UHGV virus genome: UHGV-0257029 | Direction: 5' to 3' (one strand) | DNA length: 14,896 bases | DNA from: a virus | Shown: piece after piece, positions 1 through 14,896 of the stretch | How positions within the stretch are numbered: the stretch's first letter is position 1 | Layout: the number at the start of each line of letters is the position of its first letter | Translations under genes and position numbers: made by a program | The notes under the pieces: model-generated | The model's input: only the letters and a program-made list of their open reading frames with translations | What the model was told of the DNA's origin: nothing | The model's database searches: none

Positions 1-327
1 TGCACGATGAGATCGTCAAGGAGCTCGATCCTCCGGTGACAATAATCACCTTGTTCTTAAGATGCAGGTCCATCTCAGGTCCTTCCGACTAGTCCTTGGC
101 TACACAATAACAAGGGAAGACTCACTCGTGGCTGCAACCCTGCTTACTCAAAATCTATTCACACATGGTTACGTTTTGGGGAAATTATGAGGGGATCTCT
201 CAGGGTTGCGCTTGTAGTCAGTAATGCGGATGGTGACTGGCTTGTCTTTATCGAGTGGTGTTGCGAGGATGGCGTTGATTGCGGCTTGCTGTTGTTGCTT
301 AGTTCGGAGGAAGATTGTTTGCTTCAC
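1..327 (-). pseudogene. ninB-like (Orf-family recombination mediator) gene, apparently disrupted
   Basis: Minus-strand GTG at 327 with RBS aaggag gives 52 codons (169..327), MKQTIFLRTKQQQQAAINAILATPLDKDKPVTIRITDYKRN..., resembling the lambda NinB N-terminus as recalled. A second minus ORF from 73 to the window edge (MDLHLKNKVIIVTGGSSS...) resembles a NinB C-terminal stretch. Positions 74..168 carry stops in all minus frames. Confidence 0.3.
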
Positions 328-338
328 TGAATACTCCT

Positions 339-530
339 TTATTTTTTATGCCTGTAAACCCATTCTTCCAGCAACCTTGCGGCGTACCACCCAAGAAACA
401 AAGGAAAGAACATTACAATGAGATATTCCCCGCCACGGTCAATGTTCGAAATTGACCAGATTACGATGTAACCAGTACAGGACAGGAATATTACAAACCC
501 CAAAAAGCTACTTCGTCGACTCATGCTCAC
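339..530 (-). CDS. Small hydrophobic (membrane) protein, 63 aa, function unknown
   Basis: ORF with two hydrophobic stretches (FLGFVIFLSCTGYIVIW, LIVMFFPLFLGWY) in the nin-like region, lying 4 nt downstream of the 535..750 ORF stop. Confidence 0.4.
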   Translation of the reverse strand: MSMSRRSSFLGFVIFLSCTGYIVIWSISNIDRGGEYLIVMFFPLFLGWYAARLLEEWVYRHKK

Positions 531-534
531 TCCT

Positions 535-750
535 TCACTTTAAATCCAGACTCCGGATTATTCTGTTGCGCTGAAACTCATTGTTGAGTTTGAACAACCG
601 TCGAAGAACACGGTCACGCGGATAGCGTCGTGCAGCAGGTGAATGCTCATACAACTCATCAAGCGGCAAACTGGACGATGAACGATACCGATACCAACGC
701 ACCAACTCTTCACGAAAATTAGCCCTGACAAGCTCAGCTATCGTACTCAT
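535..750 (-). CDS. Hypothetical basic protein, 71 aa
   Basis: ORF in a chain of overlapping genes on the minus strand; Arg-rich; no recognisable motif. Confidence 0.4.
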   Translation of the reverse strand: MSTIAELVRANFREELVRWYRYRSSSSLPLDELYEHSPAARRYPRDRVLRRLFKLNNEFQRNRIIRSLDLK

Positions 751-839
751 TTCTTAAAGCCTCCAATTACCCTCCCCCAAATAAAAAGACCTGCGATTAC
801 CAGCAGGCCTGTTATTAGCTCAGTGATGTAGATGGTCAT
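747..839 (-). CDS. Candidate 30-aa hydrophobic micro-protein
   Basis: Minus-strand ATG at 839 overlaps the upstream stop (ATGA) and its own stop overlaps the ATG of the 535..750 ORF. Translation MTIYITELITGLLVIAGLFIWGRVIGGFKK looks like a single TM helix. Below the ORF-track length cutoff. Confidence 0.25.
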   Translation of the reverse strand: MTIYITELITGLLVIAGLFIWGRVIGGFKK

Positions 840-1105
840 TGCTTCATCTCCCTTTCCATTTCATCAATGTCAACGTCATCAGGAAGATGGGAGCAATACG
901 CCGCTATACCATGATGATTTATCTCATACCCTTTGAACGTTACCATCTGGCGCGTAATCTCAACTTCGTTCAGGAATCCGTCATCGCATAACTGCCTGGC
1001 TATTTTCGATTTGGTCTGGATTATTGGTAGTGCCTGTTCTTTCAAAGCGCATGATATTTGTGCATCCCATGCCTTTTCGAGAATGGCTAATTGTTTTTTA
1101 TTCAT
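836..1105 (-). CDS. Hypothetical protein, 89 aa
   Basis: ORF with ATGA start/stop overlap to the upstream gene; no recognisable motif. Confidence 0.45.
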   Translation of the reverse strand: MNKKQLAILEKAWDAQISCALKEQALPIIQTKSKIARQLCDDGFLNEVEITRQMVTFKGYEINHHGIAAYCSHLPDDVDIDEMEREMKQ

Positions 1106-1392
1106 TGCCTTACCTCCATAAGCGCCCTATTAATAAACGCCGTCATTGGATTTGCACATCCCCACCCCGTACCATCTGGATTTCTTTTAATTGGCTCCTT
1201 CTTCACTTTGCGTTTTGCATAAATAACCGTCTTCCACTTACGCTCAACAACACTCAAATGTCCTTGTTTCACCATATGCCTTGCTGCTTGAGCGATTCTG
1301 TTATTTGGTATTCCGGTGATCAGTGCTAATTCATGTGGGGAGAATTGTTCATGAGTTTTCAGATATTCCAGGATGATTTCTTTTCCAGTCAC
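1102..1392 (-). CDS. Small basic protein, 96 aa, possible helix-turn-helix DNA-binding protein
   Basis: ORF immediately downstream of the DnaC-like gene with GTGA overlap (GTG start at 1392). The segment ELALITGIPNNRIAQAARHMVKQG has an HTH-like pattern. Confidence 0.4.
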   Translation of the reverse strand: MTGKEIILEYLKTHEQFSPHELALITGIPNNRIAQAARHMVKQGHLSVVERKWKTVIYAKRKVKKEPIKRNPDGTGWGCANPMTAFINRALMEVRQ

Positions 1393-2234
1393 GATCTGCT
1401 CCTGTAACTATCCCATGTAAACGCAAGAGTGCACCCGCCGCCATCATTCATCCTGTCAATAACACGCTCACCAATGAATGCAGACAGTTCATCTTTGCTC
1501 TGGTTGCTAATCAGGATTGTTGGCTTCATGCGCTCGTAGCGGGTGTTGATGATTTCGAACATGATCATCTTTTCCGCCTCGCTTCCAAACTGCACACCAA
1601 CCTCATCGATAATTAGCAGGTCAGGTTTAGTGAACTGTCGGATCACTTCATCCTCTGTGCGGGTGGAGTTTTTCGACCATGTTGATTTATATTCTCTGGC
1701 AATTTTCAGCGCCGTTGTGAAAATAGCTGAGCTTTGATGTTCCGTAATTGCGTGCCGGGCGATAGCCAGTGCAAGATGATTCTTTCCAGTACCAGGCTTT
1801 CCACACATAACCAGCCCACCGCCTTTCTGTAACCTCTCAGGCCATTTGCTGGCGTATGCCTGACACACCCTGAGCACTCTCTTTGCATCGTCGTTGACTG
1901 GCTCGTAGTTCTGTAGTGTGCAACCCTTGAATCGTTCAGGAATATCAAGATTATTCAACAGAAACTCGACATTGCGCTTACGTGATTCCTCGTCGATTTT
2001 AATCTTCTCTGCCTGTAGCCGAATAAGCTCATCTCTCATGCATTCCGGGCATTCGCTAGGTCTCGAGGCAAACTTAATTGGCCCAGTCGAGTAACGGTTA
2101 CGCTGCTCAAACTCACCATGTTTTTCACAGATGCCAGTGCCAATTTCTACAGATGTATGCTCGATAGCAATTGGCGGAGAACTCAATTCTGCAAGTTTTT
2201 TCTCCAGTTGGGAGATCTTTTCATCCAGCGTCAT
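1389..2234 (-). CDS. DnaC/IstB-like AAA+ helicase-loader replication protein
   Basis: Walker A GKPGTGKNHLA and Walker B LLIIDEVG. Start placed at the ATG at 2234 (MTLDEK...) with RBS aggag 5 nt upstream, just after the upstream stop; the ORF track begins 18 nt earlier at 2252. Confidence 0.75.
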   Translation of the reverse strand: MTLDEKISQLEKKLAELSSPPIAIEHTSVEIGTGICEKHGEFEQRNRYSTGPIKFASRPSECPECMRDELIRLQAEKIKIDEESRKRNVEFLLNNLDIPERFKGCTLQNYEPVNDDAKRVLRVCQAYASKWPERLQKGGGLVMCGKPGTGKNHLALAIARHAITEHQSSAIFTTALKIAREYKSTWSKNSTRTEDEVIRQFTKPDLLIIDEVGVQFGSEAEKMIMFEIINTRYERMKPTILISNQSKDELSAFIGERVIDRMNDGGGCTLAFTWDSYRSRS

Positions 2235-2236
2235 GT

Positions 2237-3124
2237 TCACTCCTGCGCCCATGAAGGCATTTCAGTTTGTCCGTAATCTTTGGTGGCAAAGTTTTCAGCC
2301 TTAAGTCCATTAGCAACCTTGCGTACCGGTCTGGATAACGCCTGCTTGTTCTGGTAGCTGAGTTTCTGGCTGGCAGTGATAAACCAGTTCTTTGGCTTCT
2401 CATGGCTAAATTCGATATCCAGCCTTTCCAGTTCGTAATTCAGGTCAATGTTCGGATACAGGCGCTTCCATGCTTCGTAGTCCTTGTGGTTTAACCGAAC
2501 GATATTTCCTTCGAAGGCATAGCGACTTGAAATTTTATGGACATCAGCCCCACCCCCTTCACAAGTCGCGTCAGCGGCTTGGGTGTTAGAAAGGGAATCA
2601 GGAATCAGGTTAAGGGAATCAGGAATCAGGTTAAGGGAATCAGCAGGATTTAAACTGTTCTCTACTGGTTCTTGCACTGTACTTGCATGGTGCTTTTCTG
2701 GTGCTTCATTGTTTTCAATGAACTGCAGTGATTCTACATCCTCCTTCTCTTCATCTTTATCGTCCTTGCACTGTACTTGCATGGTGCTGTTATTGTTCTC
2801 TACTGGTTCTGGTATCTCACTGGCAGCTTCTTTGCAGTGAGGGTTCTGGTGCTTTTTCCAGTTATTGATTTGGATATATGAGCCGCCATTTACCTGATAT
2901 CGGTTGATGAATTTGTGACTGTGAAGTTGCTGAAGCAGATCATTGCAGTCCACATCATCGAAAGGCAGTACCATTGCTTTAATTTTCTTTGGGCGATCAT
3001 CCAACCGCCCTTCTTTGTCAGCAATGGTCCATAACCCGGCAAAAAGGAGACGGGCATATGGAGAACACTCAGCTAATTCATCATTGGTGAAAAAGCCTGG
3101 TTTGATATTTCTTGAACGTGCCAT
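2237..3124 (-). CDS. Putative replication initiator / replisome organiser (not lambda O)
   Basis: Sits directly upstream of the DnaC-like gene in the lambda O position. Conserved-looking N-terminal domain (MARSRNIKPGFFTNDELAECSPYARLLFAGLWTIADKEGRL), acidic low-complexity linker encoded by DNA repeats, distinct C-terminal domain. ATG at 3124 with RBS aaggtgg. Confidence 0.5.
   Translation of the reverse strand: MARSRNIKPGFFTNDELAECSPYARLLFAGLWTIADKEGRLDDRPKKIKAMVLPFDDVDCNDLLQQLHSHKFINRYQVNGGSYIQINNWKKHQNPHCKEAASEIPEPVENNNSTMQVQCKDDKDEEKEDVESLQFIENNEAPEKHHASTVQEPVENSLNPADSLNLIPDSLNLIPDSLSNTQAADATCEGGGADVHKISSRYAFEGNIVRLNHKDYEAWKRLYPNIDLNYELERLDIEFSHEKPKNWFITASQKLSYQNKQALSRPVRKVANGLKAENFATKDYGQTEMPSWAQE
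2591..2644. repeat. 21-bp tandem repeat, about 2.5 copies (aagggaatcaggaatcaggtt), inside the initiator gene
   Basis: Read directly from the sequence; encodes the repeated peptide DSLNLIP on the minus strand. Confidence 0.85.
2656..2810. repeat. Two pairs of exact direct repeats (24 bp and 17 bp) flanking a moderately AT-rich spacer; iteron-like
   Basis: cttgcactgtacttgcatggtgct occurs at 2671..2694 and 2765..2788. tgttctctactggttct occurs at 2656..2672 and 2794..2810. Confidence 0.8.
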
Positions 3125-3135
3125 TTTGTCCACCT

Positions 3136-3936
3136 TTAGTACGGGAGTTCTTCCTGAGCTTCACGAATGCGTTCAGATACCCACTCCTTGAACGTTGTCC
3201 AGTTAGGTACTGTTTTCGCAAACTCAGTAAGTTCATCGAGATCTAAGTCGTATGAAAGCCATGCCTTGAGATAACTCATTACATGGTTTTGATTGATATA
3301 TATGCGGTTTTTAAGGATTCCTCTGATGTATAGAATCCTTTGTTCTTTTGGCGGTTTTCTTTTTGTCGCTGCTATGCGAGGGATGTACTCAAAGAATTCA
3401 CCAGTAAGCTCATGGGTTATTTCTTGGGTGAGTTTTTTGTCTGCGGCAATCTCAATCGCATCGAGGATTTCTTCAAGCTTATATATTCGAAGCCATCTCT
3501 TGATAGATTTTCGCCCATTGTCATTAACAGTAAATGGCGCAATGCAGTCGTCAATTTTGGTAGCGACAATATCAACAACATCGTCTTTCAGGCTCTTAAG
3601 ACCATCTCGCCACTTGATCATCATCTCCAGTTGCTCTCGCTTGGTATTAAGTTCCTGGAGTTGCTGCCTTTGCTTTTCCATTATTGAGTTATCGCTGAGC
3701 AGTTTGTCGCTTTTCCCGCCATTACAACTATCGCAAGAAGTAATAAGGTTCATCATGTCGTTATCGCCACCCTTGCTAACTGGGTTGATATGGTCGACAT
3801 GAAGGATGACGTCTGGCGCAGAACTCCCACAGTACTGGCATTTGAAGCCATCGCGCTTGAAAACCTCAAACCGTATTTTCTTGGTAATGCCGGAACGAAT
3901 CTTTTTTACTTGGTCTGGTGTAGGTTTTTTTGCCAT
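3136..3936 (-). CDS. HNH endonuclease domain protein
   Basis: HNH motif FKCQYCGSSAPDVILHVDHINPVSKGGDNDMMNLITSCDSCNGGK near the N-terminus. Start placed at the ATG at 3936 (RBS ggag 6 nt upstream) rather than the track start at 3948. Confidence 0.7.
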   Translation of the reverse strand: MAKKPTPDQVKKIRSGITKKIRFEVFKRDGFKCQYCGSSAPDVILHVDHINPVSKGGDNDMMNLITSCDSCNGGKSDKLLSDNSIMEKQRQQLQELNTKREQLEMMIKWRDGLKSLKDDVVDIVATKIDDCIAPFTVNDNGRKSIKRWLRIYKLEEILDAIEIAADKKLTQEITHELTGEFFEYIPRIAATKRKPPKEQRILYIRGILKNRIYINQNHVMSYLKAWLSYDLDLDELTEFAKTVPNWTTFKEWVSERIREAQEELPY

Positions 3937-3957
3937 AATTAACTCCATAGAAAGCAG

Positions 3958-4257
3958 TTAAAAATCCATCTGGATTTGTTCAGAACGCTCGGTCTTGCAC
4001 ACCGGGCGTTTTTTATTGGTGAGTCCATCAAGCGCATACTTAAAAGCCCTGCTAATCGGACTGATGTCTGATGCCATTCCGAAAGCACACAAGACCGAAG
4101 CAATAAACCGCCAGTCCGTTCTGCTTATCTTCGATTCATGACAGCCAATCATCTTTGCCAGACCGCGCTGGGTAAGCGTTGACAGGTTGATGAGTAAATC
4201 TGTTTCTGCGCGATCAATTTCTCGCTGTGTTGGCTTGCTATAACTTGCTTGTGTCAT
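3958..4257 (-). CDS. cII: CII-like transcriptional activator
   Basis: First gene after cro on the pR operon. C-terminal ...LTNKKRP..TERSEQIQMDF closely resembles the lambda CII C-terminus as recalled; N-terminal part diverges. Confidence 0.65.
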   Translation of the reverse strand: MTQASYSKPTQREIDRAETDLLINLSTLTQRGLAKMIGCHESKISRTDWRFIASVLCAFGMASDISPISRAFKYALDGLTNKKRPVCKTERSEQIQMDF

Positions 4258-4294
4258 TTGTTAATTTTCCAATAGTGAATAGTTAGTTGAAAGG

Positions 4295-4312
4295 TATGCG
4301 TGGAAACGCATA
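4295..4312 (-). terminator. Palindromic hairpin at the tR1 position between nutR and cII
   Basis: tatgcgt-ggaa-acgcata, 7-bp stem; no strong U-tract, so more likely an attenuator or rho-dependent pause than a strong intrinsic terminator. Confidence 0.3.
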
Positions 4313-4341
4313 TGGCCTTAGTTGGTCAGATATCTTGGGGC

Positions 4342-4356
4342 TCGCTTTGTCAGCGA
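4342..4356 (-). promoter_or_regulatory. Candidate nutR boxB hairpin
   Basis: Minus-strand tcgctgacaaagcga, preceded by ctacg, between cro and cII. Same core cgctgacaaagcg as the element upstream of N. Confidence 0.45.
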
Positions 4357-4394
4357 CGTAGGACGAATGTCCATTGTGAAAATAGCGGTGTTAC

Positions 4395-4595
4395 TTATGC
4401 AGTTGTTTTTTTGTTACTTGGGAAGGGCTTTATTTCTTCCGCATAAACGCTTCCATCAGCGTTTATAGTTAAAAAAATCTTTCGGCCTGCATGAATGGCC
4501 TTGTTAATCGCGCTTTGATATACGCCGAGATCTTTAGCCGTCTTGGTTTGCCCAAAGCGTATTGCATAATCTTTCAGGGTTATGCGTTGTTCCAT
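4395..4595 (-). CDS. cro: Cro repressor
   Basis: 66-aa translation [65 protein letters not shown] matches lambda Cro as recalled. RBS aggag upstream; transcribed from pR. Confidence 0.95.
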
Positions 4596-4614
4596 ACAAC
4601 CTCCTTAGTACAGG

Positions 4615-4690
4615 TAATCATTATCACCGCTAGAGGTATAATAGTCAACACGCACGGTGTTAGATATTTATCCCTTGCGGTGATAGATTT
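4615..4690. promoter_or_regulatory. OR1-OR2-OR3 operators with divergent pR (toward cro) and pRM (toward cI)
   Basis: OR1 4622..4638 tatcaccgctagaggta, OR2 4646..4662 caacacgcacggtgtta, OR3 4669..4685 tatcccttgcggtgata. pR on the minus strand: -35 ttgact (plus 4643..4648), -10 gataat (plus 4620..4625), 17-bp spacer. pRM on the plus strand: -35 tagata 4661..4666, -10 tagatt 4684..4689; cI ATG at 4696 is leaderless. Confidence 0.9.
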
Positions 4691-4692
4691 AA

Positions 4693-5409
<717 letters not shown>

Positions 5410-5479
5410 TGAATGGCTAAATGTCTCCTAATAAAAACAGCAATCATTTGAAATTATTAATAATTATAGAGGCTTAGTC

Positions 5480-6478
5480 TTGGAAATCAGCACGGCGGTT
5501 ATTCATTCCGAAGAAGATGCTTTGCGTTTTGTTGAGATGTACATCGCTGGGCAAGATCTTCCTGATGGAATATCATTTGAAGGGTGGCCTAACTTAACCT
5601 TCCGTCTTACTGGTGACAAATTTCATGGCAGTTTGACTCCTTCTGTCATGAAGGGTTTTGTTGAAATGCAGGCCCAAATAAACCGAGCTTATGCATTGTT
5701 AAAGTACGGAGTTCCTGACCCAAGAAAGCTTTCAAAAGAAGAGAAGGAAGCTATCGAAATTCAGGTGAATGTTGAGAATGGCTCGTCCTTGATAGAAGTT
5801 AATATGGATGGGTTCATGGGTGAGGTTATACAAACTGCGGTGAGTAAAGTGGGCCCTCAAGAGATCGTTATTACAGTTTTAGGGGTCGCTCTTATATGGG
5901 GCGGCGTCGTCCTATTCAAAAAATATCTAGAAGACCGCAAAGAGATTCGCATGGCAGAAGTAAAAAGCGAGTCTGAGCGTGAACACCTTGCGACCATGCG
6001 CTTCATGTCTGAGCAGGAAACAAAACGAAGTGAATTATTGACTCAGATTATTAGCGAAAAACCCAAGCTAGACAACATGGAAAGACTTGCTCATGACGCA
6101 AAAACCGACATAGTTAAATCATTTGTCAAGGCTGATACAGCTCAGATTGATGGCGTTGTATTGGATGCAGATCTATCCAAAACCCTCACTACAAATGCAA
6201 GGCGGAAATCAATGGAGATCCGCCTTGATGGAAATTATCGCATTGAAAAGGTTGACTCCACTGATCCAGAGAGCTTCAAAGTGCAAGTGAGAAATGTTGA
6301 CTCCGATCTAAGAATATCGTGCATAGTACAAGATGTATTTCTCGACGCATCCGAGCATAAAAAAGCTCTTCAGCAAGCTGAGTGGGATAGAAAACCAGTT
6401 CATTTGTCAATCAACGCAAAAGAACTAGATGGTGAAATAAAGTCCGCGATAATACTTTATGTCAAAGAGATAACATAA
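5480..6478 (+). CDS. Unknown 332-aa protein with one central predicted transmembrane helix, in the rexA/rexB position
   Basis: ORF on the cI strand between cI and OL. TTG start at 5480 with RBS agagg 8 nt upstream (alternative ATG at 5537). Hydrophobic segment IVITVLGVALIWGGVVLF near residues 131-148. No resemblance to RexA or RexB as recalled, and no kinase or nuclease motifs seen. Confidence 0.6.
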   Translation: MEISTAVIHSEEDALRFVEMYIAGQDLPDGISFEGWPNLTFRLTGDKFHGSLTPSVMKGFVEMQAQINRAYALLKYGVPDPRKLSKEEKEAIEIQVNVENGSSLIEVNMDGFMGEVIQTAVSKVGPQEIVITVLGVALIWGGVVLFKKYLEDRKEIRMAEVKSESEREHLATMRFMSEQETKRSELLTQIISEKPKLDNMERLAHDAKTDIVKSFVKADTAQIDGVVLDADLSKTLTTNARRKSMEIRLDGNYRIEKVDSTDPESFKVQVRNVDSDLRISCIVQDVFLDASEHKKALQQAEWDRKPVHLSINAKELDGEIKSAIILYVKEIT

Positions 6479-6485
6479 TCCTCAT

Positions 6486-6511
6486 CCCGGCCTCAGCGCC
6501 GGGTTTTCTTT
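6486..6511 (+). terminator. Intrinsic terminator after the cargo gene (tImm-like position)
   Basis: cccggc-ctcagc-gccggg, 6-bp all-GC stem, followed by ttttcttt, starting 8 nt after the stop. Confidence 0.75.
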
Positions 6512-6663
6512 GCCTCACGATCGCCCCACCTAAAAACACATAACCAATTGTATTTGTTGAAAAATAAATAGATACAACTCACTAAACATCGCAATTCTGA
6601 TCTCTCGCCCTCCAAAGCAATACCCCAATTCAAAAAATAAATTCATATAAAAAACATACAGAT

Positions 6664-6726
6664 AACCATCTGCGGTGATGAGTTATCTCTGGCGGTGTTG
6701 ACATGAATACCACTAGCGGTGATACT
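6664..6726 (+). promoter_or_regulatory. OL3-OL2-OL1 operators and pL promoter
   Basis: OL3 6664..6680 aaccatctgcggtgatg, OL2 6684..6700 tatctctggcggtgttg, OL1 6708..6724 taccactagcggtgata. pL -35 ttgaca 6698..6703, -10 gatact 6721..6726, 17-bp spacer. Confidence 0.85.
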
Positions 6727-6794
6727 AAACACATCAGCAGGACGCACTACTCACCAGGGCGGTGAATATACAACGATTCGAATATGAATCTACG

Positions 6795-6809
6795 GCGCTG
6801 ACAAAGCGC
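6795..6809 (+). promoter_or_regulatory. Candidate nutL boxB hairpin
   Basis: gcgctgacaaagcgc (4-bp GC stem, 7-nt loop) about 70 nt downstream of the pL -10, preceded by ctacg. Same core as the candidate nutR. Confidence 0.45.
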
Positions 6810-6937
6810 AATAACCAAAGTGAACTTTGGGGTGAATGCAGAGGCTAACCTTCTCGGCGGAGGCGCTTTGCAATGATTACGCGACCGGAGTTAGTCGCCC
6901 GGCTGTATTCACCACCAAAGTTCATCAGGAGGTCTAT

Positions 6938-7321
6938 ATGACACGCAGAACTCAGTTCAAAGGCAATTCACGTTCTCGTCGTCGTGAGCGTTTAAAGGCA
7001 AAGGCATTAGCTAACGGCGTACTGGCCCGCGAAGAAGCAATAAGTTCAGAAGTATTACACCGCCCTACTCTAAGCAGAGCGCAGATTCAGGCTAAAGGTA
7101 CTCACGAAACGCCTGAGCGCATAGAAGACGCTAAGCCAATTAAGTTCATGGCACAGGACGTGATCTGGCAACAGAAAGAATACAGACGCAATCTGGAGCG
7201 AGCGGCCATTGTGTACGCGAATGAGTTTGGACATAAGCAACCAGAAACTGGTGTATGTCTTCCAGATGTAGCTCTTTACGCAGCAGGATACCGGAAATCA
7301 AAACAACTGACGGCGAGATGA
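6938..7321 (+). CDS. N: N-type antiterminator (non-lambda N; arginine-rich motif)
   Basis: First gene downstream of pL/nutL. ATG at 6938 has a strong RBS aggagg; the 6836 track start would swallow nutL. N-terminal MTRRTQFKGNSRSRRRERLKAKA is an arginine-rich motif. Not the lambda N sequence as recalled; resembles N of Stx-type lambdoid phages from memory. Confidence 0.7.
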   Translation: MTRRTQFKGNSRSRRRERLKAKALANGVLAREEAISSEVLHRPTLSRAQIQAKGTHETPERIEDAKPIKFMAQDVIWQQKEYRRNLERAAIVYANEFGHKQPETGVCLPDVALYAAGYRKSKQLTAR

Positions 7322-7379
7322 CTTGTGTTGGTCGCCAGAAAATGAAATTAGGCAGCAAACCACTTATTTGAGGTGAGAT

Positions 7380-7466
7380 ATGGAAGAAGAATTTGAAGAG
7401 TTCGAAGAGCATCCGCAGGATGTAATGGAACAGTACCAGGACTATCCGTATGACTACGACTATTGA
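7380..7466 (+). CDS. Candidate 28-aa highly acidic micro-ORF
   Basis: ATG at 7380 preceded by gaggtgag. Translation MEEEFEEFEEHPQDVMEQYQDYPYDYDY. Overlaps the ral start by 17 nt. Below the ORF-track cutoff. Confidence 0.2.
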   Translation: MEEEFEEFEEHPQDVMEQYQDYPYDYDY

Positions 7467-7650
7467 TAAGAATCAATGGTGTGGACAATTCAAGCGATGC
7501 AATGGATGCAAGCTGCAATCGGAATGCATGGTTAAGCCTGAAGAAATGTTTCCTGTAATGGAGGATGGGAAATATGTCGATAAATGGGCAATACGAACGA
7601 CGGCAATGATTGCCAGAGAACTTGACAAACAGAACAACAAGGCTGCCTGA
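7450..7650 (+). CDS. ral: Ral (restriction alleviation) protein
   Basis: 66-aa translation MTTTIDKNQWCGQFKRCNGCKLQSEC... matches lambda Ral as recalled; four-Cys cluster. Confidence 0.75.
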   Translation: MTTTIDKNQWCGQFKRCNGCKLQSECMVKPEEMFPVMEDGKYVDKWAIRTTAMIARELDKQNNKAA

Positions 7651-7669
7651 TGGTAGCCTTTATCTTTGG
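7639..7669 (+). terminator. Intrinsic terminator overlapping the ral stop codon
   Basis: aaggctgcc-tgat-ggtagcctt, 9-bp stem with one G-U pair, followed by tatctttgg. The TGA stop lies in the loop. Confidence 0.55.
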
Positions 7670-7786
7670 CATAAACAACAGAATAAACACTGCACTGTGT
7701 ATTCATTCCAACGAGTGAATACACGGAGCAATGTCGCTCGTAACTAAACAGGAGCCGACTTGTTCTGATTATTGGAAATCTTCTTT

Positions 7787-7811
7787 GCCCTCCTATGTGA
7801 GGGCCTTTTTA
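7787..7811 (+). terminator. Intrinsic terminator upstream of cIII
   Basis: gccctc-ctatgt-gagggc followed by cttttt; presumably read through under N antitermination. Confidence 0.6.
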
Positions 7812-7872
7812 TATGCATACCAATAACGCTTCATTCGAGGCGTTTTCGTTATGTATAAATAAGGAGCACACC

Positions 7873-8013
7873 ATGCAATATGCCATTGCAGGGTGGCCTG
7901 TTGCTGGCTGCCCTTCCGAATCTTTACTTGAACGAATCACACGTAAATTACGTGATGGATGGAAACGCCTTATCGACATACTTAATCAGCCAGGAGTTCC
8001 CAAAAATGGATAA
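7873..8013 (+). CDS. cIII: CIII (FtsH/HflB inhibitor), shorter C-terminus than lambda
   Basis: MQYAIAGWPVAGCPSESLLERITRKLRDGWKRLIDILNQPGVPKNG matches lambda CIII as recalled except for the truncated C-terminus. RBS aaggag 6 nt upstream of the ATG at 7873; the track start at 7813 lacks an RBS. Confidence 0.85.
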   Translation: MQYAIAGWPVAGCPSESLLERITRKLRDGWKRLIDILNQPGVPKNG

Positions 8014-8119
8014 AACACTTATGGCTATCCAGACTAAATTCACTATCGCCACTTTTATTGGCGATGAAAAGATGTTTCGTGAAGCCGTAGAAGCCTACAG
8101 AAAATGGAGGTCAAAATGA
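8006..8119 (+). CDS. kil: Kil-like host-killing / FtsZ-inhibiting small protein
   Basis: MDKTLMAIQTKFTIATFIGDEKMFREAV... resembles lambda Kil as recalled. ATG overlaps the cIII 3' end. Confidence 0.7.
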   Translation: MDKTLMAIQTKFTIATFIGDEKMFREAVEAYRKWRSK

Positions 8120-8304
8120 TTCCGGTAGAACTGGCGAAAACTCCAGAGTTAAGTCGATTAAAAAGAGAATATCACATTGCTGAGGCTCGTTACTGGCGTA
8201 AAGCGGGAGATAAATCAAAGAAACAACTTTGTTTATGGCAGGCGCAAAGAGAGCGCATGAATGAGCGCGAATTTCTTTCCTGCCCATCCGAATTACCATT
8301 CTGA
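8116..8304 (+). CDS. Hypothetical 62-aa protein in the gam position (not Gam-like)
   Basis: ATG at 8116 overlaps the kil stop (ATGA) and has RBS ggagg. Basic protein MIPVELAKTPELSRLKREYH... Confidence 0.45.
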   Translation: MIPVELAKTPELSRLKREYHIAEARYWRKAGDKSKKQLCLWQAQRERMNEREFLSCPSELPF

Positions 8305-8312
8305 GGCAAATT

Positions 8313-8993
8313 ATGGGAACTGCGACATTAATACTCGGTGAATCTGGCACCGGAAAATCAACCAGCATGAGAAATATCAATCCAGAGGAAGCAATACTTA
8401 TAAAACCAATAGGCAAGCCGCTACCATTTAAATCAAAAGACTGGCTTGCATGGGATGCCAGAGCAAAAAAAGGAACCGTAGTTACCACTGACAAATGGGA
8501 CGTAATAGTTGCTGCAATTAAGCGTGCTCACGAATACGGAAAAAGAATCGTTATTGTTGATGACTTCCAGTATGTGATGAGCAATGAGTTTATGCGCCGC
8601 TCAGAAGAAAAATCGTTTGATAAATTTACTGAGATAGGCCGCCACGCATGGGAGGTGATTAAGGCTGCACAGGATGCACCTGATGACCTGAGAGTCTATT
8701 TTCTTGCACATACCGAAGAAACCCCTATGGGGCGCGTGAAAATGAAAACTATCGGCAAAATGCTGGACGAGAAAATCACTGTCGAAGGCATGTTTACTAT
8801 AGTTCTTCGCACTCTTACCCGCGATGACCAGTTCTTTTTCACCACGAAAAACAACGGTGCAGACACTGTCAAATCCCCAATGGGAATGTTTGATTCCAAT
8901 GAGATTGATAACGATCTCTCTTTCGTCGATGCCACTGTTTGTGATTACTACGGCATCAATAATGTTCATCAAATTAAGGAAAACGCCGCATGA
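8313..8993 (+). CDS. Sak4-like RecA-fold P-loop ATPase (putative phage recombinase)
   Basis: 226 aa with Walker A GESGTGKS at the N-terminus and Walker B-like IVIVDD. Occupies the bet/exo position of the early-left operon; size and motif layout fit the Sak4 / AAA_24 family from memory. Confidence 0.55.
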   Translation: MGTATLILGESGTGKSTSMRNINPEEAILIKPIGKPLPFKSKDWLAWDARAKKGTVVTTDKWDVIVAAIKRAHEYGKRIVIVDDFQYVMSNEFMRRSEEKSFDKFTEIGRHAWEVIKAAQDAPDDLRVYFLAHTEETPMGRVKMKTIGKMLDEKITVEGMFTIVLRTLTRDDQFFFTTKNNGADTVKSPMGMFDSNEIDNDLSFVDATVCDYYGINNVHQIKENAA

Positions 8994-9577
8994 GCAACGT
9001 GATTTTTACTTATAACGAAGAAGCAGCACTGACCGCAGGGCAAGGTGGTTTTATTAACGAAACTGGCGCCCATATCATTACCATTACTGAAGCAGAACTA
9101 AAGCAATCAGAAAAAGGAGCCAAATTTATTGAGTTTTCTGGAGAATCCGACGACGGCCGTAAAATCCAATATCTTAGCGTCTGTGTTCAGAAAAATGACG
9201 GAACGGAAAACAAATTTGGCGCAAATGTCGTTCACGCCATGATGGGGTGTGCTGGGATTGGACAATTAACGCAGCATATGGCTTCCGCCAGTAAATTTGT
9301 TGCACCTGAATTTCATGGAAAGAAAATCGGGTTAGTGCTCCAGAAAGTATTAACCACAAACAAAAAGACTGGCGCAGACAGCTACCAGATGGAAATACGC
9401 ATCCCGTTTATTGCACAAACAGGTCAAACCCTTAAAGAAAAGGCGGAAGGCAAGCAACCAGAAACTATCGCCAACATGGTTGCCAGCCTCAAAGATAAAG
9501 ACAATCGCTCTAAAAACGTAAGCCATAATCATGCAGATGATTATGGTTACAGCCAGAACGATTACCCTCCTTTCTGA
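8990..9577 (+). CDS. Putative phage ssDNA-binding protein partnering the Sak4-like ATPase
   Basis: 195-aa ORF whose start overlaps the ATPase stop (ATGA). Acidic/aromatic C-terminal tail ...HADDYGYSQNDYPPF is reminiscent of SSB tails. Assignment from gene context and tail only. Confidence 0.35.
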   Translation: MSNVIFTYNEEAALTAGQGGFINETGAHIITITEAELKQSEKGAKFIEFSGESDDGRKIQYLSVCVQKNDGTENKFGANVVHAMMGCAGIGQLTQHMASASKFVAPEFHGKKIGLVLQKVLTTNKKTGADSYQMEIRIPFIAQTGQTLKEKAEGKQPETIANMVASLKDKDNRSKNVSHNHADDYGYSQNDYPPF

Positions 9578-9600
9578 TTATTGAAAATAAGGCTCCCATT

Positions 9601-9897
9601 ATGCCAGCGCCTCTGTATGGTGCGGATGACCCGCGCAATTGCTCCGGTAGCTCCAAGGCGGAGGTGCTGGAAAATATCAAAAACAATTTCGACGCGTTTC
9701 TTGCTCTGACACCAGAAACAAAAGCAGAACGGATGTACCGACGCGATATACAACTCGCGCTAAAACAGGAGAAGGACCGAACAAACGAAACAGCAATGAG
9801 ACCGTTGCGAAAAGCGACAATAGACAAATTCCCTGAATATATCGACCCGCGCCTGCGTAATTACCGCTCACGCTATGGCGCTATCAGTAATGACTGA
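9601..9897 (+). CDS. Hypothetical protein, 98 aa
   Basis: ORF in the co-directional accessory block; no recognisable motif. Confidence 0.45.
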
Positions 9898-9907
9898 GGA
9901 ATTTACC

Positions 9908-10072
9908 ATGAGAGGACTTGCATACAATCCCGGCATTCTTCCGGCAGAAATGATTATTCGCCAACGCGTAAAGCCAATGCCATCGAGAGAGGAATTGCTT
10001 AAGAGAAATTCTTTTCCATCAGTGAATCAAAACAAATATCTGAATGCGATGTTGCGGAGTGGGAAGAAATGA
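9908..10072 (+). CDS. Hypothetical protein, 54 aa
   Basis: ATG at 9908 preceded by gagga; the track ORF begins at 9875, but that start overlaps the preceding gene without an RBS. Confidence 0.35.
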
Positions 10073-10518
10073 AACAAATGTCACTAATTGAGATGGATGG
10101 ATTTCTTAAAGGTAAATGCATCCCACGAGATTTAAAGGTTAACGAAACAAACGCTGAATATCTGGTGCGTAAGTTCGGTGAACTTGAATCAAAACTGGAA
10201 ACGGCGTTGCGGGAGTGTCGTTCTGCTGGAATCACGATTGATAACCTTGAGGATAAATGCGCGAAGATGGCTGCTGAAAATACCTCGCTTAAGCAATCTG
10301 AGAAGGAATTTAATGACTTTTGTCGTGAGGAGTTTAGCGAATGGGAAGATGATGTTACTGAAACCCCAGCCACCGACGCCTCCCTTGCTGAAGTGCGGGC
10401 GCAGGGCGTGGAGATGGCTATGGAGCATATGCAGTCGAGCGGTTCGTTAACATTTGGAGATTGCTACATATCACTTAACGAGTTCGCCGCAGAGCTTCGC
10501 AAAGGAGGTAACCAGTGA
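10069..10518 (+). CDS. Hypothetical coiled-coil protein, 149 aa
   Basis: ATGA overlap with the upstream ORF; acidic central region with heptad-like pattern. Confidence 0.5.
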
Positions 10519-10814
10519 GTGTATATCTTATTGATAAACGTCGACGTGGGCAACAAATACCACCTGTAGGAATTCCGAATCACACATGGTTTTGCGTACT
10601 TGATATCGATGGTATGGATACGTTGGTTGACACTCGTCATTACTGCGATACCGCAACAGCTACTCCGGCGAAAGCAAAGAAAATGGCTGCTCTGATAGAA
10701 AACTGGACTCCACCTGATGGTTGGTGCAATGGGAATGATCGAGATTGGCACGAAAAAATGAAGGGCTATATCTGCGATTTTTTACGTAAATGCAACGGCT
10801 TCAGGGTGATGTGA
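10515..10814 (+). CDS. Hypothetical Cys-containing protein, 99 aa
   Basis: GTG start at 10515 overlapping the upstream stop, preceded by strong RBS aaaggagg. Confidence 0.45.
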   Translation: MSVYLIDKRRRGQQIPPVGIPNHTWFCVLDIDGMDTLVDTRHYCDTATATPAKAKKMAALIENWTPPDGWCNGNDRDWHEKMKGYICDFLRKCNGFRVM

Positions 10815-10815
10815 T

Positions 10816-11358
10816 ATGACCAACATTAACTATCAGGCACTGCGTGAAAAGGCAGAAAAAGCAACGTGGGGAGACTGGGACTCATATAAACCACACCGTG
10901 GCGCACGTGGTTATAAGGTCCGACTAAGTGGTCAGGCCATTGCGCAACACGTTCTGAAAAACAACGCTGAATTTATTGCTGCCTTTAATCCAAAGGTTGC
11001 TTTGGCACTACTGGATGAACGGGAAAGAAACCTGCAATACATCAAAAGCCGCGATCAGGAGAACGAGGATATTGCGCTTACGGTTGGGAAGCTGCGCGTT
11101 GAGCTTGAAGCAGCAAAATCAAAACTCAACGAGCAGCGCGAGTATTACGAGGGAGTTATCTCTGATGGGTGCAAGCGTATTGCTGAACTGGAAGCGCGGG
11201 AAGTTCAATTACCGACTCGCTACGACCTTCGATATGGACACCCGATAAATGCAGATGAGCGACAAGTCATGATACCTAAAGAAAATGGCAGTTGGCTTTA
11301 CCTGATTGACCTGGAACACGCATTACGCGTCGCTGACATTCGCATTAAAGGAGAGTGA
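10816..11358 (+). CDS. Ea22-like early protein (tentative)
   Basis: 180-aa ORF. N-terminal MTNINYQALREKAEKATWGDW and a central coiled coil resemble the Ead/Ea22-like family of lambdoid prophages, from memory only. Confidence 0.45.
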   Translation: MTNINYQALREKAEKATWGDWDSYKPHRGARGYKVRLSGQAIAQHVLKNNAEFIAAFNPKVALALLDERERNLQYIKSRDQENEDIALTVGKLRVELEAAKSKLNEQREYYEGVISDGCKRIAELEAREVQLPTRYDLRYGHPINADERQVMIPKENGSWLYLIDLEHALRVADIRIKGE

Positions 11359-11359
11359 T

Positions 11360-11623
11360 ATGGCAACTTTGACAAAAAAAGAACAAGCATGGTTGAGCGA
11401 ATTACAGGACGTTCTTGATCGCTGCCCATCACCGAAAAAAATTGGTTTTTACACCATTGGCGATAAAAGCATTTACCTGTATGACCTGCGCCGCATGGAT
11501 GAAATCATGGAGGCTCTTGATAATCGTTCGTCGATGGATTGGTGTGTTGCTGTCCATGATATGAATGCCGGATTTGATGAAAAGATTTTATTCCCCTCAT
11601 CAGTTGAAAGCACAGCAGGATAA
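11360..11623 (+). CDS. Hypothetical protein, 87 aa
   Basis: ATG at 11360 directly after the upstream stop, with RBS aaggagag; the track ORF starts earlier at 11306. Confidence 0.45.
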   Translation: MATLTKKEQAWLSELQDVLDRCPSPKKIGFYTIGDKSIYLYDLRRMDEIMEALDNRSSMDWCVAVHDMNAGFDEKILFPSSVESTAG

Positions 11624-11659
11624 GGACTAACACATGACAACATGGGAAAGGAAAGTGAT

Positions 11660-12175
11660 ATGGCGTTAACACACCACGAACTCTGTCAGATTGCGTACAA
11701 GTTCCTTAAGCGCAACGGGTTCAAGGTTTGCTTTCATGACCGCTTTGTTGCTGTAACCAGTACCGGAGAACAGCCAGATGCTATGGGATTCAGAAATTCA
11801 GCATCATGCCTGATAGAGGCGAAGTGTTCTCGTGCTGACTTGTTGGCAGATAGAAAAAAGCGTTTCCGTAAAAATCCCTCACTTGGCATGGGCGACTGGC
11901 GATTCTTTATTAGTGAGCCGGAAATTATTTCAGTTGAGGATTTACCTCCCGGCTGGGGATTACTTCACGTTGTTAACGGAAGAGTACGGAAAGTACATGG
12001 ATGGCCCAGGGGTAATTGCTGTTGGGGTAATCCTGACGATAAGCCATTTACTGGGAATAAGCAGGTTGAATGCGATTACATGTTATCTGCATTAAGGCGC
12101 ATGGAGTTGAGAGGGCACCTTAATGAAATATATGACGGTGTGATTGTTAATAAGAAAGAAGGAAACGCGGCATGA
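11660..12175 (+). CDS. Putative PD-(D/E)xK-fold nuclease
   Basis: Motif ...EQPDAMGF(x9)LIEAKC... fits the PD-(x)n-ExK signature. ATG at 11660 preferred for its RBS aggaaag; alternative ATG at 11642. Confidence 0.4.
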   Translation: MALTHHELCQIAYKFLKRNGFKVCFHDRFVAVTSTGEQPDAMGFRNSASCLIEAKCSRADLLADRKKRFRKNPSLGMGDWRFFISEPEIISVEDLPPGWGLLHVVNGRVRKVHGWPRGNCCWGNPDDKPFTGNKQVECDYMLSALRRMELRGHLNEIYDGVIVNKKEGNAA

Positions 12176-13038
12176 TCACTATTACCAAAGGGCGACTGCT
12201 GACAATCAAGCAGTGGCGCGAAACATACGGACCGGGTAGCAACGTTGTACTGCCAGCAGAAGAAGCGGAAGAACTGGCACGAATTGCACTGGTATCGCTG
12301 GAAGCAGAGCCGGTGGCAAAGATTATAGCTCATTACCCATTAGGAGTTGACGTAGGCAAACAAAAGTTCGTACAGGCCATTGGAGAGCTTCCTGACTTTG
12401 GCGGATATCTATTTGCCGCCCCTCCAGCGCCGATAGTGCCGGAAGAAATGTATTGGCAGGATGCGCCAGTTGAAGGCAGCAGCAAAGCGGCTGCATACGC
12501 TACAGGCTGGAACGATTGCCGCGAAGCCATGCTTCAGTCCGGAAACTTTCGGGAAAATAAAGATTCGTCAACCAATAATTTTCGGGAAATCGCGGAAACG
12601 TCAACCAACTATCCGGCAATTCCTAGTGAGGTGTTGTCCGCAATCCTGAAGGTTGCCAGGATTCGTGCCGATTTCGATGATTTTGACGGTGACAGGCGAG
12701 GTATCGGTGATTGTCTGGATGAGGCTGAGCAAGAGCTTATCGTTACCATTAACAAATATGCCAGTCAGTTGGCAGCAGAACCTATAGCGCCTAATGACGT
12801 TCGAGAGCAGACAGCCATTCCACAAGTTCCGGTAACTCCGGATGGTTGGATAAGCTGTAGTGAGCGAATGCCGGACGACAGGCAGGAAGTTGTTGTTCAA
12901 ACTCATTCAGGGTGGCGTTACATCGCATTCTACGAATCCCACTCTGGATTGTTCTATGACAGTCCTGAGGGTGATGTCGAGTATGTTCTCGTAACCCACT
13001 GGATGCCGCTACCAGAACCGCCGCAGGAGGTGAAGTGA
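12172..13038 (+). CDS. DUF551-domain prophage protein
   Basis: C-terminal WISCSERMPDD...VLVTHWMPLPEPP matches the DUF551 signature as recalled. An internal imperfect tandem DNA repeat at about 12541..12610 encodes NFRENKDSSTNNFREIAETSTN. Confidence 0.6.
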   Translation: MITITKGRLLTIKQWRETYGPGSNVVLPAEEAEELARIALVSLEAEPVAKIIAHYPLGVDVGKQKFVQAIGELPDFGGYLFAAPPAPIVPEEMYWQDAPVEGSSKAAAYATGWNDCREAMLQSGNFRENKDSSTNNFREIAETSTNYPAIPSEVLSAILKVARIRADFDDFDGDRRGIGDCLDEAEQELIVTINKYASQLAAEPIAPNDVREQTAIPQVPVTPDGWISCSERMPDDRQEVVVQTHSGWRYIAFYESHSGLFYDSPEGDVEYVLVTHWMPLPEPPQEVK

Positions 13039-13322
13039 TGGACTCCTTCGCGAAATATACGATTATTGACTGGATAGCCTTCCTTCAGGTTTTGCTCATC
13101 TGGTTTTATATGGCTTACAGGAGTGGACAGTGGATTGTCAGTGTAGCCTGTAGCAAGGGATGGCGTTGGTGGAACCGAAAGAATAAAAAAGCACTGGCAT
13201 TGGATTCATTTTACGAAGCATTCAATCTTAACAGCCTTCAGCCTGGTTCTGTCATTGTAGTCACCACTCAAAGCGGCATGACGATACAAATTCACAAGCC
13301 AAAGGAGGAAGGTCGTGGCTAA
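13038..13322 (+). CDS. Small membrane protein, 94 aa
   Basis: ATG at 13038 has RBS aggagg 7 nt upstream. N-terminal hydrophobic segment IIDWIAFLQVLLIWFYMAY. Confidence 0.45.
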   Translation: MDSFAKYTIIDWIAFLQVLLIWFYMAYRSGQWIVSVACSKGWRWWNRKNKKALALDSFYEAFNLNSLQPGSVIVVTTQSGMTIQIHKPKEEGRG

Positions 13323-13422
13323 CCTTCAACTTGCCGTCAAAGGTGAATAACAATCCTCGCACTCGCGGGGATTTCTTTTATCTGAACTCGCTACGGCGGG
13401 TTTTGTTTTATGGAGATGATAA

Positions 13423-13590
13423 ATGTACTTCCGGGTCACAGGCGAATGGAATGGAGAGCCATTCAACAGAGTTATCGAAGCGGAGAACATCAATGACTGC
13501 TATGACCACTGGATGATATGGGCGCAGATAGCACATGCAGACGTAACCAATATTCGAATTGAAGAACTGAAAGAACACCAAGCCGCCTGA
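13423..13590 (+). CDS. Hypothetical 55-aa protein upstream of xis
   Basis: ATG at 13423 with RBS ggag. Translation MYFRVTGEWNGEPFNRVIEAENINDCYDHWMIWAQIAHADVTNIRIEELKEHQAA. The stop codon lies inside a terminator hairpin. Below the ORF-track cutoff; the track ORF 13331..13516 is in another frame. Confidence 0.4.
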   Translation: MYFRVTGEWNGEPFNRVIEAENINDCYDHWMIWAQIAHADVTNIRIEELKEHQAA

Positions 13591-13608
13591 TGGCGGCTTT
13601 TTCTTGCG
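13580..13608 (+). terminator. Intrinsic terminator upstream of xis
   Basis: aagccgcc-tgat-ggcggctt, 8-bp stem with tetraloop, followed by tttttcttg. Confidence 0.6.
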
Positions 13609-13629
13609 TGTAATTGCGGAGACTTTGCG

Positions 13630-13848
13630 ATGTACTTGACACTTCAGGAGTGGAACGCACGCCAGCGACGCCCAAGAAGCCTTGAAACAGTTCGTCGATG
13701 GGTACGCGAGTGCAGGATATTCCCTCCTCCGGTTAAGGATGGAAGAGAGTATCTGTTCCACGAATCAGCGGTAAAGGTTGACTTAAATCGACCAGTAACA
13801 GGTAGCCTTTTGAAGAGGATCAAAAATGGGAAGAAGGCGAAGTCATGA
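13630..13848 (+). CDS. xis: Excisionase Xis
   Basis: 72-aa translation MYLTLQEWNARQRRPRSLETVRRWVRECRIFPPPVKDGREYLFHESAVKVDLNRPVTG.LLKRI.NGKKAKS matches lambda Xis as recalled; 3' end overlaps the int start. Confidence 0.9.
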   Translation: MYLTLQEWNARQRRPRSLETVRRWVRECRIFPPPVKDGREYLFHESAVKVDLNRPVTGSLLKRIKNGKKAKS

Positions 13849-14896
13849 GCGCCGGGATTTACCCCCTAATCTTTATATAAGAAACAATGGATATTACTGC
13901 TACAGGGACCCAAGGACGGGTAAAGAGTTTGGATTAGGCCGAGACAGGAGGATAGCAATCACTGAAGCTATACAGGCCAACATTGAGTTATTTTCAGGAC
14001 ACAAACACAAGCCTCTGACAGCGAGAATCAACAGTGATAATTCCGTTACGTTACATTCATGGCTTGATCGCTACGAAAAAATCCTCGCCAACAGAGGAAT
14101 CAAGCAGAAGACACTCATAAATTACATGAGCAAAATTAAAGCAATAAGGAGGGGTCTGCCTGATGCTCCACTTGAAGACATCACCACAAAAGAAATTGCA
14201 GCAATGCTCAATGGATACATAGACGAGGGCAAGGCGGCGTCAGCCAAGTTAATCAGATCAACACTGAGCGATGCATTCCGAGAGGCAATAGCTGAAGGCC
14301 ATATAACAACAAACCCGGTCGCTGCCACTCGCGCAGCAAAATCAGAGGTAAGGAGATCAAGACTTACGGCTGACGAATACCTGAAAATTTATCAAGCAGC
14401 AGAATCATCACCATGTTGGCTCAGACTTGCAATGGAACTGGCTGTTGTTACCGGGCAGAGAGTTGGTGATTTATGCGAAATGAAGTGGTCTGATATCGTA
14501 GATGGATATCTTTATGTCGAGCAAAGCAAAACAGGCGTAAAAATTGCCATCCCTACAACATTGCATGTTGATGCTCTCGGGATGTCAATGAAGGAAACAC
14601 TTGGTAAATGCAAAGAGATTCTTGGCGGAGAAACCATAATTGCATCTACTCGTCGTGAACCGCTTTCATCCGGCACAGTATCAAGGTATTTTATGCGCGC
14701 ACGAAAAGCATCAGGTCTTTCCTTCGAAGGGGATCCGCCAACCTTTCACGAGTTGCGCAGTTTGTCTGCAAGACTCTATGAGAAGCAGATAAGCGATAAA
14801 TTTGCTCAACATCTTCTCGGGCATAAGTCGGACACCATGGCATCACAGTATCGTGATGACAGAGGCAGGGAGTGGGACAAAATTGAAATCAAATAA
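13826..14896 (+). CDS. int: Tyrosine integrase Int (lambda type)
   Basis: 356-aa translation matches lambda Int as recalled, including the catalytic region (...HELRSL...HLLGH...Y). The gene ends exactly at the window edge, so attP/attL is outside the window. Confidence 0.95.
   Translation: MGRRRSHERRDLPPNLYIRNNGYYCYRDPRTGKEFGLGRDRRIAITEAIQANIELFSGHKHKPLTARINSDNSVTLHSWLDRYEKILANRGIKQKTLINYMSKIKAIRRGLPDAPLEDITTKEIAAMLNGYIDEGKAASAKLIRSTLSDAFREAIAEGHITTNPVAATRAAKSEVRRSRLTADEYLKIYQAAESSPCWLRLAMELAVVTGQRVGDLCEMKWSDIVDGYLYVEQSKTGVKIAIPTTLHVDALGMSMKETLGKCKEILGGETIIASTRREPLSSGTVSRYFMRARKASGLSFEGDPPTFHELRSLSARLYEKQISDKFAQHLLGHKSDTMASQYRDDRGREWDKIEIK

What the first reader, a model, noticed from the sequence alone, without database searches (positions are those of the whole stretch)
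2584..2812. Iteron-like repeat cluster inside the replication initiator gene: candidate origin
Inside the putative initiator gene (2237..3124, minus strand) are a 21-bp tandem repeat in about 2.5 copies (2591..2644, containing five ggaatcag motifs) and two pairs of exact direct repeats (24 bp at 2671..2694 and 2765..2788; 17 bp at 2656..2672 and 2794..2810) in permuted order around a moderately AT-rich spacer. Lambda places ori iterons inside the O gene, so this may be the origin of this non-lambda replication module. The repeats also encode a low-complexity acidic linker, so protein-level repeat expansion is the alternative.
Basis: seen in the sequence. Interest (0 to 1): 0.5.

Follow-up and report, generated by a model that had tools for sequence, protein, structure and literature searches.

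The report
Replication origin inside phage initiator gene
The repeats inside this prophage's replication-initiator gene are real DNA-level signals, almost certainly the phage's replication origin, and their 7-base core is kept letter for letter in related phage genes from at least six bacterial phyla.

Summary

The repeats resolve into smaller units:
- five 7-bp units, GGAATCA on the + strand (CTGATTC in gene sense), at 2591-2643;
- two arrays of 11-bp units at about 2644-2709 and 2756-2810.

The protein-repeat alternative is refuted:
- the 24-mer is read in two reading frames;
- unit lengths are not multiples of three;
- synonymous variation collapses from about 0.5 to about 0.01 over the block in 68 relatives;
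- in 83 genes from genomes of 36-67% G+C, 'IPDS' is almost always ATT-CCT-GAT-TCN;
- a 60-nt stretch is 100% identical in Vibrio phages whose flanking gene DNA gives no match.

The element always follows one winged-helix N-terminal domain. That domain has no Pfam model and about 22,000 cluster representatives, and it is joined to swappable C-terminal domains. Distant subfamilies carry different repeats at the same position.

Best reading: an origin embedded in its initiator gene, working like lambda ori/O or RepA_N replicons but not a member of either family. Binding and origin activity are untested, and there is no clear AT-rich unwinding tract. Verdict: new variant of a known kind, moderately high interest.

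The parts
2237..3124 (-). Replication initiator gene (295 aa). It encodes an N-terminal winged-helix domain (aa 1-110, 2795-3124), a disordered linker (aa 111-208, 2501-2794) and a helical C-terminal domain (aa 209-295, 2240-2500).
   Evidence: Matches phrog_17247 over the full length (E 1e-190). The N-terminal part matches several 'replication initiation protein' PHROGs. AlphaFold2 with 150 sequences gives pLDDT above 90 for aa 1-110 and below 52 for aa 111-208. There is no Pfam or NCBIfam hit.
2591..2643 (.). Heptamer array: five GGAATCA units on the + strand (CTGATTC in gene sense), arranged as a 21-bp super-repeat of 2.5 copies (two heptamers plus the degenerate third unit GGTTAAG). It translates as (S)LNLIPDS.
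   Evidence: Codons are frozen in 68 relatives: diversity 0.01 against 0.50 in the N-domain. The stretch is 100% identical in Vibrio phages. ATT-CCT-GAT-TCN is fixed across phyla. Copy number ranges from 1.5 to 6.5 units in Salmonella relatives.
2644..2709 (.). Proximal array of about six tandem 11-bp units (gene-sense core AGnACnR plus 4 nt).
   Evidence: Lag-11 autocorrelation is 0.54, and 0 of 5000 shuffles reach it. Per-nucleotide conservation is close to 100%, third codon positions included. In 'STVQ' instances across phyla, AGY is used 35/35 times and CAA 35/35 times.
2710..2755 (.). Variable spacer encoding the acidic low-complexity stretch. It is 60-62% A+T.
   Evidence: Both amino acids and nucleotides vary among relatives. 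Duplex stability is only z about +1.
2756..2810 (.). Distal array of five tandem 11-bp units: AGAACCAGTAG, AGAACAATAAC, AGCACCATGCA, AGTACAGTGCA, AGGACGATAAA. It contains the 24-mer copy 2765-2788 and the 17-mer copy 2794-2810.
   Evidence: Lag-11 autocorrelation is 0.55, and 0 of 5000 shuffles reach it. It is read in a different frame from the proximal copy. Conservation among relatives is only moderate. In this lineage 3-4 nt differ from the clade majority (STGQEQCK), which makes the copy identical to the proximal one.
2561..2590 (.). G+C-rich conserved box next to the heptamers. It encodes NTQAADATC and is specific to the enterobacterial clade.
   Evidence: Codon diversity is 0 at four of seven conserved columns in 68 genes. 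Per-nucleotide conservation is shown. It overlaps the most stable duplex in the neighbourhood (2540-2589, z = -2.8).
1389..2252 (-). DnaC-like helicase loader gene. It overlaps the 3' end of the initiator gene by 16 nt and is the presumed partner of the initiator's C-terminal domain.
   Evidence: Pfam IstB_IS21 (E 1.8e-18) and Bac_DnaA. phrog_50 'DnaC-like helicase loader' (E 1.7e-86). NCBIfam DnaC model E 2.8e-45, below its curated cut-off.
4620..4648 (-). pR-like promoter upstream of cro. Transcription from it would run through cro, cII, the HNH gene and the initiator gene, and so across the element.
   Evidence: It is the only sigma-70-like match in 1300-4800, scoring 10 of 12. Its role in activating the origin is inferred by analogy with lambda.

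Best explanation
Window 2561-2810 is a cis-acting DNA element, most likely the replication origin of this lambdoid prophage. It sits in the part of the initiator gene that encodes the disordered linker.

Shown:
- The region is built from short DNA repeats: five 7-bp units and two arrays of 11-bp units, one helical turn apart.
- The nucleotide sequence, not the encoded peptide, is under purifying selection.
- The repeats always accompany one N-terminal domain, whatever the C-terminal domain.
- The N-domain is predicted to be a winged helix.

Inferred:
- The winged-helix N-domain of the initiator binds these repeats in its own gene and oligomerises on them.
- The C-terminal domain recruits the DnaC-like loader encoded immediately downstream, and through it the host DnaB helicase.
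- Rightward (pR) transcription crosses the site, as at lambda ori.

The heptamers are the universal core and my preferred initiator-binding sites. The 11-mers are accessory or specificity sites, and the opposite assignment is possible. The peptides LNLIPDS and HHASTVQ are by-products of translating these DNA repeats.
For: 1. Frame independence.
- The 24-mer is read as STMQVQCK and as KHHASTVQE.
- CCTGATTCC occurs in two frames and ACAGTGCAA in all three frames, across 102 linkers.
- Repeat periods of 7, 11, 14, 15 and 22 nt are confined to the linker in 117 non-redundant genes: lag 11 in 64 genes, against at most 2 in the N- and C-domain regions.

2. Synonymous constraint.
- Codon diversity is 0.50 in the N-domain (71 columns) and 0.39 in the C-domain (33 columns).
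- It is 0.01 at aa 158-170 and about 0.1 at aa 134-157 and 180-188.

3. Conservation across phyla (Gamma-, Beta- and Deltaproteobacteria, Bacillota, Verrucomicrobia, Omnitrophota, Saccharibacteria; 36-67% G+C).
- In 101 'IPDS' instances: ATT 99, CCT 96, GAT 101, TCN 100, against backgrounds of 33%, 25%, 52% and 65%.
- In 63 of 67 genes the first instance is ATTCCTGATTCN, binomial tail 8e-93.

4. Identity beyond the gene.
- A 60-nt block is 100% identical in Vibrio phages, 98% over 49 nt in Acinetobacter phage and 100% over 38 nt in Pseudomonas phages.
- The N-domain is only 46-55% identical in protein, and megablast matched only the repeat block.

5. Copy number varies in steps of 7 aa, giving protein lengths of 288 to 323 aa.

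6. Linkage to the N-domain.
- The N-domain plus repeats is combined with DnaB_2, DnaT, Phg_2220_C and other C-domains.
- All 120 viral contigs carrying the exact 27-mer have it inside an ORF of this family: 110 with a full N-domain signature upstream, the other 10 cut by a locus end or with variant signatures.

7. Covariation.
- The subfamily with MARIRTIKP...HQ[RVK]IN N-domains has other repeats at the same place.
- Examples: GGAACAG x6 in Streptomyces phages, GGATCAG x3.4 in Tyrion, and distinct 10-11-mers plus GGAAG runs in Claudette, Kp4865-4, Vibrio 1.176, phiE131 and Pitbull.

8. Fold.
- The N-domain is a winged helix.

9. Context: cI-cro-cII-(HNH)-initiator-DnaC-like-ren-like-ninB.
Against: - No experiment shows binding or origin firing.
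- No marked AT-rich unwinding tract adjoins the repeats (z at most +1.2).
- No DnaA box lies in the element; the nearest is a one-mismatch site at 2330.
- Which repeat class binds the initiator is unresolved. HNH-inserted relatives keep the heptamers but have no exact GTGCAAG core, and no STVQ-type 11-mers were seen in Vibrio, Acinetobacter and psageB2. In the distant subfamilies it is the 10-11-mers that look initiator-specific.
- Strict cis linkage and frozen sequence would also fit an autoregulatory operator.
- The heptamer's orientation relative to the gene is inverted between subfamilies: GGAATCA is on the non-coding strand here, while GGATCAG and GGAACAG are on the coding strand elsewhere.
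- Invariance of an iteron across phyla is unusual for initiator-iteron pairs, which normally diverge.
Confidence: 0.7

Rival explanations
1. The repeats are binding sites for the initiator, or another regulator, that serve autoregulation, copy control or a transcriptional roadblock. They are not the site of initiation, and the origin lies elsewhere.
For: DNA-level selection and strict cis linkage to the N-domain fit any cognate binding site. No AT-rich unwinding tract or DnaA box lies next to the repeats.
Against: No other repeat cluster of comparable significance was found in the window. The position, in the linker of the initiator gene with the helicase-loader gene immediately downstream, matches the lambda ori arrangement (PMC7466680). 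Copy-number variation of 1.5-6.5 units is tolerated, as with the 4 versus 6 iterons of lambda and Stx phages (PMC7466680).
Confidence: 0.12
2. The conserved block is a recombination junction, or a homing-endonuclease target, that promotes shuffling of N- and C-terminal modules. It has no role in replication.
For: The block lies exactly where C-terminal domains are swapped. Nuclease genes (HNH, GIY-YIG) sit next to the initiator gene or are inserted in it in many relatives.
Against: Recombination junctions are not expected to hold every synonymous site fixed across phyla. They do not explain the tandem 7- and 11-nt unit structure, or the subfamily-specific repeats at the same position. A homing target exploits conservation rather than causing it.
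Confidence: 0.07
3. Selection acts on RNA: a structured or protein-binding segment of the mRNA or of an antisense transcript, for example GGA-rich sites for a CsrA-type protein.
For: The repeats are GGA-rich on one strand. The 24-mers can form weak hairpins followed by T-runs on the + strand.
Against: There is no Rfam match at E up to 1. Folding z-scores are -0.96 (sense) and -1.58 (antisense). The GGA-rich strand is antisense here but sense in other subfamilies, which argues for duplex recognition. The hosts span several phyla, including phages of Actinobacteria. The conservation is absolute sequence identity rather than compensatory change.
Confidence: 0.05
4. Protein-level repeat expansion: the repeats exist because a low-complexity, flexible acidic linker or a short peptide motif (LIPDS) is selected.
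For: The region encodes a predicted disordered linker. The peptides LNLIPDS and HHTSTVQ recur in the family.
Against: The 24-mer is read in two frames. Units are 7 and 11 nt long. Codons are fixed against the background usage of the same genes in genomes of 36-67% G+C. The truly acidic stretch is the one part that is not conserved.
Confidence: 0.03
5. An overlapping gene on the opposite strand (ORF 2583..2840 +, 85 aa) constrains the synonymous sites.
For: The ORF exists in the window.
Against: In relatives the equivalent frame is open for anything from 4 to 121 codons and is interrupted right at the repeats in several of them.
Confidence: 0.01

Closest known systems
Lambda ori inside gene O (lambdoid and Stx phages)
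   Same: The origin lies in the middle of the initiator gene, and the initiator binds direct repeats there. The helicase-loader gene follows immediately, and the operon is driven by pR. Iteron number varies between relatives, 4 versus 6 (PMC7466680). The immunity region here is lambda-like, with cI, Cro and CII Pfam hits.
   Different: The initiator has no Pfam match of any kind, and so none to a lambda O family model. The partner is DnaC-like, not lambda P. Units are 7 and 11 bp rather than 19-bp palindromic iterons. There is no clear AT-rich tract. The core sequence is invariant across phyla, whereas lambdoid iterons differ between phages (own knowledge).
RepA_N plasmid and satellite initiators (pSK41, pTZ2162, PLE RepA)
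   Different: No sequence or Pfam relationship was found, and the fold similarity is at the generic winged-helix level. [quoted passage not shown]
SPP1 G38P replisome organizer and oriL
   Same: The phage initiator binds repeats within its own gene and hands over to a loader and helicase (own knowledge; SPP1 oriL replication is described in PMC5737612). The Hafnia phage yong1 homologue carries the depositor's note 'Phage_rep_org_N'.
   Different: The window protein matches no Pfam family, even with the cut-off raised to E = 10.
Plasmid P1 oriR (five 7-bp repeats with GATC next to 19-bp iterons)
   Same: A bipartite origin with a heptamer array beside longer initiator sites. The heptamers carry a methylatable site (own knowledge): GANTC here, and GATC in the phage Tyrion homologue.
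   Different: The P1 elements are intergenic and need DnaA boxes and Dam. None of this is shown here, so the resemblance is only a lead.

Membership tests
Lambda-type origin (ori within gene O) | Initiator homologous to lambda O | tested here: not met
   The full protein has no Pfam family at E up to 0.01. Neither the N-terminal nor the C-terminal domain has one at E up to 10. There is no NCBIfam hit either.
Lambda-type origin (ori within gene O) | Several direct repeats in the middle of the initiator gene | tested here: met
   Five heptamers and about eleven 11-mers lie in the linker-coding part of the gene.
Lambda-type origin (ori within gene O) | AT-rich unwinding tract flanking the iterons | tested here: not met
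   The spacer is 60-62% A+T and its 40-mer stability z is at most +1.2. The other flank is G+C-rich, z = -2.8.
Lambda-type origin (ori within gene O) | Helicase-loader gene immediately downstream in the same operon | tested here: met
   A DnaC-like AAA+ gene at 1389-2252 overlaps the initiator stop. It is a different family from lambda P.
Lambda-type origin (ori within gene O) | Initiator binds the repeats and replication starts there | not testable with these tools
   This needs EMSA or footprinting, ori cloning, or marker-frequency mapping.
RepA_N replicons | RepA_N domain (Pfam PF06970) at the N-terminus | tested here: not met
   No Pfam hit. A PDB sequence-profile search returned only spurious hits.
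RepA_N replicons | Winged-helix NTD of the DnaD/RepA_N type | tested here: inconclusive
RepA_N replicons | Conserved NTD joined to variable, host-specific CTD | tested here: met
   The 150 representatives share the NTD. Their CTDs include DnaB_2 (9), DnaT (5), Phg_2220_C (3) and others.
SPP1 G38P-type replisome organizer (Phage_rep_org_N) | Match to the Phage_rep_org_N model | tested here: not met
   No Pfam match at E up to 10. Only a depositor's note on the yong1 homologue mentions this family.
PHROG 'replication initiation protein' families (phrog_16167, 12556, 1408, 2149) | Significant profile match | tested here: met
   The N-terminal part matches with E 2e-50 to 4e-22 (aa 1-106 up to 1-170). 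The full length matches phrog_17247, annotated as unknown function, at E 1e-190.
Iterons (general definition) | Directly repeated units phased with the DNA helix and specific to their initiator | tested here: met
   Periods of 11 bp and 21 bp. Different N-domain subfamilies carry different repeats at the same position.
Iterons (general definition) | Bound by the cognate initiator | not testable with these tools

The most novel reading that the evidence does not exclude
The CTGATTC heptamer array is a sequence-invariant origin core shared by thousands of temperate phages from at least six bacterial phyla. It is read by a very large winged-helix initiator domain family that no curated database models. 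Such invariance is unlike ordinary initiator-iteron pairs. It would mean one of two things: an unusually rigid protein-DNA code carried by the invariant N-terminal arm (MARxRNIKP) and the HQNPH motif, or recognition of the heptamers, perhaps as single strands, by universally conserved host replication machinery. The in-frame HNH and GIY-YIG insertions in the same protein family would then be origin-directed nucleases used in conflicts between phages that share this origin.
Probability: 0.3. Interest if true: 0.75.

Novelty: new variant of a known kind. Interest (0 to 1): 0.6.

Why it matters
An origin embedded in the initiator gene is a classical arrangement, so the kind is known. What appears not to have been described:
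- This initiator family has about 22,000 cluster representatives at 50% identity and no Pfam, NCBIfam or PDB relative.
- It has a bipartite 11-mer plus 7-mer architecture.
- The heptamer core is kept nucleotide for nucleotide from Bacillota to Proteobacteria.

If confirmed, it would bring several benefits:
- A one-line sequence signature for annotating origins in thousands of prophages.
- An explanation for the puzzling 'LIPDSLNLIPDS' and 'HHTSTVQ' low-complexity peptides, as translated DNA signals.
- A compact system for asking how one DNA-binding domain keeps an invariant target while its effector domain is swapped.
- A possible rationale for the nuclease genes that cluster at this locus.

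Tried and rejected
- A single-sequence AlphaFold2 model was useless (mean pLDDT 37). It was replaced by the model built from the 150-sequence alignment.
- The antisense ORF 2583-2840 was rejected because it is not conserved.
- Rfam gave nothing at E up to 1, and RNA folding of both strands was not significant.
- Pfam at E up to 10 on the separate domains gave nothing. A PDB sequence-profile search gave only a spurious match to a designed protein.
- I looked for a natural mini-replicon among plasmid records. The 6.2-kb record is a linear assembly fragment, and the 29.7-kb and 39.4-kb circles are phage-sized episomes, so none isolates the origin.
- I looked for orphan copies of the element without the initiator, which would suggest satellites. 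There were none among 120 viral contigs.
- The reported 'three places' of the motif in the Vibrio phage record correspond to the three adjacent copies within the one array; the motif occurs nowhere else in that genome.
- DnaA boxes and an AT-rich unwinding tract near the repeats were not found.
- Literature searches for the repeat strings and peptides found nothing relevant. Searches on HK639, replisome organizers and iterons found no study of this family. The review by Weaver et al. 2009 was not available.

Full report
**Observation.**
- Tandem Repeats Finder gives 2591-2643, period 21, 2.5 copies, 100% match. It also reports the same stretch as period 7, 5.3 copies.
- All five exact GGAATCAG motifs in the window lie in 2594-2643.
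- The 24-bp pair (2671-2694 and 2765-2788) and the 17-bp pair (2656-2672 and 2794-2810) are exact. They are far beyond chance: 0.03 matches expected for the 17-mer within the 24-bp repeat, even allowing 3 mismatches.
- The gene is 2237..3124 on the minus strand and encodes 295 aa.

**Context.** The window is a lambdoid prophage. It carries integrase, Sak4-like annealase, SSB, an N-like protein, cI (4696-5409 +), cro, cII, an HNH endonuclease gene (3136-3948), the initiator, a DnaC-like loader (1389-2252), a Ren/MarR-like gene and NinB. The initiator gene is 98.4-98.8% identical to those of Escherichia phages Louie and Dewey and an Stx1a phage, and up to 99% identical to E. coli prophages. It is 74-78% identical to HK639, Hafnia phage yong1 and a prophage in E. 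coli OW1E2.

**The repeats are DNA repeats, not protein repeats.**
- The two 24-mer copies are translated in different frames, STMQVQCK and KHHASTVQE.
- The 21-bp unit is two heptamers plus a degenerate third unit. A pure heptamer run (TGATTCC in gene sense) would place a TGA stop in every frame, so every third unit has to differ (read directly from the sequence).
- LIPDS is the translation of (CTGATTC)(CTGATTC)C.
- The 24-mer and 17-mer belong to two arrays of tandem 11-mers, at 2756-2810 and about 2644-2709. Lag-11 autocorrelation is 0.55 and 0.54, against about 0.25 elsewhere, and 0 of 5000 shuffles reach it.
- The 'permuted order' simply reflects the same 11-mer variants (AGCACCATGCA, AGTACAGTGCA, AGAACCAGTAG, AGAACAnTnn) occurring in a different sequence in the two arrays.

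**Selection on the nucleotides.**
- In 68 unique genes of the enterobacterial clade, codon diversity at conserved amino-acid columns is 0.50 in the N-domain and 0.39 in the C-domain.
- It falls to 0.01 at aa 158-170 (LNPADSLNLIPDS) and to about 0.1 at aa 134-157 and 180-188.
- Per nucleotide, a block of about 150 bp (window ~2565-2712) is close to 100% conserved, third positions included. The acidic spacer and the distal array vary.
- In 83 unique genes recovered through the N-domain alone, the peptide IPDS (101 instances) uses ATT 99 times, CCT 96, GAT 101 and TCN 100. These genes come from Gamma-, Beta- and Deltaproteobacteria, Bacillota, Verrucomicrobia, Omnitrophota and Saccharibacteria, with loci of 36-67% G+C. 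Background use in the same genes is 33%, 25%, 52% and 65%.
- Counting each gene once, 63 of 67 start with ATTCCTGATTCN (tail 8e-93).
- The STVQ element uses AGY 35 of 35 times and CAA 35 of 35 times, while the third position of Thr is free. This points to a GTGCAAG core.
- Megablast finds the heptamer block 100% identical over 60 nt in Vibrio phages and nearly so in Acinetobacter and Pseudomonas phages. Their N-domains are only 46-55% identical in protein, and megablast matched only the repeat block there.
- Copy number varies from 1.5 to 6.5 units in Salmonella relatives, giving proteins of 288, 295, 302, 309, 316 and 323 aa.

**What the element travels with.**
- The N-terminal 103 aa define a very large family: 22,142 cluster representatives at E up to 1e-3 and 1,291 at E up to 1e-30.
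- The family has no Pfam, NCBIfam or PDB sequence relative.
- In the 150 best representatives the N-domain is followed by the same linker motifs and then by many different C-terminal domains. Pfam identified DnaB_2/DnaD-like in 9, DnaT in 5 and Phg_2220_C in 3.
- 93 of 94 unique genes have a tandem repeat, nearly always in the linker. In the HQNPH subfamily it is nearly always CTGATTC-based with period 7, 14, 15, 21 or 22, often together with 11- or 22-nt repeats.
- Across 117 non-redundant genes these periodicities are confined to the linker.
- All 120 viral contigs holding the exact 27-mer have it inside an ORF of this family: 110 with a full N-domain signature upstream, 10 cut by a locus end or with variant signatures.
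- The motif occurs nowhere else in the window or in a complete Vibrio phage genome.

**Covariation.** More distant relatives (N-domain 34-45% identical, MARIRTIKP...HQ[RVK]IN) carry different repeats at the same position:
- GGAACAG x6 in two Streptomyces phages;
- GGATCAG x3.4 in Enterobacter phage Tyrion;
- in Ralstonia Claudette, Klebsiella Kp4865-4, Vibrio 1.176.O, Burkholderia phiE131 and Arthrobacter Pitbull, a subfamily-specific 9- to 11-mer array followed by GGAAG-type short repeats, or an 18-mer in Claudette.

A bipartite layout is therefore recurrent in this wider sample, with longer initiator-specific repeats next to short purine-rich repeats. The repeat sequence changes with the N-domain.

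**Mechanism.**
- Shown: a composite array of DNA repeats under nucleotide-level selection, in cis with a predicted DNA-binding domain of a protein annotated as a replication initiator, and followed by a helicase-loader gene.
- Inferred: the N-domain binds the repeats and assembles a nucleoprotein complex. The C-domain brings in the DnaC-like loader and host DnaB. pR transcription crosses the site, as at lambda ori, which lies in the middle of gene O with iterons and an AT-rich tract (PMC7466680).
- In RepA_N initiators the NTD likewise binds iterons and the CTD is host-specific (PMC7145576).
- I favour the heptamers as the universal initiator sites. They persist where no STVQ-type 11-mers are seen: in the HNH-inserted variants and in the Vibrio, Acinetobacter and psageB2 genes. 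The opposite assignment, with 11-mers as iterons and heptamers as an opening or loading element as in the P1 oriR heptamers (own knowledge), cannot be excluded.

**Weak points.**
- There is no marked AT-rich tract and no DnaA box in the element.
- There are no experimental data.
- An autoregulatory operator would leave the same comparative signature.
- Other rivals fit poorly. RNA-level explanations are not supported. The antisense ORF is not conserved. A recombination junction would not explain the unit structure or the covariation.

**Comparison and novelty.** The element works like lambda ori/O, SPP1 oriL/G38P and RepA_N replicons, but it meets none of their sequence-family criteria. Searches of the held literature for the repeat strings, the peptides and related terms found no description of this family's origin. 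I rate it a new variant of a known kind. The unusual points are the size of the uncatalogued family, the bipartite 11-mer plus 7-mer design, and an iteron core that is invariant across phyla.

Noticed in passing
window 3136-3948 (-); loci L006, L007, L004, L005: An HNH endonuclease gene sits 11 nt upstream of the initiator gene. The same slot between cII and the initiator holds HNH in phage Louie, a GIY-YIG nuclease in E. coli OW1E2, and unrelated genes in HK639 and yong1. It looks like a hotspot for mobile nuclease genes next to the conserved block.
   Followed up: partly
L078, L080, L136, L143 (initiator genes); P0124, P0150, P0169, P0182, P0192, P0227, P0229, P0251; L169 (Mx8 p19): In several relatives an HNH domain is inserted in frame in the initiator linker. 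In L078, L136 and L143, which were examined in detail, the heptamers are kept and no GTGCAAG core remains. Mx8 p19 carries an insert resembling GIY-YIG/T5orf172 (my own reading of the sequence). This recalls ICP1 Odn, which fuses a RepA_N DNA-binding domain to a nuclease and cuts the PLE origin (PMC8263062).
   Followed up: partly
window 3960-4016 (+): A terminator-like hairpin with a T-run (3982-4012) lies antisense to the 3' end of cII. The sequence ccatctggatttgttcagaacgctcggtcttgcacaccgggcgttttttatt closely resembles the 3' part of lambda oop RNA as I recall it. Rfam gave no hit.
   Followed up: no
NZ_CP081778.1, NZ_CP081786.1 (39.4 kb), NZ_CP081694.1 (29.7 kb, L174), NZ_CP081787.1 (6.2 kb linear, L173): E. 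coli strains 0H24, 0H25 and 0H26 carry this phage as separate records filed as plasmids: two of 39.4 kb (NZ_CP081778.1 from 0H24; strain not retrieved for NZ_CP081786.1), a circular one of 29.7 kb (0H25) and a 6.2-kb linear fragment (0H26). The 29.7-kb record lists no terminase, portal or coat genes. Strains 0H15, 0H23, 0H25 and 0H26 also have the initiator gene in the chromosome. This suggests episomal or induced phage DNA in the sequenced cultures.
   Followed up: partly
window 2765-2788 compared with relatives (P0001-P0120, L010-L064): The distal 24-mer copy encodes STMQVQCK here and in Louie, but STGQEQCK in most of the clade. Three or four nucleotide changes make it identical to the proximal copy, which suggests gene conversion between the two 11-mer arrays in this lineage.
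   Followed up: partly
L178 (Enterobacter phage Tyrion) cds 381-404; window 2591-2643: The short repeats carry methylation-type sites: GANTC in CTGATTC here, and GATC in Tyrion's GGATCAG. Louie and Vibrio phage 24E30.2 encode DNA methyltransferases nearby. A link between methylation and origin control was not examined.
   Followed up: no
window 5480-6478 (+): A 332-aa ORF lies directly downstream of cI. It matches only phrog_6191, of unknown function (E 1e-138), plus a sub-threshold Pfam aRib hit. Its position suggests a gene expressed in the lysogen.
   Followed up: no

Follow-up and report, generated by a model that had tools for sequence, protein, structure and literature searches.

The window, a stretch of 14,896 nucleotides, contains a lambda-immunity prophage in reverse orientation, with a near-lambda cI gene at 4696-5409 (+). 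On the minus strand the genes follow one another in the order Cro (4395-4595, 5' of cII), cII (3958..4257; Pfam Phage_CII, 4.8e-36), an HNH gene (3136..3936), a replication initiator (2237..3124) and, as the module's third gene, a DnaC/IstB-like helicase loader (1389..2252; Pfam IstB_IS21, 1.8e-18; phrog_50, 1.7e-86). The initiator (MARSRNIKPGFF...) matches phrog_17247 at 1e-190 as well as the replication-initiation PHROGs 16167, 12556 and 1408. The HNH start lies 21 nt from cII, and the initiator ATG is located 11 nt past the HNH stop. A pR-like promoter, TTGACT-17-GATAAT, is present at 4620..4648 (-), the sole site found by a promoter scan of 2200-4750; the scan revealed no minus-strand promoter or terminator between this promoter and the HNH gene. 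The pR-like promoter would drive cro-cII-HNH-initiator. The first-pass annotation had placed the gene in the pR operon between cII and the initiator, and both the Pfam/PHROG assignments of its neighbours and the pR-like promoter agree with this placement. The contrast that it drew with lambda, in which cII is followed directly by O, also holds in a close comparison: the related phage mEpX1 passes from a 94% identical cII straight to a lambda-type O.

In the ORF listing, the minus-strand reading frame at this position is 3136..3948 (270 aa), beginning at an ATG upstream of 3936. The start is likely to be the ATG at 3936, which yields 266 aa followed by the stop codon (3136-3138), because a Shine-Dalgarno sequence GGAG (3943..3946 (-), read from the sequence) lies 6 nt 5' of this ATG and the RefSeq/GenBank models are 801 nt long. 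The coordinates given earlier for the gene are thus correct; the strand, which had been left unstated, is minus. The protein is a member of PHROG 16986 and is 100% identical to RefSeq WP_001549473.1, annotated as 'HNH endonuclease'. Its motif residues (C33-x2-C36, H47-V-D-H-I-N-P53, N63, C68-x2-C71 and N72) reproduce, residue for residue, the complete HNH/zinc-finger motif that had been read from the 266-aa frame. Pfam HNH (PF01844) is matched over residues 33-77 at E=1e-13, with 51.6 bits vs a cut-off of 21.4, and HNH_5 at 3.5e-12. In an alignment of 62 homologues, D48, H49, N63 and N72 are invariant, as are the zinc-binding residues C33, C36, C68 and C71. With the curated threshold passed, the catalytic and zinc residues all present and a beta-beta-alpha-metal fold, the protein belongs to the HNH/His-Me finger superfamily; judged by its domain and residues, the gene is a real, intact HNH nuclease gene.

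An AlphaFold2 model built on the 62-homologue alignment (mean pLDDT 89.9) shows a protein of three parts. The HNH (His-Me finger) nuclease head, with the pattern CxxC...DH...N...CxxC-N, comprises residues ~14-80 (3697..3897 (-)). It is followed by a single long helix, residues 84-131 (3544..3687 (-); pLDDT 72-97 per 10-residue block), and by a compact C-terminal domain of eight helices, residues 139-263 (3148..3522 (-); pLDDT >93). The helix is 48 residues long, contains R100, Q102 and W109, which are invariant among the 62 homologues, and may serve as a coiled-coil or dimerisation element. The C-terminal domain has the conserved motifs Y203-IRGIL-x3-R211 and NW246T. It had been described at first as lacking any obvious motif, and this description stands: Pfam, NCBIfam and PDB sequence searches returned no match to any known family there, and Foldseek against PDB and BFVD gave matches to the HNH domain only. 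When a 5.8-billion-protein index was queried with this domain by itself, its word filter let through 6 matches. Weak fold matches of the C-terminal domain are to a DnaD-like domain and to the SPP1 helicase-loader protein G39P. (The motif of DnaD/DDBH2-type replication domains is YxxxIxxxW.) Homology between the C-terminal domain and initiators is undetectable, and the fold searches recognised no modification-reader fold in it. The HNH head resembles the Gme HNH nickase, the HNH domain of EcoKMcrA and those of Cas9/IscB. Small zinc-finger HNH nucleases of this McrA/Cas9/IscB type (Gme, PDB 4h9d; GVE2 phage, PDB 5h0m; EcoKMcrA, PDB 6ghc) are its closest relatives, but they are bare domains or have other partners, whereas the window protein adds the 48-residue helix and the eight-helix domain.

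The boundary between cII and the HNH gene also carries an oop-like antisense RNA unit (3934..4018 (+)), identified by a terminator scan and by alignment with phages Louie and mEpX1. (The HNH gene is present in both Louie and Dewey, two E. coli phages that have been isolated.) We take this unit to be the counterpart of lambda oop/pO; in lambda, pO overlaps the start of O. Its -10 hexamer, CATAAT (3934-3939), shares positions with the HNH start codon, and its terminator hairpin (3982-4012) falls within the 3' part of cII; both the start of the RNA and its terminus at 4018 are putative. The unit has been retained although the HNH gene stands in the place of O. Because the match between the window and Louie reaches ~4023, inside the oop/cII 3' end, a mosaic junction can be placed within the conserved oop stretch. 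At the other side of the HNH gene, homology of the initiator with HK639, OW1E2 and yong1 starts exactly at the initiator ATG. Within the initiator gene, iteron-like direct repeats AAGGGAATCAG recur every 21 bp at 2591..2643 (repeat search families D3 and D4) and encode the peptide PDSLNLIPDSL, a peptide repeat that is also present in Pseudomonas and other initiators; a hairpin-forming 20-mer, GCACTGTACTTGCATGGTGC, is found in two copies in 2656-2825. The repeat region is a candidate origin.

The protein is one member of a widespread family. It matches PHROG 16986 ('unknown function') at E=1e-151, residues 11-259 aligning with profile positions 1-248 of 248. An exhaustive search gave 801 clusters (50% identity) at E<=1e-30, and the top matches are nearly all 245-290 aa long and aligned over their full length. 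Full-length relatives, 36-57% identical, occur in phages of Pseudomonas, Vibrio and Oenococcus, and likewise in genomes of many phyla; the window protein is 44% identical to an Oenococcus phage copy and 50% identical to a copy in an Anaerococcus genome. Across hosts, the C-terminal domain is 40-55% identical. The annotation 'HNH endonuclease', which is already public, therefore conceals a large and conserved family of three-part proteins, which forms ~800 clusters at 50% identity. In the literature searched, this family, its three-part architecture and its pairing with initiators are undescribed; neither experimental data on it nor a functional study of it was found there, and the Krappator phage paper lists the HNH gene beside the replisome organiser and goes no further.

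Initiators, loaders and helicases on the fetched loci were detected by iterated profile searches. Among the IMG/VR loci that could be evaluated, the initiator starts within ~-120 to +150 nt of the HNH stop in 51 of 75, and other replication genes are nearby in 6 more; by a rough estimate, adjacency to an initiator would be expected by chance in ~2% of cases (one gene in ~60). In Oenococcus, Vibrio, Pseudomonas and several metagenomic phages, the HNH-initiator pair is followed by a lambda-P-, DnaC- or DnaB-like gene. Overlaps of the HNH stop with the initiator start are common (-3, -7, -13 and -19 nt), and their frequency in relatives suggests translational coupling. By their N-terminal sequences, the initiators paired with the HNH gene can be sorted into at least three classes, represented by 'MARxRNIKP...', by the wHTH sequence 'KLVLLRLAD...ECWPS' and by the Gram-positive 'VDTxFWxDEKV...SPEDK', and closely related HNH proteins are paired with initiators of different classes. 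Given these three or more classes, one common DNA target cannot account for the adjacency.

The pair is also inherited together. Among 5,426 complete E. coli genomes, the 18 that contain the HNH gene are exactly those that contain this initiator allele, and the two are always adjacent. The first-pass annotation had proposed that the junction be compared with that of HNH-less relatives in order to define the insertion boundaries; among the 5,426 E. coli genomes, there is no HNH-less allele of the same initiator for such a comparison. Instead, the HNH gene and initiator are found jointly exchanged for an O-type initiator, with the flanks conserved, both in E. coli (mEpX1) and in Pseudomonas (BUCT566).

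The position immediately upstream of the initiator was surveyed in 78 viral loci having an initiator of the window type, and the gene in this slot was scored. It is occupied in 43 loci by a GIY-YIG/T5orf172 nuclease, in 9 by the HNH protein and in 6 by a 134-aa protein resembling HK639 gp53, while the remaining 20 have other genes there; a gene with a nuclease domain (GIY-YIG or HNH) is thus present in 52/78. (The GIY-YIG slot genes are at L188-L266, in most loci just upstream of position 3001, and at L006:4895-5587.) Lambda-type modules have an empty slot. Initiators that are ~90% identical to that of the window carry any of the GIY-YIG, HNH or 134-aa genes, and those that are 77-90% identical have in the slot a GIY-YIG nuclease, the unrelated 134-aa protein or a clamp-like protein. 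This variety of occupants at ~90% identical initiators indicates that the HNH protein is not needed by the initiator and that turnover in the slot is fast. A C-terminal domain shared with other occupants was rejected, as hhalign gave a probability of <1% for each of the OW1E2 GIY-YIG protein, HK639 gp53 and a 178-aa yong1 protein.

In three lineages an HNH domain is found within the initiator itself: E. coli 20AR0300 (two prophages), Pseudomonas phage P27 and Azohydromonas (genes at L005:4001-5038 (-), L007:4952-5989 (-), L105:2443-3525 (+) and L021:4774-5403 (+)). The inserted domain lies between the initiator N-terminal domain and the iteron-encoded linker, and the stand-alone HNH gene persists upstream of the HNH-bearing initiator in 3/3 lineages. 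The profile phrog_5718 matches the HNH protein and also the initiator N-terminus. A further apparent HNH-initiator fusion, at L166, was discarded since a stop codon separates the two genes.

Sequence evolution at the locus indicates strong constraint. Comparison with two relatives gives a dN/dS of 0.05-0.06, with little difference between the HNH head and the C-terminal domain; the head alone gives 0-0.07, and the C-terminal domain is constrained at least equally. On the same contigs the HNH proteins are 98, 93 and 89% identical vs 90, 80 and 69% for the adjacent initiators. The GC content of the HNH gene, 0.43 vs 0.45 for the window, is unremarkable and lends no support to a recent foreign insertion. 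There are degenerate HNH alleles in E. coli and a metagenomic phage (P0087, P0271 and L268:2776-3512): one is frameshifted after residue ~117, another has lost residues ~123-245 in frame, and a third has its frameshift within the zinc finger. Two apparent HNH-less family members did not hold up: P0008 is a contig-end truncation and P0269 a frameshift in the zinc-finger region.

Taken together, the dN/dS, the identities, the co-inheritance and the base composition do not fit a recent or decaying parasite; from its sequence and context, the HNH gene seems to have been kept by the replication module as a partner for a long time and not to be a recent parasitic insertion. Of the two roles first suggested, a selfish insertion or a function in replication or recombination, the link to replication fits the data (adjacency in 51/75 loci; HNH domains inside some initiators). 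A recent selfish insertion finds no support in this clade, with its ordinary GC, its dN/dS of ~0.05 and its swapping jointly with the initiator.

Our preferred explanation, to which we assign a probability of about 0.4, is that the protein is an early accessory nuclease, co-expressed with the initiator, which nicks or cuts replication or recombination intermediates. The HNH gene would be transcribed early from pR together with the downstream initiator. The HNH head would be recruited by the C-terminal domain to DNA where replication is active or close by, the target being either a structure (a fork or a D-loop) or a site or host factor that many bacteria share. Nicking or cutting by the head would follow, and the resulting break could be used for recombination-dependent or rolling-circle replication. 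Recombination at the edge of the module would arise as a side effect and would account for the presence of the HNH gene at mosaic junctions, part of the selfish-looking pattern. In this scheme, nuclease activity, substrate, dimer and effect on replication are all predicted. The adjacency, the coupling, the co-inheritance, the HNH-initiator fusions, the strong constraint and the nucleases in the slot speak for it. It explains poorly the chromosomal clades and the fact that the protein is dispensable for the initiator, and a C-terminal domain that lacks initiator homology, the pairing of closely related HNH proteins with different initiator classes and the decayed alleles count against it.

To our knowledge, the switch from theta to rolling-circle replication in lambdoid and related phages is still unsettled, and a long-kept nuclease that precedes the initiator, is sometimes fused with it and is elsewhere replaced by another nuclease family would be a concrete candidate for this switch. 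For the theta-to-sigma switch of SPP1, the current model invokes the processing of stalled forks by nucleases (PMC6316719); the fork-processing set proposed for this switch consists of the gp44 resolvase, the gp34.1 exonuclease, gp35 and gp36. As in SPP1, the window nuclease is encoded among replication genes, and by analogy a break-making role may be proposed for it; unlike the window HNH protein, gp44 is a RusA-type resolvase of unrelated fold. A more general proposal, that many temperate-phage modules carry a dedicated nuclease (this HNH family, GIY-YIG or an HNH domain built into the initiator) which cuts at or near the origin as a programmed trigger from theta to recombination-dependent or rolling-circle replication, is unlikely. 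In staphylococcal phage 80alpha, gp18 (DUF968) lies in the replication operon, and it is presumably the 80alpha HNH protein whose role is called dispensable in the SPP1 genome paper. Comparison rejected gp18 as a homologue of the window HNH protein, and consequently the dispensability observed in 80alpha is not transferable to the window family.

A possible, though somewhat unlikely, alternative is that the gene encodes a free-standing homing-type endonuclease, a selfish element that cuts HNH-less genomes near the module border and is copied, flanks included, into the cut genome during repair. Different families of homing endonucleases would then compete for the slot before the initiator as a landing site, and the occupancy of the slot agrees with this: HNH and GIY-YIG/T5orf172, both classic free-standing families, alternate there, homology resumes at the initiator ATG, and any of three slot genes can precede initiators of ~90% identity. 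So does the location of the HNH gene at mosaic junctions, with the Louie match stopping inside the oop/cII 3' end. In other phages, nuclease genes have been described close to essential genes and at places where genetic exchange has its boundaries (PMC10448857). In this respect the window gene is like T4 Mob/Seg, I-HmuI and the T5orf172 and IPA-HNH nucleases of ICP1 (PMC10448857), nuclease genes between essential genes at an exchange boundary; it is also like free-standing homing genes in its alternation with a GIY-YIG gene and in its degenerate alleles, which are frameshifted or internally deleted.

The chromosomal copies add to this side of the argument. They form separate clades in a neighbour-joining tree and occur as lone genes in unrelated contexts. 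Among the genome-derived loci, 50/80 lie among housekeeping genes with no replication gene nearby and 28/80 are adjacent to an initiator. The neighbours of chromosomal copies include aconitase, glutamine synthetase, topoisomerase and RNase E/G, and no common synteny was seen, even between related genera. Copies with no replication genes nearby imply that the protein can act without an initiator. In Candidatus Electronema, a 48% identical full-length homologue (L012:4001-4810) stands alone between pyrH and frr in the operon rpsB-tsf-pyrH-frr-uppS, as though inserted into this set of housekeeping genes.

Several features nevertheless distinguish the window family from free-standing homing genes. 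The DNA-binding part of a homing nuclease should be matched to a neighbouring target, but here the putative DNA-binding C-terminal domain is conserved across contexts, at 40-55%, while flanking genes share no sequence; its family is linked to unrelated initiator classes, and with at least three of these and many chromosomal contexts a common target site is not apparent. Selection should be weak or episodic, but it is very strongly purifying (dN/dS 0.05), the protein being more conserved than the neighbouring essential gene. As to presence and absence, the occupant does vary at initiators of ~90% identity, but the nearly identical initiator always comes with the HNH gene, and the empty-site allele is absent from the 5,426 E. 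coli genomes searched. The joint movement of the HNH gene and the initiator and the unremarkable base composition also argue against homing. If the gene were selfish, it would be an unusual homing-type nuclease, one that is subject to very strong purifying selection and marks where the immunity module meets the replication module, and as such it would bear on the formation of phage mosaics.

A nuclease of conflict, which would attack foreign or competing DNA early in infection (co-infecting phages, satellites, plasmids or modified DNA), is distinctly unlikely. Such a protein would act like McrA-type enzymes or the origin-directed nuclease of ICP1, and its link with the initiator would be due to timing or to origins competing with one another. 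The McrA/Cas9/IscB type of the HNH head is in keeping with this, as is the resemblance of the solitary, mobile-looking chromosomal copies to orphan restriction or defence genes; in addition, the nuclease domain of the GIY-YIG slot protein matches the candidate defence families PDC-S57 and PD-Lambda-1. A precedent is ICP1 Odn, in which a T5orf172 nuclease is joined to the DNA-binding domain of a RepA_N initiator (PMC10448857), a layout comparable to that of the HNH-in-initiator variants in 20AR0300, P27 and L021. However, the window protein, unlike Odn, has no initiator DNA-binding domain, and the HNH-bearing initiators keep their iteron region and C-terminal domain and are probably working initiators rather than dedicated weapons. 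PADLOC-DB v2 gave no full-length match to the protein, only weak matches of the HNH domain (E>=9e-8) to PtuB, REase_II and Cas9 models. Moreover, a lysogen would not be expected to express a gene of the pR operon with no detected promoter of its own, the conflict model does not predict how tightly the gene is coupled to the start of the initiator, and the C-terminal domain has no recognised modification-reader fold.

It is highly improbable that the nuclease head is vestigial and that the protein works mainly by way of its helical domain, in a structural or regulatory capacity such as binding to the initiator, the helicase or the loader. Constraint on the C-terminal domain at least as great as that on the head, together with the weak fold matches to a DnaD-like domain and SPP1 G39P, would suit such a factor, but none of the catalytic residues and zinc ligands varies among the 62 homologues, the head evolves under a dN/dS of 0-0.07, and the apparently HNH-less proteins proved to be products of truncation and frameshift. 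The packaging-associated nickase that was also considered initially is excluded because the gene lies in the early operon between cII and the initiator: nucleases of the HK97 gp74 type (Kala 2014; Quiles-Puchalt 2014) are likewise HNH proteins of temperate phages, but they are ~100-120 aa long and encoded beside terminase and the cos site, whereas the window protein has 266 aa, two further structural parts and a place in the early-right operon beside the initiator.

Some other features of the family and of the window may be recorded. Longer members (400-600 aa) showed no extra domain and no initiator domain in Pfam, PHROG and jackhmmer searches. They include a clade of ~420 aa, mainly from Bacteroidota and Melainabacteria (Gastranaerophilales), which has an additional C-terminal region of ~170 aa with no Pfam or PHROG match and occurs in non-phage contexts (L039, L043, L049, L054, L060, L064, L067, L072, L076, L077, L079, L081, L082, L084, L090 and L091). 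Three Gastranaerophilales copies adjoin a DpnII-type restriction gene. In the window, a 332-aa reading frame at 5480-6478 (+), downstream of cI, occupies the position of lambda rexA/rexB; it gave no Pfam match above threshold and none in PADLOC. The lambda cIII thermoregulator RNA element is present at 7860-7918 (+) (Rfam RF01804, 88.5 bits), and the early-left region is thus lambda-like.

Follow-up and report, generated by a model that had tools for sequence, protein, structure and literature searches.

Which gene fills the interval between the cI repressor gene and the tImm terminator in the virus genome UHGV-0257029, and what could it do for the lysogen that carries it? The window, meaning the whole 14,896-nucleotide stretch of DNA analysed here, holds a single gene where lambda has rexA and rexB. 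A sequence-only reading of the same DNA had taken it for a cargo gene, plausibly one whose product, acting alone, excludes or aborts infection by other phages. The locus is laid out as follows.

4696..5409, + strand: cI repressor of lambda/HK97 immunity (ORF call, identity to HK97 and lambda cI)
5383..6518, + strand: mobile module made up of spacer, ORF and terminator plus the final ~27 nt of the repressor gene (blastn boundaries)
5410..5479, + strand: AT-rich spacer, GC 0.27, with an AGAGG Shine-Dalgarno site
5480..6478, + strand: cargo gene, a 332-aa ORF and member of PHROG 6191
6486..6511, + strand: rho-independent terminator, the equivalent of lambda tImm, closing the cI-cargo operon (scan, folding, lambda homology)
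6698..6726, + strand: pL-like promoter TTGACA-17-GATACT within OL, the downstream edge of the slot (promoter scan, mEp234 annotation)

The cargo gene begins with a TTG codon preceded, 8-12 nt upstream, by an AGAGG ribosome-binding site. Its start and length match those of WP_000406300.1, a RefSeq hypothetical protein of nine complete E. coli genomes; the ORF call, RefSeq and the blastn boundaries thus agree with the earlier placement of a 332-aa ORF in the rexA/rexB slot, co-directional with cI. The upstream cI product is identical to that of HK97 at 237/237 positions and to that of lambda at 235/237, and its gene is separated from the ORF by a 70-bp gap. Scanning this spacer returned no terminator-like site and no convincing promoter. 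The mEp234 annotation places PRM/PR at the position homologous to the cI region, and an element 'similar to lambda PL' at the position homologous to 6698..6726. The promoters of the cI operon (pRM/pRE) are presumed to be the source of cargo-gene transcription, and a cargo transcript would be expected in the lysogen, given that cI and the ORF have no terminator-like site between them, and by analogy with rexAB and bstA. Both spacer and gene had been described as richer in AT than cI. This is plain for the spacer, which alone stands out in base composition (GC 0.271), but weak for the ORF (0.420 vs 0.454 for cI), which falls within the range of the other genes in the window (0.42-0.48).

The limits of the slot are sharp. 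When positions 4300..7400 of the window are aligned by blastn with lambda, HK97 and mEp234, homology breaks off at 5405-5410, at the cI stop codon, and restarts at 6472-6488, so that the limits of the cargo gene coincide with those of lambda rexA-rexB. The lambda alignment resumes at 6486, the first base past the rexB stop; because of this, the hairpin at 6486..6511 belongs to the backbone as its tImm junction and did not arrive with the cargo. Its 6-bp stem, all GC, spans 6486..6503, and the U-tract UUUUCUUU comes next. The strong terminator reported by the sequence-only reading is therefore real (folding energy -12.1 kcal/mol, z = -2.1), but it is not the cargo's own. A synteny survey of the kind that this reading had proposed finds alternative cargos in the same slot: rexA-rexB in lambda, gp49-gp48 in HK97, and HicA-HicB with one further ORF in mEp234 and HK106. 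The window protein shows no similarity to HK97 gp48/49 or to the mEp234 cargo. The cI-N interval is a hotspot of mosaic diversity which houses the abortive-infection systems RexAB and BstA (PMC8585504); variable cargo is thus already known there, and it is the presence of a PHROG 6191 member that is new. Hypothetical proteins are common in such hotspots.

The gene moves between phages as a unit. In a prophage of E. coli MS 196-1, whose repressor is a different one, of S24 type, and whose early region is P22-like, window positions 5383..6518 are nonetheless present at 99.9% identity. In 64 IMG/VR loci and further contigs, an allele of about 100% identity lies downstream of three repressor types, and family members lie downstream of at least 11 repressor types that share less than 80% identity with one another. 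More distant repressor-linked homologs occur in a Pasteurellaceae prophage (47% identity), a lambdoid contig (42%), Acinetobacter (34%) and Moraxella phage Mcat17 (33%). The cargo gene is a mobile accessory gene, or moron, a term reportedly defined by Juhala et al. in 2000: alternative cargo (rexAB, gp49/48, HicAB) is found in related immunity regions, and the module travels independently of its flanks. As for a promoter and terminator of its own and a deviant composition, the terminator is that of the backbone, the spacer holds no convincing promoter and GC is 0.42 vs 0.45. The status of cargo proposed for the gene is thus borne out by a module found behind three repressor types and by unrelated genes in the same site of related phages.

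Carriage is infrequent in any one host but wide in range. The window allele occurs in 9/5,426 E. coli genomes and the allele of a second slot, between the antiterminator Q and the holin, in 86/5,426, together about 1.7% of complete E. coli genomes, and many Klebsiella, Salmonella and Enterobacter contigs carry them besides. The exact protein sequence is found on 609 contigs, E. coli and Klebsiella pneumoniae among them. In 50,697 phage records, megablast gave no match and tblastn recovered Moraxella phage Mcat17 and Pasteurella phage Pmp14 only.

The protein belongs to PHROG 6191 (phrog_6191), which it matches over its full length (E 1.1e-137, residues 4-331 against positions 6-334 of the 338-position profile). 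A word-indexed search yields 122 homologs, all unnamed proteins, from Enterobacterales, Pasteurellaceae, Pseudomonas, Oceanospirillaceae and Caballeronia. At a clustering level of 50% identity, an exhaustive profile search retrieves 1,545 representatives with E<=1e-3, of which 598 reach E<=1e-30; nearly all of the top 150 are 320-350 aa long and match from end to end. Judged by these matches, PHROG 6191 is a large family of fixed architecture. Literature searches found no mention of WP_000406300.1 or PHROG 6191, and the family, uncharacterised so far, is missing from catalogues of defence systems. Against Pfam, NCBIfam and PADLOC, the window protein could be assigned to no significant family and to no catalytic one, in keeping with the earlier statement that it has no recognisable enzyme motif; the sole Pfam match, aRib, scored 17.9 bits against a cut-off of 27 and was rejected, and PADLOC-DB v2 gave zero matches at E<=1. 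The same three collections returned scattered single matches for the 46 aligned homologs, with no consistent family and no validated defence model. Two distant members match the PADLOC candidate PDC-S42 weakly and colinearly over the transmembrane segment and the region after it (E 1e-4 and 0.012).

Compared with an allele 98.8% identical in protein, dS is 0.35 and dN 0.006, and the resulting dN/dS of 0.019 therefore indicates strong purifying selection. Conservation is even over all domains. In the N-terminal half the invariant or nearly invariant residues of the alignment are W36-P37, T53-P54, Q64 and G101-S102-S103; further on they are L150, R153, E180-T181-x-R183, R241, G251-x-Y253, E301-W302-x-R304 and N312-A313.

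An AlphaFold2 model built with the 46-sequence alignment (mean pLDDT 87.1, pTM 0.69) divides the protein into four parts.

5480..5842, + strand: N-terminal alpha/beta domain, residues 1-121, net charge about -8
5861..5917, + strand: hydrophobic helix EIVITVLGVALIWGGVVLF, residues 128-146, predicted single transmembrane (TM) span (hydropathy, model)
5921..6130, + strand: helical stalk, residues 148-217 (model)
6131..6475, + strand: C-terminal beta domain, residues 218-332

The N-terminal domain bears the conserved motifs GWP, TPxVMKG, Q64 and GSS, and structure searches found no relative for it. The hydrophobic segment lies inside a long helix, 126-160, modelled with a pLDDT of about 90, and the stalk comprises its end, 143-160, and the helices 164-171, 178-193 and 195-217. 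Residues 218-244 form a beta-hairpin and a short helix, and a beta-barrel follows from about 245 to 330. This core, a small barrel of five strands, superposes on solved OB domains and is an OB fold. The 'charged C-terminal domain' of the sequence-only reading is thus correct in its length of about 185 residues, but consists of a helical stalk and an OB-fold barrel. Among the best OB matches are periplasmic or secreted ligand binders, SilF and the B subunits of AB5 toxins. A conserved set of basic and aromatic residues, NARRKS (239-244), Y253 and E301-W302-x-R304, surrounds the barrel and would match a negatively charged ligand, for example nucleic acid. A profile search of PDB sequences found nothing (best E 0.38), and Foldseek searches of viral models gave three full-length analogs at E about 1e-5 with low TM-scores (0.26-0.31): a protein of Leptospira phage LE1, a 'DUF6575' protein and one other.

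The protein probably crosses the inner membrane once, as judged from hydropathy and its conservation. With a Kyte-Doolittle (KD) mean of 2.33, residues 128-146 are the most hydrophobic 19-mer of the protein; 127 residues precede them and 185 follow, as the earlier description of one hydrophobic helix with about 130 residues before it and 185 after it had anticipated. A conserved small-xxx-small motif (A136/G140-G141) lies within the segment, and the segment is succeeded by a flank rich in K/R, KKYLEDRKEIR. The window protein has neither a signal peptide nor a lipobox, and its N-terminus is acidic. From the positive-inside rule, given the acidic N-domain and the K/R-rich C-flank, a periplasmic N-domain and a cytoplasmic stalk and OB domain are predicted. 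The rival view is that the helix never enters a membrane and instead forms the buried core of a soluble oligomer, with the OB domain binding nucleic acid in the cytoplasm. Some homologs are only marginally hydrophobic here (KD 1.15-1.5), some with Lys or Asn inside the segment, which is rich in Gly and Ala; a simple sum on the Hessa biological scale gives a borderline value of about +0.5 for the window protein; and the pTM of the full-length model suggests a defined arrangement of domains. An N-out topology, moreover, would need the export of a 125-residue domain with 11 K/R and no signal peptide, which would be unusual. Against a soluble core, the segment is the hydrophobic maximum at the same place in 45/46 aligned homologs, with a mean KD of 1.79 (minimum 1.15), above the usual threshold of 1.6; its length of ~19-21 residues is conserved along with its position; and its flanks show the K/R asymmetry typical of membrane anchors (4.2 on the C-side, 1.6 on the N-side, over the 46 homologs). 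A soluble oligomer is judged improbable. The choice between the two is independent of function, and defence or regulation would be possible for a soluble protein as well.

The repressor slot is not the commonest site of the family. About 45 viral loci carry a solitary paralog, ~60% identical to the window protein, in the slot between Q and the holin, with the antiterminator Q (PF06530) and DUF968 on one side and a holin, or a DNA methyltransferase and a holin, on the other. The same arrangement is found in a Salmonella contig and in Pectobacterium, Rahnella and Entomohabitans. These copies lie on the strand opposite to all their neighbours, and promoter scans upstream of them gave scores no better than those of shuffled sequence; in the 86 E. 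coli genomes the annotation is always hypothetical protein. In Mu-like prophages (of Pseudomonas aeruginosa and one other) the gene ends a short operon that diverges from the transposase genes, with the holin just 3' of it, and the copies upstream of holin/SLT run in the same direction as these. In Salinicola and Vreelandella maris it sits in the head operon, flanked by the Mu G-like and the Mu I protease gene, and in a P2-like prophage it adjoins gpU and gpD. A few copies are apparently chromosomal or lie beside an IS element.

Several neighbours belong to known or candidate defence systems. In Pasteurella phage Pmp14 the gene lies directly 3' of a complete type VI retron, a call resting on the protein models HTH_VI (E 2e-32) and RT_VI (E 2e-88), since an Rfam scan of the locus gave no curated retron ncRNA, just a tRNA and a sub-threshold sRNA match. 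In an integrative island of Oceanospirillaceae it adjoins a 1,646-aa Type IIG/ISP restriction-modification enzyme and a GmrSD fragment; a 331-aa ORF upstream of this copy was considered as a paralog and rejected. A Pasteurellaceae prophage has the order cI, KilA-N protein (PADLOC candidate PDC-S22, E 2e-124), family member and strong terminator. The Acinetobacter order is cI, HSDR_N protein, a 100-aa ORF, family member and GAF-GGDEF, and in Vreelandella titanicae the gene follows Fic/Doc. A contig profile search with one narrow pattern returned six loci. Most of the neighbouring genes are of the defence or toxin kind and not virulence genes. Whatever the context, the ~90 loci examined show no conserved partner gene, which argues that the protein acts alone.

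Temperate phages of several types keep family members at sites where accessory genes are usually expressed in the lysogen, often inside the repressor operon itself. From its position and its defence-gene neighbours, an anti-phage role for the cargo gene is given a probability of about one half, and either specific mechanism a lower one. The moron stands in place of rexA-rexB between cI and tImm; according to this proposal, it would be expressed in the lysogen, co-transcribed with the repressor. Its product would be a non-enzymatic, putative single-span protein of the inner membrane, with the acidic N-domain in the periplasm and the stalk and OB domain in the cytoplasm, and it would by itself protect the lysogen from other phages. 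The OB domain, through its conserved Arg, Lys, Tyr and Trp residues, may bind a phage-derived ligand near the membrane, most likely nucleic acid or nucleoprotein. The TM helix and stalk might then block genome entry or establishment, amounting to superinfection exclusion, or they might oligomerise and compromise the membrane, amounting to abortive infection. The second course would make the protein a one-protein counterpart of RexA, the DNA binder, and RexB, the membrane component. Tentatively, and with more doubt than the anti-phage role itself, PHROG 6191 could be a widespread 'one-protein Rex', co-transcribed with the repressor, whose cytoplasmic OB domain detects phage nucleic acid, incoming or replicating, at the membrane and whose TM helix and stalk oligomerise, so that genome establishment is blocked or the cell depolarised; its carriers would be lambdoid, Mu-like and P2-like temperate phages of Gammaproteobacteria and Betaproteobacteria.

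Some observations speak against this proposal. The argument from neighbours is weak inside prophages, because many kinds of cargo cluster there. Some copies are co-directional in late operons (in the Mu-like head operon, or just before the holin), which does not suggest lysogen-specific expression. Uniform conservation under strong purifying selection differs from the rapid change of the specificity domains in many exclusion proteins. The last point would fit a lysogenic-conversion factor unrelated to defence, a membrane protein that alters the envelope or the physiology of the host, its stress tolerance, adhesion or signalling for instance, to the lysogen's benefit; a broad family under uniform constraint is compatible with interaction with a conserved host component. 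Moron slots also hold non-defence cargo, the Acinetobacter copy adjoins a GAF-GGDEF diguanylate cyclase, and the OB domain resembles SilF and the AB5 B subunits. Those matches are periplasmic or secreted proteins. Against this rival, the positive-inside rule puts the OB domain in the cytoplasm, the protein has an acidic N-terminus and neither signal peptide nor lipobox, and the neighbours point away from virulence. Such a conversion factor is considered unlikely.

The gene might instead serve the phage that carries it, in the lysis-lysogeny switch, the timing of lysis or the tethering of phage DNA to the membrane, and leave other phages untouched. RexA, the natural occupant of the slot, is described in one report as binding DNA and biasing the switch of lambda (PMC11077077), and DNA binding would likewise be possible for the OB fold with its conserved basic and aromatic residues. 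Mu-like copies run with the holin/SLT just 3' of them or lie inside the head operon, and lambdoid copies abut the lysis cassette. Yet the gene is dispensable and rare, as the counts of 9 and 86 among 5,426 E. coli genomes for its two alleles illustrate; immunity regions that are otherwise near-identical have unrelated cargo in its stead; it moves between unrelated phage types and slots; and its copies in the Q-holin slot lie on the strand opposite to the lysis genes. A function confined to the carrier's own cycle is rated improbable. A lysis role as spanin or antiholin, to which proximity to holins and one weak Rz match had pointed, was likewise ranked low, because the window copy, like many others, sits in an immunity region at a distance from lysis genes, and because those in the Q slot are antisense.

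If the preferred, anti-phage reading is right, PHROG 6191 adds a compact one-gene system that is common in prophages of clinical Enterobacteriaceae, and it offers a simpler model than RexAB for a membrane-tethered sensor that stops infection. If it is wrong, the family still marks a conserved function of temperate phages with an unexplained N-terminal fold.

Among known systems, CBASS Cap15 is a membrane-disrupting defence effector that combines TM helices with a beta-barrel. The cargo protein is similar in joining a putative membrane anchor to a small barrel of ligand-binding type without an enzyme domain; it differs in lacking a cyclase or other signal-generating partner in the ~90 loci, in its order of N-domain, TM helix, stalk and OB domain, and in having no PADLOC match. 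T4 Imm and HK97 gp15 are superinfection-exclusion proteins of the inner membrane, small, non-enzymatic, encoded by phages or prophages and acting alone. P22 SieA is described in similar terms, as a small non-enzymatic membrane protein that brings about exclusion by itself (PMC10461980). The window protein resembles all three in being non-enzymatic, phage-borne, solitary and putatively membrane-bound, but it shares no homology with them and is far larger, with two folded soluble domains, one of them an OB fold. Known superinfection-exclusion proteins are also narrowly distributed, whereas PHROG 6191 spans many phage types and bacterial orders. DUF6575 is a domain of one experimentally validated E. 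coli defence system (PMC9519451), and family members gave no match to the Pfam DUF6575, PD-T4, PD-T7 or PD-Lambda models; the weak resemblance to PDC-S42 and DUF6575 proteins, possibly driven by helix and OB elements alone, is a lead only.

BstA, of Salmonella prophage BTP1, is a single-gene prophage cargo found 3' of diverse repressors in many Gram-negatives and closed by a terminator (PMC8585504). The window gene has the same layout as BstA and the KilA-N candidate PDC-S22, being also a single, terminator-closed gene directly 3' of diverse repressors. The KilA-N domain characteristic of BstA was matched neither in the window protein nor in the 46 homologs; in the Pasteurellaceae prophage it is the gene next to the family member, PDC-S22, that carries it, which marks the two as distinct and possibly complementary.

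The closest comparison is with lambda RexA/RexB. RexB has several transmembrane helices, whereas one is predicted in the cargo protein, and its OB fold is unrelated to RexA. The cargo is one protein instead of two (a sensor and a multi-pass membrane protein), with no conserved partner. In a five-sequence BLASTP search nothing was found against RexA, and RexB gave 20% identity over 74 aa (E 0.02), which upholds the earlier impression that the protein resembles neither. What the two have in common is the site between the cI stop and tImm, the orientation, presumably co-transcription with the repressor, and the combination, predicted for the cargo protein, of a membrane element with a possible nucleic-acid-binding element.

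Homologs of the 332-aa cargo protein (PHROG 6191) were found in phages, prophages and islands with distinct surroundings:

3668-4922, Pasteurella phage Pmp14 (L003, OR544131.1): two-gene retron region matching PADLOC models
5367-8029, Pasteurellaceae prophage (L082): tandem cargo operon
5357-10070, Acinetobacter sp. BY419 (L090): four-cargo repressor operon
5591-13805, Oceanospirillaceae island (L074/L075): family member and neighbors
7316-10693, Mu-like prophages of Salinicola rhizosphaerae (L089) and Vreelandella maris (L091): family member in a head-morphogenesis operon

In Pmp14, two genes directly upstream of the family member hit HTH_VI (E 2e-32) and RT_VI (E 2e-88) in PADLOC; by these protein models the pair is a type VI retron that had gone unannotated. 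An Rfam scan of this locus found no curated ncRNA. The existing labels of the two genes are merely ‘transcriptional regulator’ and ‘polymerase’.

Two other family members share a repressor operon with further cargo. The Pasteurellaceae prophage carries a 283-aa KilA-N protein, corresponding to PADLOC candidate PDC-S22 (E 2e-124), in tandem with the family member, both within a repressor operon that ends in a strong terminator. In the Acinetobacter operon the family member is the third of four cargo genes, after the gene for a 390-aa HSDR_N-domain protein and a 100-aa ORF and before that for a GAF-GGDEF diguanylate cyclase. The Oceanospirillaceae locus has the look of a small defence island. 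Here the genes flanking the family member, within an integrative element (YagK/YfjJ, DUF932, YqaJ), are those for a Type ISP restriction-modification enzyme and an AHH-nuclease-domain protein, and an uncharacterised 331-340-aa ORF. This ORF is not a paralog. In the two Mu-like prophages, the family member lies co-directionally between PF05069, a G-like virion morphogenesis gene, and the Mu I protease, a position that is odd if the gene is expressed in lysogens.

An allele on two IMG/VR contigs (L014/L015) encodes a protein 98.8% identical to that of window 5480..6478, while ~28% of synonymous sites differ (dS 0.35, dN/dS 0.019). Judged from these alleles, the protein sequence is under unusually tight constraint. 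The repressor ahead of the contig allele is a short non-S24 CI-type protein of 155 aa.

Further genes of the window are as follows:

1389..2252: replication gene, DnaC/IstB-like Walker ATPase
2237..3133: replication gene
3136..3948, minus strand: 270-aa ORF with HNH-type motif (CQYCG...HVDHINP...CNGGK)
3958..4257: cII
6836..7321, plus strand: listed 161-aa ORF, N antiterminator extended upstream
8313..9897, plus strand: early-left operon region, including a 98-aa ORF
8313..8993, plus strand: ATP-binding protein
8990..9577, plus strand: 195-aa ORF

In HK97 and mEp234 the homologous protein is 127 aa long and begins at the internal ATG at 6938 (MTRRTQFKGN...), so the 161-aa version of N is probably a by-product of mechanical ORF prediction. 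The HNH-motif ORF lies between cII and the two replication genes, at the place where lambda O is expected. RefSeq annotates the early-left equivalents in E. coli MS 196-1 as an ATP-binding protein, a hypothetical protein and a phage anti-RecBCD protein, and this region of the window is not the lambda exo/bet/gam recombination module.

Follow-up and report, generated by a model that had tools for sequence, protein, structure and literature searches.

In phage H-19B (AF034975), the N protein acting with NusA and NusG suppresses Rho-dependent termination at nutR/tR1 both in vivo and in vitro (PMC3526286). The same study describes two hairpins in H-19B nutR and reports that N with NusA/NusG shields the spacer and boxB from RNase but leaves boxA unprotected (PMC3526286). 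Antitermination by H-19B N is abolished by the substitutions R3H, S11F, R15C/P and R18P, and also when the arginine-rich motif (ARM) 12-RSRRRER-18 is replaced by alanine (PMC3526286). For phage P22, the complex of an N peptide with boxB (1A4T) shows a GACAA pentaloop that is GNRA-like, with the C looped out (PMC12550061). An N of the H-19B type is found together with lambda-specificity cI, cro and operators in mEp234 and HK106 (EF120460, EF120461; Degnan et al. 2007, Mol Microbiol 64:232), whose GenBank records place “putative” nutL and nutR boxA and boxB elements at positions homologous to those discussed below, with “boundary sequences” at the module edges, and also in HK97 (AF069529; Juhala et al. 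2000).

We analyzed a stretch of 14,896 nt from the viral genome UHGV-0257029 (hereafter the window), in which pL is directed rightward, cI (+) and cro (−) diverge from oR, and N follows pL. Our reading, to which we assign a probability of about 95%, is that the window carries a standard lambdoid early-regulation unit with a lambda-specificity cassette (cro, oR, cI, a cargo gene and oL/pL) flanked by the two nut sites of an N system of the HK97/H-19B type. The sequence-only reading from which this work started had described lambda-type immunity combined with a non-lambda N and matching nut sites. That interpretation is essentially right, and the combination has been described before and is common. 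The mosaic is not new, since HK97 has an identical cI together with this N and these nut sites, and EF120460/EF120461 annotate the boxA and boxB elements.

The lambda character of the immunity cassette is seen in its proteins and in its DNA sites. The cI repressor (4696..5409, + strand) is identical to lambda cI at 235 of 237 residues (99.2%) and to HK97 cI at all 237, and Cro (4395..4595, − strand, stop codon 4395-4397) agrees with lambda Cro at 64/66 residues (97%) and matches the Pfam Cro family with an E-value of 8e-34. All six operators had been called lambda type, and this holds up with small departures: oR2 (4646-4662), oR3 (4669-4685) and oL2 (6684-6700) are the same as in lambda, oR1 (4622-4638) and oL1 (6708-6724) each carry the single mismatch G8A, and oL3 (6664-6680) has one terminal mismatch. 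The change in oR1 is common to HK97 and mEp234. Both early promoters are intact, pR with its −35 and −10 elements at 4648-4620 (− strand) and pL at 6698-6726 (+ strand) with a −35 TTGACA (6698-6703), 17 nt, and a −10 GATACT (6721-6726); homology to lambda and the annotation of mEp234 put the pL +1 at 6733. By sequence, the near-identical cI and Cro and the six matching operators place the window within the imm-lambda specificity, and mEp234/HK106, with operators closely matching those of the window, were isolated as lambda-immunity phages (GenBank record annotation, Degnan et al. 2007).

The N gene (6938..7321, + strand) encodes 127 aa and has a Shine-Dalgarno sequence, AGGAGG, at 6927-6932 ahead of its ATG. 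The product is a small basic protein with an N-terminal ARM, 12-RSRRRER-18, and belongs to the lambdoid N family by its profile matches to Pfam N_peptide PF25694 (E 1e-15; 58.5 bits against a cutoff of 27.9) and to phrog_271, “anti-termination protein N-like” (E 2.6e-38). The claim that it is not lambda N is borne out by a multiple alignment, in which identity to lambda N is 30%, compared with 98% to the N proteins of H-19B (124/127, 97.6%), HK97 (125/127, 98.4%) and mEp234 (98%). Alignment of N together with both nut regions gave the same answer, a match to H-19B, HK97 and mEp234 and not to lambda. About 100 phage records, including many Stx1/Stx2 phages, mEp234, HK106 and HK97, encode a protein at least 90% identical to this one, so that the N of the window, though not lambda N, is a very familiar N. 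At more than 90% identity to H-19B and HK97 N it falls in the HK97/H-19B-type subgroup, and it stands apart from lambda N proper in its boxB stem and loop as well. The arrangement is that of lambdoid N/nut systems in general, with N first in the pL operon and one nut site per early transcript.

The relation to P22 gp24 is more distant (40% identity in the multiple alignment, 29% in global pairwise alignment). The two proteins share a related ARM (F-GN---RR-ER; FKGNSRSRRRERLK here and FAGNAKTRRHERRR in gp24) and a related C-terminal end (LPxVALYAAGxRKSKQxTAR), the ARM cores KTRRHERRR of gp24 and RSRRRERLK of the window being related but not identical. A sequence search of the PDB with N returned chance-level matches only and no N peptide; short peptides do not score in such a search, and the link to the P22 complex therefore rests on RNA identity and on the literature.

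Between nutL and N lies a long leader hairpin (6820..6925, + strand; z −4.4) with a 22-bp basal stem (6820-6841/6903-6925) and a variable apex, which ends just before the Shine-Dalgarno sequence. HK97 has the apical sequence replaced and the base conserved, and its hairpin still folds (z −4.3); the apical part in the window (6835-6909) is H-19B-like and not HK97-like. The lambda N leader contains an RNase III site, which this hairpin resembles, and a corresponding role may be suggested for it.

The sequence-only reading had noticed an element downstream of pL that recurs on the minus strand between cro and cII, with ctacg ahead of both copies. Direct reading of the sequence and a pattern search agree with it on each of these points. 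The plus strand at 6790-6809 reads CTACG followed by GCGCTGACAAAGCGC (ctacg-gcgctgacaaagcgc), and the minus strand at 4342-4361, as reverse complement, reads CTACG followed by TCGCTGACAAAGCGA (ctacg-tcgctgacaaagcga). Searching the window for the 19-nt core motif CTACGNCGCTGACAAAGCG with up to two mismatches returned two sites, which are the nutL/nutR pair only, compared with none in 200 dinucleotide-preserving shuffles. The elements also lie where nutL and nutR boxB had been expected: nutL boxB GCGCUGACAAAGCGC (6795..6809, + strand) occupies +63 to +77 of the pL transcript, and nutR boxB UCGCUGACAAAGCGA (4342..4356, − strand) lies 39-53 nt past the cro stop codon. Both are annotated as boxB in EF120460; the nutL copy is the same as P22 nutL boxB at 15/15 positions, and the nutR copy is the same in H-19B, HK97 and mEp234.

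RNA folding, which had been put forward as a check, gives the same structure for both elements, (((((.....))))), that is, a 5-bp stem closed by a GACAA pentaloop, with energies of −8.5 kcal/mol for nutL (z −3.3) and −6.4 kcal/mol for nutR (z −2.2). The sole difference between the two copies is the outermost stem pair, G-C in nutL and U-A in nutR, and this substitution is compensatory. The boxB of lambdoid N/nut systems is characteristically a short hairpin, its 5-bp stem closed by a purine-rich pentaloop, and is alike at both nut sites. The structural support is confined to the local hairpins, as the 81-nt nutR context folds no better than shuffles (z −0.47), and an Rfam scan of the window at the gathering threshold returned no nut or boxB match, its sole match being the cIII thermoregulator. 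We also considered whether the boxB hairpins might be intrinsic terminators; neither was called terminator-like in a scan, and no U-run follows either one. The shared loop had been contrasted with the lambda boxB, given as GCCCTGAAAAAGGGC; that sequence is right for lambda nutR, and the loop of lambda nutL is GAAGA.

Upstream of each boxB is a second short hairpin. In nutL it is GAUUC-GAAUAU-GAAUC (6775..6790, + strand) and in nutR it is GGAC-AUUC-GUCC (4361..4372, − strand); both fold, and both end 4 nt (UACG) ahead of boxB. It follows from the alignments of the two sites that the ctacg ahead of each copy consists of the base that ends the spacer hairpin and a linker of 4 nt. Among the 97 IMG/VR copies listed, the loop of the nutL spacer hairpin varies (GAATAT, AAATAT, AAGCAA, AAACAT) and its arms are invariant, and an IMG/VR variant of the nutR hairpin has an A-to-G change that keeps the pairing as G-U. 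The nut architecture is thus a spacer hairpin, a UACG linker and a (G/U)CGCUGACAAAGCG(C/A) boxB, nutL having the G-C form and nutR the U-A form, and it is that of the HK97/H-19B-type N-nut subgroup.

The boxA elements are less clear. A search of the window with the boxA consensus (up to two mismatches) gave 39 matches against 41 expected; matches are therefore no more frequent than chance and the consensus by itself cannot carry a boxA call. The nutR site has a boxA-like CGCTATTTT (4379..4387, − strand; 7/9 to CGCTCTTTA) lying 8 nt past the cro stop and 22 nt upstream of boxB. It matches the H-19B variant exactly, and the corresponding element in EF120460 is CGCTCTTTT. At nutL, the stretch CGCACTACT (6743..6751, + strand), labeled “putative nutL boxA” in EF120460, is weak (5/9 to CGCTCTTTA) and lies 43 nt upstream of boxB; lambda has CGCACT at that position, not used there as boxA. 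Between pL and nutL boxB, no match to the boxA consensus was found with up to two mismatches. The H-19B N-nut system has been studied by Neely and Friedman (in 1998 and 2000) and by the Sen laboratory (PMC3526286 among others). In the 2000 work of Neely and Friedman, H-19B N reportedly required NusA, with boxA and NusB/S10 dispensable, and the spacer hairpin was reportedly described as a “reducer” that brings the flanking elements together. Independence of H-19B N from boxA and NusB-S10 would fit the weak or absent nutL boxA of the window. A literature search on the H-19B “reducer” hairpin found nothing relevant.

Compared with the described systems one by one, the window shares with HK97 cI (100%), N (98.4%), cro, oR and oL, both boxB elements, both spacer hairpins and the joints. 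Apart from the N-leader apex, it differs from HK97 in its nutR boxA (CGCTCTTTT in HK97, CGCTATTTT in the window) and in the cargo between cI and oL, which is gp49/gp48 in HK97 and a 332-aa ORF here. In mEp234/HK106 the cargo is hicAB plus one ORF, and the nutL spacer loop and the N leader differ slightly in sequence. H-19B has a 97.6%-identical N, a nutR core (boxA, spacer hairpin and boxB) identical to that of the window and 97.5% nucleotide identity over 6732-7382, from the pL +1 through nutL and N, but its cI, cro and operators are unrelated and its immunity is different. P22 has the GACAA pentaloop at both of its nut sites; its nutR stem sequence differs, its canonical boxA CGCTCTTTA is 11 nt upstream of boxB, and it is without the spacer hairpin and the CUACG linker. 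Lambda agrees in its gene order, in where the nut sites lie on the pL and pR transcripts, in a boxB with a 5-bp stem and a purine-rich pentaloop, and in the conserved pL leader start and CAAAG...CTTTGGGGTG leader motif; it differs in its boxB, GCCCUGAA(G/A)AAGGGC, and in its boxA, 8 nt from boxB without a spacer hairpin.

The residues mutated in H-19B N are all present in the N of the window, and since the nutR core is identical as well, we assign 6795-6809 and 4342-4356 with high confidence as the probable boxB sites of this N. We expect the module to function in the way it does in H-19B and HK97. Each early transcript, from pL and from pR, would carry a nut site in which a short spacer hairpin is followed by a UACG linker and then by the boxB hairpin, and N, the product of the first gene of the pL operon, would act there with NusA and NusG to turn RNA polymerase termination-resistant. 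Polymerase from pR would then read through tR1, a Rho-dependent region that would lie between nutR boxB and cII, into cII and the replication genes, and polymerase from pL would pass the leftward terminators and transcribe ral, cIII and the recombination genes. P22 nutL boxB has the same GACAA loop and the same stem as the nutL boxB here, so the boxB loop is likely to resemble a GNRA tetraloop, its third base (C) being flipped out. Given the low overall identity to P22 gp24, a P22-like geometry of RNA recognition is presumed here. Antitermination activity in this particular prophage is likewise a prediction.

Two other views of these elements deserve comment. The repeated 20-mer could act at the DNA level, as a palindromic protein-binding site or a recombination “linker,” rather than as an RNA hairpin bound by N; it is indeed an inverted repeat in DNA, it lies near the module joints, and it is highly conserved across immunity types. 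The joints themselves, though, are upstream of the repeat (pL +1 to +33 and the cro stop codon) and not at it, each copy points along its own transcript, and the only difference between them compensates RNA pairing. With the sequence being that of P22 boxB, for which an RNA-peptide complex has been solved, and with N-dependent protection of boxB seen in H-19B RNA footprinting (PMC3526286), a DNA-level role strikes us as extremely improbable. The N/nut module might instead be a non-functional relic of a defective prophage, as the “hypothetical protein” label of N in RefSeq and the pseudogene fragments (metallophosphoesterase, DUF551) elsewhere in the prophage could suggest. Against this, N has an unbroken reading frame behind a strong Shine-Dalgarno sequence, and 2-3 conservative residue differences separate it from proteins that are tested or known; all ARM residues found by mutation of H-19B N are retained, pL, pR and the operators are intact, and both nut sites match the commonest natural variants among the IMG/VR matches listed, so that we consider decay of the module very unlikely.

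The boundaries of the modules were mapped by blastn. Lambda aligns over 4384-5410 (cro, oR and cI; 96.2% identity), over 6486-6765 (terminator, oL and pL to +33; 90.7%) and over 7355-8108 (ral to cIII; 95.4-95.9%), and H-19B aligns over 4000-4402 (cII and nutR; 92.8%) and 6732-7382 (pL +1, nutL and N; 97.5%). This map places the exchanges within three short shared stretches, 6732-6765, 4384-4402 and 7355-7382. The left stretch (6732..6765, + strand), which is pL +1 to +33, joins the immunity cassette to the N module, and within it the 17 nt CATCAGCAGGACGCACT are invariant in the window, lambda, HK97, H-19B and mEp234, the first 14 nt, CATCAGCAGGACGC, also being present in P22. The right stretch (4384..4402), common to lambda and H-19B, comprises the end of cro, its stop codon and boxA, and joins the cassette to the nutR-cII segment; among IMG/VR variants the divergence at this boundary begins directly upstream of GCATAAGTAACACCGCT. 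The cII gene (3958..4257, − strand) is HK97/H-19B-like (88% to HK97, 83% to H-19B, 37.5% to lambda) and travels with nutR. There is also a third joint just past N (7355..7382, + strand), at the distal boundary of the N cassette, where H-19B homology running to 7382 overlaps the lambda homology that resumes at 7355 in the ral region and the sequence returns to a lambda-like state. The sequence-only reading had placed the joints very close to the operators on both sides. On the left this is correct, with 8-41 bp between the joint and the end of oL1 at 6724, but on the right the distance to oR1 is about 220 bp, because cro is inside the cassette, which puts the joint at the cro stop/boxA.

It had also been proposed that the nut sites changed along with N. 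The nut sites and N do represent one module type, as H-19B, HK97 and mEp234, whose N is 98% identical, have the same or nearly the same nut sites; the word “changed,” however, is no more economical than a lambda-type immunity cassette placed between the nut sites of an HK97/H-19B-type backbone, a description we find at least as economical as replacement of N and nut. Acquisition of N with nutL and of nutR with cII by a lambda-like phage, in two replacements rather than by a one-step double-crossover insertion of the immunity cassette into an HK97/H-19B-type genome, would account for there being two distinct non-lambda patches, 4023-4384 and 6765-7355, both flanked at either end by lambda-like DNA, to which ral and cIII downstream of N belong. 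Viewed against H-19B, though, there is one replaced patch, from 4402 to 6732, and a one-step route keeps N and the nut sites matched automatically. Among the IMG/VR matches listed, moreover, the nut pair brackets five cro/oR classes, as exchange of cassettes between constant nut sites would give. We therefore regard the two replacements as unlikely, though by no means negligible; sequence alone cannot order the events, and the five immunity classes between the same nut pair favor wording the history as insertion of a cassette.

The survey behind this statement was a scan of IMG/VR for the 19-nt boxB motif, which returned at least 120 stretches, and the counts given here refer to the matches listed. 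Among these, at least 79 stretches have a divergent nut pair, and in all 79 pairs listed a GCGC...GCGC stem in one copy is accompanied by a TCGC...GCGA stem in the other. The 900 nt adjoining nutR fall into five classes among the matches listed, of which the lambda type is the largest with at least 36 loci plus the window, and the immunity classes diverge exactly from the two boundary stretches. A cI at least 90% identical to that of the window is present in at least 47 of the listed loci and an N at least 90% identical in at least 88, and the nutL sequence of the window is the commonest of 27 variants listed. The region 4200-7400 is 100% identical to a prophage adjoining sbcB in E. coli strain 20AR0300 (NZ_CP195498.1), and other complete E. 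coli genomes share its cI, cro, N and nut sites and differ in their cargo genes. The RefSeq record with the 100% match annotates N as a “hypothetical protein,” a label that could be corrected.

The cargo gene of the window is a 332-aa ORF (5480-6478) that fills the slot of lambda rexAB, HK97 gp49/48 and mEp234 hicAB. The region between cI and N is a recognized mosaic hotspot for accessory genes (PMC7067206, citing Degnan et al.). The ORF belongs to phrog_6191, “unknown function,” and PADLOC gave no match and Pfam none above cutoff. Its homologues are all annotated “hypothetical”; in a marine island they adjoin a Type ISP restriction enzyme, and in Enterobacter prophages they occupy the Q-holin moron slot. 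The AF2 model, a confident one (pLDDT 85), has an alpha/beta domain at the N terminus, then long helices, and at the C terminus a beta domain, for which Foldseek against the PDB gave weak OB-fold-like matches only. A BFVD structure search returned uncharacterized proteins only, and the accession of the ORF is not mentioned in the literature searched. The most open item of the region is this uncharacterized gene, not the antitermination module.

At a speculative level, and with considerable doubt, we may ask whether the invariant arrangement of spacer hairpin, UACG linker and boxB forms a recognition unit distinct from the nut sites of lambda and P22, in which the hairpin and linker would replace the boxA/NusB-S10 input. 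The strictly kept asymmetry between nutL (G-C closing pair, without a credible boxA) and nutR (U-A closing pair, with a boxA-like element) could then tune N loading differently for each early operon, and, because nutL boxB is the same as P22 nutL boxB, co-resident P22-type and HK97-type prophages might cross-activate their pL operons.

As a whole, the locus is a textbook case of lambdoid modular mosaicism, in which immunity cassettes are swapped between conserved boundary sequences (the pL transcript start on one side and the cro stop/boxA on the other). Among the IMG/VR matches listed, this N-nut module is most often paired with lambda-type immunity, and N stays matched to its two nut sites while the immunity cassettes swap.

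Among the IMG/VR matches listed (L010-L129, found in a scan for the 19-nt core motif), the same pair of divergent nutL and nutR sites flanks five different classes of cro, oR and repressor, with 1240 to 3490 bp separating the two sites. The closing pair of the boxB hairpin is G-C in every nutL and U-A in every nutR of the same listed matches. The operators of the window depart from those of lambda at few positions: oR1 (4622-4638) and oL1 (6708-6724) share the same single change, TACC(T/A)CTAGCGGTGATA, G8A, which in oR1 is also present in HK97 and mEp234, and the last base of oL3 (6664-6680) is G in the window and A in lambda.

The repressor and operators of H-19B are unrelated to those of the window, although two stretches around the cargo slot are common to both: 29 bp at the end of cI (5383-5411, 100% identical) and 126 bp around the terminator upstream of oL (6479-6604, 93% identical). 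The two stretches may be further boundary sequences on either side of the slot.

The N leader is predicted to fold into an extended hairpin (6820-6925, plus strand; fold z of −4.4) with a 22-bp basal stem (6820-6841/6903-6925), and its 3' end lies directly ahead of the N Shine-Dalgarno sequence. The apical segment (6835-6909) is H-19B-like, whereas HK97 and mEp234 carry a different one; despite this, the HK97 leader folds to the same kind of extended stem. In lambda, an RNase III site in the N leader serves in the control of N translation, and by analogy the hairpin described here is probably its counterpart. With regard to annotation, the RefSeq record of the source strain (NZ_CP195498.1; L006 10739-11122, WP_042030609.1) labels this N gene only “hypothetical protein”; in other genomes, the near-identical copies bear the name “transcriptional antitermination N peptide.” At the gathering threshold, a search of the whole window against Rfam returned the cIII thermoregulator Lambda_thermo (RF01804; 7860-7918, plus strand, 88.5 bits) and no other family.

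The cII gene (3958-4257, minus strand) is itself a mosaic, being mostly HK97/H-19B-like (protein identity of 88 and 83%, respectively) with a lambda-like 3' end (3965-4023). A strong terminator-like hairpin on the other strand (3982-4012, plus) overlaps this end, in the place of the oop terminator. Past cII, in the place of lambda O and P, the RefSeq annotation lists two “HNH endonuclease” proteins in a row and then an “ATP-binding protein” (window ~2237-3948, minus strand; L006 5040-7737), with a third “HNH endonuclease” further downstream (L006 3797-4408). Such a set of genes would be unusual as a replication or early-right module.

Between the stop codon of cI and a Timm-like terminator (6486-6503), the rexAB slot is occupied by a 332-aa ORF (5480-6478, plus strand) that matches phrog_6191, labelled “unknown function.” PADLOC gave no match for this ORF, a Pfam search gave nothing over the cutoff, and all 122 of its homologues are annotated as “hypothetical.” Homologues are found in a marine island, adjoining a Type ISP R-M enzyme, and in Enterobacter prophages, in the slot between Q and holin. 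In the AF2 model of the product (pLDDT 85), an alpha/beta domain at the N terminus is accompanied by long helices, one of them hydrophobic (residues ~128-150), and by an OB-like beta domain at the C terminus. We consider this ORF a candidate for an exclusion or defence gene expressed in the lysogen.

Follow-up and report, generated by a model that had tools for sequence, protein, structure and literature searches.

The window analysed here, a 14,896-nt stretch of the virus genome UHGV-0257029, carries on its plus strand a series of open reading frames (ORFs) that begins with cIII (7873-8013; Pfam PF02061 Lambda_CIII, E = 9.4e-31), in the short form found in phage HK620 and at the same position as in that phage, and with kil (8006-8119; 37 aa; PF06301 Lambda_Kil, E = 8.4e-22). 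These are followed by hkaM (8116-8304; 62 aa), the first gene of a recombination module, then by sak4, or hkaL (8313-8993; 226 aa), which encodes a RecA-like ATPase consisting of the core only, by ssb, or hkaK (8990-9577; 195 aa), which encodes an atypical single-strand DNA binding protein of the DUF669 or N4 gp45-like kind, and by abc2 (9601-9897; 98 aa), a divergent allele of the gene for anti-RecBCD protein 2. A preliminary description of this DNA had placed three ORFs of 62, 226, and 195 aa downstream of cIII-kil, and all three are present on the plus strand at exactly these coordinates. The genes are tightly joined: the stop codon of kil overlaps the start of hkaM in an ATGA (8116-8119), and a second 4-bp ATGA overlap (8990-8993) sets the start of ssb inside the stop codon of sak4. 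No sigma-70-like promoter site was detected between 7300 and 10200 (0 against 6.2 expected), and the module would be transcribed from pL as part of an early-left operon comprising cIII, kil, hkaM, sak4, ssb, and abc2.

Homologues of lambda gam, bet, and exo are missing among the ORFs scanned with Pfam and PHROGs from N (6836) to int (13826), and no ORF in that interval matches a nuclease family. The proposal that lambda Red is absent here and that a Sak4-type annealase with its cognate SSB stands in its place is borne out both by the PHROG and Pfam matches given below and by identity to HK620. With a probability of roughly 0.94, we regard the region as a homologous-recombination (Rec) module of the HK620 type, belonging to a lambdoid phage or prophage. 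The module itself is already known and has been studied experimentally in HK620; it was treated earlier by Clark et al. 2001 and Lopes et al. 2010, as these are cited in PMC5928155.

The two proteins at the center of the module differ from their HK620 counterparts at very few positions. Sak4 is identical to HK620 Sak4 (HkaL) at 224 of 226 residues (99%), the two changes (residues 43 and 68) lying outside Walker A (GESGTGKS, residues 9-16) and Walker B (IVIVDD, residues 79-84), the motifs from which a P-loop ATPase had rightly been recognized in the 226-aa ORF. Profile searches agree, with a full-length match to PHROG 2872, "Sak4-like ssDNA annealing protein" (E = 5.3e-108), and a match to Pfam AAA_24 over residues 5-169 that scores 30.4 bits (cut-off 27), so that both the Sak4 and the AAA_24 assignments suggested beforehand are upheld. 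Hutinet et al. [quoted passage not shown] From this biochemistry, at 224/226 identity, the window protein is predicted to be an ATP-dependent single-strand annealing protein as well. About 80% of sak4 genes have a neighboring ssb (PMC5928155), and the sak4 gene described here is one of these, its stop codon being overlapped by ssb.

The SSB is identical to HK620 SSB (HkaK) at 192 of 195 residues (98%), with changes at residues 98, 153, and 179. Its C-terminus reads ...HADDYGYSQNDYPPF, the last residues being ...SQNDYPPF, and the terminal hexapeptide NDYPPF is the same as in HK620. The preliminary description had anticipated resemblance to both phage SSB and DUF669 profiles; the former was found (PHROG 743, "single strand DNA binding protein", E = 2.5e-65), while the latter did not appear, a single-sequence hmmscan against Pfam-A giving no match to DUF669 up to E <= 10. 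HK620 SSB has been assigned to DUF669 (PMC5928155), and a single-sequence match of the window protein to this family is borderline at best. Some near-identical copies in RefSeq carry the label "DUF669 domain-containing protein" (hits H122 and H125). The HK620 protein, 98% identical to that of the window, binds ssDNA (PMC5928155), and Hutinet et al. 2018 showed that it stimulates Sak4 through its last six residues, NDYPPF (PMC5928155); the earlier statement that Sak4 needs a cognate SSB is thereby confirmed. At 98% identity, the window SSB may be expected to bind ssDNA and to recruit Sak4 through the same hexapeptide.

Downstream of ssb the preliminary description was correct in finding no exonuclease adjacent to the ATPase/SSB pair, but it overlooked abc2, which is the next gene. 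The Abc2 protein matches PF11043 over its full length (E = 1.5e-35; 121.7 bits, cut-off 25) and PHROG 656 (E = 5e-45), and it is the only one among Sak4, SSB, and Abc2 with a sequence match to a solved structure, that of P22 Abc2 (PDB 8b1t, E = 3.7e-32); no solved structure similar in sequence was detected for either Sak4 or SSB. NCBIfam gave nothing useful for HkaM, Sak4, SSB, or Abc2. Identity to HK620 Abc2 (HkaJ) is only 61% (60/98), and the equivalence of the window protein to P22 Abc2 is a probable one that draws on family membership. P22 Abc2 is described in PMC12315714 as binding the RecC subunit of RecBCD and altering its response to Chi.

The work on HK620 also indicates how such a module operates. 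Sak4 is a RecA-like ATPase cut down to its core domain and able to bind ssDNA and, in an ATP-dependent manner, to anneal complementary strands; alone it is a weak annealase, and ssDNA is coated by the phage SSB, whose NDYPPF recruits Sak4, with more annealing in vitro as the result (PMC5928155). In vivo, sak4 alone raised oligonucleotide recombineering 15-fold over the empty vector and the sak4-ssb pair raised it 210-fold over spontaneous annealing, to the same level as the whole module (PMC5928155). Extrapolating from P22, Abc2 would bind RecC and block the response of RecBCD to Chi, and host RecBCD would then perform the end resection that lambda Exo performs elsewhere. A takeover of host RecBCD by Abc2 would accordingly explain why the module has no nuclease of its own, and the HK620 Rec module is a recognized type without a nuclease (PMC12315714). 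No Chi site is present in the window, against 0.36 expected, an expectation too low for the absence to be telling.

Comparison with known systems places the module among the early-left recombination genes of lambdoid phages. Gene order, gene lengths, and overlaps are the same as in the HK620 Rec module (hkaM, hkaL/sak4, hkaK/ssb, hkaJ/abc2), and the Walker motifs and the SSB tail are shared unaltered, whereas Abc2 is the divergent allele already mentioned and the immunity, replication, and integration genes of the window differ from those of HK620, which is ordinary lambdoid mosaicism. The P22 genes arf, erf, abc1, and abc2 occupy the same site, between kil and the ea genes, and follow the same logic of an annealase with accessory proteins and Abc2 but no nuclease of their own (PMC12315714). 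The Abc2 proteins of the two are homologous; the P22 annealase, in contrast, is the Rad52-like Erf rather than a RecA-like ATPase, and P22 Arf and Abc1 share no sequence relationship with HkaM or SSB (PMC5928155). Lambda Red has the same operon position and the same role, single-strand-annealing recombination with RecBCD neutralized. Unlike Red, the module has none of gam, bet, and exo and no phage exonuclease, its annealase would need ATP and depend on its SSB, and RecBCD would be modified by Abc2 rather than blocked by Gam. In ST64T/phage L and in ES18, genes encoding proteins 66-68% identical to HkaM (orf66 and gp50, respectively) lie right after kil and right before the annealase gene, which in these phages is erf instead of sak4, with Abc1 or a bacterial-type SSB as the partner in place of the DUF669-type SSB.

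The hkaM-sak4-ssb stretch of 1,462 bp is found as a 100% identical copy in a prophage of E. coli MS 196-1, in 179 of 5,426 complete E. coli genomes (one at 100% identity), and, over its whole length, in about 65 sequenced phage records. In JEP4 and many Stx phages the region is about 98% identical across the stretch, abc2 included. The window as a whole is a mosaic, at most 67% of it being matched in one place by any complete E. coli genome, and in one locus (L015) sak4-ssb has been naturally deleted. Both the mosaicism and the existence of such deletions would suit a decaying, nonfunctional remnant in a cryptic prophage, a reading that we consider very improbable: all four ORFs are full length, copies 98-100% identical occur in viable phages (JEP4, HK620, HK629, and Stx phages), neither of the coupled start/stop junctions is disrupted, and the neighboring regulators cI, N, cII, xis, and int are intact ORFs. 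The ORFs of the module are evidently not products of chance, to judge from their 98-99% identity to annotated HK620 genes and from purifying selection on hkaM, and we infer from the intact ORFs, the translationally coupled junctions, and the near-identity to HK620 that this copy is probably expressed and active. A further alternative would make the 226-aa P-loop protein a general ATPase of a replication, transport, or kinase type, rather than a recombinase, that stands beside the 195-aa gene by coincidence. Its generic Pfam matches are weak, AAA_22 falling slightly under the cut-off beside the 30.4 bits for AAA_24, and its labels in databases are "DNA binding ATPase" and "ATP-binding protein". 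The protein is, however, 99% identical to a proven ATP-dependent annealase with recombineering activity (PMC5928155), its match to PHROG 2872 (E = 5e-108) is far from generic, and its gene sits in the annealase slot between hkaM and abc2 where related phages have Erf, so that the general-ATPase reading has next to no probability left and is in practice refuted by the published biochemistry. Nothing was found that speaks against the reading as an HK620-type module.

The 62-aa product of hkaM is a conserved accessory protein heading the module. It is identical to HK620 HkaM at 61 of 62 residues (98%) and matches PHROG 1723 (E = 3e-33). A 66-aa version starting from an ATG at 8104 was considered and dropped in favor of the start at 8116, for which the N-termini of the family (all MIPV...), a ribosome binding site (GGAGG, 6 nt upstream), and the overlap with the kil stop all argue. 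Codon positions 1, 2, and 3 show 18, 9, and 37 differences, and dN is 0.23 with dS saturated, a pattern of purifying selection. In an AF2 model, residues 10-30 and 33-49 form helices in a confident two-helix hairpin, and pLDDT is low over the tail (residues 50-62). Pfam gave no match up to E <= 10, and a Foldseek search of the model against the PDB produced nothing beyond generic helical hairpins (best E = 3.9). P22 Arf was examined as a possible relative and rejected, the sequences being unrelated and Arf ending in ...DEFAGYYS. The Salmonella phage GE_vB_TR was discarded, its record being unverified and containing frameshifts in the region. Literature searches on "hkaM" returned only unrelated matches.

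Given its position, the 62-aa ORF had been proposed to inhibit RecBCD or some other host nuclease, in the manner of Gam. The protein does head the Rec module at the site of lambda gam, purifying selection conserves it, it is always attached to an annealase module, and inhibition of host enzymes is frequent for small phage proteins of this region. Against this, the Pfam and Foldseek searches just described revealed no resemblance of HkaM to Gam, GamL, or MuGam in either sequence or fold, and Abc2 is already present in most modules that carry HkaM (the window and HK620, phage L, ST160, ES18, and loci L010, with a weak Pfam match, L013, and L014). A full RecBCD inhibitor would counteract Abc2, which requires the active enzyme, and a Gam-like role is unnecessary because abc2 supplies the RecBCD modifier. 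HkaM also added nothing to oligonucleotide recombineering by the HK620 module (PMC5928155), a weak point given that the assay is RecBCD-independent. We judge a Gam-like inhibitor to be quite improbable.

The association of the HkaM family with annealase genes and the Pro-Phe ends of its members are a new lead of the present analysis. Genes of the family always lie immediately 5' of an annealase gene, be it of the Sak4, another AAA_24, or the Erf type. HkaM ends in SELPF, the longer ending PSELPF is shared with ST64T/phage L orf66 and ES18 gp50, and a terminal PF is present in all 16 full-length family members. The SSBs of modules bearing HkaM end in DDEIPF, DDDIPF, DDSIPF, or NDYPPF, and HkaM likewise has the pattern of an SSB C-terminal tip, a free end composed of an acidic residue, an aliphatic residue or Pro, and Pro-Phe on a tail predicted to be flexible. 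The Pro-Phe end is reminiscent of SSB tail tips of both the E. coli type (...DIPF) and the HK620 type (...YPPF). A search of the literature on phage mimics of SSB tails turned up nothing relevant. It is possible, if rather unlikely, that HkaM represents an undescribed family of Rec-module "leader" proteins, each a basic two-helix hairpin with a Pro-Phe tail resembling an SSB tip, that bind either the SSB-tail pocket of another protein or the annealase. As HkaM precedes unrelated annealases, a partner common to the modules is likelier than the annealase itself. Speculatively, HkaM could fill the pocket in which a host SSB-interacting protein, such as exonuclease I, RecJ, RecQ, RecO, or PriA, receives the SSB tail, or its partner might instead be the annealase of the phage; in both cases the 3' ssDNA tails that Abc2-modified RecBCD leaves might be protected or channeled. 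If true, HkaM would be a functional counterpart of P22 Arf via a different route.

The main finding in itself adds little, being one further copy of a characterized module. The module shows that a minimal RecA-like ATPase with its own SSB is able to replace a Rad52-type annealase, and that RecBCD can be borrowed through Abc2 instead of an exonuclease being carried by the phage. In RefSeq and GenBank these genes still go under "ATP-binding protein", "DNA binding ATPase", or "hypothetical protein", and hundreds of E. coli and Stx prophages would be better annotated if the published names were used. For HkaM, attachment to annealase modules across unrelated families, together with an SSB-like Pro-Phe tip, provides a concrete and testable hypothesis for an orphan gene.

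An ORF scan places three consecutive plus-strand genes downstream of cIII (7873-8013; PF02061, E = 9e-31) and kil (8006-8119; PF06301, E = 8e-22), where the preliminary description had read them: hkaM (8116-8304, 62 aa), sak4 (8313-8993, 226 aa, starting MGTATLILGESGTGKST and including RIVIVDDF) and ssb (8990-9577, 195 aa, with the C-terminal end ...HADDYGYSQNDYPPF). The stop codon of sak4 and the start codon of ssb share the ATGA at 8990-8993, and the next gene after ssb is abc2 (9601-9897). An alternative hkaM start at 8104, which would give 66 aa, was set aside; the correct start is 8116, given its ATGA overlap with the kil stop codon, the GGAGG 6 nt upstream and the MIPV... N-terminus found in all homologues.

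That description had proposed a Sak4-type recombination module with a cognate SSB in place of the Red genes of lambda, all three of which are replaced here, and profile searches bear it out. The 226-aa protein matches PHROG 2872 ('Sak4-like ssDNA annealing protein', E = 5e-108) and Pfam AAA_24 (30.4 bits, cut-off 27), the product of 9601-9897 matches PHROG 656 ('abc2 anti-RecBCD', E = 5e-45) and Pfam Anti-RecBCD_p2 (PF11043; 121.7 bits, cut-off 25), and the 62-aa ORF matches PHROG 1723 (E = 3e-33), labelled only 'recombinase'. For the 195-aa protein the SSB assignment holds in PHROG 743 ('single strand DNA binding protein', E = 2.5e-65), although no direct Pfam DUF669 match was found; this is an issue of sensitivity rather than a contradiction, and it is the sole feature of the HK620 type that the module did not return. 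The record of coliphage HK620 (AF335538) has the same gene order (cIII, kil, hkaM, hkaL, hkaK, hkaJ/abc2) and equal gene lengths (hkaM 189 nt, hkaL 681 nt, hkaK 588 nt, hkaJ/abc2 297 nt). Identity reaches 61/62 residues for HkaM, 224/226 for Sak4 (HkaL) and 192/195 for SSB (HkaK); the substitutions in Sak4 (residues 43 and 68) leave the Walker motifs untouched, and those in SSB (residues 98, 153 and 179) leave the terminal NDYPPF untouched. On every point that can be tested, the module is of the HK620 Rec-module type. Abc2 shares only 61% of its residues with the HK620 allele (60/98), as against 98-99% for the adjoining hkaM, sak4 and ssb, which places a mosaic boundary between the last of these and abc2; over this stretch, abc2 included, a region about 98% identical is found in phage JEP4 and in Stx phages.

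The function of these genes is largely published. Hutinet et al. (2018) renamed HkaL Sak4 and HkaK SSB-HK620, and found the homology of Sak4 to be limited to the RecA core (PMC5928155). Sak4 binds ssDNA and anneals complementary strands in an ATP-dependent manner, but is a poor annealase alone; the product of the adjoining gene is a true SSB, remotely related to phage N4 gp45 and without a direct HHpred link to E. coli SSB (PMC5928155). Recombineering with sak4 alone was 15-fold above the empty vector, while the whole module reached 210-fold above spontaneous annealing, a level attained in full by the sak4-ssb pair; when SSB lacked its last six residues (NDYPPF), recombineering fell 10-fold and Sak4 no longer bound SSB-coated ssDNA, and addition of abc2 had no effect in the oligonucleotide assay (PMC5928155). 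The preliminary description had also noted the lack of an adjacent exonuclease, and indeed no nuclease family was found in any ORF scanned from N to int. The likely reason is abc2, which follows just past the end of the region first described: by binding RecC, Abc2 keeps host RecBCD from being activated at Chi and so redirects it, and neither the HK620 nor the P22 module encodes a nuclease (PMC5928155; a 2025 survey of lambdoid Rec modules, PMC12315714). The P22 module follows the same logic with a different annealase and accessory proteins.

The rest of the window has a typical lambdoid layout, with N (6836-7321) and Ral (7450-7650) upstream of cIII/kil, cI at 4696-5409, xis at 13630-13848, a lambda-type integrase at the right end (13826-14896), and the early-right genes (cII, HNH endonuclease, replication initiator, DnaC-like loader and Ren-like protein) on the minus strand. 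The HNH ORF (3136-3948, 270 aa), between cII and the replication initiator, belongs to PHROG 16986, matches many HNH families and looks like an inserted homing-type endonuclease. A 332-aa ORF (5480-6478; PHROG 6191, no Pfam match) lies between cI and N, a position where exclusion or defence cargo is often found in lambdoid phages. A DUF2737 gene (9875-10072; PF10930, E = 6.5e-32) directly follows abc2, as it does in P22 (orf56), ST160 and contigs L013 and L015, and counts as a conserved Rec-module neighbour. No sigma-70 promoter-like site was found within 7300-10200 (6.2 expected from shuffles), and terminator-like hairpins at 7787-7804 and 7825-7844, just 5' of cIII, match the annotated tL2 terminators of HK620; both are consistent with one antiterminated pL transcript.

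The module is real, already known and widespread. Of the 405 phage records matched by the 2.3-kb stretch 7800-10100, 65 cover at least 80% of it (best match JEP4, 98.1%), and many of these phages are Stx1a- or Stx2a-converting. The 1,462 bp of hkaM, sak4 and ssb are 100% identical to a prophage of E. coli MS 196-1, and at least 80% of them is found in 179 of 5,426 complete E. coli genomes, where the genes are still annotated 'ATP-binding protein', 'DUF669 domain-containing protein' or 'hypothetical protein'. Relatives of Sak4 occur in phages of Hafnia (71%), Acinetobacter (56%) and Pseudomonas (52%), and also in Vibrio, Fusobacterium and crAss-like phages (about 30%).

HkaM, an orphan unrelated to P22 Arf (PMC5928155), is the one element for which the earlier guess, a RecBCD or host-nuclease inhibitor, has no coverage in the literature. 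It is a real gene, judging by its differences from the Salmonella version (dN = 0.23 with dS saturated; 18/9/37 at codon positions 1/2/3), and its family is small and enterobacterial (19 clusters in a search of 5.8 billion proteins; 21 profile matches among 1.84 billion representatives). The AlphaFold model has two helices of high confidence (residues 10-30 and 33-49, pLDDT about 87-94) followed by a low-confidence tail, and a fold search with it returned nothing meaningful.

At the compared loci (including L003-L005, L009, L010 and L012-L014, phages and contigs) hkaM-family genes lie upstream of an annealase gene of whatever family, immediately so except in L009. The gene is Sak4 (PHROG 2872) in the window and HK620, a 287-290-aa AAA_24 protein (PHROG 1366/124) in L010 and L013, and Erf in phages L, ST160 and ES18 and contigs L012 and L014; in L009 an HNH gene is inserted between hkaM and erf. 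The L013 AAA_24 protein has no significant similarity to the window Sak4 (BLASTP, E = 0.077), and the 60-aa protein P0012, identical at all three loci, stands before Erf in L009 and L012 and before the AAA_24 gene in L010. Upstream neighbours differ from locus to locus, the accompanying SSB is of the DUF669 type, of the bacterial type or missing, and most of the modules contain Abc2. A DEDD-type (Rv2179c-like) exonuclease gene stands right after the SSB in L013 (3913-4464, PHROG 255) and L012 (2484-3020), so that relatives of this module type, unlike the window, carry their own nuclease. In prophage contig L015, sak4 and ssb are cleanly deleted, and the first 39 residues of HkaM run in frame into the C-terminal half of Abc2 (3001-3264, P0009), joined at a short stretch where the two proteins resemble each other (LCLW / HCIW).

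Across 16 full-length HkaM members, the most distant at 34% identity, no more than seven alignment columns are invariant, and two of these are the C-terminal Pro-Phe. The family endings (...SELPF, ...GDELPF, ...GNDLPF, ...DDGKIPF, ...GEPPF and similar) resemble the tips of the SSBs of the same modules (...DDEIPF, ...DDDIPF, ...DDSIPF; ...NDYPPF in the HK620 type). The phage-encoded bacterial-type SSBs of L009 (5284-5808) and L013 (3400-3903) end ...RHAIHSI or ...RHSIHAI without the canonical ...DIPF tip, and HkaM there retains its PF ending despite this. A Gam-like block of RecBCD by HkaM, next to Abc2, seems unlikely. From its gene position and its endings, HkaM may present an SSB-like tail tip; since it serves unrelated annealases, its partner would more probably be a shared host factor or the SSB system than one particular annealase, a reading to which we give a probability of about one in five and which is neutral towards the looser idea of a host-nuclease inhibitor. 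What is new, against an otherwise known module, is the HkaM pattern, a modest lead.

Follow-up and report, generated by a model that had tools for sequence, protein, structure and literature searches.

Positions 9601-13322 of the window, by which we mean the whole 14,896-nt stretch of virus genome UHGV-0257029 analysed here, hold an ordinary, much-shuffled 'ea' accessory segment from the early operon of a lambda-like prophage. In our reading, which we hold with high confidence, this is a P22/HK620-type 'ea' segment of the pL operon, made up of a conserved abc2-DUF2737 end followed by a hypervariable array of cassettes. The genes after abc2 are common phage genes, mostly unassigned, with a predicted nuclease among them. 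This type of region is routine and well known, and the value of the analysis lies mainly in correct annotation: abc2 and DUF2737 are moved to the recombination module, the start of the island is placed inside ORF3, several ORF starts are revised, and for ORF7 a nuclease fold is predicted with confidence.

Gene layout and the abc2-DUF2737 end

As the initial annotation had reported, nine plus-strand ORFs fill 9601-13322 nearly without gaps. In a profile search all nine matched PHROG families (E 1e-37 to 1e-121); of ten ORFs on the other strand or in alternative frames, eight had no match, and the other two gave weak matches only. Two of the junctions are ATGA overlaps (10069, 12172) and one is a GTGA overlap (10515); 13035/13038 reads GTGA/TGATG, and TGAnATG occurs at 10816 and 11360. 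Elsewhere the genes are separated by short spacers of 10 nt or 18-36 nt. Based on profile alignments and RBS positions, we revised the starts of ORF2 (9908, 54 aa), ORF6 (11360, 87 aa) and ORF7 (11660, 171 aa), and ORF9 probably starts at 13038. GC content is 0.44-0.51 over the stretch, and base composition is unremarkable. Upstream lie cI, N, ral, cIII, kil, Sak4 and SSB, downstream xis and int, all on the plus strand; a consensus scan of this strand found no terminator-like sites inside 9601-13322.

ORF1 (9601..9897, plus strand, 98 aa) is abc2, encoding anti-RecBCD protein 2. It matches PF11043 at 1.5e-35 and 121.7 bits (cut-off 25; residues 1-98 to profile 1-97), phrog_656 ('abc2 anti-RecBCD') at 5.1e-45, and PDB entry 8b1t_A at E=3.7e-32, with residues 1-98 aligned to 1-97 and no gap through residue 79. 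In the latter alignment the 'RP' at 67-68 is conserved and Pro68 is thus kept, P68 being the residue of Abc2 that engages host PpiB (PMC9836394). P22 Abc2 is 61% identical in a full-length alignment; it (PF11043; PDB 8b1t/8b1u) likewise comes directly after an annealase and a partner gene, but is paired with Erf/Abc1, whereas the partners of ORF1 are a Sak4 (RecA-like) annealase and SSB. ORF1 starts 23 nt after Sak4 and SSB, a layout also found in HK620, HK629 and JEP4. Since Abc2 is a characterised RecBCD modulator and belongs to the HK620-type recombination module, hkaM-sak4-ssb-abc2 (PMC5928155), ORF1 is functionally the distal gene of the Sak4/SSB module and not an accessory gene; an accessory island between the recombination module and xis stands, but its proposed left boundary at 9601 does not. 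For HK620, abc2 brought no stimulation of oligonucleotide recombineering by Sak4 (PMC5928155). By homology, the protein would bind the RecC subunit of RecBCD (mechanism in PMC9836394), and by the same analogy would turn this phage-degrading nuclease into a resection machine that is blind to Chi and serves the phage annealase.

ORF2 (9908..10072, plus strand, 54 aa, basic) encodes a DUF2737 protein of the P22 orf56 / HK620 hkaI / HK97 gp38 type, with 77% identity to P22 orf56. The PF10930 profile (6.5e-32, 109.6 bits, cut-off 25) begins at residue 12 of the long ORF, and a GAGGA RBS precedes the start at 9908. For each anchor we compared the best 80 of about 550-600 matches, near-duplicates included, so that the counts given here and below are not independent. 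Among the matches listed, DUF2737 directly follows abc2 in 51/51 Abc2-anchored loci, abc2 immediately precedes DUF2737 in 77/77 loci anchored on DUF2737, and the two genes are the most conserved block of the stretch (78/84 loci). The alleles of the two reassort, and a breakpoint hot spot separates the genes, yet the pair is never apart in the loci examined, and it is kept across Erf- and Sak4-type modules. We suggest that abc2 and its constant DUF2737 companion (9601-10072) form the conserved distal end of the Sak4-SSB module. This persistence across module types, together with allele reassortment without separation, lets us speculate that the DUF2737 protein is an unrecognised Abc2 partner in the reprogramming of RecBCD; in combination with the proposal that ORF7 defines a large PD-(D/E)xK family recurring in int-proximal positions, we consider this unlikely. 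If it were confirmed, the strict linkage would point to an extra component of the classic RecBCD-hijack system used in recombineering.

The hypervariable cassette array

A comparison of presence and absence across related loci, as the initial annotation had proposed, reveals flanks that are conserved around changing content, and a combination of genes that is unique. Among the matches listed, the Abc2/DUF2737 flank is present in 48-51 of 51 loci and the orf55/xis flank in 22-23, and each window allele in between in only 0-10: ORF3 in 4, ORF4 in 5, ORF6 in 3, ORF7 in 7 and ORF9 in 10, with ORF5 and ORF8 found as partial mosaics only. The same 51 loci display eight presence patterns, and the window's combination is repeated in none. 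The DNA profile agrees, with 78/84 loci over abc2-DUF2737 vs 1-7/84 over most of 10300-13000 (again among the matches listed). In the phage and E. coli collections no record covers 80% or more of the region; pieces of it occur in 3396 of 5426 E. coli genomes. We suggest that ~10170-13322 is a hypervariable array in which seven small cassette genes are coupled in translation (EaE-like, DUF7739, Ea22-like, an 87-aa protein, a PD-(D/E)xK nuclease, DUF551 and a DUF4752 membrane protein).

The variable island's left edge is inside ORF3 (10069..10518, plus strand, 149 aa, acidic; hkaH / P22 EaE type, phrog_614 at 1.5e-58). Among the matches listed, the DNA is conserved in 63 of 84 loci at 10050 but in only 7 by 10300, a conserved 5' part of ~100 nt being followed by a variable body, and P22 EaE is 60% identical over residues 60-113. 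ORF3 had no sequence match in the PDB; its supposed coiled coil was not borne out, with only sub-threshold matches to coiled-coil families, those of Pfam included. ORF4 (10515..10814, plus strand, 99 aa) is a sporadic cassette, absent from P22, that encodes a DUF7739 protein (71.3 bits against the Pfam profile, cut-off 27). The cysteines for which it had been singled out are not a conserved trait, C93 alone being invariant of the five. Its fold weakly resembles DMP12/CdiI, and it is possibly a small protein inhibitor.

ORF5 (10816..11358, plus strand, 180 aa) is an Ead/Ea22-like protein, as first annotated, matching PF13935 at 9.8e-35 and 120.6 bits (cut-off 27) over residues 3-126. This part carries the Ea22 N-terminal and central coiled-coil signature, while residues 127-180, outside the Pfam match, form an unrelated C-terminal segment; identity with P22 EaD is 72%, over residues 61-107 only. 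Homologous pieces occur in 44/51 loci among the matches listed, never at 80% identity or more over at least 80% of the length. A 120-nt island at 10980-11100, with breakpoints at 10980 and 11100, is conserved in 29/84 loci among the matches listed, and the 3' junction is conserved as well. ORF5 is not lambda Ea22 proper: a PDB sequence search at E<=1 gave no Ea22 chain, and the lambda-type C-terminal domain is absent. The lambda domain is a dimerisation domain whose structure was solved by NMR.

ORF6 (11360..11623, plus strand, 87 aa, acidic) has an AAGGAG RBS and aligns with phrog_1714 (2e-50) from residue 19 of the long ORF; neither Pfam nor the PDB held a match. Among the matches listed it occurs in 3/51 loci and in 12/80 ORF7-anchored loci. 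This cassette sits between the Ea22-like gene and ORF7 and is flanked by 18-nt linker repeats, direct repeat D2 on the plus strand. The first copy, AAAGGAGAGTGATATGGC (11347..11364), contains the last codons of the Ea22-like gene (..KGE), an RBS, the TGA stop and the ATG of the next gene; the second, AAAGGAAAGTGATATGGC (11647..11664), lies at the ORF7 start. In most ORF7 loci among the matches listed this junction joins Ea22-like genes straight to ORF7, and it precedes at least six different downstream genes. The RBS-stop-start linker is a concrete illustration of cassette swapping in such operons. The comparison shows that the array has been rebuilt over evolution by recombination at these linkers, and further by recombination inside shared segments of the Ea22-like, DUF551 and ORF3 genes.

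The candidate PD-(D/E)xK nuclease, ORF7 (11660..12175, plus strand, 171 aa), is upheld by motif and structure. E37, D40, E53 and K55 are invariant in 48 sequences with identity down to 57% and are the catalytic candidates. An AF2 model (pLDDT 89; H5-18, E23-26, E41-45, E48-54, H58-64, E80-85) fits the alpha-beta-beta-beta-alpha-beta core, with the Asp where strand 2 begins and the ExK carried by strand 3, and is structurally similar to known PD-(D/E)xK members. Modelling points to DUF1052/MmcB-like proteins (PF06319; 3dnx) as the closest structural relative; DUF1052 is described as consisting mostly of alphaproteobacterial chromosomal genes, unlike the identified ORF7 members, which come from Enterobacterales and from early regions of phages or prophages. 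ORF7 is kept as a structural relative and not filed as a DUF1052 member: 0/48 sequences scored above the Pfam threshold, 1/48 reached E=0.095, and the ORF7 profile matched the 3dnx (SPO1766) sequence at E=0.2 only. The archaeal Holliday junction resolvase Hjc (PF01870) was rejected likewise, the Pfam gathering score of 21.1 bits not being reached, and no curated nuclease family scored above threshold. ORF7 belongs to a large family that has no Pfam model and no name in current family databases; on the speculative reading mentioned above, it would turn up repeatedly near int in the early regions of several groups of temperate phages. ORF7 is probably an endonuclease that needs Mg and whose DNA substrates are branched or damaged.

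ORF8 (12172..13038, plus strand, 288 aa; P22 EaA / HK620 hkaE type) does carry the DUF551 domain attributed to it, at its C-terminus (PF04448, 7.6e-15, 56 bits, cut-off 22, residues 225-285). It is a three-part mosaic, distinct PHROGs matching residues 1-125, 105-226 and 207-287, with internal breakpoints at 12300 and 12600 and 27% full-length identity to P22 EaA; pieces occur in 47/51 loci among the matches listed, never at 80% identity or more over at least 80% of the length. ORF9 (13038..13322, plus strand, 94 aa) is a DUF4752 protein (PF15944, 2.8e-36, 123.9 bits, cut-off 27; phrog_667, 6.7e-39). Its description as a small membrane protein agrees with one N-terminal hydrophobic segment (maximum Kyte-Doolittle 19-residue mean 1.78, residues 8-26), which is probably transmembrane. 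WD40 rows from the PDB held no individually significant stretch. ORF9 is followed by a 100-nt spacer before the orf55 homologue and xis, in which the consensus scan alone places two terminator-like hairpins with T runs (13352..13403, plus strand); these mark the right edge of the array. Among the matches listed, 26-30 of 84 loci retain the spacer and orf55, and 13320 is a breakpoint hot spot. In another prophage, the same cassettes are placed after replication genes.

Comparison with known early regions

The closest parallels are P22 and HK620. The P22 'ea' region (abc2-orf56-eaE-...-eaD-eaI-eaA-...-xis) and the HK620 hka genes (hkaJ-hkaI-hkaH-hkaG-hkaF-hkaE-hkaD) occupy the same place in the pL operon and run in the same direction, and the order abc2, DUF2737, EaE/hkaH-like, Ea22/EaD-like, DUF551/EaA-like and xis-int is common to both phages and the stretch. 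The Sak4-SSB module of HK620 is 98-99% identical to that upstream here. P22 has no counterparts of ORF4 (DUF7739), ORF6, ORF7 (nuclease) or ORF9 (DUF4752), and the P22 and HK620 genes share only segments with ORF3, ORF5 and ORF8. From gene order and by analogy with lambda and P22, the array would be a delayed-early unit of N-antiterminated pL transcription; the distal cassettes may be expressed in attenuated form, as a tL3 is annotated within the DUF2737 gene of HK620.

The initial annotation had compared the region with the 'b/ea' region of lambda. This holds for exo-xis ('ea22/ea8.5') or the P22 'ea' region, and not for the lambda b region, which sits beyond att. The lambda/Stx exo-xis block (orf60a, orf63, orf61, orf73, ea22, ea8.5) is also early, pL-transcribed, non-essential, little characterised and placed between recombination genes and xis (PMC10834534), and both it and the stretch hold an Ea22-family gene and an orf55 homologue adjoining xis. 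The recombination modules differ, however (Exo/Beta/Gam in lambda, Sak4/SSB/Abc2 here), as does ORF5 in lacking the lambda Ea22 C-terminal domain. The account of a variable pL segment before xis, with an ORF array and most family calls as first given, is thus retained, while the left boundary, the b-region equivalence, the coiled coil, the Cys feature and the statement that no gene has an assigned function are not; the last fails for ORF1, identified as Abc2 by Pfam, PHROG and PDB matches, and the Ea22 family is not wholly uncharacterised, given its published pro-lysogenic phenotype (PMC7093339, PMC10834534).

Possible roles of the cassette genes

We suggest that the cassettes are individually dispensable and modulate the host and the lysis-lysogeny decision. 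In a stricter form, the genes would be developmental and host-physiology modulators, acting on lysis-lysogeny, prophage induction and host replication or stress and not fighting defence systems, which we regard as possible, if tentative. This is in accordance with the position between recombination genes and xis, equivalent to that of exo-xis, and with the Ead/Ea22 signature of ORF5: in lambda and Stx phages ea22 favours lysogeny despite high sequence diversity (PMC7093339, PMC10834534), and its phenotype and early transcription are published for these phages (PMC7093339, PMC4195576, PMC10834534). By analogy ORF5 is probably pro-lysogenic; the phenotype was measured on proteins with other C-terminal domains. 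In addition, YfdS, which contains DUF551, and the cluster around it influence both the sensitivity to oxidative stress and the initiation of replication (PMC4776307, as cited in PMC10834534). The published phenotypes nonetheless come from different alleles, a regulatory role is not obvious for a nuclease (ORF7) or a membrane protein (ORF9), and a PDB search with eight ORFs gave no match to the solved Ea8.5, Orf63 and lambda Ea22-CTD sequences, the three that this test covers.

That most or all of ORF3-ORF9 are counter-defence or host-takeover effectors, each directed at a particular restriction or abortive-infection system, with an arms race behind the turnover, appears somewhat unlikely to us. 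The phage accessory regions of Silas et al. (bioRxiv 10.1101/2023.04.06.535777; PMC12373910) do have conserved flanks and variable, exchanged small genes as here, with known counter-defence genes (abc2 and ral in our case) co-located; none of the stretch's variable genes was found among the sequences and annotations searched in their supplements. PADLOC-DB gave no match to the nine ORFs at E<=0.1, NCBIfam none to the cassette ORFs, and Pfam, PHROGs, NCBIfam and the PDB no characterised anti-defence homologue for ORF2-ORF9, apart from the weak likeness of ORF4 to the DMP12/CdiI fold. For genes beyond abc2 we thus only infer an anti-restriction or anti-defence role; if confirmed, it would be reasonable to enter ORF7 and ORF4 into screens for phage counter-defence or DNA processing.

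ORF7, and perhaps other cassettes, could instead be a selfish, mobile gene for a homing-type nuclease, which passes from phage to phage by cutting cassette-free alleles and contributes nothing to phage fitness; this is a reading which we find very improbable. It is sporadic (7/51 loci among the matches listed), inserts at a conserved junction, and is 98-100% identical at the protein level in the best 80 loci, mostly outside the window's Abc2/Sak4 context; HK629 has an HNH endonuclease in the same region, and sporadic nucleases near int are known from lambdoid early-left operons (PMC12315714). However, no target-site duplication and no intein or intron context was seen, and the non-nuclease ORF4, ORF6 and ORF9 are equally sporadic and near-identical. 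Moreover, the ORF7 family is a big and varied one, at 3294 cluster representatives, and some residues outside the catalytic core are strictly conserved as well; this speaks for selection on a function in the cell or the phage.

Location and gene calls of the stretch

The window comes from a lambdoid prophage, of which it covers the immunity and early-left region, and the genes listed for it all lie on the + strand: cI (4696-5409), N (6836-7321, Pfam N_peptide), then ral, cIII and kil, followed by a Sak4-like annealase (8313-8993) and its SSB (8990-9577). Nine genes, ORF1 to ORF9, fill the stretch 9601-13322, after which come an orf55 homologue, xis (13630-13848) and int (13826-14896). With recombination genes upstream and xis downstream, the stretch is therefore placed in the pL operon, and its counterparts are exo-xis in lambda and the 'ea' region in P22. 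The lambda b region lies beyond att, and the analogy with it drawn in the initial annotation is wrong.

The call of nine genes stands: all nine ORFs match PHROG families in a profile search (E 1e-37 to 1e-121) and seven have Pfam families above the gathering score, while NCBIfam and PADLOC scans of the nine returned nothing useful. Among ten antisense or alternative-frame ORFs overlapping the stretch, eight have no PHROG match, and the remaining two have weak matches (E 9e-6 and 2e-13), which probably stem from ORFs wrongly called on this conserved DNA. Stop and start codons overlap at 10069 and 12172 (ATGA) and at 10515 (GTGA), and the other junctions are GTGA/TGATG at 13035/13038, TGAnATG at 10816 and 11360, and two short gaps. 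Profile alignments and RBS positions revise the starts of ORF2, ORF6 and ORF7 to 9908, 11360 and 11660, and that of ORF9 probably to 13038. Base composition is unremarkable, and Rfam, tRNA and repeat scans of 9601-13322 gave no tRNA, no Rfam family and short repeats only.

The sole Rfam family in the window is the lambda cIII thermoregulator RNA element (RF01804, 88.5 bits), located at the cIII start (7860-7918, +). Two TTGC-N6-TTGC (cII-type) sites are present, a number not above chance: one (13604-13617, +) closely precedes xis, at the place of the cII-activated integration promoter annotated in HK629 and HK620, and the other (4235-4248, +) lies within the 5' end of the cII gene, where lambda has pRE; both positions fit. 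Terminator-like hairpins are found in the spacer after ORF9 (13352-13403) and after the orf55 homologue (13580-13599, symmetric and scoring on both strands), and could limit read-through into xis/int when antitermination is absent. The interval from cI to N, which in lambdoid prophages holds lysogen-expressed genes of the rex/sieB type, contains a 332-aa ORF (5480-6478, +) that matches phrog_6191 (function unassigned, E 1e-137). Pfam gave nothing above threshold for it and PADLOC no match, and the ORF is a candidate gene for exclusion or defence expressed from the prophage.

Abc2 and the DUF2737 gene beside it

ORF1 (9601-9897) is Abc2. It scores 121.7 bits against PF11043, matches phrog_656 ('abc2 anti-RecBCD'), aligns over its whole length with chain A of 8b1t, the RecBCD-Abc2 cryo-EM structure (E=3.7e-32), and shares 61% identity with P22 Abc2. 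It also keeps Pro68, the contact residue of Abc2 for host PpiB (PMC9836394). The statement that no gene here has an assigned function was thus mistaken; beyond Abc2, the suggested anti-defence role of the stretch is hypothetical. The HK620 recombination module is hkaM-sak4-ssb-abc2 according to Hutinet et al. (PMC5928155), and ORF1 is to be annotated as part of that module. Upstream of Sak4, a 66-aa hkaM homologue (8104-8304, +) matches phrog_1723, labelled 'recombinase'; this label looks positional, since the same authors call HkaM an orphan without known function (PMC5928155).

We compared 80 viral contigs anchored on Abc2 together with the cultured phages JEP4, HK629, HK106 and HK620; all anchor-based counts refer to the best 80 matches per anchor, and presence was counted in the 51 loci that extend 3.4 kb or more past abc2. 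A DUF2737 gene, here ORF2 (9908-10072), directly follows abc2 in 51 of 51, and abc2 is immediately upstream in all 77 DUF2737 loci with room there among the best 80 DUF2737-anchored matches. Of these Abc2 matches, 65 are a P22-like allele of ~60% identity, and Sak4 is present in 9 of the 80 loci. Abc2 is found in 232 cultured-phage records and DUF2737 at full length in 223, the two being neighbors in every record that lists both positions. Alleles of abc2 and DUF2737 reassort between loci, with a breakpoint hot spot at 9900, and the pair is kept nonetheless. In the available portion of a survey of lambdoid Rec modules (PMC12315714), a DUF2737-type gene is absent from the account. We consider this strict linkage one of two points worth following, and a functional partnership of Abc2 and DUF2737 a lead only.

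In a further 69 cultured phage records, e.g. NC_016763.1 (Salmonella phage SE2), the match is confined to the C-terminal half (~residues 23-54) of DUF2737; many of these are Salmonella phages, missing among the listed Abc2 hits, which points to a related but shorter protein that occurs away from Abc2 (cf. phrog_4684).

Variable cassettes downstream of the conserved pair

The window's alleles of the following genes are found in few of the 51 loci: ORF3 (10069-10518) in 4, ORF4 (10515-10814) in 5, ORF6 (11360-11623) in 3, ORF7 (11660-12175) in 7 and ORF9 (13038-13322) in 10. Pieces homologous to ORF5 (10816-11358) and ORF8 (12172-13038) occur in 44 and 47 loci, respectively, and none of the 51 has either gene at ≥80% identity over ≥80% of its length. 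Eight presence patterns were seen, none of them the window's own. In a DNA conservation profile (≥88% identity, 84 loci), Sak4/SSB is shared by ~49 loci and abc2-DUF2737 by 78; conservation drops between 10050 and 10300, within ORF3, and stays at 1-7 loci over most of 10300-13000, except for a 120-nt island (10980-11100) in the Ea22-like gene ORF5 (29 loci). It is regained at ORF9 (15), the spacer and orf55 (26-30) and xis/int (13). The general idea of an accessory island is therefore supported, for ~10170-13000 rather than for the whole of 9601-13322 as initially proposed. None of the records in the phage and E. coli collections covers ≥80% of 9601-13322, while pieces of it are found in 3396 of the 5426 complete E. 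coli genomes; the region is of a known kind, with known widespread gene families, and its cassette combination is new to the collections searched.

Breakpoint hot spots fall at gene junctions (10050, 11640, 12150, 12990, 13320, 13590) as well as inside genes (10170; 10980/11100; 12300; 12600). An 18-nt direct repeat, AAAGGA(G/A)AGTGATATGGC, which holds the final Ea22-like codons, an RBS, TGA and the ATG of the next gene, is present at the ORF5/ORF6 junction and at the ORF7 start, thus bracketing ORF6; most loci that carry ORF7 have this Ea22-type 3' end joined straight to it. Since at least six different genes follow the motif in the compared loci, it behaves like a linker that can be used again and again when cassettes are exchanged. 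The E. coli 20AR0300 chromosome (NZ_CP195498.1; locus L001, 6001-9137) has the same run of DUF7739, Ea22-like, further genes, DUF551 and DUF4752 at 99% identity within an unrelated RecT/YqaJ prophage, where it follows the replication genes and adjoins those for terminase; cassettes therefore move between early-left and early-right operons. For the counterparts of ORF6, ORF7 and ORF8, that record annotates frameshifted or partial pseudogenes only.

ORF3 is an acidic protein of the hkaH/EaE type, and its coiled-coil matches are all sub-threshold. ORF4 (DUF7739) was considered as a Cys/His metal-binding protein and rejected, C93 being the sole invariant Cys. ORF5 bears the N-terminal and coiled-coil signature of Ea22 proteins without the lambda C-terminal domain, and we regard its MucB/RseB match (E 2e-4, below cut-off) as coiled-coil noise. 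ORF8 is a three-part mosaic with DUF551 at its end; in its middle segment the peptide NFRE...ST(N) is duplicated, being encoded by two adjoining 32-nt copies (12544-12608, +) that are 75% identical and lie at a spacing of 33 nt. ORF9 (DUF4752) has a single hydrophobic segment, and its WD40-like PDB matches, with no individually significant stretch, are a repeat artefact. Peptide strings gave no match in the supplements of an accessory-gene screen (PMC12373910), where DUF551 and Ea22 are named in neighborhood tables only.

ORF7, a predicted nuclease

The unnamed family of ORF7, a predicted nuclease, is the second point worth following. It counts 3294 cluster representatives at E<=1e-3 and has no Pfam, NCBIfam or PADLOC match. 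E37, D40, E53 and K55 (GEQPD...LIExK) are invariant in 48 members down to 57% identity, and in the AlphaFold model, which is confident (pLDDT 89.3, pTM 0.84), D40 is at the start of the second strand and ExK on the third. The best Foldseek matches are nucleases of the same fold, none of them significant, and the motif of the family profile lines up weakly (E=0.2) with 3dnx (RGLRVD...VIECKSSRADF), which stands for DUF1052/PF06319 (PMC3424549), currently named MmcB-like. No family member tested reached the MmcB-like or Hjc thresholds, and ORF7 is therefore filed under the PD-(D/E)xK superfamily only.

In the best 80 ORF7-anchored loci, all 98-100% identical, an Ea22-like gene is a neighbor in 75, a gene sharing the ORF8 N-terminus in 70, and Abc2 is present in one. 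Often within a few kb lies a 428-aa ORF, a putative different integrase to judge by where it lies and by its weak resemblance, in 25 of the 80, to the Int of the window. This neighborhood makes ORF7 an int-proximal early-region cassette in several phage groups, in agreement with the 'sporadic nucleases near int' recorded in the survey of lambdoid modules (PMC12315714). A tie to Sak4 modules might be read from the Abc2-anchored set, where 7 of 7 ORF7 loci have Sak4, yet none of the 80 ORF7-anchored loci does, and we rejected it. The same holds for ORF6 as a partner or inhibitor of ORF7: the two are together in 12 of the best 80, and ORF6 occurs without ORF7 in four compared loci (L066-L069). 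Fusion partners were too sparse to read, with one TniB-like AAA fusion in ten ORF7-related proteins scanned. This protein, P0134 (428 aa), a distant family member, joins an N-terminal TniB-like AAA domain (PF05621, E 3e-6) to a nuclease-like domain (264-422), which may hint that in some ORF7 relatives the nuclease is coupled to an NTPase.
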